A DNA stretch of 64,000 nt from the NCBI GenBank assembly GCA_963809485.1, contig CAWEJX010000017.1:32001-96000 (forward strand). Direction: 5' to 3'. A program made the translations under genes and the position numbers. Below the pieces are notes generated by a model, which was not told the origin of the DNA, did not search any database, and saw nothing but the letters and a program-made list of their open reading frames with translations. Numbering within the stretch: the first letter of the stretch is position 1; every line of letters starts with the position of its first letter. This DNA comes from an uncultured Acidobacteriota bacterium. Lineage in GTDB: Bacteria; Acidobacteriota; UBA6911. Shown here piece after piece: positions 1 to 64,000 of this stretch.

Positions 1-1
1 C

Positions 2-1135
2 CGGCAGGGCGTCTCAAGCGAAACCGGTTTTTTAAAGGAGTGGCCAAAGACAGGCCCGCCCCTGCTCTGGTCCATCCAGGGATTGGGGCAAGGCTATGGC
101 AGTGTAGCCATACAGGGCGACCGCATTTACGTCCAGGGCACCCAGGGCAAAGAAAGCGTCGTTTTCTGCCTGAATCGCGCCGACGGCAAGAAAATCTGGG
201 CGAGACCCCTGGGCCGGGCCCTGGAACAGGACAGGGGGGGCGGGCCGCGCGGGACGCCCAGCTTGGAAGGCGATCGGCTCTATGCCCTTTCGGAAAACGG
301 CGACCTTGCGTGTATCGATGCACAGAGCGGTTCCGTTGTATGGTTCCTGAACATACTTGCTAGGTTTAAGGGGAAAAATCCGAATTGGCACATCAGCGAA
401 TCTCCTCTGATAGACGGCAAAAACCTCATCATCACGCCCGGGGGAGAGAAAGCCGCGATAGCGGCCCTGGATAAAGCCACCGGCAAAACTGTCTGGACCT
501 CCGCAGACCTGAGCGATCCAGCCGCCTATTCTTCATGCATCGTGGCCGATGTTCAGGGCGTCCGCACCATCATGGCTCTCACTTCGGGAGCCGGCGTCGG
601 AGTGAGAGCAAACGACGGCAAACTCATGTGGCGTTATACAAAGGTCTCGAACCGGACTGCCAATATCGCGACGCCGATTTTTTTCAACAACAAGGTTTTC
701 TACACTACGGCCTACGATACAGGTTCAGCCCTGCTGCGATTGAGATCGGAGTACGGACTGGTCAAAGCCGAGGAGCAATATTTCAGCCCAGGCATGATGA
801 ACCACCACGGGGGCGTGATTCTGGTAAACGGCTTTCTCTACGGATTTTCCAACGCAATTCTGACCTGCATGGAGTTTGAAACCGGGAAAGTGCGCTGGCG
901 TCACCGGAGTGTGGGCAAGGGATCGCTTACCTACGCGGATGGCGGTTTATATCTTTTATCCGAGGATAACAAAGTCGGCCTGGCAGAAGCGAATCCATCG
1001 GCCTATCTGGAAAAAGGCCGGTTTGAAATCGCGGATCAGGGCTGGCCCAGCTGGGCCCATCCCGTAGTCTGTGAAGGCAAGCTTTACATCCGCAATCAGG
1101 GAGTGCTTGCCTGTTACAACGTGAAGGCAAAATAG
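2..1135 (+). CDS. PQQ-binding-like beta-propeller repeat protein (5' truncated by window)
   Basis: Frame is open from base 2 (RQGVSSETGFLKEWPKTGPPLLW...); repeated 'LxxxxGKxxW' propeller motifs; C-terminal 'WAHPVVCEGKLYIRN'. Confidence 0.85.
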   Translation, partial: RQGVSSETGFLKEWPKTGPPLLWSIQGLGQGYGSVAIQGDRIYVQGTQGKESVVFCLNRADGKKIWARPLGRALEQDRGGGPRGTPSLEGDRLYALSENGDLACIDAQSGSVVWFLNILARFKGKNPNWHISESPLIDGKNLIITPGGEKAAIAALDKATGKTVWTSADLSDPAAYSSCIVADVQGVRTIMALTSGAGVGVRANDGKLMWRYTKVSNRTANIATPIFFNNKVFYTTAYDTGSALLRLRSEYGLVKAEEQYFSPGMMNHHGGVILVNGFLYGFSNAILTCMEFETGKVRWRHRSVGKGSLTYADGGLYLLSEDNKVGLAEANPSAYLEKGRFEIADQGWPSWAHPVVCEGKLYIRNQGVLACYNVKAK

Positions 1136-1210
1136 CCAAAGCCGGAACAGCGAGTATCCGAGCTTCCGGCTTCGCTTACGGCTTCTCGATGGATAGATAG
1201 CAACAAAAAC

Positions 1211-2632
1211 ATGAAAAAAAAATTCAATCAATCCAAAAATGCGATTACGGGATCCCTTCTGGCGCTCCTGATGGTGCTGCCCATCGCCTCGCAGGATTGG
1301 CCGATGTGGGGCGGCACATCGGGCCGGAACATGACATCGCCCATGAAAAATCTTCCGGCGGTCTGGGATGCAGCCACCGGAAAAAACATCAAGTGGAAAG
1401 CAGGCCTGGGATCAACCTCTTACGGTAATCCCGTTATTTCAGGCGGGAAGATCTTTCTCGGAACCAACAACGACAATCCGAAGAATGCCGAAATCACGGG
1501 AGACAAGGGTATTCTGCTGTGCCTGCGCGAATCGGACGGAAAATTCCTGTGGCAGGCTGTTTCCGACAAATTGGAGCAGGGACTCGACTGGCCCGAACAG
1601 GGAGTCTGCTCTTCGCCGGCCGTTGAAGGCAAGCGGCTTTACTACGTCACCAACCGCGGCGAACTGGTTTGCCTGGACACTGAGGGGTTTCTCGACGGCA
1701 CCAACGATGGCCCTTATAAGGAAGAAACCTACAAGGGCTCGACGGATGCGGACATCATCTGGAAGCTGGACATGATGAAGGAGTTGGGCGTCGTCCAGCA
1801 CAATATGGCTAACTCCTCTCCCGCTATCTGGCAAGACCTGGTTTTTGTCGAGACTTCGAACGGTCAGGACGAAAACCACGAAAAAATCACCTCGCCCCTT
1901 GCTCCCAGCTTCATCGCCGTTGACAAAAATACCGGGAAAGTCGTCTGGAAGGATAATTCGCCCGGAGAACGCATTCTTCACGGCCAGTGGTCGTCGCCGG
2001 CATTGGGAGAAGTCGCAGGAGTGCAGCAGGTATTTTTCCCGGGAGGCGATGGATGGCTCTACGGTTTCGAGGCTCGCACCGGCCAGAAGCTCTGGAGCTT
2101 CGATACAAATCCAAAGGATGCCGTCTGGCCGAAAACCCGCAATTACGTCATCGCCACTCCGGTTTTCCATGAGGGGAAAGTGATTCTGGCTGTCGGGCAG
2201 GATCCGGAAAACGGCGAAGGCATCGGGCACATGTACTGTATCGATCCGTCCAGGCGGGGCGTGATCACCGAAAGCGGGCTTGTATGGCATTATGACAAGA
2301 TCCGCCGGTCCATCTCAACCGCGGCAATATCCGATGGCCTGGTTTATGCTTCAGATTACACCGGATTCCTTCATTGCCTGGACTTTCAAACCGGGAAGCC
2401 TTATTGGACGTACGATATGCTTGCAGCAATCTGGGGTTCCCCATTCGTGGCAGACGGGAAAGTTTACCTCGGGGACGAGGACGGGGATGTCGTGGTTTTC
2501 CAGGCCGGCAAAGAGCTCAAAAAGTTGTCGGAGATCAACATGGGCAGCGCAATATACGGCACGCCCGTGGCCGCGAACGGGGTGCTGTACATCATGAACC
2601 GCATGGAGCTCTATGCCATCCAAAATCAATGA
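1211..2632 (+). CDS. Exported PQQ-binding-like beta-propeller repeat protein
   Basis: Signal peptide followed by 'QDWPMWGG...RN'; multiple 'DxxTGKxxW' repeats. Confidence 0.85.
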   Translation: MKKKFNQSKNAITGSLLALLMVLPIASQDWPMWGGTSGRNMTSPMKNLPAVWDAATGKNIKWKAGLGSTSYGNPVISGGKIFLGTNNDNPKNAEITGDKGILLCLRESDGKFLWQAVSDKLEQGLDWPEQGVCSSPAVEGKRLYYVTNRGELVCLDTEGFLDGTNDGPYKEETYKGSTDADIIWKLDMMKELGVVQHNMANSSPAIWQDLVFVETSNGQDENHEKITSPLAPSFIAVDKNTGKVVWKDNSPGERILHGQWSSPALGEVAGVQQVFFPGGDGWLYGFEARTGQKLWSFDTNPKDAVWPKTRNYVIATPVFHEGKVILAVGQDPENGEGIGHMYCIDPSRRGVITESGLVWHYDKIRRSISTAAISDGLVYASDYTGFLHCLDFQTGKPYWTYDMLAAIWGSPFVADGKVYLGDEDGDVVVFQAGKELKKLSEINMGSAIYGTPVAANGVLYIMNRMELYAIQNQ

Positions 2633-2772
2633 CGAATTACTAATTACGAATTACGAATGGACTCATACCGCCAGGAACCCGGTTGGTCCGGCCGTTCCGA
2701 ATAGTAGATTCAGCACCAGCCACCTATCCCGTATGGTTCAATTCGTCATTCGTCATTCGTCATTCGTCATTC
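2628..2772. repeat. Inverted pair of heptamer tandem arrays (ACGAATT-like / ATTCGTC x4.5)
   Basis: Degenerate ACGAATT units at 2628-2659; perfect ATTCGTC x4.5 at 2741-2772 in the opposite orientation. Confidence 0.8.
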
Positions 2773-3848
2773 TGTTCCTGTGTTCCGCTCTGGCCGCCGA
2801 TTTAGCTCCGGCAGGATGGCCGATGTTCCGCGGTTCGCCTTCACTCACAGGCGCAACCGATGTTGATCTGCCGAAACCGCTCAAGCTGCGCTGGGAATTC
2901 CGGGCAAAGGATTCCATCGAATCCTCTGCAGCCATCTCCGGGGGCCTGGTGTACGTTGGATCGATGGACAGTTCCCTCTATGCCGTGGATCTTGCCACCG
3001 GGAAGATGCGCTGGCGCTATGCCACAGCCGGACCCGTGCAGGAATCCTCGCCCTGCGTCGGGAACGGGATGGTCTATGTCGGCGACCTCGAGGGAATTCT
3101 CCACGCGGTCGACGCGGCAACGGGGAAGGGCCGATGGACATTCAAGGCCGAAAGCGAAATCAAATCATCGCCCAATTGCGCAGGCGACAGGGTCTATTTC
3201 GGGTCCTACGACCAGAATCTCTATTGCCTCTCCGCCAAAACCGGCGCCCTGATATGGAAATACACCACGGATGGCCCGGTGCACTGTACTCCTGCCCTCG
3301 ACCGGGGCCGCGTTTACGTTTCCGGGTGCGATGAAAACCTCAGGGCCATCGATGCGGCAACCGGAAAGCAGATATTCGCCCTGCAGCTTGGCGGCTATAC
3401 CGGCGCTTCCGCCGCAATACGGGATAACGCCGTTTACGTCGGTACCTTCGCCAACGAAGTGCTTGCCATAGATCTCGGCAGCAAGGCTACCCGGTGGACC
3501 TACAGGCACCCGAGCCGCAGTTTCCCTTTTTATTCCTCGGCAGCCGTGACGGCAGTCCGCGTCGTCCTGGGAGGAAGGGATAAACTTGTGCACTGCCTGG
3601 AGAGATCCACCGGAAAGCAGATCTGGACATTTCCGACGCGAGCCCGGGTCGAGTCTTCTCCCCTCATTGCCGGAAACCGTGTTTTTGTCGGATCGAATGA
3701 CGGGCTCCTGTATGAGCTGGACCTGGCAAGCGGCCAAAAAAACTGGGAGTTCACGGCCGGCGCCCCGCTGTCGGCATCGCCCGCCGCTGTCCGGGGATTC
3801 CTCGTCATCGGATCTCAGGACGGCGTGCTTTACTGCTTTGGGAGCTGA
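2733..3848 (+). CDS. Exported PQQ-like/BamB-like beta-propeller protein
   Basis: ATG at 2733 gives a signal peptide then 'GWPMFRG'; regular 'SSP...VYxGS.D..LYAxD..TGK..W' repeats. Start position is inferred. Confidence 0.85.
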   Translation: MVQFVIRHSSFVILFLCSALAADLAPAGWPMFRGSPSLTGATDVDLPKPLKLRWEFRAKDSIESSAAISGGLVYVGSMDSSLYAVDLATGKMRWRYATAGPVQESSPCVGNGMVYVGDLEGILHAVDAATGKGRWTFKAESEIKSSPNCAGDRVYFGSYDQNLYCLSAKTGALIWKYTTDGPVHCTPALDRGRVYVSGCDENLRAIDAATGKQIFALQLGGYTGASAAIRDNAVYVGTFANEVLAIDLGSKATRWTYRHPSRSFPFYSSAAVTAVRVVLGGRDKLVHCLERSTGKQIWTFPTRARVESSPLIAGNRVFVGSNDGLLYELDLASGQKNWEFTAGAPLSASPAAVRGFLVIGSQDGVLYCFGS

Positions 3849-3854
3849 AGCTAT

Positions 3855-5144
3855 ATGCGGATTGCCTGCATCACGGCCGGGGCGGGAAGAATGTACTGCG
3901 GGAGCTGCCTGCGCGACAACGCCCTCGCCCGCGCCTTGATGGACGCAGGCCACGACGTGATTTTGATTCCCACTTACACGCCGACGCGTACCGATGAGGA
4001 CAATGTCAGCACGCACCGCGTTTTCATGGGCGGAATCAACGTATATCTCCAGCAGCGCTTCAAGGCCTTGCGCAGGTCCCCGCGATTTCTCAGCCGGCTC
4101 CTGGATTCGGGCCCGCTGCTGCGGCTTGCCACCCGCTCCGGCATAAGCGTGAATCCGGCCGCCCTGGGAGAACTTGCGGTCTCCATGCTGAAGGGCACCC
4201 ACGGGTCCGTACGCGGAGAAATTCAGGAACTGGTGGGATTTTTGAGCGGCGAAATTTCACCCGAAATCATCAATCTTCCAAATTCCATGCTCATCGCGCT
4301 GGCGCCGGCTCTAAAGGCTTCTTTGAACGTGCCGGTATGCTGCACTTTCCAGGGGGAGGATTTATTCCTGGATGGGCTCCCTGAGGTTCACCGCAAGGAA
4401 TCAATCCGGCTTATTCGCGAGCATGCGGATGCCGTCGACGCATTCATAGCCGTAAGCTATTTCGGCGCCCGCCGTATGGCGAACTATCTCGGGATCAACA
4501 TCAACCGCATCCGCGTCGTTCCCCTGGGCATCAATTTCGACGGCTTTGAGCCCGCGGACCGGAAGGACTCCGAACCATTTACCATCGGCTACCTGGCACG
4601 GATCAGTCCCGAGAAAGGGCTGCACTTCCTGTGCGAAGCCTATCGCCGCCTGAGGCTTCTCAACGGCAGGAGCGCCAGCCGCCTGTGGGCCGCGGGATAC
4701 CTGGCCCCGGATCATAAATCCTATCTTTCGGGCATCCGGAAAAATCTGGCTTCCTGGGGGATTTCGGATCATTTCAGCTATCATGGCGAACTCGACAGGC
4801 GCGAAAAACTGGATTTCCTGAGAAATACAAGCGTCTTCTCGGTACCCACACCCTACGCCGAGCCCAAAGGATTATTCCTGCTTGAAGCCATGGCCGGCGG
4901 CATTCCCGTGGTTCAGCCGCGGCGCGGGGCCTTTACGGAAATGATCGAAACGACCGGCGGCGGGCTCCTGGTCGAACCGGACAACCCGGACGCGCTGGCG
5001 GAGGGGTTGCTGGAGCTTTGGAAAAATCCCGAAAAAAGAGCGGAAATGGGCGCAAGGGGATATCACGGAGTGCGCGAGAATTACAGCACGGCGCAAATGG
5101 CGGAAAAGGCTTTGCAGATCTATCGCATGCTTATAAAACGGTGA
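3855..5144 (+). CDS. Glycosyltransferase family 4 (GT-B) with N-terminal CxxC
   Basis: 'IGYLARISPEKG' and 'EPKGLFLLEAMAGGIPVV' GT4 motifs; N-terminal 'MYCGSCLRD'. Confidence 0.9.
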   Translation: MRIACITAGAGRMYCGSCLRDNALARALMDAGHDVILIPTYTPTRTDEDNVSTHRVFMGGINVYLQQRFKALRRSPRFLSRLLDSGPLLRLATRSGISVNPAALGELAVSMLKGTHGSVRGEIQELVGFLSGEISPEIINLPNSMLIALAPALKASLNVPVCCTFQGEDLFLDGLPEVHRKESIRLIREHADAVDAFIAVSYFGARRMANYLGININRIRVVPLGINFDGFEPADRKDSEPFTIGYLARISPEKGLHFLCEAYRRLRLLNGRSASRLWAAGYLAPDHKSYLSGIRKNLASWGISDHFSYHGELDRREKLDFLRNTSVFSVPTPYAEPKGLFLLEAMAGGIPVVQPRRGAFTEMIETTGGGLLVEPDNPDALAEGLLELWKNPEKRAEMGARGYHGVRENYSTAQMAEKALQIYRMLIKR

Positions 5145-5166
5145 CGAATAGGCAGGAAATAAACGG

Positions 5167-5240
5167 GTAATCCCTCAGCTCTGCTGGGGACTCACAGAGT
5201 TTGACAGTTTCAGGATCATTGAACGCTGACGAACGCCGAA
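5167..5240 (+). repeat. IS200/IS605-like end remnant followed by ACGCTGAC units
   Basis: Hairpin plus 'GGGGACTCACAGAGTTTGACAGTTTCAGG'; close inverted copies at about 11630-11699 and 63113-63160. Confidence 0.6.
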
Positions 5241-5248
5241 AGGATCCC

Positions 5249-5926
5249 ATGCTTGAAGCACACAATATTTCCAAAAAATATCCCATGGCGGACGGACAGT
5301 TGGGTGTGCTGTCGGATGTCAGCATCCGCCTGAGTGCAGGCGACGCCATTTCCATAACAGGCCCATCAGGGAGCGGCAAGAGCACGCTTCTTTACATCCT
5401 GGGCGCGCTCGAACCTCCCACGGAAGGGACCGTTCTGCTTGACGGTGTGAATCCCTATGAACTGGATGAGCGAGGCGTCTCCGCATTTCGCAACCGGAAA
5501 ATCGGCTTTGTATTTCAGGATCACCACCTGCTTCCGCAATGCACGGTGCTGGAAAACGTCCTGGTCCCGACCCTGCCCGCCCCACCGGATGGTTCCGCCG
5601 AACCGCGGGCCCTGGACCTGCTCGGCCAGGTCGGATTGCGTTCCCGGCTACACCACCATCCGCACGAGTTATCCGGGGGCGAAAAGCAGCGCGTCGCGCT
5701 GGCCCGCGCCCTCATGATGAAACCCGACCTCGTTCTTTGTGACGAGCCAACCGGGAACCTGGACCGCGACTCCACGGAGTTGGTTACGGAGCTATTGCTC
5801 AATCTCCACAAGCAGAGGCAGGACATTCTGATTGTTGTTACGCACAATCCGGAGGTGGCTGCAAAATTCAGCCACAGGTACCGGCTCAGCGAAGCCCGCC
5901 TGCAGCCGGAGGGCGCGGGCTCCTAG
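5249..5926 (+). CDS. ABC transporter ATP-binding protein (LolD/MacB-like)
   Basis: Walker A GPSGSGKST, signature LSGGEKQR, 'CDEPTGNLD', H-loop VTH. Confidence 0.95.
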   Translation: MLEAHNISKKYPMADGQLGVLSDVSIRLSAGDAISITGPSGSGKSTLLYILGALEPPTEGTVLLDGVNPYELDERGVSAFRNRKIGFVFQDHHLLPQCTVLENVLVPTLPAPPDGSAEPRALDLLGQVGLRSRLHHHPHELSGGEKQRVALARALMMKPDLVLCDEPTGNLDRDSTELVTELLLNLHKQRQDILIVVTHNPEVAAKFSHRYRLSEARLQPEGAGS

Positions 5927-5942
5927 CCTGCAGGAGTGATCC

Positions 5943-8900
5943 GTGAAGCTGAAACAACTACTATTTCGCAACCTTTTTTATTACTGGCGAACCAATTTAG
6001 CCGTCGTCGCAGGAGTGGCAACCGCAGCCGCCGTCCTTTCCGGCGCGCTTCTGGCAGGCCAATCGGTGCGCGAGAGCCTGCGCCGCCTGCTTTTTGAGCG
6101 GATCGGCGCAACCGGATACGTAGTAACCACGAATGATTTTTTCGGTGAAAACCTGGCGGCAGCGCTCGCCGCTCCGGGCGGCAGCTGTCCGATCATTTAT
6201 CTTAAAGGAGTCCTGACGCTCGAAAAAAGCGGCATTCAAGCGTACGACGTCAACGTTTACGGCATTGACGAGAGGTTCTGGAGATTTCAGGGAACGGAAG
6301 GTCCGGCATTGGCAGAAAGCCGTGGAGGATACATCGGTTCCAGCCTGGCGCGGTATCTGGATGCCGCCCCGGGCGATGCGATGTTATTGAGGATTGAGAC
6401 CAAACAGGCTATCCCGAGAGAATGGCTTTATGGGCAGCGCGACGCAGTCGGGAAAACCATGCGGCTGGATTGCGCCGGCATCATCCCCGCGAACCGGCTG
6501 GGCGAGTTTTCGCTGCGCCCTACGCAGGGAAACGTCTATTCGATTTTCGTACCGTCGAAGCTGCTCCAAAGAGAGCTCGAGCAGCCTTCGCGGATCAATA
6601 CCATCCTCTTGGGCGCGCAGGCTCAAAAGGAAGGGCCCGCTTCGGTTTCGAACACGCTGAAATCCGCCCTCTCTCTTCAGGATCTGGGTTTAACGCTTAG
6701 ACCCGCGCCCGCAGGAGACGCATTTTCGCTGGAAAGCAATCGCATCATTCTGGACGATGCCCTGGCGGAAGAGGCGCTGAAGGCCGCCTCGCATTTGGGC
6801 ATGGACGCTTCGCCGGTCTACACCTACCTGGTGAATTCCATCCGCGCAAAGGACCGGGAGATCCCCTACTCCATAATCTCTGCGGTCGACCTCGGCAAGG
6901 GCGCCATGGCGTCCATTCATGCCCTGAAGCGCGCAGACTCTCAAAGGGTGCCCGCTGATTCCGGCAACCCGATATGGCTCACAGACTGGGCTCAGCGGGA
7001 TCTCGGCATTACCGAAGGCGAACCTCTGGAAATCGACTATTACTTCTGGCTGGACGAGGGAAACCTGGTAACGCGGACCGCCCGCTTCCGCCTGGCAGGC
7101 GTCGTTCCAATCGCCGGGCCTGTTGATACGGCGCTGGCTCCTGAAATTCCCGGCATAACCCTAACCGACAGCATTCACTCGTGGAACCCTCCGTTCCCAA
7201 TGGATCTGAGCCGCATTCGCACGAGGGACGAGGATTATTGGGATCGATACCGGGCGACACCCAAAGCCTTCATCCCGCTGGCAAAGGGACAGGAACTCTG
7301 GGCCAACCGATTCGGCAAATTGACGGGAATTCGCGTTTCCGTACCCGGAGGCGAGAATCTCGAATCCGCCCGGAAGCGGATTGCACAGGCCTTGCTCGAC
7401 GGCTTGGATGCAGACAAGGCTGGCTTCAGGATAAACGCAGTTCGGGACCTGGGTTTGACGGCCTCACAAGGGTCAACGGACTTCGGGGAATATTTTGCCT
7501 ATTTCAGTTCGTTTCTGATTGCGGCCGCCATTCTTCTTTCGGCTTTGTTTTTCCGTTTGATGACAGAGCAGCGCGTGCGGGAGATCGGGATTCTCCGGGC
7601 TGCCGGATACTCAATAAAAATGCTGCGGCGCATCCTGTTCACCGAAGGTGTGATTTTATCCCTCGCCGGCATCGTCATTGGGTTGCTGGGATCGATTGCC
7701 TACGGATGGTTCATGGTTTACGGGTTGCGCACTTTCTGGACCGGGGCGGTCGGGACACAGCGTCTTTACCTGCACATTTCGTGGGCTTACCTGGCTATCG
7801 GCGCTTTTGCGGGATTGGCTTTCTCTCTCGGGACCATCGCATGGACGCTGCGGGACCTGTGGAGGAATTCGCCCCGTATGCTGCTGACGGGCGTTGTCGA
7901 ATCGTCAGCGCTCAGAACACGCCGGGCACGGTTCTCGGGAATCGTTTCCGTCATTTCCCTGCTGGCCGCGGCGATTCTGATCGCGGGTTCATTCTGGAAG
8001 AAAATTCCGCAGATCGAGGCCTTCTTCGGTGCAGGATTCCTGCTGCTTATCTCAATTCTCTGCCTGACTGCCTTGTACCTGCGCGGAAATCGATCACGCC
8101 TGTTACGCGGTAACGGCTGGACCGCATTCTTCCGCTTCGGGATGCGCAACGCCATGCACCGGCCGGCCCGCAGCCTGCTGTGCGCGTCCCTGATTGCCTC
8201 GGCAACATTTTTGATCATTTCCATGGAAGCGTTCCGCCGGGATCTTCAGCAGATCTCGCTGGAGCCAAAATCCGGCACCGGCGGATATCCGCTGGTAGCC
8301 GAAACGCAAATTCCCGTTGTCTATGATCCTAACAGCAAAGAAGGTATGGAGGCTCTCGGGCTTGACACGCTGGACGCTTCAGACAAAGAAAGCCTGAAGT
8401 TTGTTTCCTTCCGCGAACGCCCCGGGGACGACGCCAGCTGCCTGAATCTGTACGCGCCCCGGGAACCCAGAATCCTGGGAGCGCCGCGATCCTTCCTGTC
8501 GGCCGGAAGGTTTGTCTTTCAGGATTCGCTCGCCGCGACGCCAGAGCAGAAGCGCAACCCGTGGCTGCTGCTCGATTCCCCCGCTGACGGCGGGGCGATT
8601 CCCGCAATCGCGGATGCAAACACGATTCAGTACATACTCCACCTCTCTGTCGGCAGCGAGCTTACCGTGCCGGGGGCAAAGGGGAATCCTGTTCGCCTGC
8701 GTCTTGTCGCTTCGTTGAGTGACAGCATATTTCAGGGGGAACTGCTGATTTCGGAGGCCAATTTTATGCGCGCATTCCCCGATTACGAAGGATATCGGTT
8801 CTTCCTTCTGGACGCCCCGGAAAGCGCGGCTGAATCGCTGACGCAGCCGCTCAAGCAGGCTCTGGCCTACTGGGGCATCCGCCTGGAATCTTCCCGGGAT

Positions 8901-9311
8901 CGGCTGCGGGCATACAGGCAGGTGGAAAACACTTACCTGTCCACATTCCAGTCGCTCGGCGCGCTCGGCCTCATTCTGGGGACGATAGGGCTTGCGGCCG
9001 TTCTCCTGAGAAATGTGCTCGAGCGCCGGCAGGAACTGGCTCTCCTGCGCGCCGTAGGATACCGCCAGAAGATTTTGTCCGGCATCGTACTTTCCGAACA
9101 CCTTGTCCTATTGATCTGGGGGCTGGTTTCCGGAGCAGTCTGCGCAATGCTGGCCGTCGCGCCGGCCCTGTACGCACGGGGCTCCTCTTTCCCCTTCCTG
9201 GCTTCTGCCATGACCCTATTGCTGGTATTGACCGTGGGAGCGGTTTCCTCGATACTTGCAGCGATTGCCGCCTTCCGCTCCCCGCTCCTGTCTGCCCTGC
9301 GCAGCGAGTGA
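5943..9311 (+). CDS. Double FtsX-type ABC transporter permease
   Basis: 1122 aa; two FtsX TM modules ('EQRVREIGILRAAG', 'ERRQELALLRAVG') with large periplasmic domains. Confidence 0.9.
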   Translation: MKLKQLLFRNLFYYWRTNLAVVAGVATAAAVLSGALLAGQSVRESLRRLLFERIGATGYVVTTNDFFGENLAAALAAPGGSCPIIYLKGVLTLEKSGIQAYDVNVYGIDERFWRFQGTEGPALAESRGGYIGSSLARYLDAAPGDAMLLRIETKQAIPREWLYGQRDAVGKTMRLDCAGIIPANRLGEFSLRPTQGNVYSIFVPSKLLQRELEQPSRINTILLGAQAQKEGPASVSNTLKSALSLQDLGLTLRPAPAGDAFSLESNRIILDDALAEEALKAASHLGMDASPVYTYLVNSIRAKDREIPYSIISAVDLGKGAMASIHALKRADSQRVPADSGNPIWLTDWAQRDLGITEGEPLEIDYYFWLDEGNLVTRTARFRLAGVVPIAGPVDTALAPEIPGITLTDSIHSWNPPFPMDLSRIRTRDEDYWDRYRATPKAFIPLAKGQELWANRFGKLTGIRVSVPGGENLESARKRIAQALLDGLDADKAGFRINAVRDLGLTASQGSTDFGEYFAYFSSFLIAAAILLSALFFRLMTEQRVREIGILRAAGYSIKMLRRILFTEGVILSLAGIVIGLLGSIAYGWFMVYGLRTFWTGAVGTQRLYLHISWAYLAIGAFAGLAFSLGTIAWTLRDLWRNSPRMLLTGVVESSALRTRRARFSGIVSVISLLAAAILIAGSFWKKIPQIEAFFGAGFLLLISILCLTALYLRGNRSRLLRGNGWTAFFRFGMRNAMHRPARSLLCASLIASATFLIISMEAFRRDLQQISLEPKSGTGGYPLVAETQIPVVYDPNSKEGMEALGLDTLDASDKESLKFVSFRERPGDDASCLNLYAPREPRILGAPRSFLSAGRFVFQDSLAATPEQKRNPWLLLDSPADGGAIPAIADANTIQYILHLSVGSELTVPGAKGNPVRLRLVASLSDSIFQGELLISEANFMRAFPDYEGYRFFLLDAPESAAESLTQPLKQALAYWGIRLESSRDRLRAYRQVENTYLSTFQSLGALGLILGTIGLAAVLLRNVLERRQELALLRAVGYRQKILSGIVLSEHLVLLIWGLVSGAVCAMLAVAPALYARGSSFPFLASAMTLLLVLTVGAVSSILAAIAAFRSPLLSALRSE

Positions 9312-9364
9312 TAGAGCAAAAGGGACAGTCCAAATTGAAGGAGAGGGTGAACGGAAAAACCAGT

Positions 9365-11588
9365 ATGGCTACTGCAAACAAATTCAATCAATCCCTTCGG
9401 ATCGCGCAATTTCTGTTCGCATTGGTATGTTTGGCGCTCATTCCAGGCTTTATCCATGCCCAGGACCCGGGAAATAACGAAGATCAATCATCAACAGCAA
9501 TAAGCGATAAGAAGACCCTTACAGTGGAGCCTCTATCAATCACGATAACGGTTGTTGCACGAAAAGAAGCTGAACCGGCTATGTCCATTCCCTTGAGCGT
9601 CACCGCGGTGACCCAGGGCACGCTCAATGATGCGGACATTCAAGCCGTCAAGCAGGCCGCCATATATGCGCCCAACACTTTCATAAATGAATTCACAGCC
9701 CGGGCCGTGAGCAATCCATTTTTCCGCGGCATCGGGGGCAGCCCGGCTAATCCGGGAGTAAGCACGTTCATTGACGGCGTTCCACAACTCAACGGCTCTT
9801 CATCCAATATCGAAATGATCGATGTCGGCCAGGTTGAATTTGTGCGCGGGCCCGAAGGAGCCCTATACGGGCGCAATACCGCGGGCGGATTGATCAACAT
9901 CCGCAGCCGTCCGTCGTCGGAGCAATGGAATGCCCAGGCAGACGGGGCTTTCGGAAATTACAGCTACCGTGACCTGCGCGCCTCCGTTTCCAGCCCTCTA
10001 CTCAAGGAGCGCTTCAGCCTGAACCTGGCCGGCGGCTATTCCGGGCGGGACGGCTATACCGACAATGATCTCACCGGTCATGACCTTGACAGTCGAGCTG
10101 CGGGTTTCGGCAAAGGTCAGCTGTTTTTTAAAATAAACGACCAGTGGAAAATCCGCTGGATTGTATCGGGTGAACGCGATCGGGACGGCGACTATGCGCT
10201 GGGCGACCTGCAATATATCCGCGAAAATCCAAACCATGTAAGCCGTGATTTTGAAGGTTACACGCATCGCGGTGTGGGTTCCACGACCCTTGTCGTGGAT
10301 TATCGCCGGCGCCACAATAGATTTTTCATCAATCTCGGGCGGCGTCTGGTGGAAGACTCACAGTCTTACGGATCTCGACTATCAAACGGCAGCCTTGGCA
10401 AACGGCGGACTGTACGCTATCCGGGATAGCACGGAGCAGCAGCATCAGCTGACCCAGGAATTCCGCTTCGCCTCCGCCAGGGACAAGGCAGTCCGTTTGG
10501 GCACCGCACTGGATCTAAGCTGGCAGGCAGGAGTCTTCATTTTTGGACAGGATTACGGGCAAGACGCGTCGAACGACATTTCCAGCACCTTCGGTTTTTT
10601 CCCGAGGATGCTGACTACATCCGCTACCGACCTGGATGATCAGGGCATCGGCATTTACGGCCAGGCCAGGTTCACTGCCTGGAAGAAACTGGATATCGCA
10701 GCCGGTCTGCGCTTCGACTATGAAGACAAGGACGCAAACCTGGTAAATGCCATGGGATTCACAACCAGGCTTAGTGACAGCTATTCCGAAGCATCTCCTC
10801 AGTTCAGCGCAGCGTATCGGTACGCGCCGGATCAAATGGCCTATGCCTCCATTTCCCGCGGATACAAGGCCGGAGGATTCAATCCCGCACCGACAGGCGT
10901 TCCCGCTCCGGCCAGGACGGAATCGTATGACGCCGAGCATACCTGGAACTATGAACTGGGTCACAAGGCCAGGTGGCTGGGGAACAAGCTCGAATCGACC
11001 GTGGCGCTTTTTTATATAAACTGGCAAAACCTGCAGCTGAATCAGCAGATCCCCTACAGCGGCGGACAGTATTATATCGGCAACGCCGGCGCCGCCTACA
11101 GCAAAGGTATCGAGGTTGAAACAAGGTACCATCCGTTTTATTGGTGGGAGCTTTTCGGTATGGCCGGATATACCGATGCCAAATTTCTCAGCGGCAGCAG
11201 CGCGTATAACGCAAACCTTGGGGCCAATGAGCCGGTCGGCGGCAATGATCTTCCCTATACGCCCACCTACAATGCGAATATGGGCACCCAGATTTCATGG
11301 GCCCCAGCCCGTGATGCAAGGTTGTATTTGCGGCTGCAGGTCACGATGTACGGCGACCTCCAGTTCGATGCATCCAATGCGGTGGGTCAGGCAGGTTACA
11401 GCCTGACAAGCTTTCGGGGAGGCGTACGCGGCAAGCGTTGGTTTGCCGAAGGCTGGGTGGACAACGCATGGAACACGCACTATGTGCCCATCGCCATCCC
11501 TTACGCTCAACTGGGAGCACCGTCAGGATACATAGGCGAAATCGGAGCCCCGCGCACCTACGGAGTCCGCGCCGGTATAATTTTTTAG
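9365..11588 (+). CDS. TonB-dependent receptor (one +1 frameshift near 10306)
   Basis: Plug motif 'VEFVRGPEGALYGRNTAGGLINI' in the first ORF; barrel motifs 'SRGYKAGGFN' and C-terminal 'PRTYGVRAGIIF' in the second; removing one C at 10306-10307 joins the frames. Confidence 0.85.
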
Positions 11589-11604
11589 CTTTTGTTCCAA
11601 CAGA

Positions 11605-11699
11605 TGTTGGCGTTTGTCAGCGTGCTGCTCAGCGTCTGTCAGCGTCCAATAATTCTGAAACGGTCAAACTCTCTGAGTCCCGCAATAGGGCTGCGGATT
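11605..11699 (-). repeat. ACGCTGAC array plus IS200-like end remnant
   Basis: Reverse complement matches 5169-5238 over about 70 bp. Confidence 0.65.
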
Positions 11700-11776
11700 T
11701 GCCTATTTCGAACCTTTTTTGTTTATTTCCTTTTCAATAGGCATTCAGGCAAGCCGCGAGTTGCCGGTTCTTCCTT

Positions 11777-13219
11777 TTACGCTTCGAAATCTGATGACCG
11801 TTTCACCGGCTTTTTCTTTTTGACGTCCGCGGGTTTCTCCAGGTATTTCAGAATTCCGGCCGGCACACCGGCGCCGGCGCCCTGACGGGGACGAAGCCAA
11901 TGCAGCCAGATTACGAGCAACCCAGCTGAAAGCAGTAGAATAATTCCGCCACGGTCATAGACAAAGCGTCGGCCGGATACCGCCTTTGCCTGTCGGTCGA
12001 GTTCCGGCTGCAGGGCTTTTTGGACTTCGGCGTCGTTTACGGCCTTCTCTTTCAGAGCTTCCACCAACGCCGTCTCAGCCGGCGTGACGCTCCTGGCATG
12101 AAGATAGGTCCCGAGCAGCCATCCGGACGATGCCAGGACTATGAGAGTGGCTAGGATGCCCGTCCAGGTGCGAGCCACGGCTTCCCAGCGGCGGGGGACT
12201 GCCTGTACCGGAGCGGCCTTGCGCGGCCCAGCTCTGAGGGCCACCCACCTCTTGTGGCGTGGGCAGGCATCATAGCAGCGCGTGCAGGCAAGGCACAATC
12301 CGCGGTCCGCGCGCAGATCATGAATGGCTCCGTAAGGGCACGCATCTGCGCACATGCCGCAGTTCAGCTCCTTGTCGGGCGTGATGCTGACATTTTTCCA
12401 GGAAACTCGCGAAAGGATCGAGAGGATTCCGCCATAGGGGCACAGCCAGCGGCAGTAAGGGCGTCCAATGAACATTCCCGCCAAAACAAAAGCGGCCCCG
12501 ATCGCGACCATATGAAAAGGGCCCGACCGTCGGAAAATCGGGATAAACGGGTCATAATCGCAAATGAGAAACCGCTGCCCGATATTTATGTTCCATGCGC
12601 CGAGCTGCATCTGAAGAGCCCATCCCGCAAAGAAGACCGCCAGCGCGAGATAGACATACTGAAGCGATCGCAGCGCCTTGTCGAGCTTGACAGGCACCCT
12701 GAGCGGCCTCAGGAGCACGATATCCTGAAGCGCTCCCAGCGGGCAAACGCCGCTGCAGAAAACGCGGCCGAAAAAGAGCGCAAACACCAGCGGCAGGAAA
12801 AATATGGCGATGACGTTTATGGAAATGCTGTAATGCGGATCGACAAGGCAGAGCACAACATTCTGTATGGCGCCGACAGAGCAGATGCACCCTTTGCGGA
12901 AAAAGCCAAAATAGGCAACGGCGGCAATGCTGAGGATTATGGTGCCTTTGCGGCTGCGTCTTTTGAAAACCAGCCAGGCGGCCACCCCCAGGGCCAGCGC
13001 GAGCAATCCTACATCCAGGATGCGGAGCCAGTCGGGACTCGGCTCCGGGTGGACGGGCGTCGGGAAACTATGGGTTCCGCCAAAATCCGGCGGCGATTTC
13101 TGGTATTGAGCCAGAACAATCCCTGGCGCCATGCCGGCAGCCGCGAGATAAACACAGAGGCGGCGATACCATGATCGGAACATGTGAAGTTTGTGTGTGC
13201 CCGAGTTTGATTTATGCAT
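11777..13219 (-). CDS. Membrane 4Fe-4S binding protein (NapH/MauN/RdxA-like)
   Basis: TM helices; 'FCSGVCPLG' and 'CRWLCPYG' CxxxCP motifs; ferredoxin motifs 'ELNCGMCADACP' and 'CLACTRCYDACP'. Confidence 0.85.
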   Translation of the reverse strand: MHKSNSGTHKLHMFRSWYRRLCVYLAAAGMAPGIVLAQYQKSPPDFGGTHSFPTPVHPEPSPDWLRILDVGLLALALGVAAWLVFKRRSRKGTIILSIAAVAYFGFFRKGCICSVGAIQNVVLCLVDPHYSISINVIAIFFLPLVFALFFGRVFCSGVCPLGALQDIVLLRPLRVPVKLDKALRSLQYVYLALAVFFAGWALQMQLGAWNINIGQRFLICDYDPFIPIFRRSGPFHMVAIGAAFVLAGMFIGRPYCRWLCPYGGILSILSRVSWKNVSITPDKELNCGMCADACPYGAIHDLRADRGLCLACTRCYDACPRHKRWVALRAGPRKAAPVQAVPRRWEAVARTWTGILATLIVLASSGWLLGTYLHARSVTPAETALVEALKEKAVNDAEVQKALQPELDRQAKAVSGRRFVYDRGGIILLLSAGLLVIWLHWLRPRQGAGAGVPAGILKYLEKPADVKKKKPVKRSSDFEA

Positions 13220-13222
13220 TCT

Positions 13223-13819
13223 TCAGCTGGATTCCTGCGACTCGGCGTGTTCCGCGGCCGGAGAAAGTCCCGGCGTCGCGACCCGGACGATTGCATCTTC
13301 CGGGCAGACTGGCTGGATAGCGCAGGCATCGCATTCGAAGCATTGACTATAGCGGATTTCCAATCGGAGGGCACCGTTGCCCGCCGGAGGCTTGCAGGCT
13401 TTTACGCATTTGCCGCATCCGTCGCACAGGGACTCGTCGATCGTATACTCATAATAATTGTTGTTCGGATCCTCTTCGTCGATTTTGCCGACCACCTGCC
13501 TCTTGAGCGCGTCCCGTGGACAGACTTTCCCGGTCGGAAGCCCCATTTCATCGGGCTGGCTCGTTACATCATAATAGGCCGGGCAGAGCTGGCAGTATCC
13601 GCACTTGGGAAAGTCGTTAACCGCTCTAACAGCGGAATGGGCCAGAACACAGGAAGTGCGGCACAGGTCACAGGCCACACACTTCGAGGGATCGACCTGG
13701 AATACTGTGTTGCTTGCCGCCCGCTTCGTCAGGACCGCCGCAGCTCCCCCGATGCCGGCCAGACCAACGATGCGCAGCGACCGGTCCATAAACTGCCGCC
13801 GGCTGGATTTATCGCTCAT
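13223..13819 (-). CDS. Tat-exported polyferredoxin (NapG-like)
   Basis: 'SSRRQFM' twin-arginine signal; four Cys clusters (CVACDLCRTSC, CGYCQLC, CDGCGKCVKAC, CFECDAC...CP); ATGA overlap with the upstream gene. Confidence 0.85.
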   Translation of the reverse strand: MSDKSSRRQFMDRSLRIVGLAGIGGAAAVLTKRAASNTVFQVDPSKCVACDLCRTSCVLAHSAVRAVNDFPKCGYCQLCPAYYDVTSQPDEMGLPTGKVCPRDALKRQVVGKIDEEDPNNNYYEYTIDESLCDGCGKCVKACKPPAGNGALRLEIRYSQCFECDACAIQPVCPEDAIVRVATPGLSPAAEHAESQESS

Positions 13820-14901
13820 GCAGGCTCCCTGCCCCCTTGTTCCGGCCTTGCCGAAAACACTTTGATCTCCAGCCGCAGCGGATCCGCGACCAGGATGCGT
13901 CCTTTGGAATCTACAGCCAGATGAAGATGGGTGCATCTCGGATCGAAATGCTCCGGCCCGATTACGGCCAGCAGCGGACCTCCGGCGGCATACACCTTGA
14001 CCCGTGCGGCCACCTTTTCCGCGGTAACAATCTTCCCATCGGGTGTTACCGCAAGATTAACCGGATTGCAGCATCCCACAAAATCTTCCGGATTCCTTAG
14101 CCCGAATTTTCCAAAATGCCCTAAGGGCTCCCCCTTCAAATTCCAGGCGGAAATCCTGTGACGCCCCGGATCGGCCGCGCGAATCATTCCCCCGGCATCG
14201 ACACCCATGTCCAGGAAACGGTTGGGAAGCATAAAGCTTCGAGTCTTGCCATGAGCACCGATCGCGCCAAGCTGCTTCCCCTCCCGGTCGTAGCGGCGGA
14301 TAATGCGGGCCGCCGCGTCTGCTATCAGAATTTCCTTCCCGCATATTTTAACAGCGGTTATTTCGGCGGGCCGCCCGCTTTCCCCGGCCGCGAATTCTCC
14401 CAGGCGATTTCCATCACGGCTGCAAATGTGAACTCGTCCGGGAGAGCCCAAGACAACATTCCCCTCCGCAGAAACCGTCAGGCATGCCGATTGATCGGGC
14501 GCCTTCCAGCTTCCTTCCGGATGGCCGCCGCGACTGAAGATTCTCACTTCTCCGTCGCCCAGGGCAAAAATGCTATCCCTGTCGCCGGTCGCAATCCCAA
14601 GGAGCGAACGGCGAAATGGACGGGTTGAAGACAATCCGCCCGGACCGGTGACTTCGGAATATTCCAGCTCGAAACGGGCTGGGATCGATACGGCAGAACG
14701 GGAAGGCACAGCCTCAACCTGCACCAGCACGGGATCAGGCTTGCGTTCGGCTCGCAGTTCCGCCTGCGGATTCAGGGCTGCCGCCACAAAGGACGAAAAA
14801 GCACCTAACAGGGCCGCCGGCGGCGACTGGGACGCCCGGGCACGCCGCGTCGATTCCACCTTTTTCCGCCTATTTTCTTTGAGATCCGATGAGTTGCCCA
14901 C
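13816..14901 (-). CDS. NHL-repeat (6-bladed propeller) protein with CC motif
   Basis: NHL-like repeats 'LAVTPDGKIVTAE' and 'LAVDSKGRILVAD'; 'FVGCCNP' motif. Confidence 0.7.
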   Translation of the reverse strand: MGNSSDLKENRRKKVESTRRARASQSPPAALLGAFSSFVAAALNPQAELRAERKPDPVLVQVEAVPSRSAVSIPARFELEYSEVTGPGGLSSTRPFRRSLLGIATGDRDSIFALGDGEVRIFSRGGHPEGSWKAPDQSACLTVSAEGNVVLGSPGRVHICSRDGNRLGEFAAGESGRPAEITAVKICGKEILIADAAARIIRRYDREGKQLGAIGAHGKTRSFMLPNRFLDMGVDAGGMIRAADPGRHRISAWNLKGEPLGHFGKFGLRNPEDFVGCCNPVNLAVTPDGKIVTAEKVAARVKVYAAGGPLLAVIGPEHFDPRCTHLHLAVDSKGRILVADPLRLEIKVFSARPEQGGREPA

Positions 14902-16181
14902 TATTTTTTCCCGCTTCCGGCCTGGCCTACCTGGAGGCAGACCATCTGGCTCATGTCCCGAATTATCAGCTTTCCGTTCGAGAGAGCTATCGGCCCCCAG
15001 ACGTCTTCGCCCTTCAGGATCTGTGCCGATGCGAGCTCTTTATATTCTTTCGTGTTCGCTTCTATCAACCGCAGCATGCCGGTTTTGCCGTCCAGGACAA
15101 AAAACATTCCGTCTGCAAGCAGGAACGCTCCGAGGTCAAAGGTCCTTGAAGCCCCGGCATCGCCCGAGACAACCGGGCTTTGCCATACAATTTTTCCGTC
15201 AAGCCCGAGGCAGCTGAACCTTCCCCGGGTTTTGCTGCTCACGGAAAAAAGATGATTTTGAAAGAGGATGGGAGTTTGGGCTTCGGAGCTGAATTGCGTG
15301 CTGGTCAGGTCGTAAAGTTTCCGGGCTGAAAAGCCTGAAGCGCCCTTTTCAACCTGATACATCTTGCTCCCGGCTTCATACCCGCTCGTTACAAAAATCC
15401 TGCCATCCCCGATGGCGACTGGAGACGGAACGGCAACAATTCTCGCGGAGAACGGAATGCTCCAAAGAAGCTGCCCGTCGGCAGCCGCGATCCCCGACAG
15501 GTTCTTCATCGACAGGTACAGATACTGTTTGACTCCCCCAATGGTTGTCGGCATCAGGGAGGAATGCGACATTAATTCCTTGGCCGGATTCGATGTGCGC
15601 CAGATTTCCTTCCCGGTTGCCTGATCAAAGGCAACTGCCAGCGCATCTCCGCCTGTCGCCAGGATCACGCGGTCTCCGTCCAGGAGCGGATTCTGGCCCG
15701 CATACCACCCCGGAATTGTGGCCTTATATTCCTGCACCAGGTTCTTCTGCCAGACGAGCTTGCCCGTTTTGGAATCCAGGGCGTGGAAGCGGCACTTGGG
15801 GTCCATCGAGAATATCAATTTCTGGCCGACTGAAGGAACCGTGCGGGTAATCCCGTGATTGGGGCGGACTTCGACAGGGTAAGTCCAGCTCCAGACGTCC
15901 TTTCCGGTCGCCAGCGAGATGCAGCGCACCAGGTGTTCTTTTTTCGCCGCGTCGTAGTCATTGACATAGACCAGGCCATCCTTTATGGCCGCGCCGGCAT
16001 ACCCCTCGCATACCGGGGTCTTCCAAAGAACTTTCGGTCCCTGCGCCGGCCAGCTGCGGAGCAGGCCCGTCTCCGGGGATATGTTGTTCCGTTCAGGGCC
16101 GCGGAACTGCGGCCAATCCCCGCCACGCAGAGGAATCGTATTCAGGGCCAGCAAAACCAAGAACAAAAGACGAAAGAACAT
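14901..16181 (-). CDS. Exported PQQ-binding-like beta-propeller protein
   Basis: RBS AAGGA, signal peptide, 'DWPQFRGPERNN', propeller repeats. Confidence 0.85.
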   Translation of the reverse strand: MFFRLLFLVLLALNTIPLRGGDWPQFRGPERNNISPETGLLRSWPAQGPKVLWKTPVCEGYAGAAIKDGLVYVNDYDAAKKEHLVRCISLATGKDVWSWTYPVEVRPNHGITRTVPSVGQKLIFSMDPKCRFHALDSKTGKLVWQKNLVQEYKATIPGWYAGQNPLLDGDRVILATGGDALAVAFDQATGKEIWRTSNPAKELMSHSSLMPTTIGGVKQYLYLSMKNLSGIAAADGQLLWSIPFSARIVAVPSPVAIGDGRIFVTSGYEAGSKMYQVEKGASGFSARKLYDLTSTQFSSEAQTPILFQNHLFSVSSKTRGRFSCLGLDGKIVWQSPVVSGDAGASRTFDLGAFLLADGMFFVLDGKTGMLRLIEANTKEYKELASAQILKGEDVWGPIALSNGKLIIRDMSQMVCLQVGQAGSGKK

Positions 16182-16268
16182 GGTTGGTATTCCTTTTTGA
16201 AAATCCAAGCCTTAATACATCTAAACCGATGCAGATTAATTATATTAGTGTGCGCGAATCCTGTCCAA

Positions 16269-16283
16269 GCAAAAGCGGTGCCA
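16269..16283 (-). promoter_or_regulatory. Sigma-54 (-24/-12) promoter
   Basis: Minus strand reads TGGCAC-CGCTT-TTGC(T), an exact consensus match, about 90 bp upstream of the operon start at 16181. Confidence 0.75.
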
Positions 16284-16359
16284 TGTAGGCACAGTTCCAG
16301 ACCCTTGTCCCCAAAAGCCTGTAACGCCGACAAACGCCGAAAATATATACATTTTGGGA

Positions 16360-16845
16360 TTAGCAAACATCGCCGAGGAGGGCATCCCAGTCAAGGCCGG
16401 CAAAGGTGGCATGAAGGGAGTGATCGTCGTCCACGCAATGGAATTCGTGGTTTATAAAAAGCCATCCGGCAATTTTCCGCACCACGGCCAGGGGCACCAC
16501 ATCATCCCGAATTCCGTGCACGATAAATACTGGCATGTTCAGCTTCTTCTTCAGATAAGGCGTATACGGCTCCAGGTGCAGGGCTGGAGCGAGCAGAATG
16601 AGCTTTTTCACTCGCTCCTCGTGAAGGCTGGCGTAGACAGCGGCCATAAGCCCCCCGTAGCTGGAGCCGACGAGGATGATGTCGTTCTTGCCCGCTAAAA
16701 TGGCCTCGAGTTTTTCCATCCGCTGCTGAAGGGGTCCCTCGAAGTCATCGAGGATCATGCCCGGATAATGCTCACGGAAGTAAGCTCCCTTGGTTCCCTG
16801 ACTTGAACTCTCCAGTCCGTGAATAAACATGCATGTGGGCTTCAT
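16360..16845 (-). CDS. Alpha/beta hydrolase (YqiA/YcfP-like)
   Basis: 'FIHGLESS', nucleophile GSSYGG, 'HGIRDDVV', 'DDDHSL'. Confidence 0.85.
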   Translation of the reverse strand: MKPTCMFIHGLESSSQGTKGAYFREHYPGMILDDFEGPLQQRMEKLEAILAGKNDIILVGSSYGGLMAAVYASLHEERVKKLILLAPALHLEPYTPYLKKKLNMPVFIVHGIRDDVVPLAVVRKIAGWLFINHEFHCVDDDHSLHATFAGLDWDALLGDVC

Positions 16846-16939
16846 CACACCTCCGCCCTGATGCCGGGCCTGCTGGAAAGGTACCACAAAACGATTGGGG
16901 CCGGGTGCTCTGCTGGAATCAATCGTGCAGTTTTGCCGG

Positions 16940-18328
16940 TTATTTGCCCTGGTCGGGCATCCGGATGGTGATTGGGAACTCCACGCCTCTTCTCAGGACC
17001 CGGAGCTCCATTTGCGCGCCCCAGTCGCGTGTCTGCAAATGAGAGGCAAAACTGGGGACATCCCTGATTGGCTGCCCGTCCATCGCAACGATCAGGTCGC
17101 CCACCAGGACTCCCGCCAGATCCGCCGGCATCCGTTTCGCCACATCGACCACGAGAAGCCCGCTTTGTTTTGGAATCTGCAGAGCGTCGGCGAGTTCAGG
17201 CGTCAGAACTAGGGTGTCGAGGCCGACCATCGGTTGCGGGATGATGCGCTTAGTCCCGGAAACCAATCCGACAGCCTGGGGATTGAAGCTTCCGGACAAA
17301 TTAAACGCGAGCCTTCCCCGAGCCGGCCGGGGCCTGCGGCTTTCAATCAACGCGCCGAGCTTCATCGGGCTTCCCTGCCGGACAATTTCCAGTTCGGCCA
17401 GGGATCCGATCGGCGTGTACTGGACGAGCTGAATGAATTGGCGGGCGTCCCTTATTTCCTGGCCGTTATACTTGAACAGGATATCCTCCGACAAAAGGCC
17501 GGCTTTGGCTGCCGGGCTATCCGGTTCAACAGCCTGAATCCAGAGTCCGGAAGGGCCCGCGGACTGCGAATCCGCCAGAAAAACTCCCAGCCACCCGGTG
17601 CGAATATCTCCACCTTCCTTGAGAATCCTTTGCGCGGAAGCCAGGAGATTCGATATTGGGTACACTACGGTTCGGAATCCCATGGCGTCCTGGCTGGCGA
17701 CAAACCCCAGAATGCGGTGATCAGCCGTGAGAACGGGCAGGCCAATCTCAGGAAACGGGCGGTTCATTTTTACCGTCCAGCTTCCCTGGGCGGGGATCCC
17801 ATTGGCGCTTCCGACCGAGAGTATTTGCGCTTCATGAAACTGCGACAGGCCCTTGCGACCGATGACCGGGGCCATTACCGTGACGCCGTCTTTGATTTCA
17901 CAGTCCGTGCATAGGGGCGTCTTTTTAAGCTTGCCGCCCAGCGACTGCACTACGGCTACCCCGCTGAGCTGGTCGATGCCTATCATCTTCCCGGGCCACT
18001 TCTGCCCCTCGCCGGCAGTGATCTCGATGCGGGAATTCTTACTCGGGATATCGACCCAGTGATAGCCCAGGAAGGTCATGATACGGCCTTTGCCGTCAAG
18101 AACGATTCCCGTGGAGGAAAAAACCTGGATAAGGATGGGACTGTAATCGACGACCGTTTTCCCGTTGATCTCGACCGTGTCCTTAACGCCGGAAGTTTCG
18201 GTGATGATATTCACGCGAACCAGGGCGAGTTCCTGATCCGAAGCCTGGAAAAAACCGATCGCGGAGGCTTCACCCCCCAACAGAAGGCACAGGATCAGAA
18301 ATCGTATTATAGGAATTGAGCGGATCAT
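16940..18328 (-). CDS. HtrA/DegQ-like protein with two PDZ domains and a degenerate protease site
   Basis: Signal peptide; trypsin-like region; 'GWLGV...VEPDSPAAKAGL' and a second PDZ; no GNSGG motif. Confidence 0.75.
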   Translation of the reverse strand: MIRSIPIIRFLILCLLLGGEASAIGFFQASDQELALVRVNIITETSGVKDTVEINGKTVVDYSPILIQVFSSTGIVLDGKGRIMTFLGYHWVDIPSKNSRIEITAGEGQKWPGKMIGIDQLSGVAVVQSLGGKLKKTPLCTDCEIKDGVTVMAPVIGRKGLSQFHEAQILSVGSANGIPAQGSWTVKMNRPFPEIGLPVLTADHRILGFVASQDAMGFRTVVYPISNLLASAQRILKEGGDIRTGWLGVFLADSQSAGPSGLWIQAVEPDSPAAKAGLLSEDILFKYNGQEIRDARQFIQLVQYTPIGSLAELEIVRQGSPMKLGALIESRRPRPARGRLAFNLSGSFNPQAVGLVSGTKRIIPQPMVGLDTLVLTPELADALQIPKQSGLLVVDVAKRMPADLAGVLVGDLIVAMDGQPIRDVPSFASHLQTRDWGAQMELRVLRRGVEFPITIRMPDQGK

Positions 18329-18350
18329 GGTTGCACAAGCCACGGCCAAT

Positions 18351-19043
18351 CTAATGGCTGACGTTCCGGATAAAATATTCTTCGGACGCCTGTCCATACT
18401 GCATCCGGATTCTTTTGGGCAACCGGATCGTCACGGGGCGGTTGTCCGGTCCGGTCACTTGGTATTCCAAATATTCCGTTTCGGTACTTTCCAGGTCCGG
18501 CATATGCGCTCTTTTCAGCGGCCGCGGAGTTTCAAGGGATGCTGACACTCTGGCAATTTCTTTTGTCTCCGCAGGCTCGATGGTGTTCTGGACAGGCTCC
18601 GTTACGGCAGATTTTGGAGTCTCTGCCGGAGCTGTCCGGCTGGAAGCAACGGAAGGCACCGGCCCCGGGCCGGGAACCATCCGATGATACAAAGGAATCG
18701 CTGCTATCCCTATGATGGCAACGCTCGATGCCGCTACGGCCAACTTCTGCCAGGAGGGCCACTCGATCCCGTAAATCAAGAATCTTCGTATCCAGGAAAA
18801 TCCGCTCCGGGTTTTGCGTCTCGCTATTTTATCGAGGACGGAAGCTTCAAAGTTTTCCGGGGCCTTGACACGCCGGAGCTCAAGAGCCATGTGGCTGAGC
18901 TTTTGGGCGCCGGCCAGTTCTTTACCGCAACGGATGCACTGCAGGGCGTGGCGCTCCATGCCGAAACGGCCGGAAAAATCCAGTCCGCCCTCAAGATAAT
19001 CCTCCAAATTCCTATGAAATGTCCGGCAGTCCATAGTCTTCAA
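18351..19043 (-). CDS. Zinc-binding anti-sigma factor (zf-HC2)
   Basis: 'C...LEDYLEGGL...ERHALQCIRC' HxxxCxxC motif plus one TM helix; lies directly after an ECF sigma gene. Confidence 0.85.
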   Translation of the reverse strand: MKTMDCRTFHRNLEDYLEGGLDFSGRFGMERHALQCIRCGKELAGAQKLSHMALELRRVKAPENFEASVLDKIARRKTRSGFSWIRRFLIYGIEWPSWQKLAVAASSVAIIGIAAIPLYHRMVPGPGPVPSVASSRTAPAETPKSAVTEPVQNTIEPAETKEIARVSASLETPRPLKRAHMPDLESTETEYLEYQVTGPDNRPVTIRLPKRIRMQYGQASEEYFIRNVSH

Positions 19044-19645
19044 ATATAATGCTCCAGCTTTCTCTGAAGCAGTTCTCTCGCCCGGTGCAGTCGCGACTTG
19101 ATGGTTCCGGCCGAACAGTTCAAAACCTTGGCGATGGTTTCGTACGGCAATTCCTGAACTTCTTTCATTATAAAAGCGGTCCGGTACTTTTCGGGCAGCG
19201 ATCGAATGGCGTCTTCCAGTACATGGCTGCTCTCTTTGCGCAGTACCTCGTCGCGGGGATTGCGCCGGCTATCGGTTATTTCAAATTCCGGCTTTGAATC
19301 GTCCGATGGCTGCCGCTGCCCCCAGACATTTCTGTAAAACACCTGCCCGCGGCGTTTCCGATAACGCATTTCATCGATTGCCAGGTTCGTCGCGATGCGG
19401 TACATCCACGTGGAAAACTGGTACAGATTGCTGTAGCGGTTGATGTTCCGATACACCCTGAGGAAGGTCTCCTGACACAGATCGACAGCAATATCGTAAT
19501 CGCCGACCATCATGTTGAGATAGTTGGTGAGTGCATCCTTATATCGGGTAACCAGCTGCGTGAATGCCTCATCGTTGCCCGCTATGAATTCGCTCACCAG
19601 CCTGTTATCGGTGGCCGGTCGCGTCCTGACCGAGTTCCAAATCAA
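19040..19645 (-). CDS. ECF sigma-70 factor (RpoE/SigW-like)
   Basis: 'DLCQETFLRVY...FSTWMYRIATN' and 'GTIKSRLHRAR'. The true start may be ATG 19737 if two single-base insertions are errors. Confidence 0.9.
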   Translation of the reverse strand: MIWNSVRTRPATDNRLVSEFIAGNDEAFTQLVTRYKDALTNYLNMMVGDYDIAVDLCQETFLRVYRNINRYSNLYQFSTWMYRIATNLAIDEMRYRKRRGQVFYRNVWGQRQPSDDSKPEFEITDSRRNPRDEVLRKESSHVLEDAIRSLPEKYRTAFIMKEVQELPYETIAKVLNCSAGTIKSRLHRARELLQRKLEHYI

Positions 19646-19817
19646 AGCTGGGTGTCGTTATGGCCTTTTCCCCAAGCTCGGAATTCAACTTCTTCAACCT
19701 CCGGCAATTCCTGGATCGACGGATCCTGTTTCTGCATGCTTTAGGCCGGATCAGCCGAACCGCTCAACTCCTAAATCCACCAATCTAGTACGTAAATCAC
19801 GCAATTCAGGTTTCCTT

Positions 19818-22448
19818 TTATTTCATATCCATCCAGTTGTCGGCGACGTTCAAATCCACTTTCAAGCGGAACCATGCAGCCGGGCGGCCCCCTCCATCTC
19901 CCGTTGAACCAGGGTACGCCTGTCCTCCACTTCCGCCACGGGAACCTCGAGAACCAGTTCATCGTGCACCTGAAGCAAAATTTTAGCGGATAACCGTTTT
20001 TCCTGCAAAGCTTGATGGATGCGAATCATGGCAATTTTAATGATGTCGGCCGCCGTCCCCTGGATCGGGCTGTTGACGGCAATCCGTTCGGCGAAATGCT
20101 CCTCACATTGATAGTCTTTGCTGTGGATATCCGGAATGGGACGGATCCGGCCAAACAGGGTTCTCACGTCAGTCCGGACTGGCGCACCTCTTCAAGCGTC
20201 CGGTCCAGCCAGGACCTGAACTCCGCGATAGCGCTGAAAGTAGGCATCGATAAATGCCTGCGCATCTTCTCTGGAGATCCCGAGCGTCTGGGCCAGTCCG
20301 AAGGCAGAAAGCCCGTATACAATTCCGAAGTTGATGACCTTGGCCCTGCCGTCGGCATTCGGCCCGGTTTGCGAGTTCGGCCTCGCTGAAGACCTCGCGC
20401 GCCGTCCGGTCATGGATATCTTCGCCTGCTCGAAACGCGCTGATCAGCACCTCATCCTCCGAAAGGTGCGCAAGGATGCGCAGCTCCACCTGAGAATAGT
20501 CGCAGCCGAGATCAGCAGATTTCCCTTTTCCGGGACAAAGGCGCCCCGGATCAGTCGGCCCAGTTCGGATCGGATCGGGATATTCTGCAGGTTGGGATCG
20601 GAGCTCGACAGACGGCCGGTGGCGGCGCCGGTCTGGTTGAAGGAGGTGTGCACTCTACCGGTTGCTGGATGGATCAGTGCGGGAAGCGCATCCACATAGG
20701 TCGATTTAAGCTTGGTCACCTGCCGGTATTCCAGAATCAGTCTGGGAAGCCCATAGGTTCCTGTGCGAGTTCTTCGAGAACGCCCTGGTCAGTGCTGTAT
20801 CCGCCGGTTTTGCGCGTTTTCTTTTTGGCCGGCAGGTTCAGCTTCTCAAAGAGAATTTCGCCCAGCTGCTTGGGCGAGTTGATGTTAAATTCCATCCCAG
20901 CCGCCTGGTAGATAGTTTGAGTAAGATCGTTCTGCTGCTTTTCCATGGCGGAAGACATCTGCTGAAGCATTCCGCGGTCAACCTTTATACCCGTGCGCTC
21001 CATAGCCGCCAGAACCGGGACCAGGGGGAGCTCGATTTCCTCATAGAGCTTGCGCAATTCAAGCTGATCCAGGCGAGGATTGAGCTGCTCGTAAAGACGG
21101 CGCATGGCCTCGAGCTGAAGGCAGAGCCTTTGGGCGAGATCCTGCGGTTCCGGAATGAGCAGGCCCTGGTCTCTCGGCTTCTCCTCGGGCAGCGAAATAT
21201 GCAGCTGATCCAGAGCCCAGCGATTGAGAGAATAATCTCCGGCATTGGGCGCGGTCAGGAAGGCCATGAGCATTACGTCATCCGGGATGCCGGAAGAGTC
21301 AATCTCACGATTTTCCTGGGAAAGGAAATAAAGCTTCGAATCCCAGCACACCTTGGGCTGGGAACCCTTCACGAGGCGGTTCCAGAGCAGGGATTGGGCT
21401 TTGTTTTTCAGATCTATCAGAACGGCATCTCCTGAATCACCCTGTGCGCACACCACCTGGGCGGTTTTTCTGCCCAGCGCCGAGCCCGCGTGGTAAAGAG
21501 TCAAATAGAGCCTGGAGTGCTTTCCCAGTTTTTCCACCGGATCGCCGGAATCGCGCGAGCCACTTGGCCCTTGAGAGGTTCTGCGGCTTTCTCATCGAGG
21601 AACTCGCGCATCAGGGATTTGAATTCCAGCTCTGAGAACAATTCAAATGCGGCCTTGCGGTCCGGTTCGCAAAGAACGAGGGACGGAAGATCCAGTTCCA
21701 GCGGCAGGTCGCACCGGATCGTGGCCAGCTCGCGGCTCATGCGAATAAGCTCCGCGTTGTCGCGCAGGCTTTCCTGGTAGGTTCGTTTTTTGACTTTGTC
21801 CCAGTTTCCCAGGAGGTTTTCGATGCTTCCGAAGTTCTGAATCAGCTCGCGCGCTCCCTTTTCGCCGATACCCGGAGCCCCCGGGATATTGTCCACCGTG
21901 TCACCCCAAAGACCCAGCAGATCCGCAACCTGGTCCGGCCGCACACCCAGCTTCTCTTCAACCTTGTGCGCGTCCAGAACCGTGTTGTCCTTCATGGCAT
22001 CCAGGACCAGCACCTGATGCGAAACCAGCTGCAGCATATCCTTATCGCTGGTCACGATGACGGAGTCGAGCCCCTGTTCGGCAGCTTTTCGTGAAAGCGT
22101 GCCGATCACGTCGTCCGCCTCGTATCCTGCGTAACTGATCACCGGAACGCAAAAGGCATGGCAGACCTTTTCGATATAGGGTATCTGCTGGACCAGATCG
22201 GGAGGCATGGGCTTTCGCGTCGCTTTGTATGCTTCGTACTTCTCGTGCCGGACGGTAGGGCCTTCAAGATCCAGTGCGACACCGATGAAGTCGGGCTTCT
22301 GTTCTTCGATCAGCTTGCGCAGCATCGACGTGAAGCCGTATATGGCATTGGTCGGCAGCCCCTTGCTGTTGCTCAGGTTGCGTATTGCAAAATATGCGCG
22401 GTAGATGTGGGACATGCCGTCGATCAGGAACAGGCGTTTGGAACTCAT
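19818..22448 (-). CDS. polA: DNA polymerase I, interrupted by several indels (probable sequencing errors)
   Basis: 5'-3' exonuclease 'LFLIDG..IYRAYFA' and 'EADDVIGT'; polymerase motifs '[15 protein letters not shown]', '[12 protein letters not shown]', '[11 protein letters not shown]', '[10 protein letters not shown]', 'LQVHDELV' spread over successive frames. Confidence 0.95.
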
Positions 22449-22497
22449 GGGAGATCCTTTGTTTGAATGGAGCCAGATTGTAGCATGTTCCGGCAGG

Positions 22498-22725
22498 CTA
22501 CGGAGAGCCTTTGCGGAAGGCTTCGAGGCTCCAGCAGTCCTTGCCTTCGTCATGGCAAAGGAAATAGGTGTTGCCGTCGCTCGCCCGCACCCGGAAGTAA
22601 TGTAACGACGGGCTGTACCACTGGTCCTCGACCTGCAAAACCTCGAGCGGCTGTCCTCCAAGGGTGAAGCGCACCGGCCGCTCATCCGCCTTGTGCCCGG
22701 AATAGCATTCCACCTTGATATTCAT
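22498..22725 (-). CDS. Small hypothetical protein
   Basis: 75 aa, translationally coupled to xerC; protein-like composition ('VECYSG...ERP..F...DQWY'). Confidence 0.7.
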   Translation of the reverse strand: MNIKVECYSGHKADERPVRFTLGGQPLEVLQVEDQWYSPSLHYFRVRASDGNTYFLCHDEGKDCWSLEAFRKGSP

Positions 22726-23732
22726 CAGGATTTCGCCGTCTTGTTTTTTGCGCGGGGATGGCAGGACTGGTAGACTCGAACCAGTTGCTCAACCGACACG
22801 TGCGTGTATTTCTGGGTCGTCGACAGGCTTTCATGGCCCAGCAGTTCCTGGATGGAACGTAGATCGGCTCCGGCACTTAGCATATGGGTGGCGAAGGTGT
22901 GTCGGAGTGTATGCGGATGCACCTTCAGTCTCTGTGCCAGCTTTGAGACATGATGATCTACGATGTTTCCCACACTTCTGCTTGTCAGCCGGCCGCCCCT
23001 GAAGTTCAGGAAGAGAGCGTCGCCTGCCGGCTCCTGGCTTTTTGACTGAGCAGGCCGGGCCCTGACCTGTTTCGCTCTGACCTGAAGGTACGATTCCAGG
23101 GATTGCGCAGCGCTCCTGCCGAATGGAACGATGCGCTCCTTCCTGCCTTTTCCCACGCACCGCACCAGACCTTCGGTGAGACTGATGTCACCCAGGTTCA
23201 ATCCGACCAGTTCGCCGACACGCAGGCCGGCGGCATACAGAAGCTCCAGAATCGCCCGGTCGCGCTTGCCCAGGTCCATGCCCGTGTCCGGGGCCTCGAT
23301 GAGGCTGACTGTCGCCTCCAGCGTCAGGAAATCCGGCAGCCGGATTTCCTGTTTCGGTGAAGCGACGCTTTTTGCCGGATTTGAAGGAATAGCGCCCTGA
23401 ACCGAAAGATACTTCAGGAACGAACGCATGGCTGCCAGTTTCCGGGCTGCGGATGATTTTTTGTTTTTCCTCTGATAGAGCACGCCCAGGAATTCGCGGA
23501 TAGTCAGGTTATCGATCTGGGCCGGTTCGGGCTCGGGACGCGCTTCGCCTGACGGGGAGGTTGTCAGAAAATGATGGAACTGCTGCAGGTCGGAAGCATA
23601 GTTTCTCAGTGTATGGGGTGAGGCATTTTTCTGATAGCGAAGGCTTTCGAGGAATTTCCCGATCCAGAAAGCCAGCGATCCTTCGGCAACCGGCGCCTCT
23701 TCAGGGCTGATTGAAATATCCGTATTTTTCAT
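22725..23732 (-). CDS. xerC: Tyrosine recombinase XerC
   Basis: 'GLRVGEL', 'GKGRKER', 'HPHTLRHTFATH', 'LGHESLSTTQKYTH'; adjacent to trmFO. Confidence 0.9.
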   Translation of the reverse strand: MKNTDISISPEEAPVAEGSLAFWIGKFLESLRYQKNASPHTLRNYASDLQQFHHFLTTSPSGEARPEPEPAQIDNLTIREFLGVLYQRKNKKSSAARKLAAMRSFLKYLSVQGAIPSNPAKSVASPKQEIRLPDFLTLEATVSLIEAPDTGMDLGKRDRAILELLYAAGLRVGELVGLNLGDISLTEGLVRCVGKGRKERIVPFGRSAAQSLESYLQVRAKQVRARPAQSKSQEPAGDALFLNFRGGRLTSRSVGNIVDHHVSKLAQRLKVHPHTLRHTFATHMLSAGADLRSIQELLGHESLSTTQKYTHVSVEQLVRVYQSCHPRAKNKTAKS

Positions 23733-25054
23733 GGTTCCTGCGTTTCAATCCACCGGTCCATTTGCCGGAGCGATTCCTCGACCTGCAACCGGTGGCGCTC
23801 CTTCCGGTCTTTAATGCGCGTCTTGAGATCCGGAGACGCTTCCGTCAGCAGCCCGAAACTCATGTTGGCCGGCTGGAAATGGTTCGGGTCCGCGAATGCG
23901 AGATAATGAACGAGACTTCCGCAGGCCGTGCCGCGCGGCGGCTGCAGAGGCTCAAGGCCCTGCACAAGCCTGCCTGCATTGATGCCGGCCAGAAGACCCG
24001 TGGCGATGGATTCGACATATCCTTCAACTCCGCATATCTGCCCGGCAAAAAAAAGGGCCGGATTCGTCCGCGTCTGGAGGGTCGGGTTGAGAAGTGCCGG
24101 CGAGTTGATGTACGAGTTCCGATGGATCCGGCCATAGCGAAGGAATTCGGCTTTCTCCAGGCCGGGAATCATGCGAAATACGCGGGCCTGTTCGGGGAAT
24201 TTCAAATGATTCTGGAATCCGACAAGGTTGTAGCAGTTCGCCATCAGATTTTCCAGCCTCAGCTGAACGGCCGCGTAGGGACGTTTGCCGGTGCGAGGGT
24301 CCACAAGACCCACAGGCTTCATCGGGCCGAACCGGAGCGTGTCGGCCCCCCTGCGCGCCAGTTCCTCGATGGGAAGACAGCCCTCAAAAAACTGGGGTTT
24401 CTCGAAGGAATGAAGAGGAACGGATTCGGCTGTGATCAGGGCCTCATAAAATCGAGCATACTCATCCCGTGTAAGGGGAGCGTTGAGATAATCCTCGCCG
24501 CCTTTCCCGTAGCGCGAGGCCGCAAATAGCCGCGAACGGTCCAGCGTGGCTGCATCCACTATGGGCGATATCGCGTCGTAAAAATACAGGTTTTGCGATC
24601 CGGCGAAGCGCGCGATCGATTCCGAAAGATCTCCTGACGTCAGCGGCCCCGTGGCCACAATTGTAACTCCGTCCTCAGGAAGCTGCCGGACTTCCTCACG
24701 AACCACCCGGATCTCGGGAGCATTGAGGATCTGCTCGGTGATGCGGCGGCTGAATTGTTCCCGGTCCACAGCCAGGGCATGTCCTGCCGGTATTTTGGTT
24801 TCGTCCGCGATACGCATCAGCAGGCTGCCCAGATGCCTCAATTCCTCTTTGAGTAGAAATGGCGCGGTCCCCGGAAGATCCGATTTCAGGGAATTGCTGC
24901 ACACGAGTTCGCCCAGGTAATCCGTCGTGTGGGCAGAGGTCGCGGTCCCGGGCCGCATTTCGTAAAGGAGCACTTTCAGTCCCCTGCGCGCGATCTGCCA
25001 CGCTGCCTCCGTTCCTGCGAGGCCTCCGCCGATGACGGTGATTTCGGGCTCCAT
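23729..25054 (-). CDS. trmFO: FADH2-dependent tRNA (uracil-5-)-methyltransferase TrmFO
   Basis: 'VIGGGLAGTEAAWQ', 'ELVCSNSL', 'FGPMKPVGL', 'AGQICGVEGYVES'. Confidence 0.97.
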   Translation of the reverse strand: MEPEITVIGGGLAGTEAAWQIARRGLKVLLYEMRPGTATSAHTTDYLGELVCSNSLKSDLPGTAPFLLKEELRHLGSLLMRIADETKIPAGHALAVDREQFSRRITEQILNAPEIRVVREEVRQLPEDGVTIVATGPLTSGDLSESIARFAGSQNLYFYDAISPIVDAATLDRSRLFAASRYGKGGEDYLNAPLTRDEYARFYEALITAESVPLHSFEKPQFFEGCLPIEELARRGADTLRFGPMKPVGLVDPRTGKRPYAAVQLRLENLMANCYNLVGFQNHLKFPEQARVFRMIPGLEKAEFLRYGRIHRNSYINSPALLNPTLQTRTNPALFFAGQICGVEGYVESIATGLLAGINAGRLVQGLEPLQPPRGTACGSLVHYLAFADPNHFQPANMSFGLLTEASPDLKTRIKDRKERHRLQVEESLRQMDRWIETQEP

Positions 25055-25150
25055 CCCGAGATTTTATTAAATGCAGCCACAGAGAACAATACCGCCGGTG
25101 AATCGCCGGCCCGTCCGACAAGCTACCATTTGGTATTCGCCCACCATGAT

Positions 25151-25229
25151 TTTAACGCGGACGAACGCCGATAAACGCTGACGCACGCTGATAAATTATA
25201 AATAAATACTATTTTCTCAGCAGTTGATG
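25151..25229 (+). repeat. 10-bp-period ACGCTGAC array plus AT-rich tail
   Basis: AACGCGGACG AACGCCGATA AACGCTGACG CACGCTGATA; the whole segment is similar to the reverse complement of 38056-38140. Confidence 0.75.
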
Positions 25230-25465
25230 GCGCCGCTTGACTGGATTTTACAGAACAGGCTATGGACTAAGCGTGATTTCACAGGCGAATCTCTTCTATC
25301 CTAAAACCCCAAAATATTCATCCGATATTGCGGATTGCAGTTACGGAGATCCTGTAAATGCAAAAGGCGTCGGGGCGATGAAACTTTGATGAGGAGGATG
25401 CATCCAATCCGGTGAAGGGATTCCGTAAAGGCGGTCACGGAAGACCCGATACAACAGGAGACACC

Positions 25466-26032
25466 ATGCGCAAGATATTGCTTGGCTCGTTTTTGATGAT
25501 GCTGGTTCCGCTGGCTGCGATGGCGCAACCGGATTATCCAAGAGCGGAAGTATTCGGCGGATACTCCTACTTCAGGGCCAATCCGGATGAGTTCAACCTC
25601 CACGGATGGAATGCCTCGGTTGCGGTCAATATCAACGAATGGCTGGGCGTGGAAGGGGATTTCAGCGGACATTACGGCTCCCCATCATTTTACGGATTCA
25701 GCATTCCGTATACCGACATCAGTTCATTTACATACATGGCGGGACCCAAGGTGACATACCGTGCCGGTTCCGTCGCGCCGTTCGCTCATTTTCTGATCGG
25801 AGGAGCCCGGGCCGCCACAGGCGCGTATGGCGTATCGGTGTCCGACACAGCCCTGGCGGCAGCGGTCGGCGGTGGGATCGACATCAAGGTAAGCGAGCAT
25901 GTGGCAATCCGGGCGGTCCAGGCGGATTACCTGATGACCCGGTTTGAAACAGGACCGGCGATTCTCTTCAGCGGATTTGACGATCGCCAGAACAACTTCA
26001 GGCTTTCTGCAGGGATTGTGTTCCGCTTCTGA
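25466..26032 (+). CDS. Outer-membrane beta-barrel protein
   Basis: Signal peptide, 'EVFGGYSY', C-terminal 'GIVFRF'. Confidence 0.85.
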   Translation: MRKILLGSFLMMLVPLAAMAQPDYPRAEVFGGYSYFRANPDEFNLHGWNASVAVNINEWLGVEGDFSGHYGSPSFYGFSIPYTDISSFTYMAGPKVTYRAGSVAPFAHFLIGGARAATGAYGVSVSDTALAAAVGGGIDIKVSEHVAIRAVQADYLMTRFETGPAILFSGFDDRQNNFRLSAGIVFRF

Positions 26033-26059
26033 TTTTGACGGGAAGCTCCTGCGGTAAGG

Positions 26060-26398
26060 TCAATAAAATTCCTGACCGGACCGCAGGAGCTTGGCTCTCC
26101 ACATTTCCACAAGCTCCTTAAGATCCTCCGTATAATCGCAGGACGGGTCGCTTTTAGGTTCGAGGTAATCAAGCGCTTCAAAGGCAAATTGATCTTTGCC
26201 CAGTTCGCTGAAATCCTTCTGGAGCGTTTTATTGGGGTGGCTCCCGATCTCCAGCTGAAACCGGTGGCCGTTGAGCTTTCCCGGAAGATTCCTGCTGCAT
26301 CCAATAAACATTTTCCCGCTGACCAGGTTTCTGATCCGGTATACGCCCATGGGAGTCGGTGTCTGTTTGTAGTTTCTTTTTATCTGCGCCTTGTCCAT
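26060..26398 (-). CDS. Small GIY-YIG family protein
   Basis: 'GVYRIRN...MFIG...L..R/K..H...L..G.HPN..LQ.D' pattern. Confidence 0.8.
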   Translation of the reverse strand: MDKAQIKRNYKQTPTPMGVYRIRNLVSGKMFIGCSRNLPGKLNGHRFQLEIGSHPNKTLQKDFSELGKDQFAFEALDYLEPKSDPSCDYTEDLKELVEMWRAKLLRSGQEFY

Positions 26399-26472
26399 CC
26401 CCGTATACTCCGTTGCGCTTCCTCAAAGTGAAGGACAGTTCTTCAGAGCCTCTTTATAAGAATTGCGGACAT

Positions 26473-27165
26473 TCACAACAGCGGAAGCAAAACTTTCCAT
26501 ACGTTCTCAACAACAATGGCATAGCCTTCGGCCGTGGGGTGAATCCCGTCATCCTGATTCAGCCGGGCGTGACCGCCAACCCCTTCCAGAAAAAAGGGTA
26601 TGAGAGCAATTCCGTGTTCTTTGGCCACCTGCCTGAAGATTTCACGAAAGGAACTTGTATATTGCGGGCCATAGTTGGGGGGAATCTCCATGCCGGCCAG
26701 GACCACTTCTGCCCCGGCAGATTTGAGCCGGTTGACCATCGCGGCAAGATTGCTGCGGGTGGCTTCAACGGGCATTCCGCGCAATCCATCGTTGGCGCCG
26801 AACTCGATAATGGCGATTGCAGGGCGAAGCTCAAGCACAGCCTGAATTCGCTGGAGTCCCTGGGCGGAGGTCTCCCCGCTGACGCCCGCGTTTGCGATCC
26901 GATAGCGATATCCGGCCGCATCGATTTTTGCCTGGAGTTGGGCAGGATAATTGCGGGAGGCATCGACCCCCGCTCCAGCAGTCAAACTGTCGCCAAAAGC
27001 GACAATGACCGGCCGGTCGTCCTGTTCCTCATTGATGGATGAGGCCGTCGAACCGAGCTGCGTCTTTGGAGTCTCTTCATCCCTGGATCTTGAGCATCCT
27101 CCGCATAAAAGTATACAGGCAATCACTGTAAAAAATGCGTATCGTCCCAATTTTCCCTCCCGCAT
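26473..27165 (-). CDS. Arylesterase/TesA-like SGNH lipoprotein
   Basis: 'AFGDSLTAG', 'GANDGLRG', 'DGIHP'; lipobox-like LCGGC; divergent from ybbA/ybbP-like genes as in E. coli. Confidence 0.9.
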   Translation of the reverse strand: MREGKLGRYAFFTVIACILLCGGCSRSRDEETPKTQLGSTASSINEEQDDRPVIVAFGDSLTAGAGVDASRNYPAQLQAKIDAAGYRYRIANAGVSGETSAQGLQRIQAVLELRPAIAIIEFGANDGLRGMPVEATRSNLAAMVNRLKSAGAEVVLAGMEIPPNYGPQYTSSFREIFRQVAKEHGIALIPFFLEGVGGHARLNQDDGIHPTAEGYAIVVENVWKVLLPLL

Positions 27166-27280
27166 TCCCCAGGATAGCAGATCCGGCCTGCAATCCGGGA
27201 CATGGGACATGCGTCCTGCGGCTTTCAGCCTATATAACCTAACCCGCGCCCATGCTACAGTGTACCCGGAGAAAAAGTCC

Positions 27281-27946
27281 ATGATCGAAGTGCGAAATCT
27301 GACAAAGGAGCTGAATTCGGGCGCCCATCGGGTTGAAATCCTGAAGGGCATCGATTTGACGGTGCGCAAGGGAGAAGTGCTTGCCGTGGAAGGTCCGTCG
27401 GGCAGCGGGAAAAGTACGCTGCTTGGGTTAATCGCCGGATTCGACACGCCCACATCCGGATCGATCAAAATCGACGGGGAGGAAATCACCGGCCTGGATG
27501 AGGACCAGCTTGCGCTTCTGAGAGGCAGGAAGCTCGGCTTTGTATTCCAGTCCTATAATCTCATCCCGACGCTGACGGCGGAGGAAAACGTGATGCTCCC
27601 CCTGGAACTGCGCGGCGACGCCATGAATCCGCAGGAGAGAGCATGCAGCCTGCTTTCGGCCGTTGGACTGGAGACCCGCCGTTCGCACTATCCGGCTCAA
27701 TTGTCCGGGGGCGAGCAGCAGAGGGTCGCGCTTGCGCGCGCATTCGCCTGCAGCCCGTCGATCCTGCTGGCGGATGAGCCCACCGGAAACCTTGACAGCG
27801 TGACGGGAGGAATCGTCCTGGAGATGCTTCTGAAACTCAACCGCAGCGAGGGAGCCACCCTGGTGATAGTGACGCACGATCCTTCTCTCAGCCGGCTTGC
27901 AGACCGCATCGTCCGGCTGCGTGACGGCCGGATCGTTGATGAATAG
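27281..27946 (+). CDS. ABC transporter ATP-binding protein (YbbA-like)
   Basis: GPSGSGKST, LSGGEQQR, 'ADEPTGNLD'. Confidence 0.95.
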   Translation: MIEVRNLTKELNSGAHRVEILKGIDLTVRKGEVLAVEGPSGSGKSTLLGLIAGFDTPTSGSIKIDGEEITGLDEDQLALLRGRKLGFVFQSYNLIPTLTAEENVMLPLELRGDAMNPQERACSLLSAVGLETRRSHYPAQLSGGEQQRVALARAFACSPSILLADEPTGNLDSVTGGIVLEMLLKLNRSEGATLVIVTHDPSLSRLADRIVRLRDGRIVDE

Positions 27947-27975
27947 AGGGGAAGATTTTTAATGAGGATCCGCAG

Positions 27976-30504
27976 ATGACCTTTGAGATTCGCATGGCCT
28001 GGCGCGAAACCCGGCCCGCCGTCAGAAGGTTCCTTTTCCTGGTTGCGGCTATCGCGCTCGGAGTCGGGGCGCTTACGGGGCTCAAAGGTTTCAGCCGGGC
28101 ATTGGACCGCGCCATCTCCGTATCGGCACGAGAACTGATTGCCGCAGACATGGCCGTGCGATTGAACTCGCTGCCGGATCACAATGAGCTCAGCGTCCTG
28201 GAGTCCCTGATGCGGAGAGGAGTTCAATTGACACGGGTGACCGAAACGATCTCAATGGTCTCCTCCTCAAAGGAATCGAGCCCGATTCTGTGCGACATCC
28301 GGGCAGTCGATCCCGCCGTTTATCCTTTTTACGGCAGGGTTGAGCTCGAACCGGTCGCCGCTCTGAAGGATGCGCTCTTTGACAACAGCGTTATCGTCAG
28401 CAGGGATTTTCTGGTTCGATCGGGAATCTCTTTGGGTGACACCGTGCAGATTGGCGCAAGCCACTTTCGCGTCGCGGCAGTGCTTAAATCGGAGCCCGAC
28501 CGCATAGGGATCGGCATGGACCTGGGCCCACGAATGCTGATTACACGCACGGGACTCAAAAACAGCGGTCTGATCCAGTTCGGCAGCCGCCTGTCGGAGT
28601 CTTTCCTCTATCGGTTTCCTCCAAGCGGACTGAGTCTTGAGGAGGCCCGGGAAATTGTCAGTTCCGGAATCCAGCGGCGCGTCCGCATCACGGATTACCG
28701 TAATCCGAACCCATCCGTCTCACGCGGACTGGAGCGCACCGCCAATTTTCTCAGCCTCATCGGCCTGCTCGCTTTGCTTGTTGCCGGCATCGGCGTGTCC
28801 TCGACGATGCACACGTATCTTCAGCAGAAGCTCGACAGCATCGCCGTATTGAAATGTATCGGCGGCCGCTCGAGCCAGATCCTGCGCATCTACCTGGCTC
28901 AGGGGCTTCTTCTGGGGCTGTTGGGGAGTGTTGCCGGCATAGGGATTGGGTACCTCATCCAGTTGGCCTTTCCGCGGCTGCTCAGGGGACTGATCAATCT
29001 GCCTCCGCGTCTGGAGCCGTCTCACGGATCGGCGGTCCAGGGATTGTGTATCGGGATTTTCACGACAGCGCTCTTCTTGGTTATTCCTCTTCTGGCCATC
29101 CGCAAAGTCCGGCCCGCGCGGGTGTTTCTGCGCGATATGCCCGAGACCCGGTATTCCGCTTTTTCGCGACTGCGCCACGATCCGATCCCGCTGATTGCTG
29201 CAATGATGTTGACATTTGGCGTTGGACTGGCGGCCAGCTGGCTGGCGGAATCCCTTCGCTGGGGATTCACTTTCCTTGCCTGCCTTGCCGGTTGCATACT
29301 CGTTCTGGCCGGGGCGGCCAGGCTGCTGCTTGCTGCGCTCAGGCGAATCCCAAGGCTGCCGTGGCTTTCCGTCAGGCAGGGCATCAGAAACCTCTACCGG
29401 CCGGGCAACCAAACGGCATCGGTGCTGGTTACCCTCGGGCTTGGCGTTGCATTTATTCTGACGGTTTACTTCATTCAAACTTCGCTCATTTCCCAGATTG
29501 TAAAAAGTGCTCCCGCAGATTTCCCGAACGTTTTTCTGCTTGGAGTGACCGAAGGAGATAAAGCGGCTCTCGCGGATTTCCTGAAGGGACAGGAAGGAAT
29601 CGAGGCTCAGTCGCTGATACCGTCATTTTCTTCCCGCCTGCTGCGTGTTGATGGCAAAACCGCAGACCAGCTGGATTTGACGCCGCATGACCAAAGGTAT
29701 TTCCAGGTCGAGTTTACGCTGACCTGGAGCGAAACCATCCCGGCGGACACGCGCATCGTCGCAGGCCGGTGGTGGCAACCGCCCTATGCTTCGCCGATGA
29801 TATCGGTTGGCGAAAATGCCGCCCAGCGGCTGAAGATCCGCCTTGGAAGCGTGTTGGAATTCGATGTCGGCGGCCGAAAAATACGCGGCAAAGTTGTCAA
29901 TTTCAGGGATGCCGATTTTGCGCGTCCCGGGACCAGCAACCAGTTTGTTTTCTCGCCGGGCTCCCTCGAGGATCTTCCCGCTTCCTATATCGGGGCCGTC
30001 CGCATGGCGCCATCCCGGGTCGCCGTGCTCCAAAGCTCTCTCTTCCGCCAATTCCCCAACATCACCTCCATCGATGTAGGACAAGTGCTCATCAGGGTTC
30101 AGGAGTTGCTGGACAAGATTTCCGACGTCATCCATTTCATCGCCTTTTTCGCCATAGCCTCGGGGATCATCCTGCTTGCGGCGGGTGTGGTCTCCACGCG
30201 CTACCAGAGAATACGGGAAATCGTTTTGCTGAAGACGCTGGGCGCCACTCGGAGCCGCATCGCCCGCATACAGGCGGCCGAATTCATAATCATCGGGTCT
30301 GCCGCCGGATTGATCGGGGGTTGCCTGGCAGCCATTGCGTCCTATTTTCTCCTGGGACGTCTTTTGAGCGCCGAGTTCAATCTCCAGTGGGTCCCGTTGA
30401 TCGCGGGCGTTGCAGCCACGGCGGCATTATGCGTAATCACGGGATGGCTGGCAAACCACGGTGTCCTGAAGCACAGGCCTCTGCAGACACTGCGGGAAAA
30501 CTGA
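27976..30504 (+). CDS. ABC transporter permease (YbbP-like, FtsX family)
   Basis: 'RMAWRE', 'YPFYG', two FtsX modules. Confidence 0.9.
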   Translation: MTFEIRMAWRETRPAVRRFLFLVAAIALGVGALTGLKGFSRALDRAISVSARELIAADMAVRLNSLPDHNELSVLESLMRRGVQLTRVTETISMVSSSKESSPILCDIRAVDPAVYPFYGRVELEPVAALKDALFDNSVIVSRDFLVRSGISLGDTVQIGASHFRVAAVLKSEPDRIGIGMDLGPRMLITRTGLKNSGLIQFGSRLSESFLYRFPPSGLSLEEAREIVSSGIQRRVRITDYRNPNPSVSRGLERTANFLSLIGLLALLVAGIGVSSTMHTYLQQKLDSIAVLKCIGGRSSQILRIYLAQGLLLGLLGSVAGIGIGYLIQLAFPRLLRGLINLPPRLEPSHGSAVQGLCIGIFTTALFLVIPLLAIRKVRPARVFLRDMPETRYSAFSRLRHDPIPLIAAMMLTFGVGLAASWLAESLRWGFTFLACLAGCILVLAGAARLLLAALRRIPRLPWLSVRQGIRNLYRPGNQTASVLVTLGLGVAFILTVYFIQTSLISQIVKSAPADFPNVFLLGVTEGDKAALADFLKGQEGIEAQSLIPSFSSRLLRVDGKTADQLDLTPHDQRYFQVEFTLTWSETIPADTRIVAGRWWQPPYASPMISVGENAAQRLKIRLGSVLEFDVGGRKIRGKVVNFRDADFARPGTSNQFVFSPGSLEDLPASYIGAVRMAPSRVAVLQSSLFRQFPNITSIDVGQVLIRVQELLDKISDVIHFIAFFAIASGIILLAAGVVSTRYQRIREIVLLKTLGATRSRIARIQAAEFIIIGSAAGLIGGCLAAIASYFLLGRLLSAEFNLQWVPLIAGVAATAALCVITGWLANHGVLKHRPLQTLREN

Positions 30505-30546
30505 AACCCGCCACGGTCGCAACGATCAGCTCCAATCATCCTATCC

Positions 30547-30587
30547 AACGCTGACGCACGCTGACAGAACGCTGACATACGCTGACA
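30547..30587 (+). repeat. ACGCTGAC x4 array
   Basis: Four perfect ACGCTGAC cores at 10-11 bp spacing. Confidence 0.8.
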
Positions 30588-30854
30588 AAATTTTATTGTT
30601 CGGCCTTCGTCGGCGCATTGTCACGGTGAGGCGCAGAAAAATGCGCTGCTCCGGTGATGCAGATCACCGAAAACAAAAATATTTCTTATATAGTGAAGTT
30701 CATACACACCGGCAGGTAAAAGGAAAAACCACAAAATAAAACATATTTTTCCCTTATTTTTGTTCGTCATGCTGGCGATAAGGGAAGAATCGAGGAATAG
30801 ATTGAGGCGTCCGGAGTCTCATTGCAGGCGATTTTCGCCATTGGAGCCATAAAC

Positions 30855-31394
30855 ATAGGAAATGATAAAGGCTTCTCCATGATTGAACTTGCCATTATCT
30901 TGAGCATGACCGTCGTCATGATGGCGGTAGCCATCCCCATGCTCTCCTCCTCCATACAGGACATGTAGCTTGCCTCCGATGCCCGGAGCATCGCTTCAGC
31001 GCTAACCACGGCCAAAATGAGCGCCACGGCACGAATGACTCACTGCCGGTTACGGTTTGACTTGAGCAGCAACCAGTGGAGGCTCGAAAGGCTCAACCGA
31101 CAGAGCGGTGAATATGAACTCCAGCAGGCGGTAAATGGGCTTTCCAGCGGTGTAGCAAATAGCGGCATCCATTTCAAAGCCACCTCAACTACTGCGCCGA
31201 CCGGCCTGCCGACAAGTTCGTCAACTTCCATAACATTCAACTCCAGGGGCATCCCGATTGACAGCTCGGGCATTCCGACGGCCAGCAGCATCATATACCT
31301 TTCGAGGGAGGGCGCCGATTATGCCGTAAGCGTGTCGCTTGCCGGCAAGGTTCAGTTGTGGAAGAAGGGAAACACCGGGTGGGCAGTGCAATAG
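30855..31394 (+). pseudogene. FimT/GspH-like minor pilin pseudogene
   Basis: Prepilin motif 'KG|FSMIELAII' in frame with ORF 31017; ATA where a start is expected after GGAG; in-frame TAG at 30966-30968; C-terminal 'ITFNSRG'. Confidence 0.75.
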
Positions 31395-31412
31395 GATTCA
31401 AGGGAAGGCCTC

Positions 31413-31901
31413 ATGCCTAAAAACCTGAAAAACGAAACCGGGATGACGCTGGTGGAAGTGATGATCGAAATGCTGGTCATGCTTTTCGGTCTGCTGAGCA
31501 TGGCACAGGTTCTTACATTCAGCGTGATCGCAAGTAAAACCTACGGACGGGATTCCACCAAGGCAACGGCTGCGGCCCACGACAAGATGGAGGAACTGAC
31601 CGGCCTCTCCTTTACGGATACGAAAACCAATGTCACCGTGGACGCCCCGTTCACGGCTGATGGAGTGGGTTTGAAGGCTGGGGGCAGTGTGGCTCCATCG
31701 GCCGCGGTGAACGGATATGCGGATTATCTTGATGAAGCCGGCGCAAGGACTTCAGCCGGTGACGCTTTCTACACAAGGCAATGGCAGATCATCGACGTAT
31801 CCGCCAGCCTCAAGAGAATCATGGTCTCAGTAACCAGCAACAAGAGCTTTGACTACGGCGTGGTCCCTGCGACCACGCTGGTCACGGAGAAAACGCCATG
31901 A
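31413..31901 (+). CDS. PilV-like minor pilin
   Basis: 'TG|MTLVEVMI' prepilin cleavage motif. Confidence 0.8.
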   Translation: MPKNLKNETGMTLVEVMIEMLVMLFGLLSMAQVLTFSVIASKTYGRDSTKATAAAHDKMEELTGLSFTDTKTNVTVDAPFTADGVGLKAGGSVAPSAAVNGYADYLDEAGARTSAGDAFYTRQWQIIDVSASLKRIMVSVTSNKSFDYGVVPATTLVTEKTP

Positions 31902-32239
31902 GGTACGCCATACGGGCAGGAGGCGGAGAAATAAAACCAGCAACTCGAATAGGGTTGAGGGACGGCTTTTCGCTCTTGGAGATGATGGTCTCAATACTTG
32001 TCCTGACACCCGTCATGGGTGCCGCTTTGACGTTGTTTTCGGTTGGAGTCAATCAGCAGTCCTCCGAACAGAGCAGCGTTGAGGCGATTCAGGAGGCCCG
32101 CTCAGGCCTGGACATGATGACGATGGAGATTGCCCAGGCCGGCGCTCATGGAGATCGAAGCACTACCACAACTTCGTCTATTTCAGCGTCCACCACCGCC
32201 CAGGCCGTTAATGTCGGCTCCTGTGCAGTATTCGGGTAG
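31898..32239 (+). pseudogene. PilW-like minor pilin, C-terminally truncated
   Basis: 'G|FSLLEMMVS...MTMEIAQAG', then an abrupt junction near 32220 into PilX-like sequence. Confidence 0.65.
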
Positions 32240-33334
32240 CGATGTCATAATTATCGGCCAGACAGGGACAGGAAGCACGGCCGTATACCCGGACTCATCG
32301 ACACAATCAGCGCCTTTTCGACCCAATTCAGCAACATCTCCCTGCAGGCGGACGAAAAGAATGCGGGCGTCTACGCCCTGAACGCAACACTCCTCAAACA
32401 TACTCCCGCCACTTTCATCAATCCGTCGACATTCGTCAGCTACGCCTCAGCCATGGAACGTTGGAGGTTTAACAGCAGAGGATTCTGGGGGTCCTCGGAT
32501 GATCCCATGGGTATCGCTGAGGTTACGGCCATAGTGGAAAATAGCGGGAACGCCCTGTTCGACCGGGCGCTTTGGGGCATCGATTGGATAGATCTGGGCG
32601 GAACAGTACTGGTGGACAGCTATGACCCAGCGCTTGGCCCATACGGCGGAACAAATGTCGGCAACAACGGGGCGCTTGGATCAAATGGATATATCACAGC
32701 CAACGGCACCCCTGAAATCAAGGGAGATGTTGCTTTCTTCGATCCTGATAATTCCACCATAAAGGATTGCAAAACATGTACGGTCACGGGAGATTTCATC
32801 GAATTGCAGGAAAAACGAGTCTTCCCACCGATTCCGGATTTCACCGTCGGAAGCAGCAATATAAACAAGACTACCAGCGGCACACAAACTATTAGCCCGG
32901 GCAAATATGGAGCCGTAACAATAAAAAAGGGAACGCTTCTTCTCAATCCGGGCGTCTACTATTTTGACTCGATTGAGGACAGCGCTAATGGCCACTTGGA
33001 GATCGCGGGCGAAACAACCATTTTCGTGAAGAGTGCTTTGGACTTGGGCGGCAGCGGGGTAATGAATTCTACTGGAGATCCTACCAAAATGACGATTTAT
33101 TATAGCGGATCAAGTGAAATGAAGATTCACGGAAACCCCGAGGCTTTTCTGGAGGTTTATGCCCCGAAAGCTCCAGTGAAGTTCGTCGGTACAAGCGACT
33201 TCTTCGGTTCCTTCATCGGAAAGACCGTGACCATCCAGGGCAATCCCGAAGTCCATTTCGATGAGGGGTGCCTGAATGATAATCTCATCCAGCGGTCTTT
33301 CAGGTTGATTAGCTGGTCCCAAAACACCTATTAA
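32220..33334 (+). pseudogene. PilX-like protein lacking its N-terminus
   Basis: Protein-like reading continues upstream of ATG 32453 across a frameshift near 32303; 'VDSYD', 'VYAP.A', 'VHFDE' C-terminal repeats; no N-terminal pilin helix. Confidence 0.6.
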
Positions 33335-33337
33335 ACC

Positions 33338-33435
33338 AAATAGGGGGACGGGCAATAGAATATCCGAATTCGTATCTTGCCGGATAAAAATTGCTTTTCC
33401 GCAATTCCCGAATTCCTTAGCCTGTGCCCCTATTT
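33338..33435. repeat. REP-like inverted repeat element
   Basis: AAATAGGGGGACGGGC ... GCCTGTGCCCCTATTT (16 bp, 2 mismatches) between convergent genes; related half-sites near 52630 and 55120. Confidence 0.6.
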
Positions 33436-33855
33436 TCAGGAAATTACGATCTTCTCCTGCATCGCGAATGCACCAAATTTCATGTCAACTTCATGAATGT
33501 GCTTGATCAGCCAGTTGCCCAGAAATGTCTCCAGAGCCTTGTTTAGCTCCGGCGTAACGCCTTCTTCCTCGAAGTCTTTGACCAGGCCGGCGAGGGTGGA
33601 CCGCAATTCGTCGTGCTTCGCCTTGTGCTCCGCCATCGCGGGATAGTTGCTCTCCGCCATGTGGTGCTCTTCGGTCGCAAAGTGAGTCCCGGTGTAGTCG
33701 ATGAGGAAACCGAGCGTTTTCATAACCTGTGCCTGGCTTTTCTGAGTTGCCACGGCTTCCACGGTGTCGTTGTAATATTGAATCCACTGCTTGTGCTGGT
33801 TGTCTATCAGGTCGATACCGACGGACAGGCTGTTCTGCCATTGCATTTTGCCCAT
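33436..33855 (-). CDS. Bacteriohemerythrin
   Basis: Full di-iron ligand set: 'IDNQH', 'HFATEE', 'HKAKH', 'HIHEVD'. Confidence 0.95.
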   Translation of the reverse strand: MGKMQWQNSLSVGIDLIDNQHKQWIQYYNDTVEAVATQKSQAQVMKTLGFLIDYTGTHFATEEHHMAESNYPAMAEHKAKHDELRSTLAGLVKDFEEEGVTPELNKALETFLGNWLIKHIHEVDMKFGAFAMQEKIVIS

Positions 33856-34047
33856 GTTTCACTCCCCCCAACGGCCTTGTGTGTACAAGATATATAATTC
33901 CAGCTCAAAAACTCCGGAAGGCAGCCCCTTTGGCGGGCTGCGCAACCGCAGAAATCTTAGCAAACATTTGCACCGCCCGGCCATCGCAATGTGAAATATT
34001 TATGGCAGCAAGTTACAAAGCTTCCGTTTGTTGTTCCTCCCCATAAT

Positions 34048-34088
34048 TGTCAGCGTTCACCCGCGCTTTGTCAGCGCACATCAGCGTT
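34048..34088 (-). repeat. ACGCTGAC-family array
   Basis: TCAGCG units at about 10-11 bp period. Confidence 0.6.
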
Positions 34089-34295
34089 TCCAGGTACATG
34101 GGCTGTCCGACTCCATACATCCCCAGCAACGATTCCCAAATATCAACCACAAAAGGCGCCAGGACCTGGTGGCATCATTTCTCATTCGGTGAGTGCATTC
34201 ACACATGCCCGGCTTTTTCTGCTTGATCCCAAACCGACATTTTTGTATTTTTAGCGGCGGTTTATACAAATTTGTGAAGTTGAGCCGATACAGCC

Positions 34296-35828
34296 ATGCA
34301 ACCTGCCGAACCCAAAGAGATAAAGAAACTGAACACTCTGCTGGAAATAAACAGGCTTCTCTCCGGCACTTTCAACCTCAAACACTCCCTTCATCGCATC
34401 CTGGAAATCCTCGAGCAGCGCCACGGCATGTTCCGGAGCACGGTCATGGTGATGAACAAGCACTCCGAATTGCAGATCGAGGCCTCCAACGGGATTGCTG
34501 CCGACGGCCTGCGCGCCCTTTACCGCCTGGGCGAGGGCATCACAGGCCGCGTGGCGGAGAGCGGGAAACCGATCGTGGTCCCGCAGGTAAGCCGCGAACC
34601 CATGCTGTTGAACCGGGCGGCCCAGCGAAAAGGCCTCAAAGAGGAGCTGACCTACATCTGCGTCCCTGTCCTCACGGGACGCAAAACCGTCGGCGCCCTG
34701 GGAGTGGACCTGCATTTCAAAAAGGACCGGGACTACGAGCCGCTGGTAAAATTCCTGCGCCTGGTGGGATGCATGATCGGCCAGGGAGTGCGGGTTGAAA
34801 GCCTGGTGGAAGCCGAAACTCAACGCCTGATGGAGGAAAACATCCACCTGCGCGAGGAGCTGCGGGAGCGCTACGACTTTTCCAACATGGTGGGCAGCAG
34901 CGGCGGCATGCGGCAGGTTTACGAACAGATCGCGCAGGTGGCCGCGTCCAACACCACCGTCCTGATACGGGGCGAATCAGGCACGGGAAAGGAGCTGATA
35001 GCGCACGCACTTCACTATAATTCTCCCCGGGCCAAGAAACCCTTCGTCAAAGTTAGCTGCGCCGCACTGCCCGAAACCCTCATCGAATCGGAACTGTTCG
35101 GCTATGAAAAAGGCGCTTTCACCGGCGCCCAGGCACGCAAGCCGGGCCGGCTCGAGATGGCGGAAGGGGGGACGCTATTCCTCGACGAAGTGGGCGATCT
35201 CAACCTGACCACACAGGTCAAGCTGCTTCGTGTCATTCAGACGCGCGAATTCGAGCGATTGGGGAGCACCCAGACCATCAAAATCAACGTGCGCCTGGTA
35301 GCGGCCACGAACAAGGATCTCGAAAAGGCAATCGCCGACGGAAGCTTCCGCGAAGACCTCTATTATCGTCTGAACGTTTTCGCCATCTTCGTTCCGCCGC
35401 TGCGCGAGCGCAAGCCCGACGTCATGGCCCTCGCCGACTATTTTCTGGAGAAGTACAACAAAGAGCACGGCAAAAACATCAAACGCATCTCCACCCCGGC
35501 CATCGACATGCTGATGAGCTACCACTGGCCCGGCAATGTGCGCGAACTCGAAAACACCATGGAGCGCGCGGTGCTCATCTGCGAGGGCAACGTCATTTAC
35601 GGTCATCACCTTCCGCCCACGCTCCAAACGGCAGAAGCTTCCGGCACCGCAGTGCACGTGACGCTGACCGATGCGGTCGCATCGTATGAAAAAGACCTGA
35701 TCCAGGATGCGCTCAAGATGACGCGCGGCAACCGGAGCAAAGCCGCCCGCCAGCTCAGCACCACCGAGCGGATACTCAATTATAAGGTCGGCAAATACGG
35801 CATCGACTGCCGCCGCTTCCGCAAATAA
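34296..35828 (+). CDS. NifA-like sigma-54 activator (GAF-AAA+-HTH)
   Basis: GAF 'GEGITGRVA', 'GESGTGKE', 'GAFTGA', 'WPGNVREL', Fis-type HTH. Confidence 0.92.
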
Positions 35829-35979
35829 TCCCGCGGCTTCCGACATGCGTCGCGCGGTCGCCCGACACTGTTTCGATTTTGGTTGTGCTATATTTTTGAG
35901 AGCGGCCGTCAGTTTGGATTTTGTCCATACCTGACGCCTCATACCAGGAAAGCGTATTTATATCAGCCCGGGAGCGCCT

Positions 35980-36960
35980 ATGGCTGCGCAATTTGAAAGC
36001 CCCCTGCACGATCAATTGATGGACCGCCGGCGAAGGCTCGAGTCCGCCATCGCGGTATCCCTCGAGAGAGTTTCCCTGAATTCACTCCTCCAGGAGGTCG
36101 ATGCCGCACTGTCCCGGATGGACGACGGGTCCTTTGGCTTGTGCGATGTATGCCATGAGCCGATCGAGAGCGACCGTCTCGCGGCCAATCCTCTGCTCCG
36201 GTTTTGCCTGGATCATCTTGCGGATTCCCAGCGGCGGGCCCTGGAACAGGACCTGGAACTGGCGTCGCACATCCAGTCGGCGCTTCTCCCGCACTCGGAT
36301 TTTACCTACGGGGGCTGGCAAGCCGCATTCCACTACGAACCCCTGAGCGTGGTCAGCGGCGATTACTGCGACTTTATTTCCGCAGAAGACGGCAGCATGT
36401 ACTTTATTATCGGGGATGTGTCCGGCAAGGGAGTGGCAGCCTCGATGCTCATGGCGCACCTGAATGCGATGATGAGGGCGCTTGTCGGTTTGGGCCTTCC
36501 CCTGGTCCAGATAATGGAGCGTGCCAGCAGAGTTTTTTGCGAGAGCACGCTTGCGTCCCATTTTGCCACGCTGGTTTGCGGCCGCGCCGAAAGGGACGGG
36601 AAGGTCGAGATCTGCAATGCAGGGCATTCTCCCACTCTGCTGGCGCAGGGGGATATCGTTCGCACCTACAATGCAACCAGCCTGCCGCTCGGTTTGTTCT
36701 GCAATGAGGAATTTAAATCCGAATGGCTGCAGTTGCAGCGGGGCGATTTGCTGCTTCTTTACACCGACGGCGTTTCCGAAGCGAGAAATTCCAAGGGGGA
36801 GGAATATGGCGTCGACGACATCATCGAAACAGTCCGGACGCGAAGCTGGAAATCAGCCCGGGAGCTTGTCCATTCATGTATTTCGAAAGTGGCGGATTTC
36901 CGCGCCGGTACTCCGCCCGAGGATGATCTGACCCTTATGGCAATCCAGCGAATCGAGTAG
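35980..36960 (+). CDS. PP2C (SpoIIE/RsbU) phosphatase with N-terminal DksA/TraR-like Zn finger
   Basis: 'FGLCDVCHEPIE.DRL.A.P....CLDH'; 'GDVSGKG', 'YTDG', 'DDLT'. Confidence 0.9.
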   Translation: MAAQFESPLHDQLMDRRRRLESAIAVSLERVSLNSLLQEVDAALSRMDDGSFGLCDVCHEPIESDRLAANPLLRFCLDHLADSQRRALEQDLELASHIQSALLPHSDFTYGGWQAAFHYEPLSVVSGDYCDFISAEDGSMYFIIGDVSGKGVAASMLMAHLNAMMRALVGLGLPLVQIMERASRVFCESTLASHFATLVCGRAERDGKVEICNAGHSPTLLAQGDIVRTYNATSLPLGLFCNEEFKSEWLQLQRGDLLLLYTDGVSEARNSKGEEYGVDDIIETVRTRSWKSARELVHSCISKVADFRAGTPPEDDLTLMAIQRIE

Positions 36961-37018
36961 CCGACAACATTCAAAGAAATGGCAGGGATTCGCGCAGAGG
37001 GAAGCTGCGCAAGGTATT

Positions 37019-37929
37019 ATGACTACCCTGAATCACGGCTTTGAATACCGCAAGCGCCTGGGGGCGGATTCGGCCGGCCTGAGAATGATCGATTACCTTG
37101 CCCGGCGCTATCCGGGATTCACAAGGGAAGAATGGCAAAGCCGCATCGAGTCGGGCCGCGTTCTGCTGGATGGGATACCGTCGGACGGAGAGTCGGTTCT
37201 GCAGCCCGGCAGGATTCTGAGCTGGATGCGCCCGCCCTGGCAGGAACCCGAAACACCGCAATCTTTTGCCATCCTCTATCAGGATCAATATCTGCTCGGC
37301 GTGGCCAAGCCCGAAGGACTCCCCACAATCCCCGGCGGCGGCCTTTTCATGGAGCATACGCTTCTGGCGCTCGTACGCCGACGATTCCCGACGGCCAGCC
37401 CCTCTGCACCGGCTGGGCCGGGGACATCAGGGGTCGTTCTTTTCGCGGTCACAGCCGATGCTTCTCGATGATGTCTCATGCGTGGCGCACCGGTCAGGTC
37501 CTGAAAGTTTATCTTGCCCTGGTCTCCGGCATTCCGGCGCGTGACCAGTTCGACATCGACATTCCGATCGGCAAGGTTCCGCACCCTGTTCTTAAAACTG
37601 TTCATGCCGCATGCCCGGCCGGGAAACCGGCACACAGCCATGTCAGGGTTCTTGAACGCCGCGATGGCTGTTCCCTTGTTCAAGTCCGCATTACCACGGG
37701 CCGTCCGCACCAGATACGCATTCATCTTGCAGCCTCAGGACATCCGCTGATCGGCGATCCGCTCTATGCCGTTGGAGGGGCTCCCGCGGAGGGCACCAGG
37801 GCTTTGCCGGGAGACCTTGGCTACCACCTGCACAGCCTCCTTCTGGGCTTTCCTCACCCCGCGACGGGCAGGTGGACCGAGATCACCTGCGCGCCCCCTC
37901 GGCTTCTTCGCCCGCGCCGCGCCCAGTAA
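37019..37929 (+). CDS. RluA-like pseudouridine synthase family protein (indels near 37403-37470)
   Basis: 'KPEGL', 'HRLGRGTSG', 'ITTGRPHQIRIHLA..GHPL.GDPLY', 'YHLH' across two frames. Confidence 0.85.
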
Positions 37930-37956
37930 TTCGCAAAATCCTTATCCTCTATTTTA

Positions 37957-38234
37957 GTGAAGACGGCTCTCCAGAGACCGTCTCAATACGACTGTCATGA
38001 GATCCTCGCCGGCAGTTTTGAGACAGTCTCTGGAGAGCGGTCCTCACCCAATTAACATTAACTGTTGAGAAAGTAGTAATTATTATTTATTAATAATTTT
38101 TCAGCGTGCGTCAGCGTTTATCGGCGTGCGTCAGCGTTAAAATTTATGCACAGGCTTCCAGAGTCGGCACCAAAACGACTGTCGCGAGATCTTCGCCGGC
38201 AGTTTTGAGACAGTCTCTCGAGACCCGTCCTCGC
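37957..38234. repeat. Composite of two long palindromic units flanking an ACGCTGAC/AT-rich element
   Basis: 30-bp inverted repeat (3 mismatches) bounding 37957-38047; degenerate direct copy at about 38150-38234; array at 38101-38138. Confidence 0.75.
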
Positions 38235-38251
38235 TAAAAACTAAATTCCTA

Positions 38252-39691
38252 TCACTCCAGGGAGACCCATACGGACTTCACCTGGGTGTACAGGTCGATG
38301 CCGTGCCGTCCCAGTTCCCGCCCGAACCCGGACTGCTTGTAGCCGCCGAAGGGAGATTCGGGTGCCGTCATATTATAGGCGTTGATCCAGACGGTACCTG
38401 CCTGAAGCCGGCGCGCAAGAAGATGAGCCCTGGCGACATCGCGCGTCCAGACCGCCGCTGCCAGGCCATAGATGGTCGCGTTGGCTTTTTCCACAAGCTC
38501 ATCGGCATCCCGGAAAGTGAGTACCGAAAGTACGGGCCCGAAGATCTCCTCCTGGGCAATGCGCATGTTCTGTGCCACGCCATCGAATATGGCGGGTTTG
38601 ACAAAATAGCCGCAATCGCCCACCCGGCCGCCCGGCAGGACAGGCTGGGCCCCCTCGTTTTTACCGATCTCGATATATCCAAGGACACGGTCCATCTGGG
38701 TTTTGGAAACAAGCGCTCCCAGGCGGGTCCTGGGATCCAGCGGGTCCCCCGGCTGGAGCTTTTCTGCTCTTTCAACAAGTTTGCTCATCACCTGATCGTG
38801 GACGGATTCTTCGATGAAGAGCCGGGAGCCGGCATTGCAGACCTCTCCCTTGCCGTAGAAAATCCCGTTGAACGCGCCCTTGACTGCAGACTGCAGATCC
38901 GCGTCGGCAAAAATGATGTTCGGGGATTTGCCGCCCAGTTCCAGGGAGACCTTTTTCAGGCTGTCGGCCGCCGTGCGCATGATCTCTTTGCCGACGGACG
39001 TGCTGCCCGTGAAAGAAATCTTGTCCACATCGGGATGAGCCACCAGCGCCCGGCCGGCACTTTCCCCATAGCCCGGGACCACATTGACGACGCCGTCAGG
39101 GAAGCCGGCTTCCTGGCAAAGCTCTCCCAGGCGCAGGCCCGTGAGCGGAGTTTCTTCCGCAATCTTCGCCACGGCCGTGTTGCCGCAGGCGAGCGCCGGC
39201 GCAAGCTTCCACGCGAGCATGAGAATCGGGAAATTCCATGGGGTTATTAGGCCGCAAATCCCGCAGGGTTCGCGCAGGGTGTAGTTGAAATAATTGCCGG
39301 GGACCGGGATCGTTTCTCCCTCAATCTTGGTGCACCAGCCCGCGTAGTAATAAAAAACCTCCGCAGCGGCAGGAATGTCCACATGGCGAGCCTCGAAAAT
39401 GGGCTTGCCGTTGTCCATCGACTCGATCATAGCAAGCTCGTCGGCATTCTGCAGAATCAGGTCGCCGACTTTCCATAGAAGCTTCGAGCGCTCGCGGGCT
39501 CCCATGTTCCGCCAGCTGCTTCGGTCGAAAGCCTCGCGTGCCGCTTTTACCGCGGCGTCTATATCGGGCTCGTCTGCTTCTGCGACCTCCGCAAGCACCT
39601 CTTCCGTTGCAGGATTGATAGTTGCAAAGGTCTTCCCGGATTGGGCGTCCCGGAATTTGCCTCCGATAAGTAGCTGTGTCGGCCCGGCCAT
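38252..39691 (-). CDS. NAD(P)-dependent aldehyde dehydrogenase
   Basis: 'PWNFP', 'FTGST', 'LELGGKSP', catalytic 'GEVCNAG', 'EEIFGP', 'PFGGYKQSG'. Confidence 0.95.
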   Translation of the reverse strand: MAGPTQLLIGGKFRDAQSGKTFATINPATEEVLAEVAEADEPDIDAAVKAAREAFDRSSWRNMGARERSKLLWKVGDLILQNADELAMIESMDNGKPIFEARHVDIPAAAEVFYYYAGWCTKIEGETIPVPGNYFNYTLREPCGICGLITPWNFPILMLAWKLAPALACGNTAVAKIAEETPLTGLRLGELCQEAGFPDGVVNVVPGYGESAGRALVAHPDVDKISFTGSTSVGKEIMRTAADSLKKVSLELGGKSPNIIFADADLQSAVKGAFNGIFYGKGEVCNAGSRLFIEESVHDQVMSKLVERAEKLQPGDPLDPRTRLGALVSKTQMDRVLGYIEIGKNEGAQPVLPGGRVGDCGYFVKPAIFDGVAQNMRIAQEEIFGPVLSVLTFRDADELVEKANATIYGLAAAVWTRDVARAHLLARRLQAGTVWINAYNMTAPESPFGGYKQSGFGRELGRHGIDLYTQVKSVWVSLE

Positions 39692-39768
39692 ATACTCACC
39701 TCCTTGCAGTTTGCACCTCAGGCGTTCACTGAGGACGGCTCAGCAGAGCTGGGGGATTACGAGTTAAT

Positions 39769-40638
39769 TTACCCTTCTTCCTTCAGCATCCTGGCGGCTT
39801 TTCTCAACTCCCGCCTATGAGCTTCACTGACTTCCGGATAGCGCAGGTTCATAGACTTCAGCTTGTCGGACACAATATCGGCAACGGCGGCACGCGCAAA
39901 CCACTTCGCGTTGGCAGGAATGACGTACCAGGGCGCCCACTCCGTGCTTGTCGCGTTCAGCATATCCTCATAGGCCTTCATGTAATCCTTCCAGCGCCCG
40001 CGTTCCTTCAGGTCGTCGAAGGAAAACTTCCAGTTCTTTTCCGGCCGCTCGATCCGCTCCAGGAAGCGCTTCTTCTGTTCCTGCCTGGAAATGTTGAGGA
40101 AGAACTTCAGGATAACGGTCCCGTTGCGCGTCAGATACCGCTCGATGTTGTTGATATCCTCATAGCGGTGTTCCCAGACGTCCTTGCTCTTTATTTCTTT
40201 TTCGGGAATGCGCTGTCCGTTAAGGATTTCGGGATGAACCCGAACAATCAGAACCTCCTCGTAGTAGGAACGGTTGAAAATACCGATGCGGCCGCGCTCG
40301 GGAAGCGCTTTCATGTTTCGCCAGATGAAATCGTGGTCGAGTTCCTCCTGCGACGGCGTCTTGAATGAAAAGACCTGGCAGCCCTGCGGATTGACCCCGC
40401 TCATGATGTGCTTGATGATCCCGTCTTTCCCTGCCGCGTCCATCGCCTGGAAGATCAGAAGCAGCGCATAGGTATCCTGCGCGTAAAGCACGTCCTGCAG
40501 GCGAGCCAGCGTCTCGATATCGGCGGCGAGCTTTTCCCTGGCTTCTTCCTTCGACTTGAACTTCCCTGTGAAGCCCGGAGCATAATTGCCGAGCTTGATC
40601 CTCTTCCCGGGCGGTACTAGAAAGTGTTCATAGTTCAT
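39769..40638 (-). CDS. ppk2: Polyphosphate kinase 2 family protein (class III-like)
   Basis: 'QAMDAAGKDG', 'GIFNRSYYEEV', 'KNWKFS'. Confidence 0.93.
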   Translation of the reverse strand: MNYEHFLVPPGKRIKLGNYAPGFTGKFKSKEEAREKLAADIETLARLQDVLYAQDTYALLLIFQAMDAAGKDGIIKHIMSGVNPQGCQVFSFKTPSQEELDHDFIWRNMKALPERGRIGIFNRSYYEEVLIVRVHPEILNGQRIPEKEIKSKDVWEHRYEDINNIERYLTRNGTVILKFFLNISRQEQKKRFLERIERPEKNWKFSFDDLKERGRWKDYMKAYEDMLNATSTEWAPWYVIPANAKWFARAAVADIVSDKLKSMNLRYPEVSEAHRRELRKAARMLKEEG

Positions 40639-40735
40639 AGCGCTCTCCTGAGTCTGGAGTTTGAGAATGATGGCCCATTATAGCGTTTGCCGCATGAATG
40701 GGCTATTTGACTTTTGCCTTTCCCAAAGCTAGCTT

Positions 40736-41563
40736 ATGGCGATGCCGGACGAGTTTGTTCCATCGATTATGCCTGCCGATCCAGGCAGTCGGGACGCCTG
40801 GTGGTTTATAGTGTCGGACTATGGCCTTCTGGTCACCCCCTCGGGCAACACGGCCGCAATCCCCTTTTTAAAGGAACCCGAGAAATTCGGCGTCCAGATC
40901 CTGCGCAGTCTTCATCTCGGCAGTTATCGGGGACACCCGTGCTATGCGGCCGAGGGAAAGCTCTCGGGAGAAAATGCCGAGGGGGCTGCCTTTCAGGAGA
41001 TTCGTTCTCTTTACAATATTCTCGAGCATGATATATATGCGCTGGGGCTGACGGCCCTGCACCTGATTGAATGGGATAAAGCCCATCAATTCTGCGGCAT
41101 GTGCCGCGGAGAATTGAAGCCGCGCAACGACATGCGGGCCAAGGAATGCGCCGGCTGCGGCCACATCGAGTTCCCCCGCATTTCTCCCGCCATCATTGTT
41201 CTTGTTGAAAGAGAGGACACATTGCTCCTGGCCCGTTCGCCCAGGTTCCGGGACCAATTTTTTAGCGTGCTCGCCGGCTTCGTCGATCCCGGAGAAAGCC
41301 TGGAAGAGGCGGTGCACCGTGAAGTCAGGGAAGAGGTCGGCATTAACGTGAAGGATATCACTTACTTCGGCAGCCAGCCGTGGCCTTTTCCCGACAGCCT
41401 CATGATCGGGTTCACCGCTCAGTTCGAGTCGGGAGAGCTGAAGATCGACGGTCGGGAGATCATTGAGGCGGGCTGGTACCGCGCGAAAGATCTGCCGCCG
41501 ATTCCCGGCAAGCTCAGCATCGCGCGCCAGCTCATCGATTGGTTTGTGGATAAACATTCCTGA
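40736..41563 (+). CDS. nudC: NADH pyrophosphatase
   Basis: Zn ribbon, Nudix box 'GFVDPGESLEEAVHREVREEVG', 'SQPWPFPDS'. Confidence 0.93.
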   Translation: MAMPDEFVPSIMPADPGSRDAWWFIVSDYGLLVTPSGNTAAIPFLKEPEKFGVQILRSLHLGSYRGHPCYAAEGKLSGENAEGAAFQEIRSLYNILEHDIYALGLTALHLIEWDKAHQFCGMCRGELKPRNDMRAKECAGCGHIEFPRISPAIIVLVEREDTLLLARSPRFRDQFFSVLAGFVDPGESLEEAVHREVREEVGINVKDITYFGSQPWPFPDSLMIGFTAQFESGELKIDGREIIEAGWYRAKDLPPIPGKLSIARQLIDWFVDKHS

Positions 41564-41613
41564 CGCCTGGTTGCCGATGAAGCGGCTGGACTCGATTATG
41601 CCCGCTCAATCCG

Positions 41614-42981
41614 CTATAGTACGCCAGCGAATATGGCGCTCATCTGTTTCCGCCAGGCTTCATGAGAGGTATGCAGAGCTCTCCCCATGAAAGAAGCCCG
41701 CAGTTCGCGCAAGACCGGAATTTTTCTGCAGGCGATCATATAGCGGCGATAGTCTTCCCGCGTCTGGAGCGATTCGTCCGCAAGGTAGATCGGCTCCCTC
41801 CTGAAGTTCAGCATCACGATCGCTCTATTCAGCCTGTGCACAGCCGAGGCAATGACTTTCTGCGCCTTGTCCCGATCTTTAAGCGCAGCTTCGTCGCCGG
41901 GCGGAAGCAGGCGGAAAAAGTATGTCGCCCTGCCTGCCGCGGAGGCAGCCTCCCAAGCGACCGTGTTACCTGGAATTGCCGGATCGGCGGCAGTCTTTAG
42001 CGGGAAGAAAAACCAGTAAAGGATCCTGTTTCCGGCGGCTTCCGGCTCGCCGCGAGCAGCTTCGGACATGGGCCGCACCTCAACACTCTCCGCTGCCTCG
42101 TCTCTGCAATCCGATGCTGATTCACCATTCTCTCTTTCAGCCGTTTCACTCCGGATTTCTTTGAAACCCGCAAAATAACCGTCGTCCCCGCACATGCTCT
42201 TAAGGGAATCCAGGTATTCCTTCAAACTCTCGTCGACTGCGGCCCCAAGCAGAGCCGCTTCCATCCTGGGATGGATCGCATTCAGATCTCTGACAGGGAT
42301 AGCTCTCCCTTCCCTGAAAGCCCCGGCAGCGCGCGTGAACTGGTCGGGAGTCAGGAATGGAAAAGAAGAATGAATCACTTGCGCGCCTGTCTCGGAGACG
42401 GCAGATAGGCCGTCCCGAAGTCTCTGAGTCAATTCGCCGGTTCTCTTCGCCAGGCGGGTCAGTTTCAAGATGTCGTTGTCCGAATGGATTACGACCGTGT
42501 AGCTGGAGTCGTCAAAATCCACACGTTCAATATCGGCGTAACGCCAGGAAAATCCGGTCGCCGCCTCAGGAAGGATCGCGAGGTTGCTGCGATAGAGTCG
42601 GATCTCCGCGCGGCTCGAGAAACCTGACCCGGATCCCTCCAGCTGAGCCCAGCCGTCGAACCGCTCTATCTCCTCCAGGTCTTCCAGCAAAAGGCATTGC
42701 ACAAGCCGATCCCGATATGCACCGAGCAGGTCGTGGCCGAGATTTCCGAAATCCCTGGCAAATTTGCTGAGCAGGATTGTGTTCCCTGAATAGAGCTTGA
42801 GCGAGATTTCGTATTCTCCCGGTGCGTATACATCGATGTCACCGAGGTCGCAGGCCAGGGGAGGGCCGGATGAAGGAATGAGCCTGAGGCTCCCGCCCTG
42901 GATGCTCAGACGGCAACTTCCCTCCCCGAGCACCTCGCCTCTTGCGCCGGCGTGCCGGTATTTTCCGCTGTAAGAAGGCAT
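41614..42981 (-). CDS. Hypothetical protein with two putative PH-like repeats
   Basis: 455-aa ORF starting 5 bp downstream of the zinc-ribbon gene; visible internal repeat. Confidence 0.7.
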   Translation of the reverse strand: MPSYSGKYRHAGARGEVLGEGSCRLSIQGGSLRLIPSSGPPLACDLGDIDVYAPGEYEISLKLYSGNTILLSKFARDFGNLGHDLLGAYRDRLVQCLLLEDLEEIERFDGWAQLEGSGSGFSSRAEIRLYRSNLAILPEAATGFSWRYADIERVDFDDSSYTVVIHSDNDILKLTRLAKRTGELTQRLRDGLSAVSETGAQVIHSSFPFLTPDQFTRAAGAFREGRAIPVRDLNAIHPRMEAALLGAAVDESLKEYLDSLKSMCGDDGYFAGFKEIRSETAERENGESASDCRDEAAESVEVRPMSEAARGEPEAAGNRILYWFFFPLKTAADPAIPGNTVAWEAASAAGRATYFFRLLPPGDEAALKDRDKAQKVIASAVHRLNRAIVMLNFRREPIYLADESLQTREDYRRYMIACRKIPVLRELRASFMGRALHTSHEAWRKQMSAIFAGVL

Positions 42982-42986
42982 CGCGA

Positions 42987-43619
42987 TCAGCTCAATCTAT
43001 TTCCGCACTCGGGACAGAATTTCGTGCCTGCTTCAACCTTTGTCCCGCAACGCGAGCACTCATTCTTGGGCCGGAGCGGTTTGCCGCACTCAGGACAAAA
43101 CTTGGCTCCTTCGGCGCGAGCACCGCAGTTTGGGCAGAGAGCGCTCGCTTCGCTGGTAACATCGATATCCCGGGTCAGGTCCATCGATTGCACCTTGGTT
43201 TTTATCTGTTCGACTGTAGCCTGAGCCTGCGCCGCGGCAAGTTCAGTCTCCACATTGGGTGCACAGTCATAGCACAGGCCGCGTTTCTGGTTCCAGCAGA
43301 CGGTGACGCACGCCCAGCGCGAACACTTGGGACATTGCCGGAAGCTCGGCTTTACCTCCGCAACGGCCTCCTGGAAAGCCTTGTCGTGGCCCGGCCCCCG
43401 AACAGCGCGCTCAATTTCGTATGTGCCGGAACTGGCCGAACCAAAGATCCCTCCGAAAATGTTGCCCGCAGCGTGAAGCGCGCTCGAAGCCATTCCCACA
43501 GCCGACGGCTTGAACGGGCTCATGAAACCGTTGCCGCACCGGTCGCAGAAAAACTCGAACTGAAACCCCTTGTCGGTCGAATGGTCAGAGTGGTTGCGTG
43601 TGAATTGAATCAAAGCCAT
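42987..43619 (-). CDS. Multi-zinc-ribbon (DZR) protein
   Basis: Eight CxxC/CxxxC pairs; 'KFCPECG' twice. Confidence 0.85.
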   Translation of the reverse strand: MALIQFTRNHSDHSTDKGFQFEFFCDRCGNGFMSPFKPSAVGMASSALHAAGNIFGGIFGSASSGTYEIERAVRGPGHDKAFQEAVAEVKPSFRQCPKCSRWACVTVCWNQKRGLCYDCAPNVETELAAAQAQATVEQIKTKVQSMDLTRDIDVTSEASALCPNCGARAEGAKFCPECGKPLRPKNECSRCGTKVEAGTKFCPECGNRLS

Positions 43620-43796
43620 ATGAGCTCCTGGATGTCCCATGTATAGCACATCGGGCCGGACCCGCGCAAATTAACCCAATCAGACGGCAAACTTGCGCCT
43701 TGATTAATGAACTGGGATCCTCATATAGGCCCGGCGCCATATCTCCGCTATAATATTTCGTGCTGTCGAGAAACGGACGGCATGTTAGGAGGGACG

Positions 43797-44462
43797 ATGA
43801 ATAAAGGCAGAGTTTTTCCCATGATCCTGGTGATTGCGATTGCTTTTTCATTAATGAGTGGATTGCCGAGGCAAATTCTCGCCCAGACGGAGAAGGGCAT
43901 CGAGCTTTACAATTCCTGGCAATATAAAGAAGCGGAGCAGGTGCTCCGGGAGGCTATAAAGGCCAATCCGGCGGATATTCCCGCGAATTTCTATCTCGGC
44001 CTGTCCCTCCTTTTGGAGGAGAAATACGGCGAAGCTCTCGAAATATTCTCGAAAGTGGCAAGCGGCCGGCTTAAGGCAGAACCGCAGGCTCAATCGGCAA
44101 TCCCGGACGAATTTCAAATGCAGATAGCCATGGCCCGGGCGCACCTTGGACTGAAGCAATATCCTGAAGCGTGGAAGAACCTCGAATCCGCCAAAAAGCA
44201 GCATGCGGATGCTCCCGACGTTTACATCTACCGGGGGGTCTACTATCTTCAGCAGGACAAGATCCGCGAGGCCATCAAGGAGCTCGACAAGGCAGTTGAT
44301 ATGGACGAGCACAATGCCTATGCCCACTATTATGCCGGGCACGCCTATCTCCATACAGGCAACGTGGCAAGGGCCGTGGAATTTTTCAAAATGTTCATCC
44401 AGCTGGCTCCCATGGCACCGGAGGTCGAAAAGGCAAGGGCCCTCATCAGCGCCCTGTGCTGA
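43797..44462 (+). CDS. Exported TPR protein
   Basis: AGGAGG RBS, signal peptide, TPR helices ('AHYYAGHAY'). Confidence 0.85.
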   Translation: MNKGRVFPMILVIAIAFSLMSGLPRQILAQTEKGIELYNSWQYKEAEQVLREAIKANPADIPANFYLGLSLLLEEKYGEALEIFSKVASGRLKAEPQAQSAIPDEFQMQIAMARAHLGLKQYPEAWKNLESAKKQHADAPDVYIYRGVYYLQQDKIREAIKELDKAVDMDEHNAYAHYYAGHAYLHTGNVARAVEFFKMFIQLAPMAPEVEKARALISALC

Positions 44463-44634
44463 TTTGCCGCGTCAGCAGCTCAGCATTGAAGAAAGTGGCA
44501 TGGATACAAGCCGCGTGATAGGAAAGACGGTCTCTTCGGAGCCGTCCGTTTGATTGCATAAAATTTGCTTCGGTGTTTGTTTGAGAGGACGGCCCCAATG
44601 AGCCGTCCTCCCAGATGCGCCTCCGCGGCGGGGG

Positions 44635-44943
44635 TTACAGTTGGTGGATTTCCCCCGACTTCTTGTCCTTCCAGTATCCTCTCAGCTCCAACGGCCAGTT
44701 GAACTGAATTGCCCCGGGAGTGGGGCAATCGTTTGCACAGCAGCCGCAATACCAGCATTCTTCGGGATGCAGGATAATCGGCGTCCTGCCTTCCACGGGA
44801 TTGGGTATATAAACATCGACCTGACAGGTTTCTACACAATTGTTGCAGCCGGTACAGATCTCCGGGTTAAATACCACCGGGCAGCTCGGTGTAGAAACAT
44901 TTGGAATCGCGAATATTTTTTCCTGAGACACTTTATCCTCCAT
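44635..44943 (-). CDS. 2[4Fe-4S] ferredoxin (AprB-like)
   Basis: 'CTGCNNCVETC' and 'PEECWYCGCCANDCP'. Confidence 0.9.
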   Translation of the reverse strand: MEDKVSQEKIFAIPNVSTPSCPVVFNPEICTGCNNCVETCQVDVYIPNPVEGRTPIILHPEECWYCGCCANDCPTPGAIQFNWPLELRGYWKDKKSGEIHQL

Positions 44944-44973
44944 TAATCACGCCTGTAACATTGATTTAACCCG

Positions 44974-46920
44974 TTATTTACCCTTGTATACGCCTGTGTA
45001 GTCCTGGTTGTGGGCTTCATACTCCTTTTTCATATCGCCCCAGAATCCCTGCGGCCGTTCCCGGACCTTGACCTTGTCGTTTTCCAGCTTGATCGTCAGG
45101 AATTTGTTCCATTCCGGCGGATCAATCGTCGGAAAGTCTATTCTGTGGAAATTCAGCGGCATGCTGCTGGCCTTGCGGGCTAAGGAAGCCTGGACGATGA
45201 TCTTTGCGTTCTCCAGCATGCTGAGGTCTTCCAGACTGCGCATCAGCTTGTGAGGATCCAGAGCATAGAGCCTCGGAACCGCTTCGGCTTCGAGTTTTTG
45301 CAGCGCACCCAGCCCCATTTTCAGGAGCGATTCGGTCTTATATTCACTGACGTAATACTGCATGACCCTTGCGAGGCCGGCGTGCAGCTCTTTCCACTCG
45401 ATGCCGCTGTCGCGTTTGACCGGTGCATAAACCCGGGCTTTTTCCTTTTCGATCTGGTCGCGGGATATTTTGGCTTCACCGGCTTCGCGGGCAAAGGCGG
45501 CGGCTTTGCGTCCGGCATATCTGCCGGTAGCGGCTGCATGACTGTGGTCTTCCGGAGCGAACATCTGAGTCCCGCCGGCATATAAACCTTCCAGGGTGGT
45601 CCTCAGGTCCCAGTCCACGAGCAGGCCTCCGCCGTAGCCTACGTCCCGCCATTGGGGCAGGCTCTGGCCTTCGATGAATTTGTAGCTCTGGAGCAGATCG
45701 TTGCTTATGTCGAATCCGCCCTTGTTGAAGGTATCGATGATGATCCTCGTCGTCGATTCCTCCCCCAGCATCAGGTTCCAGGTGGCTCTCCTTTCAACAT
45801 CGGGCATGGACGGAAAGTCGCCGTAGAAGGGGAGCTCATATTCGCCCTTCAGGATGCCTTCGCGGATTTTCGCATCCACTCCCGGTGCCGGAACCATTGC
45901 GCCGGCGTCAATCCAGCCCTGTATGGGATAGGGCAATCTCCGGCCTTTGGCATCCACGATCGGGACATTCTCATAGCTGGCGTCGCCCGCCCCGCTATAC
46001 CACTTATGCTTCAAACCGGTCGCGATCCCGATCATCCCGGTGTTTTCCATTTTAGTCAGTTCCGCTCCGGCTCTCCAGGCCATGATCGTGCCGTCGCCGG
46101 ACATCGTGCGGGAATGCATGTTGGAATAGCCGCCCAGTTCCATGCTCATCAACCACAGGGACCCGCCGCCCGCCGTGGATAGGATCGTGGCTTGGGATTT
46201 GAAAATCATGAATTCGCCCGTGCGGCTGTTGAGGCCGGTGGCGCCTGCGACCCGTGCGCCCTGAACGCCGTTTTCCGTCAGCAGGCTGGTACCCATCACG
46301 CGGTCAAAGATTTTCACTCCCAGGCGCTTGCATTCCTTTTTGAGCGCGGGTTTGAAAGTGCTTCCCCAGACGCGTATGACGACGTTATTCCGTTTTTCGG
46401 GCGGATTAAAATTGGGCTCTCCCATCCTGGGGTCCGGGAGATAGCTGTGTATCGTCCCGTAGCGCGGGGATATCATGAACTTGGTCTTGTCGTCCCTGCC
46501 CTCGGCTCCGGCATATTCGTTTTCGGTGTCCCTGATCTTGCCGCCCATCTGCTCCATTTCAAGCAGGGTGTCGTAGTTCTCCCTGCACTGGATCTGGACC
46601 CCGATACCATTGCTGTAAGGGCGGTCCGCCATGTGTTTTGCCCAGGCATCCGGGGCCACACGGGACAGCGGATTCGCCGGAGCATCGCACCAATGATCGC
46701 ATCCAGGGCCGCCGGCGCCGCTCCTGACCGTGTCACCCTTTTCCACCAAAGCCACCCTCAATCCTTGCCTGGCAGCGCTGATAGCGGCCCAGCAGCCGGC
46801 GATTCCGCCGCCGATTACGAGGACATCGGTATCAACTTCCTGCTCCTGGCCATAGCGCACAGGATACGGCCAGCTGGGTGGTCGACCTTCTTCCTTCAAG
46901 TATTCATGCCATGTAGTCAT
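44974..46920 (-). CDS. FAD-dependent oxidoreductase, AprA/SdhA/NadB superfamily
   Basis: 'DVLVIGGGIAG..AA', 'VEKG...RSGA', 'TTLEGLYA'; paired with a ferredoxin. Confidence 0.85.
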   Translation of the reverse strand: MTTWHEYLKEEGRPPSWPYPVRYGQEQEVDTDVLVIGGGIAGCWAAISAARQGLRVALVEKGDTVRSGAGGPGCDHWCDAPANPLSRVAPDAWAKHMADRPYSNGIGVQIQCRENYDTLLEMEQMGGKIRDTENEYAGAEGRDDKTKFMISPRYGTIHSYLPDPRMGEPNFNPPEKRNNVVIRVWGSTFKPALKKECKRLGVKIFDRVMGTSLLTENGVQGARVAGATGLNSRTGEFMIFKSQATILSTAGGGSLWLMSMELGGYSNMHSRTMSGDGTIMAWRAGAELTKMENTGMIGIATGLKHKWYSGAGDASYENVPIVDAKGRRLPYPIQGWIDAGAMVPAPGVDAKIREGILKGEYELPFYGDFPSMPDVERRATWNLMLGEESTTRIIIDTFNKGGFDISNDLLQSYKFIEGQSLPQWRDVGYGGGLLVDWDLRTTLEGLYAGGTQMFAPEDHSHAAATGRYAGRKAAAFAREAGEAKISRDQIEKEKARVYAPVKRDSGIEWKELHAGLARVMQYYVSEYKTESLLKMGLGALQKLEAEAVPRLYALDPHKLMRSLEDLSMLENAKIIVQASLARKASSMPLNFHRIDFPTIDPPEWNKFLTIKLENDKVKVRERPQGFWGDMKKEYEAHNQDYTGVYKGK

Positions 46921-47315
46921 TCCTCAACCTCCTCGATGAAAAGATGGACGCCTGCTTTTTCTTCAGCAGATGAGCAATGCGTCGGAATCATGGGAATCGG
47001 CACTCCGGAATCGCAATCTTCGCTGCACGTCGATCTGTATCCGCCGGCGTCAACCGCTCCGCCGCGTAAATTTCCAATACGTTGGAAGAATTATTCCATT
47101 CAGCCAGCATTTATTGCTGGCCCAAAGGCAAAAACCGAGTCTTCACCAAAATCGAAACATTCAGATTGTCAAACCAACAGACATTTTACGCTATCGATAA
47201 TTCATCTATTCTAGCATCCCGAACTTGCCTCGGGGCAAGTGCTTTCCATCTGGATTTCCGGGATGCCGGCGCAATCCCCGCCCCGGGCATCCAAAGGTGC
47301 CGGCTGACTGCTCAC

Positions 47316-48962
47316 TCAACCGCGCAGAGCCTTGAAAAAATTGATCAAGCCGTTGGTAGAGCTGTCGTGCGAGGCAACCGGTTCATCGCTTTTGAGTTCT
47401 GGAAGGATGGCCTGGGCCAGCTGTTTGCCCAGTTCAACGCCCCATTGATCGAAGCTGTTGATGTTCCATACGACTCCCTGGACAAAGATTTTGTGTTCGT
47501 AGAGCGCGATCAGCCGTCCGAGGGTGCGCGGATCCAGTTTTCGGAAGATCAGCGAGTTTGTGGGCCTGTTGCCTGGAAAAACCTTGTGAGGAAGCAGCCG
47601 CTCGATCGCGGCATCCTCAAGCCGTTCGCGCTCCAGCTCGGCCCGTGCTTCGTCAGCGCTCTTCCCTTTCATCAAGGCTTCGGTTTGGGCAAAAAAGTTG
47701 GCGAGCAAAATCCTGTGGTGATCCCCCAGGGGGTTGTGACTCTGAGCCGGAGCAAGAAAATCAGCCGGAACCAGCCTCGTCCCCTGATGAATCAGCTGGT
47801 AGAAGGCGTGTTGCCCGTTGGTGCCCGGCTCGCCCCAGATGATCGGGCCTGTCGTGTAATCCGTGACCGGCTGTCCGCCGCGATCGGCGCTTTTGCCGTT
47901 GCTCTCCATATCTGCCTGCTGGAAATAGGCGGCGAAACGGTGCAGGTACTGGTCATAGGGCAGGATGGCGTGCGTTGCTGCGCCGAAAAAGTTGTGGTAC
48001 CAGATACCCAGGAGACCCATGATCACCGGGATATTTTGACGCAGCGGCGCCTTGAGAAAGTGCTGGTCCATTTCGTGGGCGCCTTCGAGCAGTTCCTCAA
48101 AATTCTCCATCCCGATGACGACGGCAATGGGCAATCCGATGACCGACCATAAGGAATAACGTCCGCCGACCCAATCCCAGAACTCGAACATGTTCCGGGT
48201 GTCGATGCCGAATTCGGCGACCGCTTTGGCATTGGTCGACAGGGCGATGAAGTGCCGGGGGACACTCGCGTCGCTCCCCAGTTGGCCGACCAGCCACTCG
48301 CGCGCCGATTTCGCATTGGTTAGCGTTTCCAGGGTCGTGAAGGTCTTGGACGCCACACAAAACAGCGTCGTCTCCGCGAAAATCCCCTTCAGGGTTTCGG
48401 CCAGATGTGTCCCGTCAACATTTGAAACAAAGTGGACCTTCAGTCCCTTTTTCCAGTAGGGCCTTAGAGCCTCGGTCGCCATCACCGGGCCGAGATCCGA
48501 TCCACCGATCCCGATGTTCACCACATCGGTGATTGGTCTGCCGGTATAGCCCAGCCAGGATCCTTCGCGCACCTCGCGAACAAGACTGCGCATTTTGGAC
48601 AGTTCGGATCTCACGGCCGGCATCACATCTTTGCCGTCAACGAAGACAGGCTGCCCCGACAGGTTGCGAAGAGCCGTATGCAAAACTGCTCGCCGCTCGG
48701 TTGCATTGATCTTTTCTCCCGAAAACATTCTCTCGATCCAATGGCGAAGCTGGACCTGCTCAGCCAGTGCGACAAGAAGGCTTATGGTCTCTTCCGTAAT
48801 GCGGTTCTTGGAGTAATCGAACAGAAGATCGCCGAAGCGGAGTGAAAATTTTTCGAACCTCGACGGATCCTGCGCGAATAGCGTTCGCATGTGAACCGCT
48901 GAGATTTTCTGATAATGGGCTTCAAGCGCCTTCCAGGCTGGGGAGCGGACTAATGATGACAT
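47316..48962 (-). CDS. pgi: Glucose-6-phosphate isomerase
   Basis: '[10 protein letters not shown]', 'SKTFTT', 'WDWVGGRYS', '[10 protein letters not shown]'. Confidence 0.98.
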
Positions 48963-49148
48963 ATCTCAATCCTTTTGCGGAGTTATGGTTCAGGCCTTGA
49001 CGCCCTATTGTACGTTGTATGCCACTCATTGAGAATAATGAACAGCCCCGAAAGCACCAGACTGCATCCTTCTGGAGGGCAATGAGGCATATCCGTTTCT
49101 TGAATCCTGAAATGCGGTCACGGAGCATGACAGCTCCAATATTTGGGT

Positions 49149-49190
49149 AACGCTGACATACGCCGACAAAAACGCCGACGAACGCTGAAA
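49149..49190 (+). repeat. ACGC(T/C)GAC x4 array
   Basis: Four units at 10-12 bp spacing, preceded by TGACAGCTCC as in the 63113-63160 element. Confidence 0.7.
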
Positions 49191-49288
49191 ATCCATTCTG
49201 ATCCCCAATAGCAGCCGTTTTCGCATTTTTTAATGCGGCTCAGTCGGTGCCGTCGAATCGACACCACTGTTTCGTTAAGGGGGGAACC

Positions 49289-49924
49289 ATGTTCTGGAAA
49301 CGCCTGCTCATGGGTCTGTCGCTAGCGTACGGATGGGCGGTTTTGCCCATGCATGCACAAAACCGCCAACAGGAAGACTGGAAATACAAAGTGGAGCTAT
49401 TTGGCGATGTGGCCCACGGCTGGTTCTGTCACGGCGATCATCGCCTGGGAGACGGCCTGGATTATGGCGGAGGGGTGGGCATCCGCCCGTTATCAGGCCG
49501 GCTGAAAGGCCTGGGATTTGAGGCGCGTATCCTGCATCTCACCGACAGTGAGTCGAGCCGCGCCATATCCTCGAGCCTGGACTCCCGTCTCATAGCCATG
49601 AACGTTCTCTATCATTTCCGAAGCGGCAAAAATGTTCAGCCATTTGTCCTGGCGGGAATAGGAAATGTAAAAGCAGAGAACAACTATAGCTGCACGGAGT
49701 GTGTCTATATGCCTGATCCCGCCACCGGTGAATTGGTATCGATACCCCAATATTATCATTCGAAGGAAAGCAAAACCGGGATCGTTCTGGGAGGAGGAAT
49801 CAAAATCGCTCTTCATCGGCATTTGTCGATCCGGCCGGAAGTCATTCTTGCGGATACAACACCAGGATCCGGCCCAAATTGGAGCTGGATCAGGATGCAG
49901 ATCGGCGTTGGAGTCCATTTTTGA
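49289..49924 (+). CDS. Outer-membrane beta-barrel protein
   Basis: Signal peptide, amphipathic strands, C-terminal 'GVGVHF'. Confidence 0.8.
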   Translation: MFWKRLLMGLSLAYGWAVLPMHAQNRQQEDWKYKVELFGDVAHGWFCHGDHRLGDGLDYGGGVGIRPLSGRLKGLGFEARILHLTDSESSRAISSSLDSRLIAMNVLYHFRSGKNVQPFVLAGIGNVKAENNYSCTECVYMPDPATGELVSIPQYYHSKESKTGIVLGGGIKIALHRHLSIRPEVILADTTPGSGPNWSWIRMQIGVGVHF

Positions 49925-50138
49925 ATCGATTTATTATGGGAGTTTTCAAATCCCGTCCCATAGCAGGCCGGTTTTTGCTTTCGACATCCCCGCCGGCCCT
50001 TCGTATAATAGGCAGCATTCCGGCAGGTCCGGAATGATCGAGCAGTGCGCAATATCCAGAATTGCAGGGAGATTCCCCTTTCCATTCGTGGAAATGAATT
50101 CCTGGTATTTATCTCTTAAATTCCCCTGGAGGCATGCA

Positions 50139-51074
50139 ATGAAACGACTCCTTCAACCGCTCTCATCCATGATGCTTTGCAGCCTAGGCGTCCTTCTTTT
50201 CTTCAACAACGCTTCTACCCGTGCTTTCGGCCAGATGCCGCCGGCCGAACCCGCTCCGGCGCCCAAGGCTGTCGCCATTGCGCGGCCTACAGCCGAAGAG
50301 GTTCAAATTGCCGAGCGCAGCCTGGCAAAGTTTCTTGAGACCGCGGATCCCGCCGTCAAGGTGATAAACGAAAAGTACCCCGGATTGATCTCCGTACGGG
50401 TTCCGCCGCCGAACTCCGCGATTTATCCAAACCTTCTCCCTTTCTTTCAAAGCAAGCATGAGGCTAATCTCGAAGTAGCCCAAAAGGGAGACATCGAGGT
50501 CCTGTTCATGGGCGATTCCATCACGGACTTCTGGCGCAACACAGAAGGCGTCTTCGCGGGCAAGCCGGTTCTTGACAAATATTTCGGCCACCTGAAGGTC
50601 GCCAACTTCGGCATCGCGGGGGATACGACCCAGGGTGTCCTGTACAGGCTTCAGCATGGCGAAGGCCAGGGCTTCAGCCCCAAAGCCGTAATGCTCATGA
50701 TCGGCACCAACAATACGCAACGCAACACAGCCGCGGAGATCGCCGAGGGAGTCGGCGCCGTGGTATTGGAGATGCAGAAGGATTTTCCCAAGGCGAAAAT
50801 TCTTCTCCTGGGAATATTTCCGCGCGGACCGGCACACGATCCGGTCCGGGAAACCATAGCCGAAATCAACAGCATTATCGCCAGGCTCCACGACGGCGAT
50901 CGTGTCCACTATCTTGATATCGGGTCAAAGTTCCTGGATGCAGAAGGAAACATACCCAAAGACGTCATGAGCGATGCGCTGCACCCCTCAACCCGGGGAT
51001 ATGAAATCTGGGCGGAAGCCGTCAAGGAACCGCTGGCAAATCTGTTAAAGGAAAACCCGGCTCCGGGAAAGTAG
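50139..51074 (+). CDS. Exported GDSL/SGNH hydrolase (PAF-acetylhydrolase-like)
   Basis: 'FMGDSIT', 'NFGIAGD', 'IGTNN', 'DALHP'. Confidence 0.9.
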   Translation: MKRLLQPLSSMMLCSLGVLLFFNNASTRAFGQMPPAEPAPAPKAVAIARPTAEEVQIAERSLAKFLETADPAVKVINEKYPGLISVRVPPPNSAIYPNLLPFFQSKHEANLEVAQKGDIEVLFMGDSITDFWRNTEGVFAGKPVLDKYFGHLKVANFGIAGDTTQGVLYRLQHGEGQGFSPKAVMLMIGTNNTQRNTAAEIAEGVGAVVLEMQKDFPKAKILLLGIFPRGPAHDPVRETIAEINSIIARLHDGDRVHYLDIGSKFLDAEGNIPKDVMSDALHPSTRGYEIWAEAVKEPLANLLKENPAPGK

Positions 51075-51139
51075 GGTCGCGTTCAGGCGAATTCTCCGGA
51101 CGCAATTATTCTGATCCGATACCGGCCGGGCCGCATCCT

Positions 51140-52018
51140 ATGGTTATGCGCCAAGCACTTCTTAAGCTGTCCTGCGCTCTTTTCATTTGCGCTCTGCCGG
51201 CCGCAGGCCTTTCCGCACGGCAGGATACCCAAGCCCGACCCGGTGAGGAGGGCGCGTACAGCTCACGATTTTTCGATCAACTGCGCAACATTTTCGGAAG
51301 GTTCCGCGATTCGGATCTTCAGCGCGTGTTCAAGGAGGCACAGCCGATCCAATGCTCCGAACTCGTAGGACGCAAAGGGGAGTGGCGGCCCGTTGCATTT
51401 TTTAACGAAGACCGCAGACTGGGCGACTGGTGCCGGGAAAACCTGGAGGAGGTGAAATCCGACCTGGCGCTGTATACCTTCAAAGGCGTCTGCAACGGAG
51501 ACCGGGGAACGGTCCAGGTATCGACAGAATTTCCGACTGCTGCAAGCATCGAGGCCTACATGCAGCAGAAAATCCCGTGGGACCAGGTCGATGTGACGGT
51601 AAACGATCCTGTGAAGGCCGTATTGGATCCGAAAACCATGGCCTATACATTCGATCTGCCCTACCTGTTTCTGACTCAACGAACCCCCGTGAATGTCTAC
51701 AGTTTCAATGCACCCGATCGAGATTCAGCCTATGCTGCCGATGTGGCAAGCCGCTGGGAATGTAAGACTGTATCTTCCGGGGATGTGACATACCGCTTCC
51801 TGATTTGCCGCACGGCGACCGTGCCTCGAGGCCTTGCCGCCGGGAAGGGGAAGTGGGAACCGTCATTCGGATCGTCCGCATTTTTTATTTTGTCGGACGG
51901 CACAGAGGCAAAAACCAGCGTAAACCTGACATTTGGCGATGACCCCTCCCCAAGCGAAAAATCGGCGGATCCGCCTCCCACCTCCCCCAACCGGCCGGTC
52001 CTGAAAAGAGAGCAGTAG
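51140..52018 (+). CDS. Exported hypothetical protein
   Basis: Signal peptide; 292-aa ORF with no family I recognise. Confidence 0.7.
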   Translation: MVMRQALLKLSCALFICALPAAGLSARQDTQARPGEEGAYSSRFFDQLRNIFGRFRDSDLQRVFKEAQPIQCSELVGRKGEWRPVAFFNEDRRLGDWCRENLEEVKSDLALYTFKGVCNGDRGTVQVSTEFPTAASIEAYMQQKIPWDQVDVTVNDPVKAVLDPKTMAYTFDLPYLFLTQRTPVNVYSFNAPDRDSAYAADVASRWECKTVSSGDVTYRFLICRTATVPRGLAAGKGKWEPSFGSSAFFILSDGTEAKTSVNLTFGDDPSPSEKSADPPPTSPNRPVLKREQ

Positions 52019-52075
52019 CGGAATCCTGTTTTGCAGATTCTTGAAGTCTCCGGACCCTGGAAGCCGATCCATTGG

Positions 52076-52103
52076 GAGATCCACCGGCTCTGCCGGAGGA
52101 TAC
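52076..52103 (+). mobile_element. Collapsed IS200-like end-junction scar
   Basis: GAGATCCACCGGCTCTGCCGGAGGATAC equals one end of the 54811-55093 element fused to the other through the shared CCGGCTCTGCCGG. Confidence 0.6.
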
Positions 52104-52266
52104 TCAATTAGACACCAGAGCGCGAAAGCACGGCTTTTCGGATCGAGCCGGTTTTCCTTCTTTTGCAAAGGGCTGGATCGGGTGATAATAAAATCGAGAG
52201 GAATCCGTCGGTGCCCGTTTCATCAGCCGGGCGCCCAATACAACCGCTAATTCCGGAGATAAAAAA

Positions 52267-52635
52267 ATGGCATTCTGCCCGAACTGCCGAACGGAATACA
52301 GGGATACCTTCACACGTTGCGTCGACTGCGGGGCGGAGCTGGTCGCGTCATTACCCGAGGAAGCTCCGCCCGAATCAGCCGTCGTTTCCTCGCAGGAACT
52401 GGTCGAGCTCGCCAGCTTCCCGAACTCCGCGGAAGCCGAGATGATCCGGGAACTGCTTGAAGACAATGGAATAAAGACTTTCCTGCGCGGGGACATCGTT
52501 CCGATCAGCGCGGCTCCCAGCACTCTCCTGGTTCAACAATCCGACCTGGAGGATGCCCGAAGCATCTACGAAGGATTCTTTGCCGGGCAACCGATAGAGG
52601 ACGAGTCAGAACAAGGGAATGACGAAGAGAAATAG
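52267..52635 (+). CDS. Zn-ribbon/DUF2007-like putative signal-transducing protein
   Basis: 'FCPNCRTEY...CVDCG..LV' followed by 'EAEMIRELLEDNGI'. Confidence 0.85.
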   Translation: MAFCPNCRTEYRDTFTRCVDCGAELVASLPEEAPPESAVVSSQELVELASFPNSAEAEMIRELLEDNGIKTFLRGDIVPISAAPSTLLVQQSDLEDARSIYEGFFAGQPIEDESEQGNDEEK

Positions 52636-52733
52636 GGGGCAGGCTGATATACATCTCGACCCCCGCAAGCCTGAGTCGTTTTGTCTCGATCAAATCCGGC
52701 TGCATTTCCATTCTCCTTTTTAAAAGTACGGGG

Positions 52734-54779
52734 TCAGGCACCCAATCTGGTCTTGCTTGCCATCGTGTCGGCGACTTTATTCAGGGACAATTCCTCCAGA
52801 GTTTTTCGGGTCGGCCATCCGGTATCGACATCCCATCCTTCCAGCTTGTAGAAATTGGTCTTGAACAGCTCGACTCCCGACTCATCCAGATACATGTCCA
52901 TCAACGGCTGCCAGCTCCATTTGCCGTTCTGGTAGACGGGCTCTCCGCCCGTGGGTGTTATCAGCGAAGCTCCCGGCATATGCATAAATGGAAAGAATTT
53001 TTCCTGATCCCGGTGCCTTCCCTGGAGCACACGGATCGCCCTCTCCAGGTTCCATATCTTCCTGCCGATCTCGATGGTATCCGCGAAACTGATTTTGTTT
53101 CCCGTCACGGCCTGATAATAGCGAATCTCCGAATCGGGAGTCGGGCCGCTGCAATCCGGGTTGGATGCGTTGATGAACAGAGGGAGGAGCATCTCGCAGA
53201 ACGCCATCGACTCGTTCCAGAATCCGGCGTAGCGACGGGACCAGGCCACCTGCTTGGCTTTATGCTCGGAATATATCCCGGTCTTCCTGGCATCTTCTCC
53301 CTGCCACGCATAGCTGAACATGAAAGGATCGCCTGTGTACGGGATCGTTTTGGCAGACATCAGTTCCAGGGCTTTTTCCAGGGTGTAGTTCTGTTTCGAC
53401 TCGCTCATGAGCCCGGCGTTCGGCCCGAGACTGAACCCGTGCCACACGACGTCACCGGCGCCCAGCAGAGACCCGTAAGCCCACTCGATGCCCGGAAGGG
53501 TCCAGTGGAAAACACTGCCCCAGGCCGGAAAGCGCAACGCACCCGAGTTCTTATCTTCGTCCAGTCTCCCCCATCTTTGAGCCGCTTCGAGGGCTCCTTC
53601 CGCGAGCGTATCCCCGATCCCGATGCGTTTGGCAACAACATTGCAGAAGTCCTCGCGGAAAATCAGGTCCGCCCACAGCTCCATGCGCAACGGGGAGGAG
53701 TCGATAGCTTTTCCCGGCCCCAGCACCCCCAGATCGTACAGATACTTTATGTACCAGCCCAGGCCGGGCGCATCCGGCACCTTTTTTTTGAACAGGGCGG
53801 GGGCTCCCGGGATGTCCAGCTGGAAAACACCTCCAAACTGGGCCCCCCACGTGCTCATCCCCCATTTGACGGCAATGTCCGCCGCCCTCATCGAATCCTT
53901 CACGTACCATTGGGCGTCCGCACACATCGATTCGCCGCCATAGAATGAGTTTCTTTTCCGGTCGTTGTTGAGGCAAGGCATGCATGAAGCGGTGCCGGCC
54001 TGAAGCGGGGCGGAACTCCTGCGGGCGTTTTGCATGTGCCAGAGCCTCGTATCCACAACAGCCTTAGGATCGGATGCCTGGATGCTGCCGGTCCCTGTGA
54101 CGCTGATTGCCTTCAGGTTTTTGGCGCCGAAAACCCCGCCATAGCCTCCGGTTCGGGCGGTGACGCCGCTGCCGTGAACCAGGATCCCCAGGTTCGAAAT
54201 CGCTTCGCCCACAGGTCCGATGCAGACGATCTGCGGCCGCGCCGTTGTGTAGCTCTCCCCGATCTGCTGCCATTCGTCGCCGAACCGGGTTCTGCCCGCC
54301 ACCATTGATGTGATCCTGTCTTGCGTTTCGTAGGTATTGAGCCCCCACAAGGACTTTGCATCCTCGATCGTGACCTTGTCGTTGATTATGTTGATCCAGA
54401 CCGGGCGGTCCGACTTGCCCTCCAGAACGATGCCGTCCCATCCGGCCAATTTCAGCATGGTGGCAAACCTGCCGCCGAAGTTCGCCCGATAGAAGCAGTG
54501 CGAGGGAAAAACCTCCGGGGATACGCCGCAGACGCTCGTTCTTCCGGCGCCCGGAACTCCCGTGGCCGCCAGCGGCCCGCTCATCAGGACAAGAACGCTT
54601 TGCGGATCATAGGCATTCTTCATATCCCAGCGGCCCGGTGCCACAGCCAGGTCCCAGAAGACAGCGGCGCCGATTCCAAAACCTCCGCCGAACTCTTCGT
54701 AAGCAGCAGTGTCGAGGGCGCCCGTCACCCTGGTGGTCAGATTCAGTCTCAAAATTTTACCGGCAAATCCGTTCGCCAT
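52734..54779 (-). CDS. Aldehyde:ferredoxin oxidoreductase family (W/Mo-pterin) protein 2
   Basis: 'GFAGKILRLNLT', 'FGGRFATMLKLAGWDGIVLEG', 'FGAKNLKAI', 'GWD..TGWPT..TLEEL'. Confidence 0.9.
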   Translation of the reverse strand: MANGFAGKILRLNLTTRVTGALDTAAYEEFGGGFGIGAAVFWDLAVAPGRWDMKNAYDPQSVLVLMSGPLAATGVPGAGRTSVCGVSPEVFPSHCFYRANFGGRFATMLKLAGWDGIVLEGKSDRPVWINIINDKVTIEDAKSLWGLNTYETQDRITSMVAGRTRFGDEWQQIGESYTTARPQIVCIGPVGEAISNLGILVHGSGVTARTGGYGGVFGAKNLKAISVTGTGSIQASDPKAVVDTRLWHMQNARRSSAPLQAGTASCMPCLNNDRKRNSFYGGESMCADAQWYVKDSMRAADIAVKWGMSTWGAQFGGVFQLDIPGAPALFKKKVPDAPGLGWYIKYLYDLGVLGPGKAIDSSPLRMELWADLIFREDFCNVVAKRIGIGDTLAEGALEAAQRWGRLDEDKNSGALRFPAWGSVFHWTLPGIEWAYGSLLGAGDVVWHGFSLGPNAGLMSESKQNYTLEKALELMSAKTIPYTGDPFMFSYAWQGEDARKTGIYSEHKAKQVAWSRRYAGFWNESMAFCEMLLPLFINASNPDCSGPTPDSEIRYYQAVTGNKISFADTIEIGRKIWNLERAIRVLQGRHRDQEKFFPFMHMPGASLITPTGGEPVYQNGKWSWQPLMDMYLDESGVELFKTNFYKLEGWDVDTGWPTRKTLEELSLNKVADTMASKTRLGA

Positions 54780-54810
54780 ATTTACCCCCGGGGGAAAAAT
54801 TCCATATCGC

Positions 54811-55093
54811 AGGTATCCTCCGGCAGAGCCGGAGGCTTTACGGTGCCAGGCCCCTCAAAGAGGCCTGATTGCATTTGACAAAAGATGAAAGAGGTTCCAT
54901 GCGCTATAGATGTTTTGGAACCGCAGAATGTCGAATAACGAATGATGAATCTCGAAGTGTGGCGCCAACTTCTGCGGTTCGATATTCGAAATTCGACATT
55001 CGATATTCCTCTTAGTTGCTGTCCGGACCTGGGAATATAAAAACCAGGGGTTGCCAAACTCGTACTGCCTCCCCGGCAGAGCCGGTGGATCTC
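54811..55093 (-). mobile_element. Non-autonomous IS200/IS605-like element
   Basis: Subterminal CCGGCTCTGCCGG hairpins in direct orientation at both ends, an extra hairpin AGGCCTCTTTGAGGGGCCT, no transposase; internal inverted heptamer arrays at 54919-55008. Confidence 0.55.
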
Positions 55094-55134
55094 GCAACAG
55101 ATCCGTAGGAGATTGCACAGCCTGTCCCCTCAAT

Positions 55135-57213
55135 TTAGCCCGGCTTGCCCTTGCTTTGCATGACATCGGCCACTCTCTTCAAGCCCATGTCCTCGAGCGT
55201 TTTTCTTGTCGGCCAGCCGTTGGCGGTGTTAAAGCCCTCGAAAGCATAGAACTTGGTCTTCCACTCCTCGAACCTGGCGCGATCCAGTTTCCGGCCCGAA
55301 CCGGTCTCGTAAGACCATTTTTGGGTCTTATCATCATACATGGGCAGGCGCTCTCCCCTGGAACCCTGCTCGTAGATATAATTCGGAAACACTTCCATAT
55401 CCCGGTGTCTGCCCTGTATCGTCCAGATCGCCCGGTCCAGGGTGAAGATCTTCCGCCCAATTTCCATACCGTCGGCGAATGTTATGTTCTTGCCGGTAAC
55501 GGCATTGAAAAATTTGGGCTCGGCCTCGGGCGTCGGCCCCTTGTAATCGGGGGTATTGTTGGTGAAGGACATGGGCCATCTCCAACCGCAAAAACCGTTG
55601 GAACCGATCCAGAACTTCTCGTAATGCTTGACCCAGGCGACCTGCTTGGCTTTATGTTCCGAGTAAATCCCGGTCGGCCCGTCGCTGTAATCAAGCATGA
55701 AGATGTCGCCTTCGTAGGGGATCATCGTATCTGCCGTCATCTGCGCTGCCTGCTCGGCCGTCAGGTACGGTTCTTTGCCCGCCATCCGGAAGGCTTCCGG
55801 CATCCAGTGGAGCGGATAATTGGCGATATTGTGCAGCATCAGATCCCTCTCGCCCATCAGCGAACCGAAGCCCCACTCGGACTCGACTCTGGGATCGTAA
55901 TGATCCGCGGTGCCCCAGTAAGCCAGATTCAGAGCGCCGCTGGCCAGATCTTCATCATAGATTCCCCATTTTTTCGCGGCTCTGGCAAGGCCCTCGGCCA
56001 GATCATTGCCGATTCCCTTACGGGTGCTGATCTGCCTCATGAGCATGTCCAAAAATCCCATCGTGCCGAACTGGTCCATGGGCAGATCGGTTTCGATCCG
56101 CTTTCCTTTGCCCAGGAGTCCCCTCTGGTAGAGGTTCTGCAAATAGCCCTGCATAGGCATAAAATGCCAATGGCCGAGGCCGTATTTCTGCATCAGATCG
56201 TTGCCCTGGCGGGTCAGCTTCAGGCTGGCGTTCTGAAGCCGGACGCCCGCGGTGCCGGCACAGACCGATTCATTGCTGTCCCCGCTGGCCAAACGCTGAC
56301 GACAGCCTCTGGGACAGGAAAAGCAGGACACTGCACGAGCAGGTACCAGCGGAATAGCATTCGCCCCGAAGTAGGGATTATTCGTTACGTTGGCACCGGC
56401 CGGGGAGCCGTTGATCCAGAAGAAGAATCCCCCTACCATGTCCTTCCTGCGTGGATCGTCCACGTCCCATAAAAACTGGCGGAACCAGGACCGGGCCTGC
56501 ATGAATGCCTTGGGATTTGCGATGGGAACGCTTCCCGTGCCGATGACGCTGATTGCCTTGAGATTTTTCGAACCAAAGACGCCTCCGAAACCTCCCAGCG
56601 CTGCTTGAGAACCGGGACCGTGCAGGAGGGCGCCCAGTCGGCTTTTGTTTTCGCCAGCCAGCCCGCAGCAGACCACGGCCGGAATCTGGGTCGTGGAGCT
56701 ATCGTCTACCTGAGCCCACTCGCCGTATTTCAGGTTGGGCATCACGCGCCGTGAGATTTCCTGCTGGGTATCCCACGTGTCCATCCCCCAAATCCCGTCG
56801 GCGCTTTCAATCTTGACCTTATCATTGACGATATTGATCCAGACGGGAGTGTCGGCCGCTCCTTCAACCACAATGCCGTCCCAGCCGGCATATTTCAACT
56901 GGGCCGTAAAGCGACCGCCGAAGTTGCTGTGGGCAAACCATTCAATGGGATACAGCATGGGCCCCAAACCCTGCACTTCGCACCGTCCGGAGCCCGGCAT
57001 GAAGGTGCCGGCAAATGGATGGGCCATCATGATGATGAGGTTCCGCGGATCGAATGCTTCAAACGGAAGCTGATCGCCGACCAGGTCGAAGAAAATGGCG
57101 GAGCCCATTCCATGGCCGCCGCCGAATTCCTCATACTTTTCCGTGGGAATGGTGCTGGTCGATTTGCCGGTCAGGTTCACCCTGAGAATCTTTCCCGTGT
57201 ATCCGCCCGTCAT
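55135..57213 (-). CDS. Aldehyde:ferredoxin oxidoreductase family (W/Mo-pterin) protein 1
   Basis: 'GYTGKILRVNLT', 'FGGRF..QLKYAGWDG', 'GSKNLKAI', 'CFSCPRGC'. Confidence 0.9.
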   Translation of the reverse strand: MTGGYTGKILRVNLTGKSTSTIPTEKYEEFGGGHGMGSAIFFDLVGDQLPFEAFDPRNLIIMMAHPFAGTFMPGSGRCEVQGLGPMLYPIEWFAHSNFGGRFTAQLKYAGWDGIVVEGAADTPVWINIVNDKVKIESADGIWGMDTWDTQQEISRRVMPNLKYGEWAQVDDSSTTQIPAVVCCGLAGENKSRLGALLHGPGSQAALGGFGGVFGSKNLKAISVIGTGSVPIANPKAFMQARSWFRQFLWDVDDPRRKDMVGGFFFWINGSPAGANVTNNPYFGANAIPLVPARAVSCFSCPRGCRQRLASGDSNESVCAGTAGVRLQNASLKLTRQGNDLMQKYGLGHWHFMPMQGYLQNLYQRGLLGKGKRIETDLPMDQFGTMGFLDMLMRQISTRKGIGNDLAEGLARAAKKWGIYDEDLASGALNLAYWGTADHYDPRVESEWGFGSLMGERDLMLHNIANYPLHWMPEAFRMAGKEPYLTAEQAAQMTADTMIPYEGDIFMLDYSDGPTGIYSEHKAKQVAWVKHYEKFWIGSNGFCGWRWPMSFTNNTPDYKGPTPEAEPKFFNAVTGKNITFADGMEIGRKIFTLDRAIWTIQGRHRDMEVFPNYIYEQGSRGERLPMYDDKTQKWSYETGSGRKLDRARFEEWKTKFYAFEGFNTANGWPTRKTLEDMGLKRVADVMQSKGKPG

Positions 57214-58043
57214 TACCGCACCTCCTGTTCCCTGGAGTCGGATTTCGGTTCCGGCTCATACGTAATCGGCTTCTGTTTCGCCTGAAGCGCGACTGCGGGC
57301 GGGACCGTGGTGCTGTTTTCCACCAGGCCCAGGTTCAGCCAGTGCTCATTCCTCAGGTTCACATCGTACCCCTCGGTCTCTGTCTGGACGGGAGTGGTTG
57401 AGACAAACCTGATAGCCTTCATCGGGCAGTTTTCCATGCAGGCCTGTTTGCCGCCGGGGCCGCCCTTCTCTTCCCAATACGGGGTGTCCAGACACAGATC
57501 GCATTTGGAGGATTTCTTTTCGATGTGGTTCCAGACCGTCCGGTGAGGCTGCTGGGGACACATTTTGATGCAGGTCTTGCAGCCGATGCACTTCTTACTG
57601 TCGATCCGCCGGACGTTGCCGTTTTCCGTATCCACAAAAGCGGCGCCGGTGGGGCAGTTCTGAACGCAAACCGGGGTCACACACTGCCGGCAGGGAGCCA
57701 TTTTGACATCATCAGGGAATTTGCCGAAGGAGTCCTGAATGATCTGGATGCGCGAAAGCGACAGGTTCTGCACTCCATAATGGACCAGCGAACAACTCAA
57801 CATGCAGGTAGCGCAGCCCGCGCATTTCTTGCTGTCATAAACCAGGTAACCTGTGGATTGGGGATAGGTAACCTTTTCGGCGGGTGGCGGTGATGCGCTT
57901 TCGGCAACGGCTGCTCCCGCCGGAGTTGCTGCTATCAATGCGTCTACGGCAACAACCGTTCCACCGGTGACCAGAAAATCTCTTCTTGATAACCTCCTTT
58001 TGGCGGCAGTTTCCTCAGTTTCAGCCTTTTTGGCTCCAGCCAT
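57213..58043 (-). CDS. Tat-exported 4x[4Fe-4S] subunit (DmsB/YdhY-like)
   Basis: GGAG RBS; 'LSRRDFL' Tat signal; CAGCATC..SC, CRQCVTPVCVQNCP, CIGCKTCIKMCP, KCDLC...CMENCP. Confidence 0.9.
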   Translation of the reverse strand: MAGAKKAETEETAAKRRLSRRDFLVTGGTVVAVDALIAATPAGAAVAESASPPPAEKVTYPQSTGYLVYDSKKCAGCATCMLSCSLVHYGVQNLSLSRIQIIQDSFGKFPDDVKMAPCRQCVTPVCVQNCPTGAAFVDTENGNVRRIDSKKCIGCKTCIKMCPQQPHRTVWNHIEKKSSKCDLCLDTPYWEEKGGPGGKQACMENCPMKAIRFVSTTPVQTETEGYDVNLRNEHWLNLGLVENSTTVPPAVALQAKQKPITYEPEPKSDSREQEVR

Positions 58044-58358
58044 ACGGCAACTCCTTCCCGGGGTATGGGTTTTGATACGCCTATTCACCGTGAATTCTAA
58101 CCCAGGTCGGGCAATGTAGCTCCTGAAATTTGCGTATCAAGAGGATAAAGTACAGCGTCCCTGGTTTCCGCACCGGGATCAAAGGATCCGTCTATGGAAA
58201 TCAATATCATTAACCGGGGACACTCATGATATAAACTAAGTTTGGCATCAGGCCATCTGGTCTTATTGGACAAATAAGATCAGGAAGTTGTCGCACGGCT
58301 GCACCCCATCGTAGCCAGTGGGAGACCGCAGCAGGGATTACCTTATGAGGAGATAGAA

Positions 58359-60122
58359 ATGAAACGAAAGACGCTATCTTTTTATTGCCTTTTGGCGGCT
58401 GCAATCCTGATCCTTTGCGGGATCGCGCCGGTGCAGGCTCAGCGTAATGCCGCTGCCTCCAAGGGCGATTTAATTACTGTTCTGAATCCGGCCGTCACAG
58501 ACAAACTCGCGGAGCGGGTGCCCCTGGCGCCCCGGCTCAACACCCTGGAAGGCAAAACCATCTACATTGTGGATACAAACTACGAAGGATTCGGGCGGCT
58601 CCCCGTGCTCGAGGAGATGCAGGCTTGGTTTACCAGAAACATGCCGAACGTAAAGACCGTCCTCAAGCTCAAGAGCGGCAGTTACGTCGCCGATGATCCT
58701 GCATTGTGGAAGGAGATTGCTTCCAACGGCGGCAACGGCGTAATCATCGGCGTGGCCGGTTGATGGGGCTGCCTCGCGGCCGTGAGCCGCTTTTCAGGAG
58801 CTTTAGAAACACAGTATGGGATCCCTACCATATCGCTTGCGAATGAAAACATCGTGTCCTACGGACTGAATGCCCATTTTAAATACAATACCGGCATGCC
58901 CATCCGTTACGTCGGGATGCCGTATCCATTCACGGGCCTTAAACAGGATATGCTTAAAGCCTACCTCGAAGGCAAGGACAGGGTCAGCGGCAAGCCCATC
59001 ATGCAGGCTATCGTCGACGGTTTGACAAAACCTCTGACCGCCGAGGAAAAAAGGGCCGGAGCCCCTCCCGACGCGGCACCCGAGCCCAGATTCCTGCCCC
59101 CGGACACGGAAGACAATCTGCAGCGGCTGTTCAAGGACAAAGGCTGGACCGACTACAACCCGGTCCTGCTCCCGACAGCGGAAAGAGTGGCCGCCATGCT
59201 GAAAGGCACCAGCCACAAGCCGGATGAGCTGATTAAGAAAGACTCCGGCGTCTTCGGCACGATCCGTCCGTTCACGGTGGAAAAGATTGCCATCGTTGCC
59301 GTCATGGCGGGCGCCAAACCCGAATATCTGCCGGTGATCCTGGCGCTGGCCAGTCAGGTCCCGTATGCGGATTCCACCACCTCCAACGCCAGCATGGTGC
59401 TGATCAACGGACCGATACGCAAGCAGATCGGGATGAATTCGGGCGAGGGCGTACTGGGCCCGAACGCCGAGGCCAATTCCGTAATCGGCCGGGCCATGAA
59501 CCTGATACACAAAACAATCCAGGGCTACCAGGAGGGTGTGACCGGCTTCACCTCCCTCAGCAACCCTCTGCGCTACGGCAATGTGACCCTTGCGGAGGCC
59601 GAGGAAGAGCTTCCGGAAGGATGGAAGCCTGTTCACGTACTGAATGGCCACAAGCCCGAAGACAGCGTCCTCACTTTGTTCATGGGCTGGAACTTCGTGA
59701 ACTGCTCGGGTTCGGTCGTGGAGCATTATGCCCCGCAGCTTTTGATGCGCGACTTTACCCGGGTGCTGGCGGCCACTGGAGCGGCAACACTCATCATGGA
59801 TCCGTCCGTCGCCTATCAGCTCAAAAACACACAGGGCTTCCAAACCAAGGCGGCGCTTGCCGAGTGGCTATCTAAGAACGCGGAAGTGCCCGCGGCAACC
59901 TATTGGGCCAATTCCATCGCTTCCGGCATGATGGCGCCCCTCGGCAAACAGGGTCTCGAGCCCTATGCAGGCTGGCTAAAAGTCCCGGGCGACGCGCTGA
60001 TCAAACACCTCCCGAATCCGCAGAACATTAAAACAATCGTGGCAGGGGGGAAAACAGCGAGCGTCTGGTTCATAGCCGATTTCATGGCCGGCAGAGGCGT
60101 ATCCATCGATGCCTGGAGGTAA
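58359..60122 (+). CDS. Exported UGSC-family selenoprotein (587 aa; Sec135 in U-W-G-C), fused to a C-terminal domain
   Basis: ORFs 58359-58763 and 58782-60122 share a frame separated only by TGA 58761-58763; readthrough gives 'IIGVAG-U-WGC-LAAVSR'; 'LAPRLNTLEGKTI' N-domain; 'GWTD..P...PT.ERV..ML' C-domain. Confidence 0.85.
58761..58796 (+). promoter_or_regulatory. Putative bacterial SECIS hairpin
   Basis: Upper stem CTCGC/GTGAG with a GGCC loop; lower stem TGA(T)GGGGC/GCTTTTCA directly at the TGA. Folded by eye only. Confidence 0.6.
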
Positions 60123-60562
60123 CCGCAAACCGCCTGCATTGCCGGCAGCTCGATGGCAAAGCGCATAAACCGGTTTCGCATGCATAATGGATTTTGGCCG
60201 CCGACATACGCTGACTTTCGCCTCAATGGTCAGCGTATGCCGGTGCCCGCCGACTCTCGATTTTGGAAATCCCCGTGGCATAAAGGGGGAGCCTGAGAAA
60301 GAAATCAGGCATAAATCCCCATGCTCGCCAGTACTCCAATCCGTATTTTACTTCGGCCATATACATTAGCGGCTTATAATTAATCTCAAGGACATTCAGG
60401 CACAGCGGCAGATCATGCCGGCGAGATCTGCCGGCGGTACACATGTTCATTCTCAGGAAGGCCTTCGGGCAGATTTATCCGCACGCCCCCTGGTTGCGGC
60501 AACGTGCGCGGGCGCTTTCAGGCTCCTGCCTGAAAAAGATGATCCGCTAGAAGGAGGGATTT

Positions 60563-61396
60563 ATGGGAATAACGGACAGTCTGATCCTGTCTTCAGCCAT
60601 TTTGTTTCTTACCTTTGGTGCAGCTCAATCTGACAATGCATTTGCCGGGGAAAGAGATCTCAAGCCCGAGGAAGTAGTCGCCGCTCATCTCAAATCTATT
60701 GGCAATCCCAGGATTCTGCAGTCAATCAAATCGCGCGCGATTGAAGGTTCCGCATCGGTTAAGTTCATTCAGGGTAAATTCCGGGATTCCCCTGATGGCG
60801 AGTCCTTGATGATTTCCGAAGGACGCAAACTGGGAATCATAATGAAGTTTAAAACCCTGGGATATTATGGGGAATATCTCGCGTTCGATGGAAATGGTGT
60901 AACGATCGGGAACTGCGATGACTTAACCAGGTCCCGATTTGGCCATTTTTTCAGCCAGGTTGATGGCGTAATGAAGGAAGGGCTCCTGGGGGGCACACTG
61001 TCGGTCGCCTGGCCTCTTCTGGATGTTCCGGGAAGGCAGCCGAAACTCAAATACCAGAAGAGAAAGATTGAGGGCCGGCAACTGCACGAGCTCATCTATA
61101 ATCCCAAATCCATCTGGGGGACGGAATTTCTGCGGATCCGGCTGTTTTTTGAGCCTGAATCCTTTCGTCATGTGATGACGGAATATAAGTTCTGGAGAGG
61201 CGATACACCGGACTCAGTGGTGCTAAAGGAAATTTTTGAAGACTTCCGGGAAGTGGATGGCCTTATGCTCCCTCACAGATACAGAATTCATTTTTCCAGT
61301 ACCAACTTCATCGGTCATTGGACCATTGAAGCGCGGCATTGGCGGCATAATGCCCCCATGGATGCCGAGCTTTTCAAGGCGAGGTCATTGAGGTGA
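60563..61396 (+). CDS. Exported hypothetical protein (possible LolA-like fold)
   Basis: GGAGG RBS, signal peptide, 'HLKSIG', 'FEDFREVDGLMLPH'. Confidence 0.7.
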   Translation: MGITDSLILSSAILFLTFGAAQSDNAFAGERDLKPEEVVAAHLKSIGNPRILQSIKSRAIEGSASVKFIQGKFRDSPDGESLMISEGRKLGIIMKFKTLGYYGEYLAFDGNGVTIGNCDDLTRSRFGHFFSQVDGVMKEGLLGGTLSVAWPLLDVPGRQPKLKYQKRKIEGRQLHELIYNPKSIWGTEFLRIRLFFEPESFRHVMTEYKFWRGDTPDSVVLKEIFEDFREVDGLMLPHRYRIHFSSTNFIGHWTIEARHWRHNAPMDAELFKARSLR

Positions 61397-61465
61397 TTCC
61401 CATAATAATGCGGCGCAATTTGCCTCAAGGATTTCTTTTAGCTTAGTGCTCCGGGGAAAAATCCG

Positions 61466-62686
61466 ATGAATACCGAAACCTGCGATATAGCCATAGTCGG
61501 CGCGGGCATCGTGGGGCTGGCAACCGGGTTGGCCATCTGCTCCCGCTTTCCTCATCGCTCCTTGATGGTGATTGAAAAGGAAGCGGAGCTTGCAGCCCAT
61601 CAGACCGGCCACAACAGCGGTGTGATTCACAGCGGGATCTACTACAAGCCGGGTTCCCATAAGGCAAAACTCTGTGTTGAAGGCGCGCGCCTGATGGCGG
61701 AATTCTGCGATGAAAATGGAGTGCCCTACGACCGATGCGGGAAAATAATCGTTGCCGTCAGGCAGGAAGAACTCTCCCGGCTGCAAACCCTTTACAGGCG
61801 CGGGATAGAAAATGGGATCCAGGGGTTGGAAATGATCGGGCCGGAGCGCATCCGCGAGATAGAACCGCATGCGAAAGCCTTGCGCGCCCTCTATTCTCCG
61901 AATACGGCCATTACCGACTTCACCCGGGTAGCTGCCGCGATGGCGGCAAAAATCGCCGAAAGGGGCGGCAAAGTGGTCCAATCGGCCGAAGTCCTGGCCA
62001 TCAGGCGCTCGGACGGCATTTTCCATCTCGAGACCGCAAGCCAAACCATTGGCTGCCGTCATCTCATCAATTGCGCGGGGCTTCACTCAGACAGAATTGC
62101 CCGAATGATGGGCCTGCGCATCGACAGCCGCCTGATACCCTTTCGCGGAGAGTATTATTTGCTGAGACCGGAGTGCCGTCTGGTCCGCGGGCTCATATAC
62201 CCGGTGCCGGATCCGGAATTCCCTTTCCTGGGCGTTCATTTCACAAAGCGAATCCAGGGAGGTTATGAAGCTGGACCCAATGCCGTGCTTGCTTTCGCCC
62301 GGGAGGGCTATAAATTCCGGGACGTTTGTCTCAGGGATCTTCGGGACATGTTCTGTTTTGCAGGGTTTTGGGCCATGGCGAGGCGCTATTGGAGGACCGA
62401 AGTCTACGAGATTTACAGATCTCTGAGCAAGCGGGCATTTCTCCGGGCGCTTCAACAACTCGTGCCGGACCTGACAGGGAGAGATATCGTCCCCGGAGGT
62501 TCCGGCGTCCGCGCGCAGGTTGTAACGGCTGACGGATCTCTGGTTGATGATTTCTTGATAGTCGAGGGGCCCAATGCCATCAATGTCCTGAATGCTCCCT
62601 CGCCTGCGGCAACCGCTTCCATCGCGATCGGCAGACGCATTGCAGATCTGGCCGCTAATTCCTTCAGTTTGGCCCCCAGTTCCTGA
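61466..62686 (+). CDS. lhgO: L-2-hydroxyglutarate oxidase
   Basis: 'HQTGHNSGVIHSGIYY.PGS.KA', 'IYPVPDP.FPFLGVH', 'NAPSPAAT'. Confidence 0.93.
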   Translation: MNTETCDIAIVGAGIVGLATGLAICSRFPHRSLMVIEKEAELAAHQTGHNSGVIHSGIYYKPGSHKAKLCVEGARLMAEFCDENGVPYDRCGKIIVAVRQEELSRLQTLYRRGIENGIQGLEMIGPERIREIEPHAKALRALYSPNTAITDFTRVAAAMAAKIAERGGKVVQSAEVLAIRRSDGIFHLETASQTIGCRHLINCAGLHSDRIARMMGLRIDSRLIPFRGEYYLLRPECRLVRGLIYPVPDPEFPFLGVHFTKRIQGGYEAGPNAVLAFAREGYKFRDVCLRDLRDMFCFAGFWAMARRYWRTEVYEIYRSLSKRAFLRALQQLVPDLTGRDIVPGGSGVRAQVVTADGSLVDDFLIVEGPNAINVLNAPSPAATASIAIGRRIADLAANSFSLAPSS

Positions 62687-63007
62687 TTTCGCGGCGGACA
62701 GGTGGAAAGTGATTGTCCTAAATCCACTGCCCCGAAAGCATTTTCACAGAGTCCGATCGTTGATTTTTACAGCGAACCATTGGATATTCTCATTATTTGC
62801 GTCATAGCAAAATTCGGGAAATGACTGCCCTGAAAGGGCAGATTCACGCAGCCCAGGGTAGGCAACCGCTGCAATATCTATCCCGAAGGGATTGTGTCCG
62901 GCAACCGGCTGGGAGGATGGATGTCGGGAGTCAGGCACCTCCGGCAAAGCTGCAGGCTTGAAAGATTTGAACCGCTCCAAGCGGTTGGACTAGTTACGCC
63001 GGTCTTG

Positions 63008-63160
63008 AACGCTGACTTACGCGGGCAAAAGCCGATGAAGCGCCTCATCGGCTTTTGCTCGCCGCCCCTCGCCGAACAAATCGGCGTTTGTCCGCGCTTT
63101 TATCAGCGTTTCTCAGCGTTTCAAAATACGGAGCTGTCAAACTCTTTGAGTCCCCCGGCA
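63008..63160. repeat. Inverted ACGCTGAC arrays plus IS200-like end remnant
   Basis: AACGCTGAC at 63008; opposite-strand array at 63080-63120; 'TGTCAAACTCTTTGAGTCCCCCGGCA' ending at 63160. Confidence 0.65.
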
Positions 63161-63174
63161 TCCGACTTCCTGCC

Positions 63175-63760
63175 CTAAATGGGTTTCGTAAACAGCATCT
63201 CAAACGTGTCCCAGATGCTGCGTTCGGCCTCATACGGAGCGTATTCAAGCCGGCACGTCCTATCCAATATCATGGTCGCTCTGCTTTTCCCGTACGCTTC
63301 CCATTTGCCGAGGCTCTCGCAGCTGGGATTGCCGGTGCGCGCGAAGGCCAGCCAGGCATCCTGGATCTTTCGCGACAATGCATCCGCATCCGGGCCGGAC
63401 CCGCAAAATGTCCTATCGTAGTTGCCAAACACGAATCCAAATCATGACAGGACGGCGCGCACCATCCAGGGCCGGAGTCCAGACGTTCAGAAACAGGCAA
63501 TTTTCGTCCTGCGCCTCATTGACGCTCAGGCTCGCGATCATCGCCGCGCCGGGCAATGGGTTTTGAGGCGCAATGTTTCCGAACTCCTTTGCGGGTCGGA
63601 CTCCATCCCAGGGCTCGACCGGTTGAGGAGGTATCCATCGAAGGCCACCGACCGGCGGAGCTGCATAAGGAATTCCCTTAAAGACAAATATCCCGTCTTC
63701 GTACATCCCTTCAACTTCTCCGGATTTTGTGCGGACGATGGGTTTCATGCCTCCGGTCAT
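63175..63760 (-). pseudogene. Type-B carboxylesterase with internal deletion of the catalytic core
   Basis: N-terminal 'FKGIPYAAPPVG.LRW', 'ENCLFLNVWTP...PVMIWI' joined directly, out of frame, to C-terminal 'FVFGN...W.AFARTGNP'; HGG and GxSAG are absent. Confidence 0.85.
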
Positions 63761-64000
63761 AGCGCCTCCTTTGGGCGGAAACTTATTATCCATAATCCTC
63801 ATCGCTGCCGGCGGACTCACAGAGTGCGATAGTTCCGGGATCAGGCACCGTCACTTCAGGGGAATCATTCCTTCTCCGTTGCTCCGCTTTTCCAGGCGCC
63901 TGAATTTGTAGCGCACTGCCATGTCTCCATAGGACATCTTCCCATCCTTGGAGGGCGATGGGCTTCAACCTGCAAGGGAGCTAAAATTGCCTCTGAGCAG

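Follow-up and report, generated by a model that had tools for sequence, protein, structure and literature searches.

The locus lies in a soil or wetland bacterium, an uncultured member of the Acidobacteriota, within a 64,000-nucleotide stretch of contig CAWEJX010000017.1 (assembly GCA_963809485.1), the whole of which is referred to here as the window. An earlier note had interpreted four genes in this stretch as a periplasmic tungsten/molybdenum and selenium redox system, and all four were present at the coordinates that it gave. An open reading frame scan placed three frames on the minus strand (52734-54779, 55135-57213, and 57213-58088) and two on the plus strand (58359..58763 and 58782..60122), the latter two sharing one reading frame. 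The features of the locus are as follows:

52734..54779, minus strand: AOR2, 681 aa, a B-type member of the paralogue clade
54780..55134: AOR1-AOR2 spacer, 355 bp, largely made up of a dispersed, MITE-like repeat that contains inverted repeats
55135..57213, minus strand: AOR1, 692 aa, A-type
57213..58043, minus strand: Fe-S subunit with 16 Cys (4x[4Fe-4S]), 276 aa when read from the ATG
57906..58043, minus strand: region carrying the Tat signal of the Fe-S subunit, with SRRDFL, a hydrophobic stretch, and A-V-A
58044..58358: divergent intergenic region, with a sigma-70-like match and the selenoprotein ribosome-binding site
58359..60122, plus strand: exported two-domain UGSC selenoprotein, 587 aa
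58761..58763, plus strand: UGA, read as selenocysteine U135 in G-U-W-G-C
58776..58790, plus strand: SECIS-like hairpin GCGGC-CGUGA-GCCGC

The coupling of the Fe-S gene to AOR1 was borne out by a stop/start overlap of 1 nt (TAATG) with GGAGG upstream. Homologues favor the ATG at 58043 as the Fe-S start, which gives the 315-bp divergent gap to the selenoprotein gene described previously; counted from the alternative GTG at 58088, the gap is 270 bp. This intergenic region contains one sigma-70-like match, on the minus strand at 58140-58113, and, ahead of the selenoprotein gene, its ribosome-binding site GAGGAG. AOR2 does follow AOR1, as the earlier note stated, but is separated from it by 355 bp of mostly dispersed repeat. 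The repeat had 100 blastn matches in the genome, several of them 180-300 bp long at 85-93% identity, and metagenome contig depth was roughly tenfold higher over it. A promoter and terminator scan, whose matches overall did not exceed shuffle levels, found no minus-strand terminator in the spacer. The idea that the spacer holds a remnant Fe-S gene was rejected, given that there was no tblastn match there. Among the short metagenome contigs, two bridge the divergent Fe-S/UGSC junction (57559-58573 and 57565-58240), two bridge the Fe-S/AOR1 junction, and none spans the whole locus; joints of these contigs in the repeat area most likely derive from other copies of the repeat. The flanking exported proteins at 51140-52018 and 60563-61396 were rejected as parts of the system, as they are not conserved with the locus, and the neighbors, both in the window and at 10 paralogous loci, were found to include no membrane protein, cytochrome b, NrfD, or CxxCH protein.

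The frame of the divergent gene, whose product begins MKRKTLSFYCLLAAAILILCGIAPVQAQ, is open through one TGA. The protein has a Sec-type signal peptide and a UGSC domain at residues 41-201 that matched PF24696 above the Pfam cut-off (39.3 vs 25), and its motif reads G-U135-W-G-C138, the U-x-x-C form of the UGSC family (PF24696, NF041046). Zhang and Gladyshev (2008, PMC2398784) describe UGSC as a major environmental selenoprotein family, and PMC13188914 counts it among the selenoproteins with largely uncharacterized functions. This member departs from the family in its exported, 587-aa two-domain form, in its score of 21.3 against a cut-off of 125 for the NCBIfam equivalog NF041046, and in its linkage to an AOR-family enzyme. 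The C-terminal domain (~380 aa) had no family match and no convincing match by Foldseek against the PDB (best TM about 0.15-0.19). The VIA-align wide search matched only the flavodoxin/CheY-like N-terminal domain (~62-231, Z up to 10.3) and barely covered the C-terminal domain, and a protein atlas search with a homologue returned only UGSC clusters. The arrangement resembles the 'UGSC/Unknown_1' fusions of PMC2398784, in which UGSC is joined to an unnamed domain.

The TGA was retained in 14 of 14 selenoprotein orthologues. Because folding the SECIS region as a single sequence did no better than shuffles (z 0.83), the argument for a SECIS element is carried instead by the comparative hairpin after the UGA, which has five pairs, one of them with a GC/UA compensatory change (GC in 5, UA in 4, GU in 3, and UU in 2). 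The genome also encodes tRNA-Sec (on C19) and SelB (391.3 bits vs a cut-off of 242).

Both AORs matched AFOR_N and AFOR_C above the Pfam cut-offs (164.9 and 124.6 bits for AOR1, 158.2 and 72.8 bits for AOR2), the domains also found in Pyrococcus furiosus AOR (1aor) and AorAB (8c0z). Profile position 1 of AFOR_N falls at residue 7 in each, and since the proteins start directly with this domain, neither carries a signal peptide, in agreement with the earlier note. DxxGLD and DxxGLC are the pterin-associated motifs of P. furiosus AOR. The divergent versions reported for this locus, QKYGLG and GSNGFC in AOR1 and VKWGMS and ESMAFC in AOR2, were present as quoted, so that neither protein has the canonical form. 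The cluster site of AOR1 reads C297-x2-C300-x3-C304 ... C542, the C-x2-C-x3-C...C arrangement of AOR sensu stricto, whereas AOR2 and its four closest paralogues have C-x2-C-x3-D ... C. E315 and C318 of AOR1 were invariant in a 20-sequence alignment. In a phmmer alignment to 1aor, E315 and Y439 correspond to the P. furiosus residues Glu313 and Tyr427, with a profile alignment shifting by two residues, and R77 and N97 align with Arg76 and Asn93. Glu313 and Tyr427 are, together with Thr243 and His448, the second-shell residues of AOR whose loss marks the YdhV/BamB Cys-ligand branch (PMC12096430); no definite counterpart of Thr243 or His448 emerged. C318, the additional cysteine beside the active-site Glu that sets AOR1 apart from AOR sensu stricto, aligned with Cys322 of BamB in a profile alignment to 4z3w and with Cys336 of YdhV in a MAFFT alignment; all 12 of the paralogues have it, and AOR2 retains a cysteine in E-S-M-C. 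BamB shares the AOR-family fold, uses this cysteine as a ligand to the metal, and, according to PMC12096430, lacks the Glu that AOR1 has at the Glu313 position. By alignment, an AOR-like Glu and a BamB/YdhV-like Cys occur together in the clade, and the correspondence of this Cys with the BamB/YdhV metal ligand suggests chemistry other than ordinary aldehyde oxidation.

AOR1 and AOR2 belong to a 12-member paralogue clade in this genome. In a quick tree of 30 rows, the 18 rows of the A/B clade were monophyletic (SH-aLRT 100) and formed a separate, long-branched sister (SH-aLRT 89) to a pair consisting of Escherichia coli YdhV and the genome's own YdhV-like gene (C12:296747-298903). The phylogeny called for in the earlier note placed these AORs, with their altered motifs, outside the YdhV pair, with YdhV as the nearest characterized relative. 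The distance is considerable: AOR1 aligns with YdhV over its full length at only 25% identity, and YdhV (PRK09849), the best NCBIfam match, scored 248.7 bits with AOR1 and 219.7 with AOR2, far below the cut-off of 868. YdhV itself reads DDYGLW and NAVTLC at the two pterin motifs, indicating that their alteration is a trait of the whole YdhV-like branch. The unusual substrate proposed for the locus fits a Cys-type metal site as described in PMC12096430; the altered motifs are not specific to this locus.

Among known systems, the closest is the Class V WOR, clade 41, which comprises E. coli YdhV with YdhY/YdhX and CsWOR41 of Cetobacterium somerae (PMC13328260). In both, a signal-less large pterin subunit is encoded beside a Tat-signal 4x[4Fe-4S] small subunit, a cysteine occupies the YdhV Cys336 position, and no substrate is known. 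That a Tat Fe-S partner takes an AOR into the periplasm is not a new idea, having been published there for Class V WORs. The present locus differs in having 12 paralogues in one genome, a linked selenoprotein, and no third subunit, membrane anchor, or cytochrome found beside it, whereas the paper ascribes at least one further subunit to all Class V enzymes. Three of the supplementary files of PMC13328260 were searched, including the clade-41 genome table, and these contained no Acidobacteriota. BamB is likewise partnered with an Fe-S subunit; it differs in being cytoplasmic, within a large electron-bifurcating complex, and its profile match to AOR1 was weak outside the N-terminal domain (19.3 and 11.9 bits). 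In comparison with AOR sensu stricto, both DxxGL(D/C) motifs are altered, the C-terminal domains are barely alignable, and the predicted location is the periplasm.

In the translated Fe-S protein, SRRDFL precedes a hydrophobic stretch, and four cluster motifs together contain 16 Cys; the protein matched Fer4 families and NrfC/DmsB-type Fe-S subunits. The twin-arginine motif was kept in 49 of 52 homologous Fe-S genes, the remaining three being without an N-terminus, and TatC was found in the genome. These findings lend good support to the hitch-hiking export that had been inferred previously. The four-cluster subunit would fold and be loaded with its clusters in the cytoplasm, where it would bind the signal-less AOR1, and the two would be taken across the membrane on the twin-arginine signal. 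AOR2, having no Fe-S gene of its own here, most likely shares the same Fe-S subunit or uses a paralogous one. A complex model of AOR2 with the Fe-S protein gave an ipSAE of 0.82 (best of three controls, 0.00), with runs agreeing in at least 60% of contacts and partner pLDDT of at least 84; among solved complexes 116 of 157 attain that ipSAE mark, and among mismatched pairs 2 of 215. Since solved look-alikes exist (8c0z, 6x6u, and 4z3w), the model shows likeness only, and its pass may reflect memory of solved complexes of this kind. The suggestion that the catalytic subunits are exchangeable is favored by this pairing and by the recurrence of the one-Fe-S/two-AOR arrangement, but not by three relatives (L067-L069) with the order Fe-S-A-Fe-S-B, in which each AOR has its own Fe-S gene.

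We next considered the linkage of the selenoprotein to the AORs. Of 77 related loci, drawn from MAGs of Acidobacteriota and Desulfobacterota, 15 had a selenoprotein orthologue no more than 5 kb from the AOR1-type gene; with UGSC genes of at least 45% identity counted, these comprise 10 of the 21 close loci and 5 of the 56 lying further off in identity. The linkage occurs in at least four gene orders, and at six linked loci the UGSC-AOR gap is just 20-27 bp on the same strand. The closest AOR1 orthologue (L002) contains an in-frame stop and is solitary. Within the genome, a UGSC gene is found no further than 1.5 kb from three of the nine AOR loci, compared to a random mean of 0.58 (P about 0.016, ranging from 0.016 to 0.07 by distance threshold). 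Across 301 genomes of the phylum, 4 had both the AOR clade and UGSC, 1 the AOR clade only, 25 UGSC only, and 271 neither; because all four double-positives are one genus, this table is not independent support. Genome-level co-occurrence, the check that the earlier note suggested, comes down in the phylum to a single genus. We found no report of a linkage between UGSC and an AOR-family enzyme in the literature. As judged from gene neighborhoods, the UGSC selenoprotein has a conserved genomic association with the AOR1 orthologue group, and therefore probably acts in the same extracytoplasmic pathway. The proposed link to the selenoprotein holds insofar as the linkage is conserved in relatives; against direct coupling, 16 of the 18 AOR1 loci that are closest (76% identity or more) and include upstream sequence have no Tat Fe-S gene beside them, although the UGSC proteins there still carry signal peptides. 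In organisms without an adjacent Fe-S gene, the enzyme and selenoprotein may reside in different compartments.

Because UGSC genes are so numerous in these genomes, the selenoprotein gene could be a mere neighbor of an exported Fe-S/AOR module, brought there by UGSC gene density or shared regulation. The genome holds 58 UGSC matches, merged into 59 loci, of which only 3 are near this AOR clade; the enrichment is modest, the surroundings of other AOR loci are heterogeneous, and the flanking exported proteins are not conserved. Chance adjacency of this kind does not readily account for the identity of the neighbors, as the UGSC genes adjoining AORs in relatives are orthologues, 48-88% identical to this one, whereas most UGSC paralogues in the genome are only 25-53% identical, nor for a linkage that recurs in MAGs labeled Acidobacteriota and Desulfobacterota, in several gene orders and, at six loci, at very short spacing. 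We consider this explanation rather unlikely.

A second alternative is that AOR1 and AOR2 are cytoplasmic like the Class I/II WORs, the Fe-S protein being exported alone or its signal going unused with cargo. Most characterized AORs are indeed cytoplasmic, according to PMC13328260, and the close AOR1 loci without an adjacent Fe-S gene have unrelated contexts. On the other hand, the Fe-S gene is joined to AOR1 by the one-base overlap, an Fe-S gene immediately precedes the AOR in 45 of the 51 A-type loci that are less than 76% identical and include upstream sequence, the Tat motif is kept throughout nearly all partners, and an exported poly-ferredoxin without an exported catalytic partner would have no evident role, making a cytoplasmic location very unlikely. 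Finally, because the canonical pterin-binding aspartates are replaced in both proteins, the AORs might be pterin-free or inactive paralogues. This is extremely improbable, as the second motif of YdhV also deviates and YdhV is nonetheless reported to bind a bis-Mo-MPT cofactor (Reschke 2019, as cited in PMC13328260 and PMC12096430), R77 and N97 match the P. furiosus residues, and conservation in the family is strongly purifying, at 63-88% identity over 120 homologues among the matches listed.

Based on these data, the earlier interpretation as a whole is partly supported. We favor, with moderate confidence, a reading in which the product of the locus is a tungsten/molybdenum bis-pterin oxidoreductase of a YdhV-sister lineage, minimal in composition, without an anchor, and exported by Tat, with AOR2 most likely using this Fe-S subunit or a paralogous one and the UGSC selenoprotein probably acting in the same pathway. 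Counting against it is the apparent repeat insertion that parts AOR2 from AOR1, which makes their co-transcription putative. It is also conceivable, if quite unlikely, that the AOR/Fe-S module is a dedicated periplasmic electron system for the selenoprotein, forming an extracytoplasmic Stickland-like couple. The pterin enzyme would oxidize an extracytoplasmic donor of low potential, and the electrons would go via the four-cluster subunit to the U-x-x-C selenenyl-sulfide of the selenoprotein, which would perform a GrdB-like reductive cleavage. If true, a Class V-like WOR would for the first time have a physiological role, and the UGSC family would gain its first redox partner. The combination of Glu and Cys, together with the C-x2-C-x3-D subgroup, is a point of interest for tungsten/molybdenum enzymology, and the linkage of a YdhV-sister AOR clade to one UGSC orthologue group offers a concrete partner for both families.

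The four-gene locus proposed in the earlier note was borne out, and its genes, together with the spacer that separates the two AOR genes, lie in the window as follows:

52734-54779, - strand: AOR2 (B-type), 681 aa, with AFOR_N and AFOR_C domains
54780-55134: AOR1-AOR2 spacer, 355 bp, for the most part a dispersed MITE-like repeat detected by blastn against the genome
55135-57213, - strand: AOR1 (A-type), 692 aa, with AFOR_N and AFOR_C domains
57213-58088, - strand: Fe-S gene, likely starting at the ATG at 58043, with SRRDFL, a hydrophobic stretch that ends in A-V-A, and four cluster motifs holding 16 cysteines
58359-60122, + strand: UGSC selenoprotein gene

The TAA stop of the Fe-S gene and the ATG of AOR1 overlap by one base (TAATG) and are preceded by GGAGG, and the selenoprotein frame lies 315 bp from the Fe-S ATG. 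The Fe-S protein matched 4Fe-4S dicluster families, with matches to NrfC/DmsB/HybA-type subunits falling under their cut-offs. Both AORs lack a signal peptide, since the N-terminal domain starts at once in each, and TatC is encoded in the genome carrying the window (G000). The products of the flanking genes (51140-52018 and 60563-61396) have N-terminal signal-like sequences; neither has a family match, and neither is conserved with the locus in relatives.

Among homologous Fe-S genes of related loci, 49 of 52 encode a twin-arginine motif and hydrophobic stretch, the N-terminus being cut or masked in the other three. An Fe-S gene is directly upstream in 45/51 A-type loci of less than 76% identity, counting loci whose upstream sequence runs to 900 bp or more. 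Gene pattern and motif conservation give good support to the proposed export of the AORs by hitch-hiking on a Tat partner, but this main inference of the earlier note is an already published concept: a Tat Fe-S gene beside a signal-less large subunit, as in the window, is how Class V WORs are defined (PMC13328260). There, Class V is restricted to clade 41 and always accompanied by at least one further subunit, native-host purification is lacking for every enzyme, and neither activity nor role is assigned (PMC13328260). That paper used Eubacterium limosum, which has a tungsten cofactor pathway, as host, and the published WOR tree comprises 92 clades (PMC13328260 / Schut 2021). Neither the window nor ten paralogous loci showed a nearby membrane anchor, cytochrome or CxxCH protein, and the module in the window is minimal, consisting of two or three proteins. 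Acidobacteriota are absent from the three searched supplement files of PMC13328260, among them the clade-41 genome table.

G000 has 24 AFOR_N matches over the cut-off, of 25 listed, and 12 of these genes form one clade with an A-type branch (AOR1 and four others) and a B-type branch (AOR2 and six others). The phylogeny suggested in the earlier note was run as a quick, midpoint-rooted maximum-likelihood tree whose 30 rows comprise 23 G000 AOR genes, YdhV of E. coli and six homologues from databases. The 18 A/B rows were monophyletic (SH-aLRT 100, stem length 1.15), and their sister (SH-aLRT 89) was YdhV together with a YdhV-like gene of G000, C12:296747-298903. The latter pairs with E. coli YdhV (SH-aLRT 100) and has its own adjoining Fe-S gene (C12:298953-299507). 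YdhV aligns with AOR1 from end to end at 25% identity, whereas good alignment with solved AORs is limited to the N-terminal domain. The YdhV NCBIfam model was the top match, yet at 248.7 bits for AOR1 and 219.7 for AOR2 against a cut-off of 868. The closest AOR1 orthologue (L002:10001-12079, 88% identity), on a complete Acidobacteriota chromosome, stands isolated among histidine kinase genes. Its codon 104 is an in-frame stop, so the copy is a pseudogene or the assembly is in error.

C318 of AOR1 is invariant in a 20-sequence alignment and falls on BamB Cys322 in a profile search, and a cysteine occupies the YdhV Cys336 position in all 12 clade paralogues of G000 aligned with MAFFT, C318 being the AOR1 residue. 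According to PMC12096430, both BamB Cys322 and YdhV Cys336 are metal ligands, and second-shell residues of true AORs are missing from BamB and YdhV. In a phmmer alignment to 1aor, E315 and Y439 of AOR1 fall on Glu313 and Tyr427. Because these AOR-type positions accompany a BamB/YdhV-type cysteine, the A/B clade looks like a hybrid of the two kinds of site, a reading that stays tentative since the profile alignment is displaced by two residues. The altered pterin motifs reported earlier are real in both AORs, but they mark a wider branch rather than the window locus only, because YdhV deviates likewise, its second motif (NAVTLC) being off canonical and its first (DDYGLW) partly so. The cluster site reads C-x2-C-x3-D in AOR2 and in the four paralogues nearest to it, with Asp for the third cluster cysteine, which suggests that this B-type subgroup might hold an Asp-ligated or 3Fe cluster:

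window 52734-54779: AOR2
C20:909006-911048: paralogue
C6:322123-324162: paralogue
C4:296609-298636: paralogue
C7:651646-653739: paralogue

The AOR1-AOR2 spacer gave at least 100 blastn matches in G000, several of them 180-300 bp long and 85-93% identical, on contigs C6, C7, C8, C9 and C20. It contains internal inverted repeats, and metagenome contig depth over it is raised about tenfold. AOR1 and AOR2 were probably much nearer each other before the repeat inserted. The pattern of one Fe-S gene with two AORs recurs in G000, as Fe-S-B-B' at C20:128827-134249 and as an A gene divergent from Fe-S-A at C20:316760-322080, and it is also present in relatives L019, L020 and L054. Modelled as a complex, the mature Fe-S protein and AOR2 scored 0.82 (best of three controls, 0.00), a mark attained by 116/157 solved complexes versus 2/215 mismatched pairs; contact agreement between runs was at least 60%, partner pLDDT at least 84, and the modelled interface takes in residues 265-275 of AOR2, in the region of the cluster motif. 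Because solved structures of similar complexes exist (8c0z, 6x6u, 4z3w), the model indicates likeness and is not proof of binding. The recurring pattern and this model speak for the exchangeable catalytic subunits proposed earlier, but the order Fe-S-A-Fe-S-B in relatives L067-L069, with an Fe-S gene per AOR, counts against sharing of one subunit. Two Fe-S paralogues of G000 have no adjoining AOR gene (C4:199458-200135 and C10:33830-34510; 55-58% identity) and could serve orphan AORs in trans.

The selenoprotein gene is a frame of 587 codons, open through one TGA, with a Sec-type signal peptide at its start. The UGSC domain (PF24696) scored 39.3 bits against a cut-off of 25 over residues 41-201, with G-U-W-G-C; the approximately 380 residues that follow matched no Pfam or NCBIfam model. 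The TGA is retained in 14/14 orthologues adjoining AOR genes, all with U-x-x-C, and a conserved 5-bp hairpin lies 16-30 nt past the UGA with one compensatory pair (GC in 5, UA in 4, GU in 3, UU in 2). G000 also has tRNA-Sec and a SelB match over its cut-off, and judged from conservation, hairpin and Sec machinery the UGA is a real Sec codon. In the structure model, a confident one (pLDDT 86.4, pTM 0.85), the N-terminal domain has a generic flavodoxin/CheY-like fold, and the C-terminal domain, barely covered by the structure comparison, had no convincing counterpart. G000 has 58 UGSC-domain matches, most of about 600 aa, and 40 of the 58 contain a single in-frame TGA, a very large single-family selenoproteome.

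Within G000, 3/9 A/B loci have a UGSC gene no more than 1.5 kb away, versus a random-placement mean of 0.58 (P about 0.016; 0.035-0.07 at other distance thresholds). Stronger evidence comes from 77 related loci of MAGs labelled Acidobacteriota and Desulfobacterota: a UGSC gene at least 45% identical to the window's is no further than 5 kb from the AOR in 10/21 loci whose AOR is at least 76% identical to AOR1, versus 5/56 more distant loci. Since most G000 paralogues are only 25-53% identical to the window's protein, these neighbours are orthologues. Six loci have UGSC then A across a 20-27 bp gap; elsewhere the order is Fe-S-A-UGSC, the A and UGSC genes converge, or the arrangement is divergent as in the window. 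The N-terminus of every linked UGSC protein is hydrophobic or of lipoprotein type. Co-occurrence, also suggested earlier, was checked in 301 genomes of the phylum, with the AOR clade in 5 and UGSC in 29, and is confounded because four of those five belong to one genus. A literature search found no paper naming both UGSC and aldehyde ferredoxin oxidoreductase.

The suspected selenoprotein link is conserved in relatives, but direct coupling fares less well: of the 18 closest AOR1 loci for which upstream sequence exists, 16 lack an adjoining Tat Fe-S gene. Where it is missing, the AOR is isolated, in unrelated contexts. In organisms without an adjoining Fe-S gene, the AOR may be cytoplasmic and its UGSC neighbour exported, and because the two may occupy different compartments, a shared pathway is a better fit than a fixed physical complex.

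Overall, the observation of the earlier note holds, with genes, signals, motifs and selenoprotein all present; AOR/selenoprotein function and direct coupling are matters on which we can only infer. What is new in the locus is an anchor-less, multi-paralogue clade of the Cys type that is sister to YdhV, what would be one Fe-S gene for two catalytic genes, and a conserved association with a single group of orthologous, exported UGSC selenoproteins.
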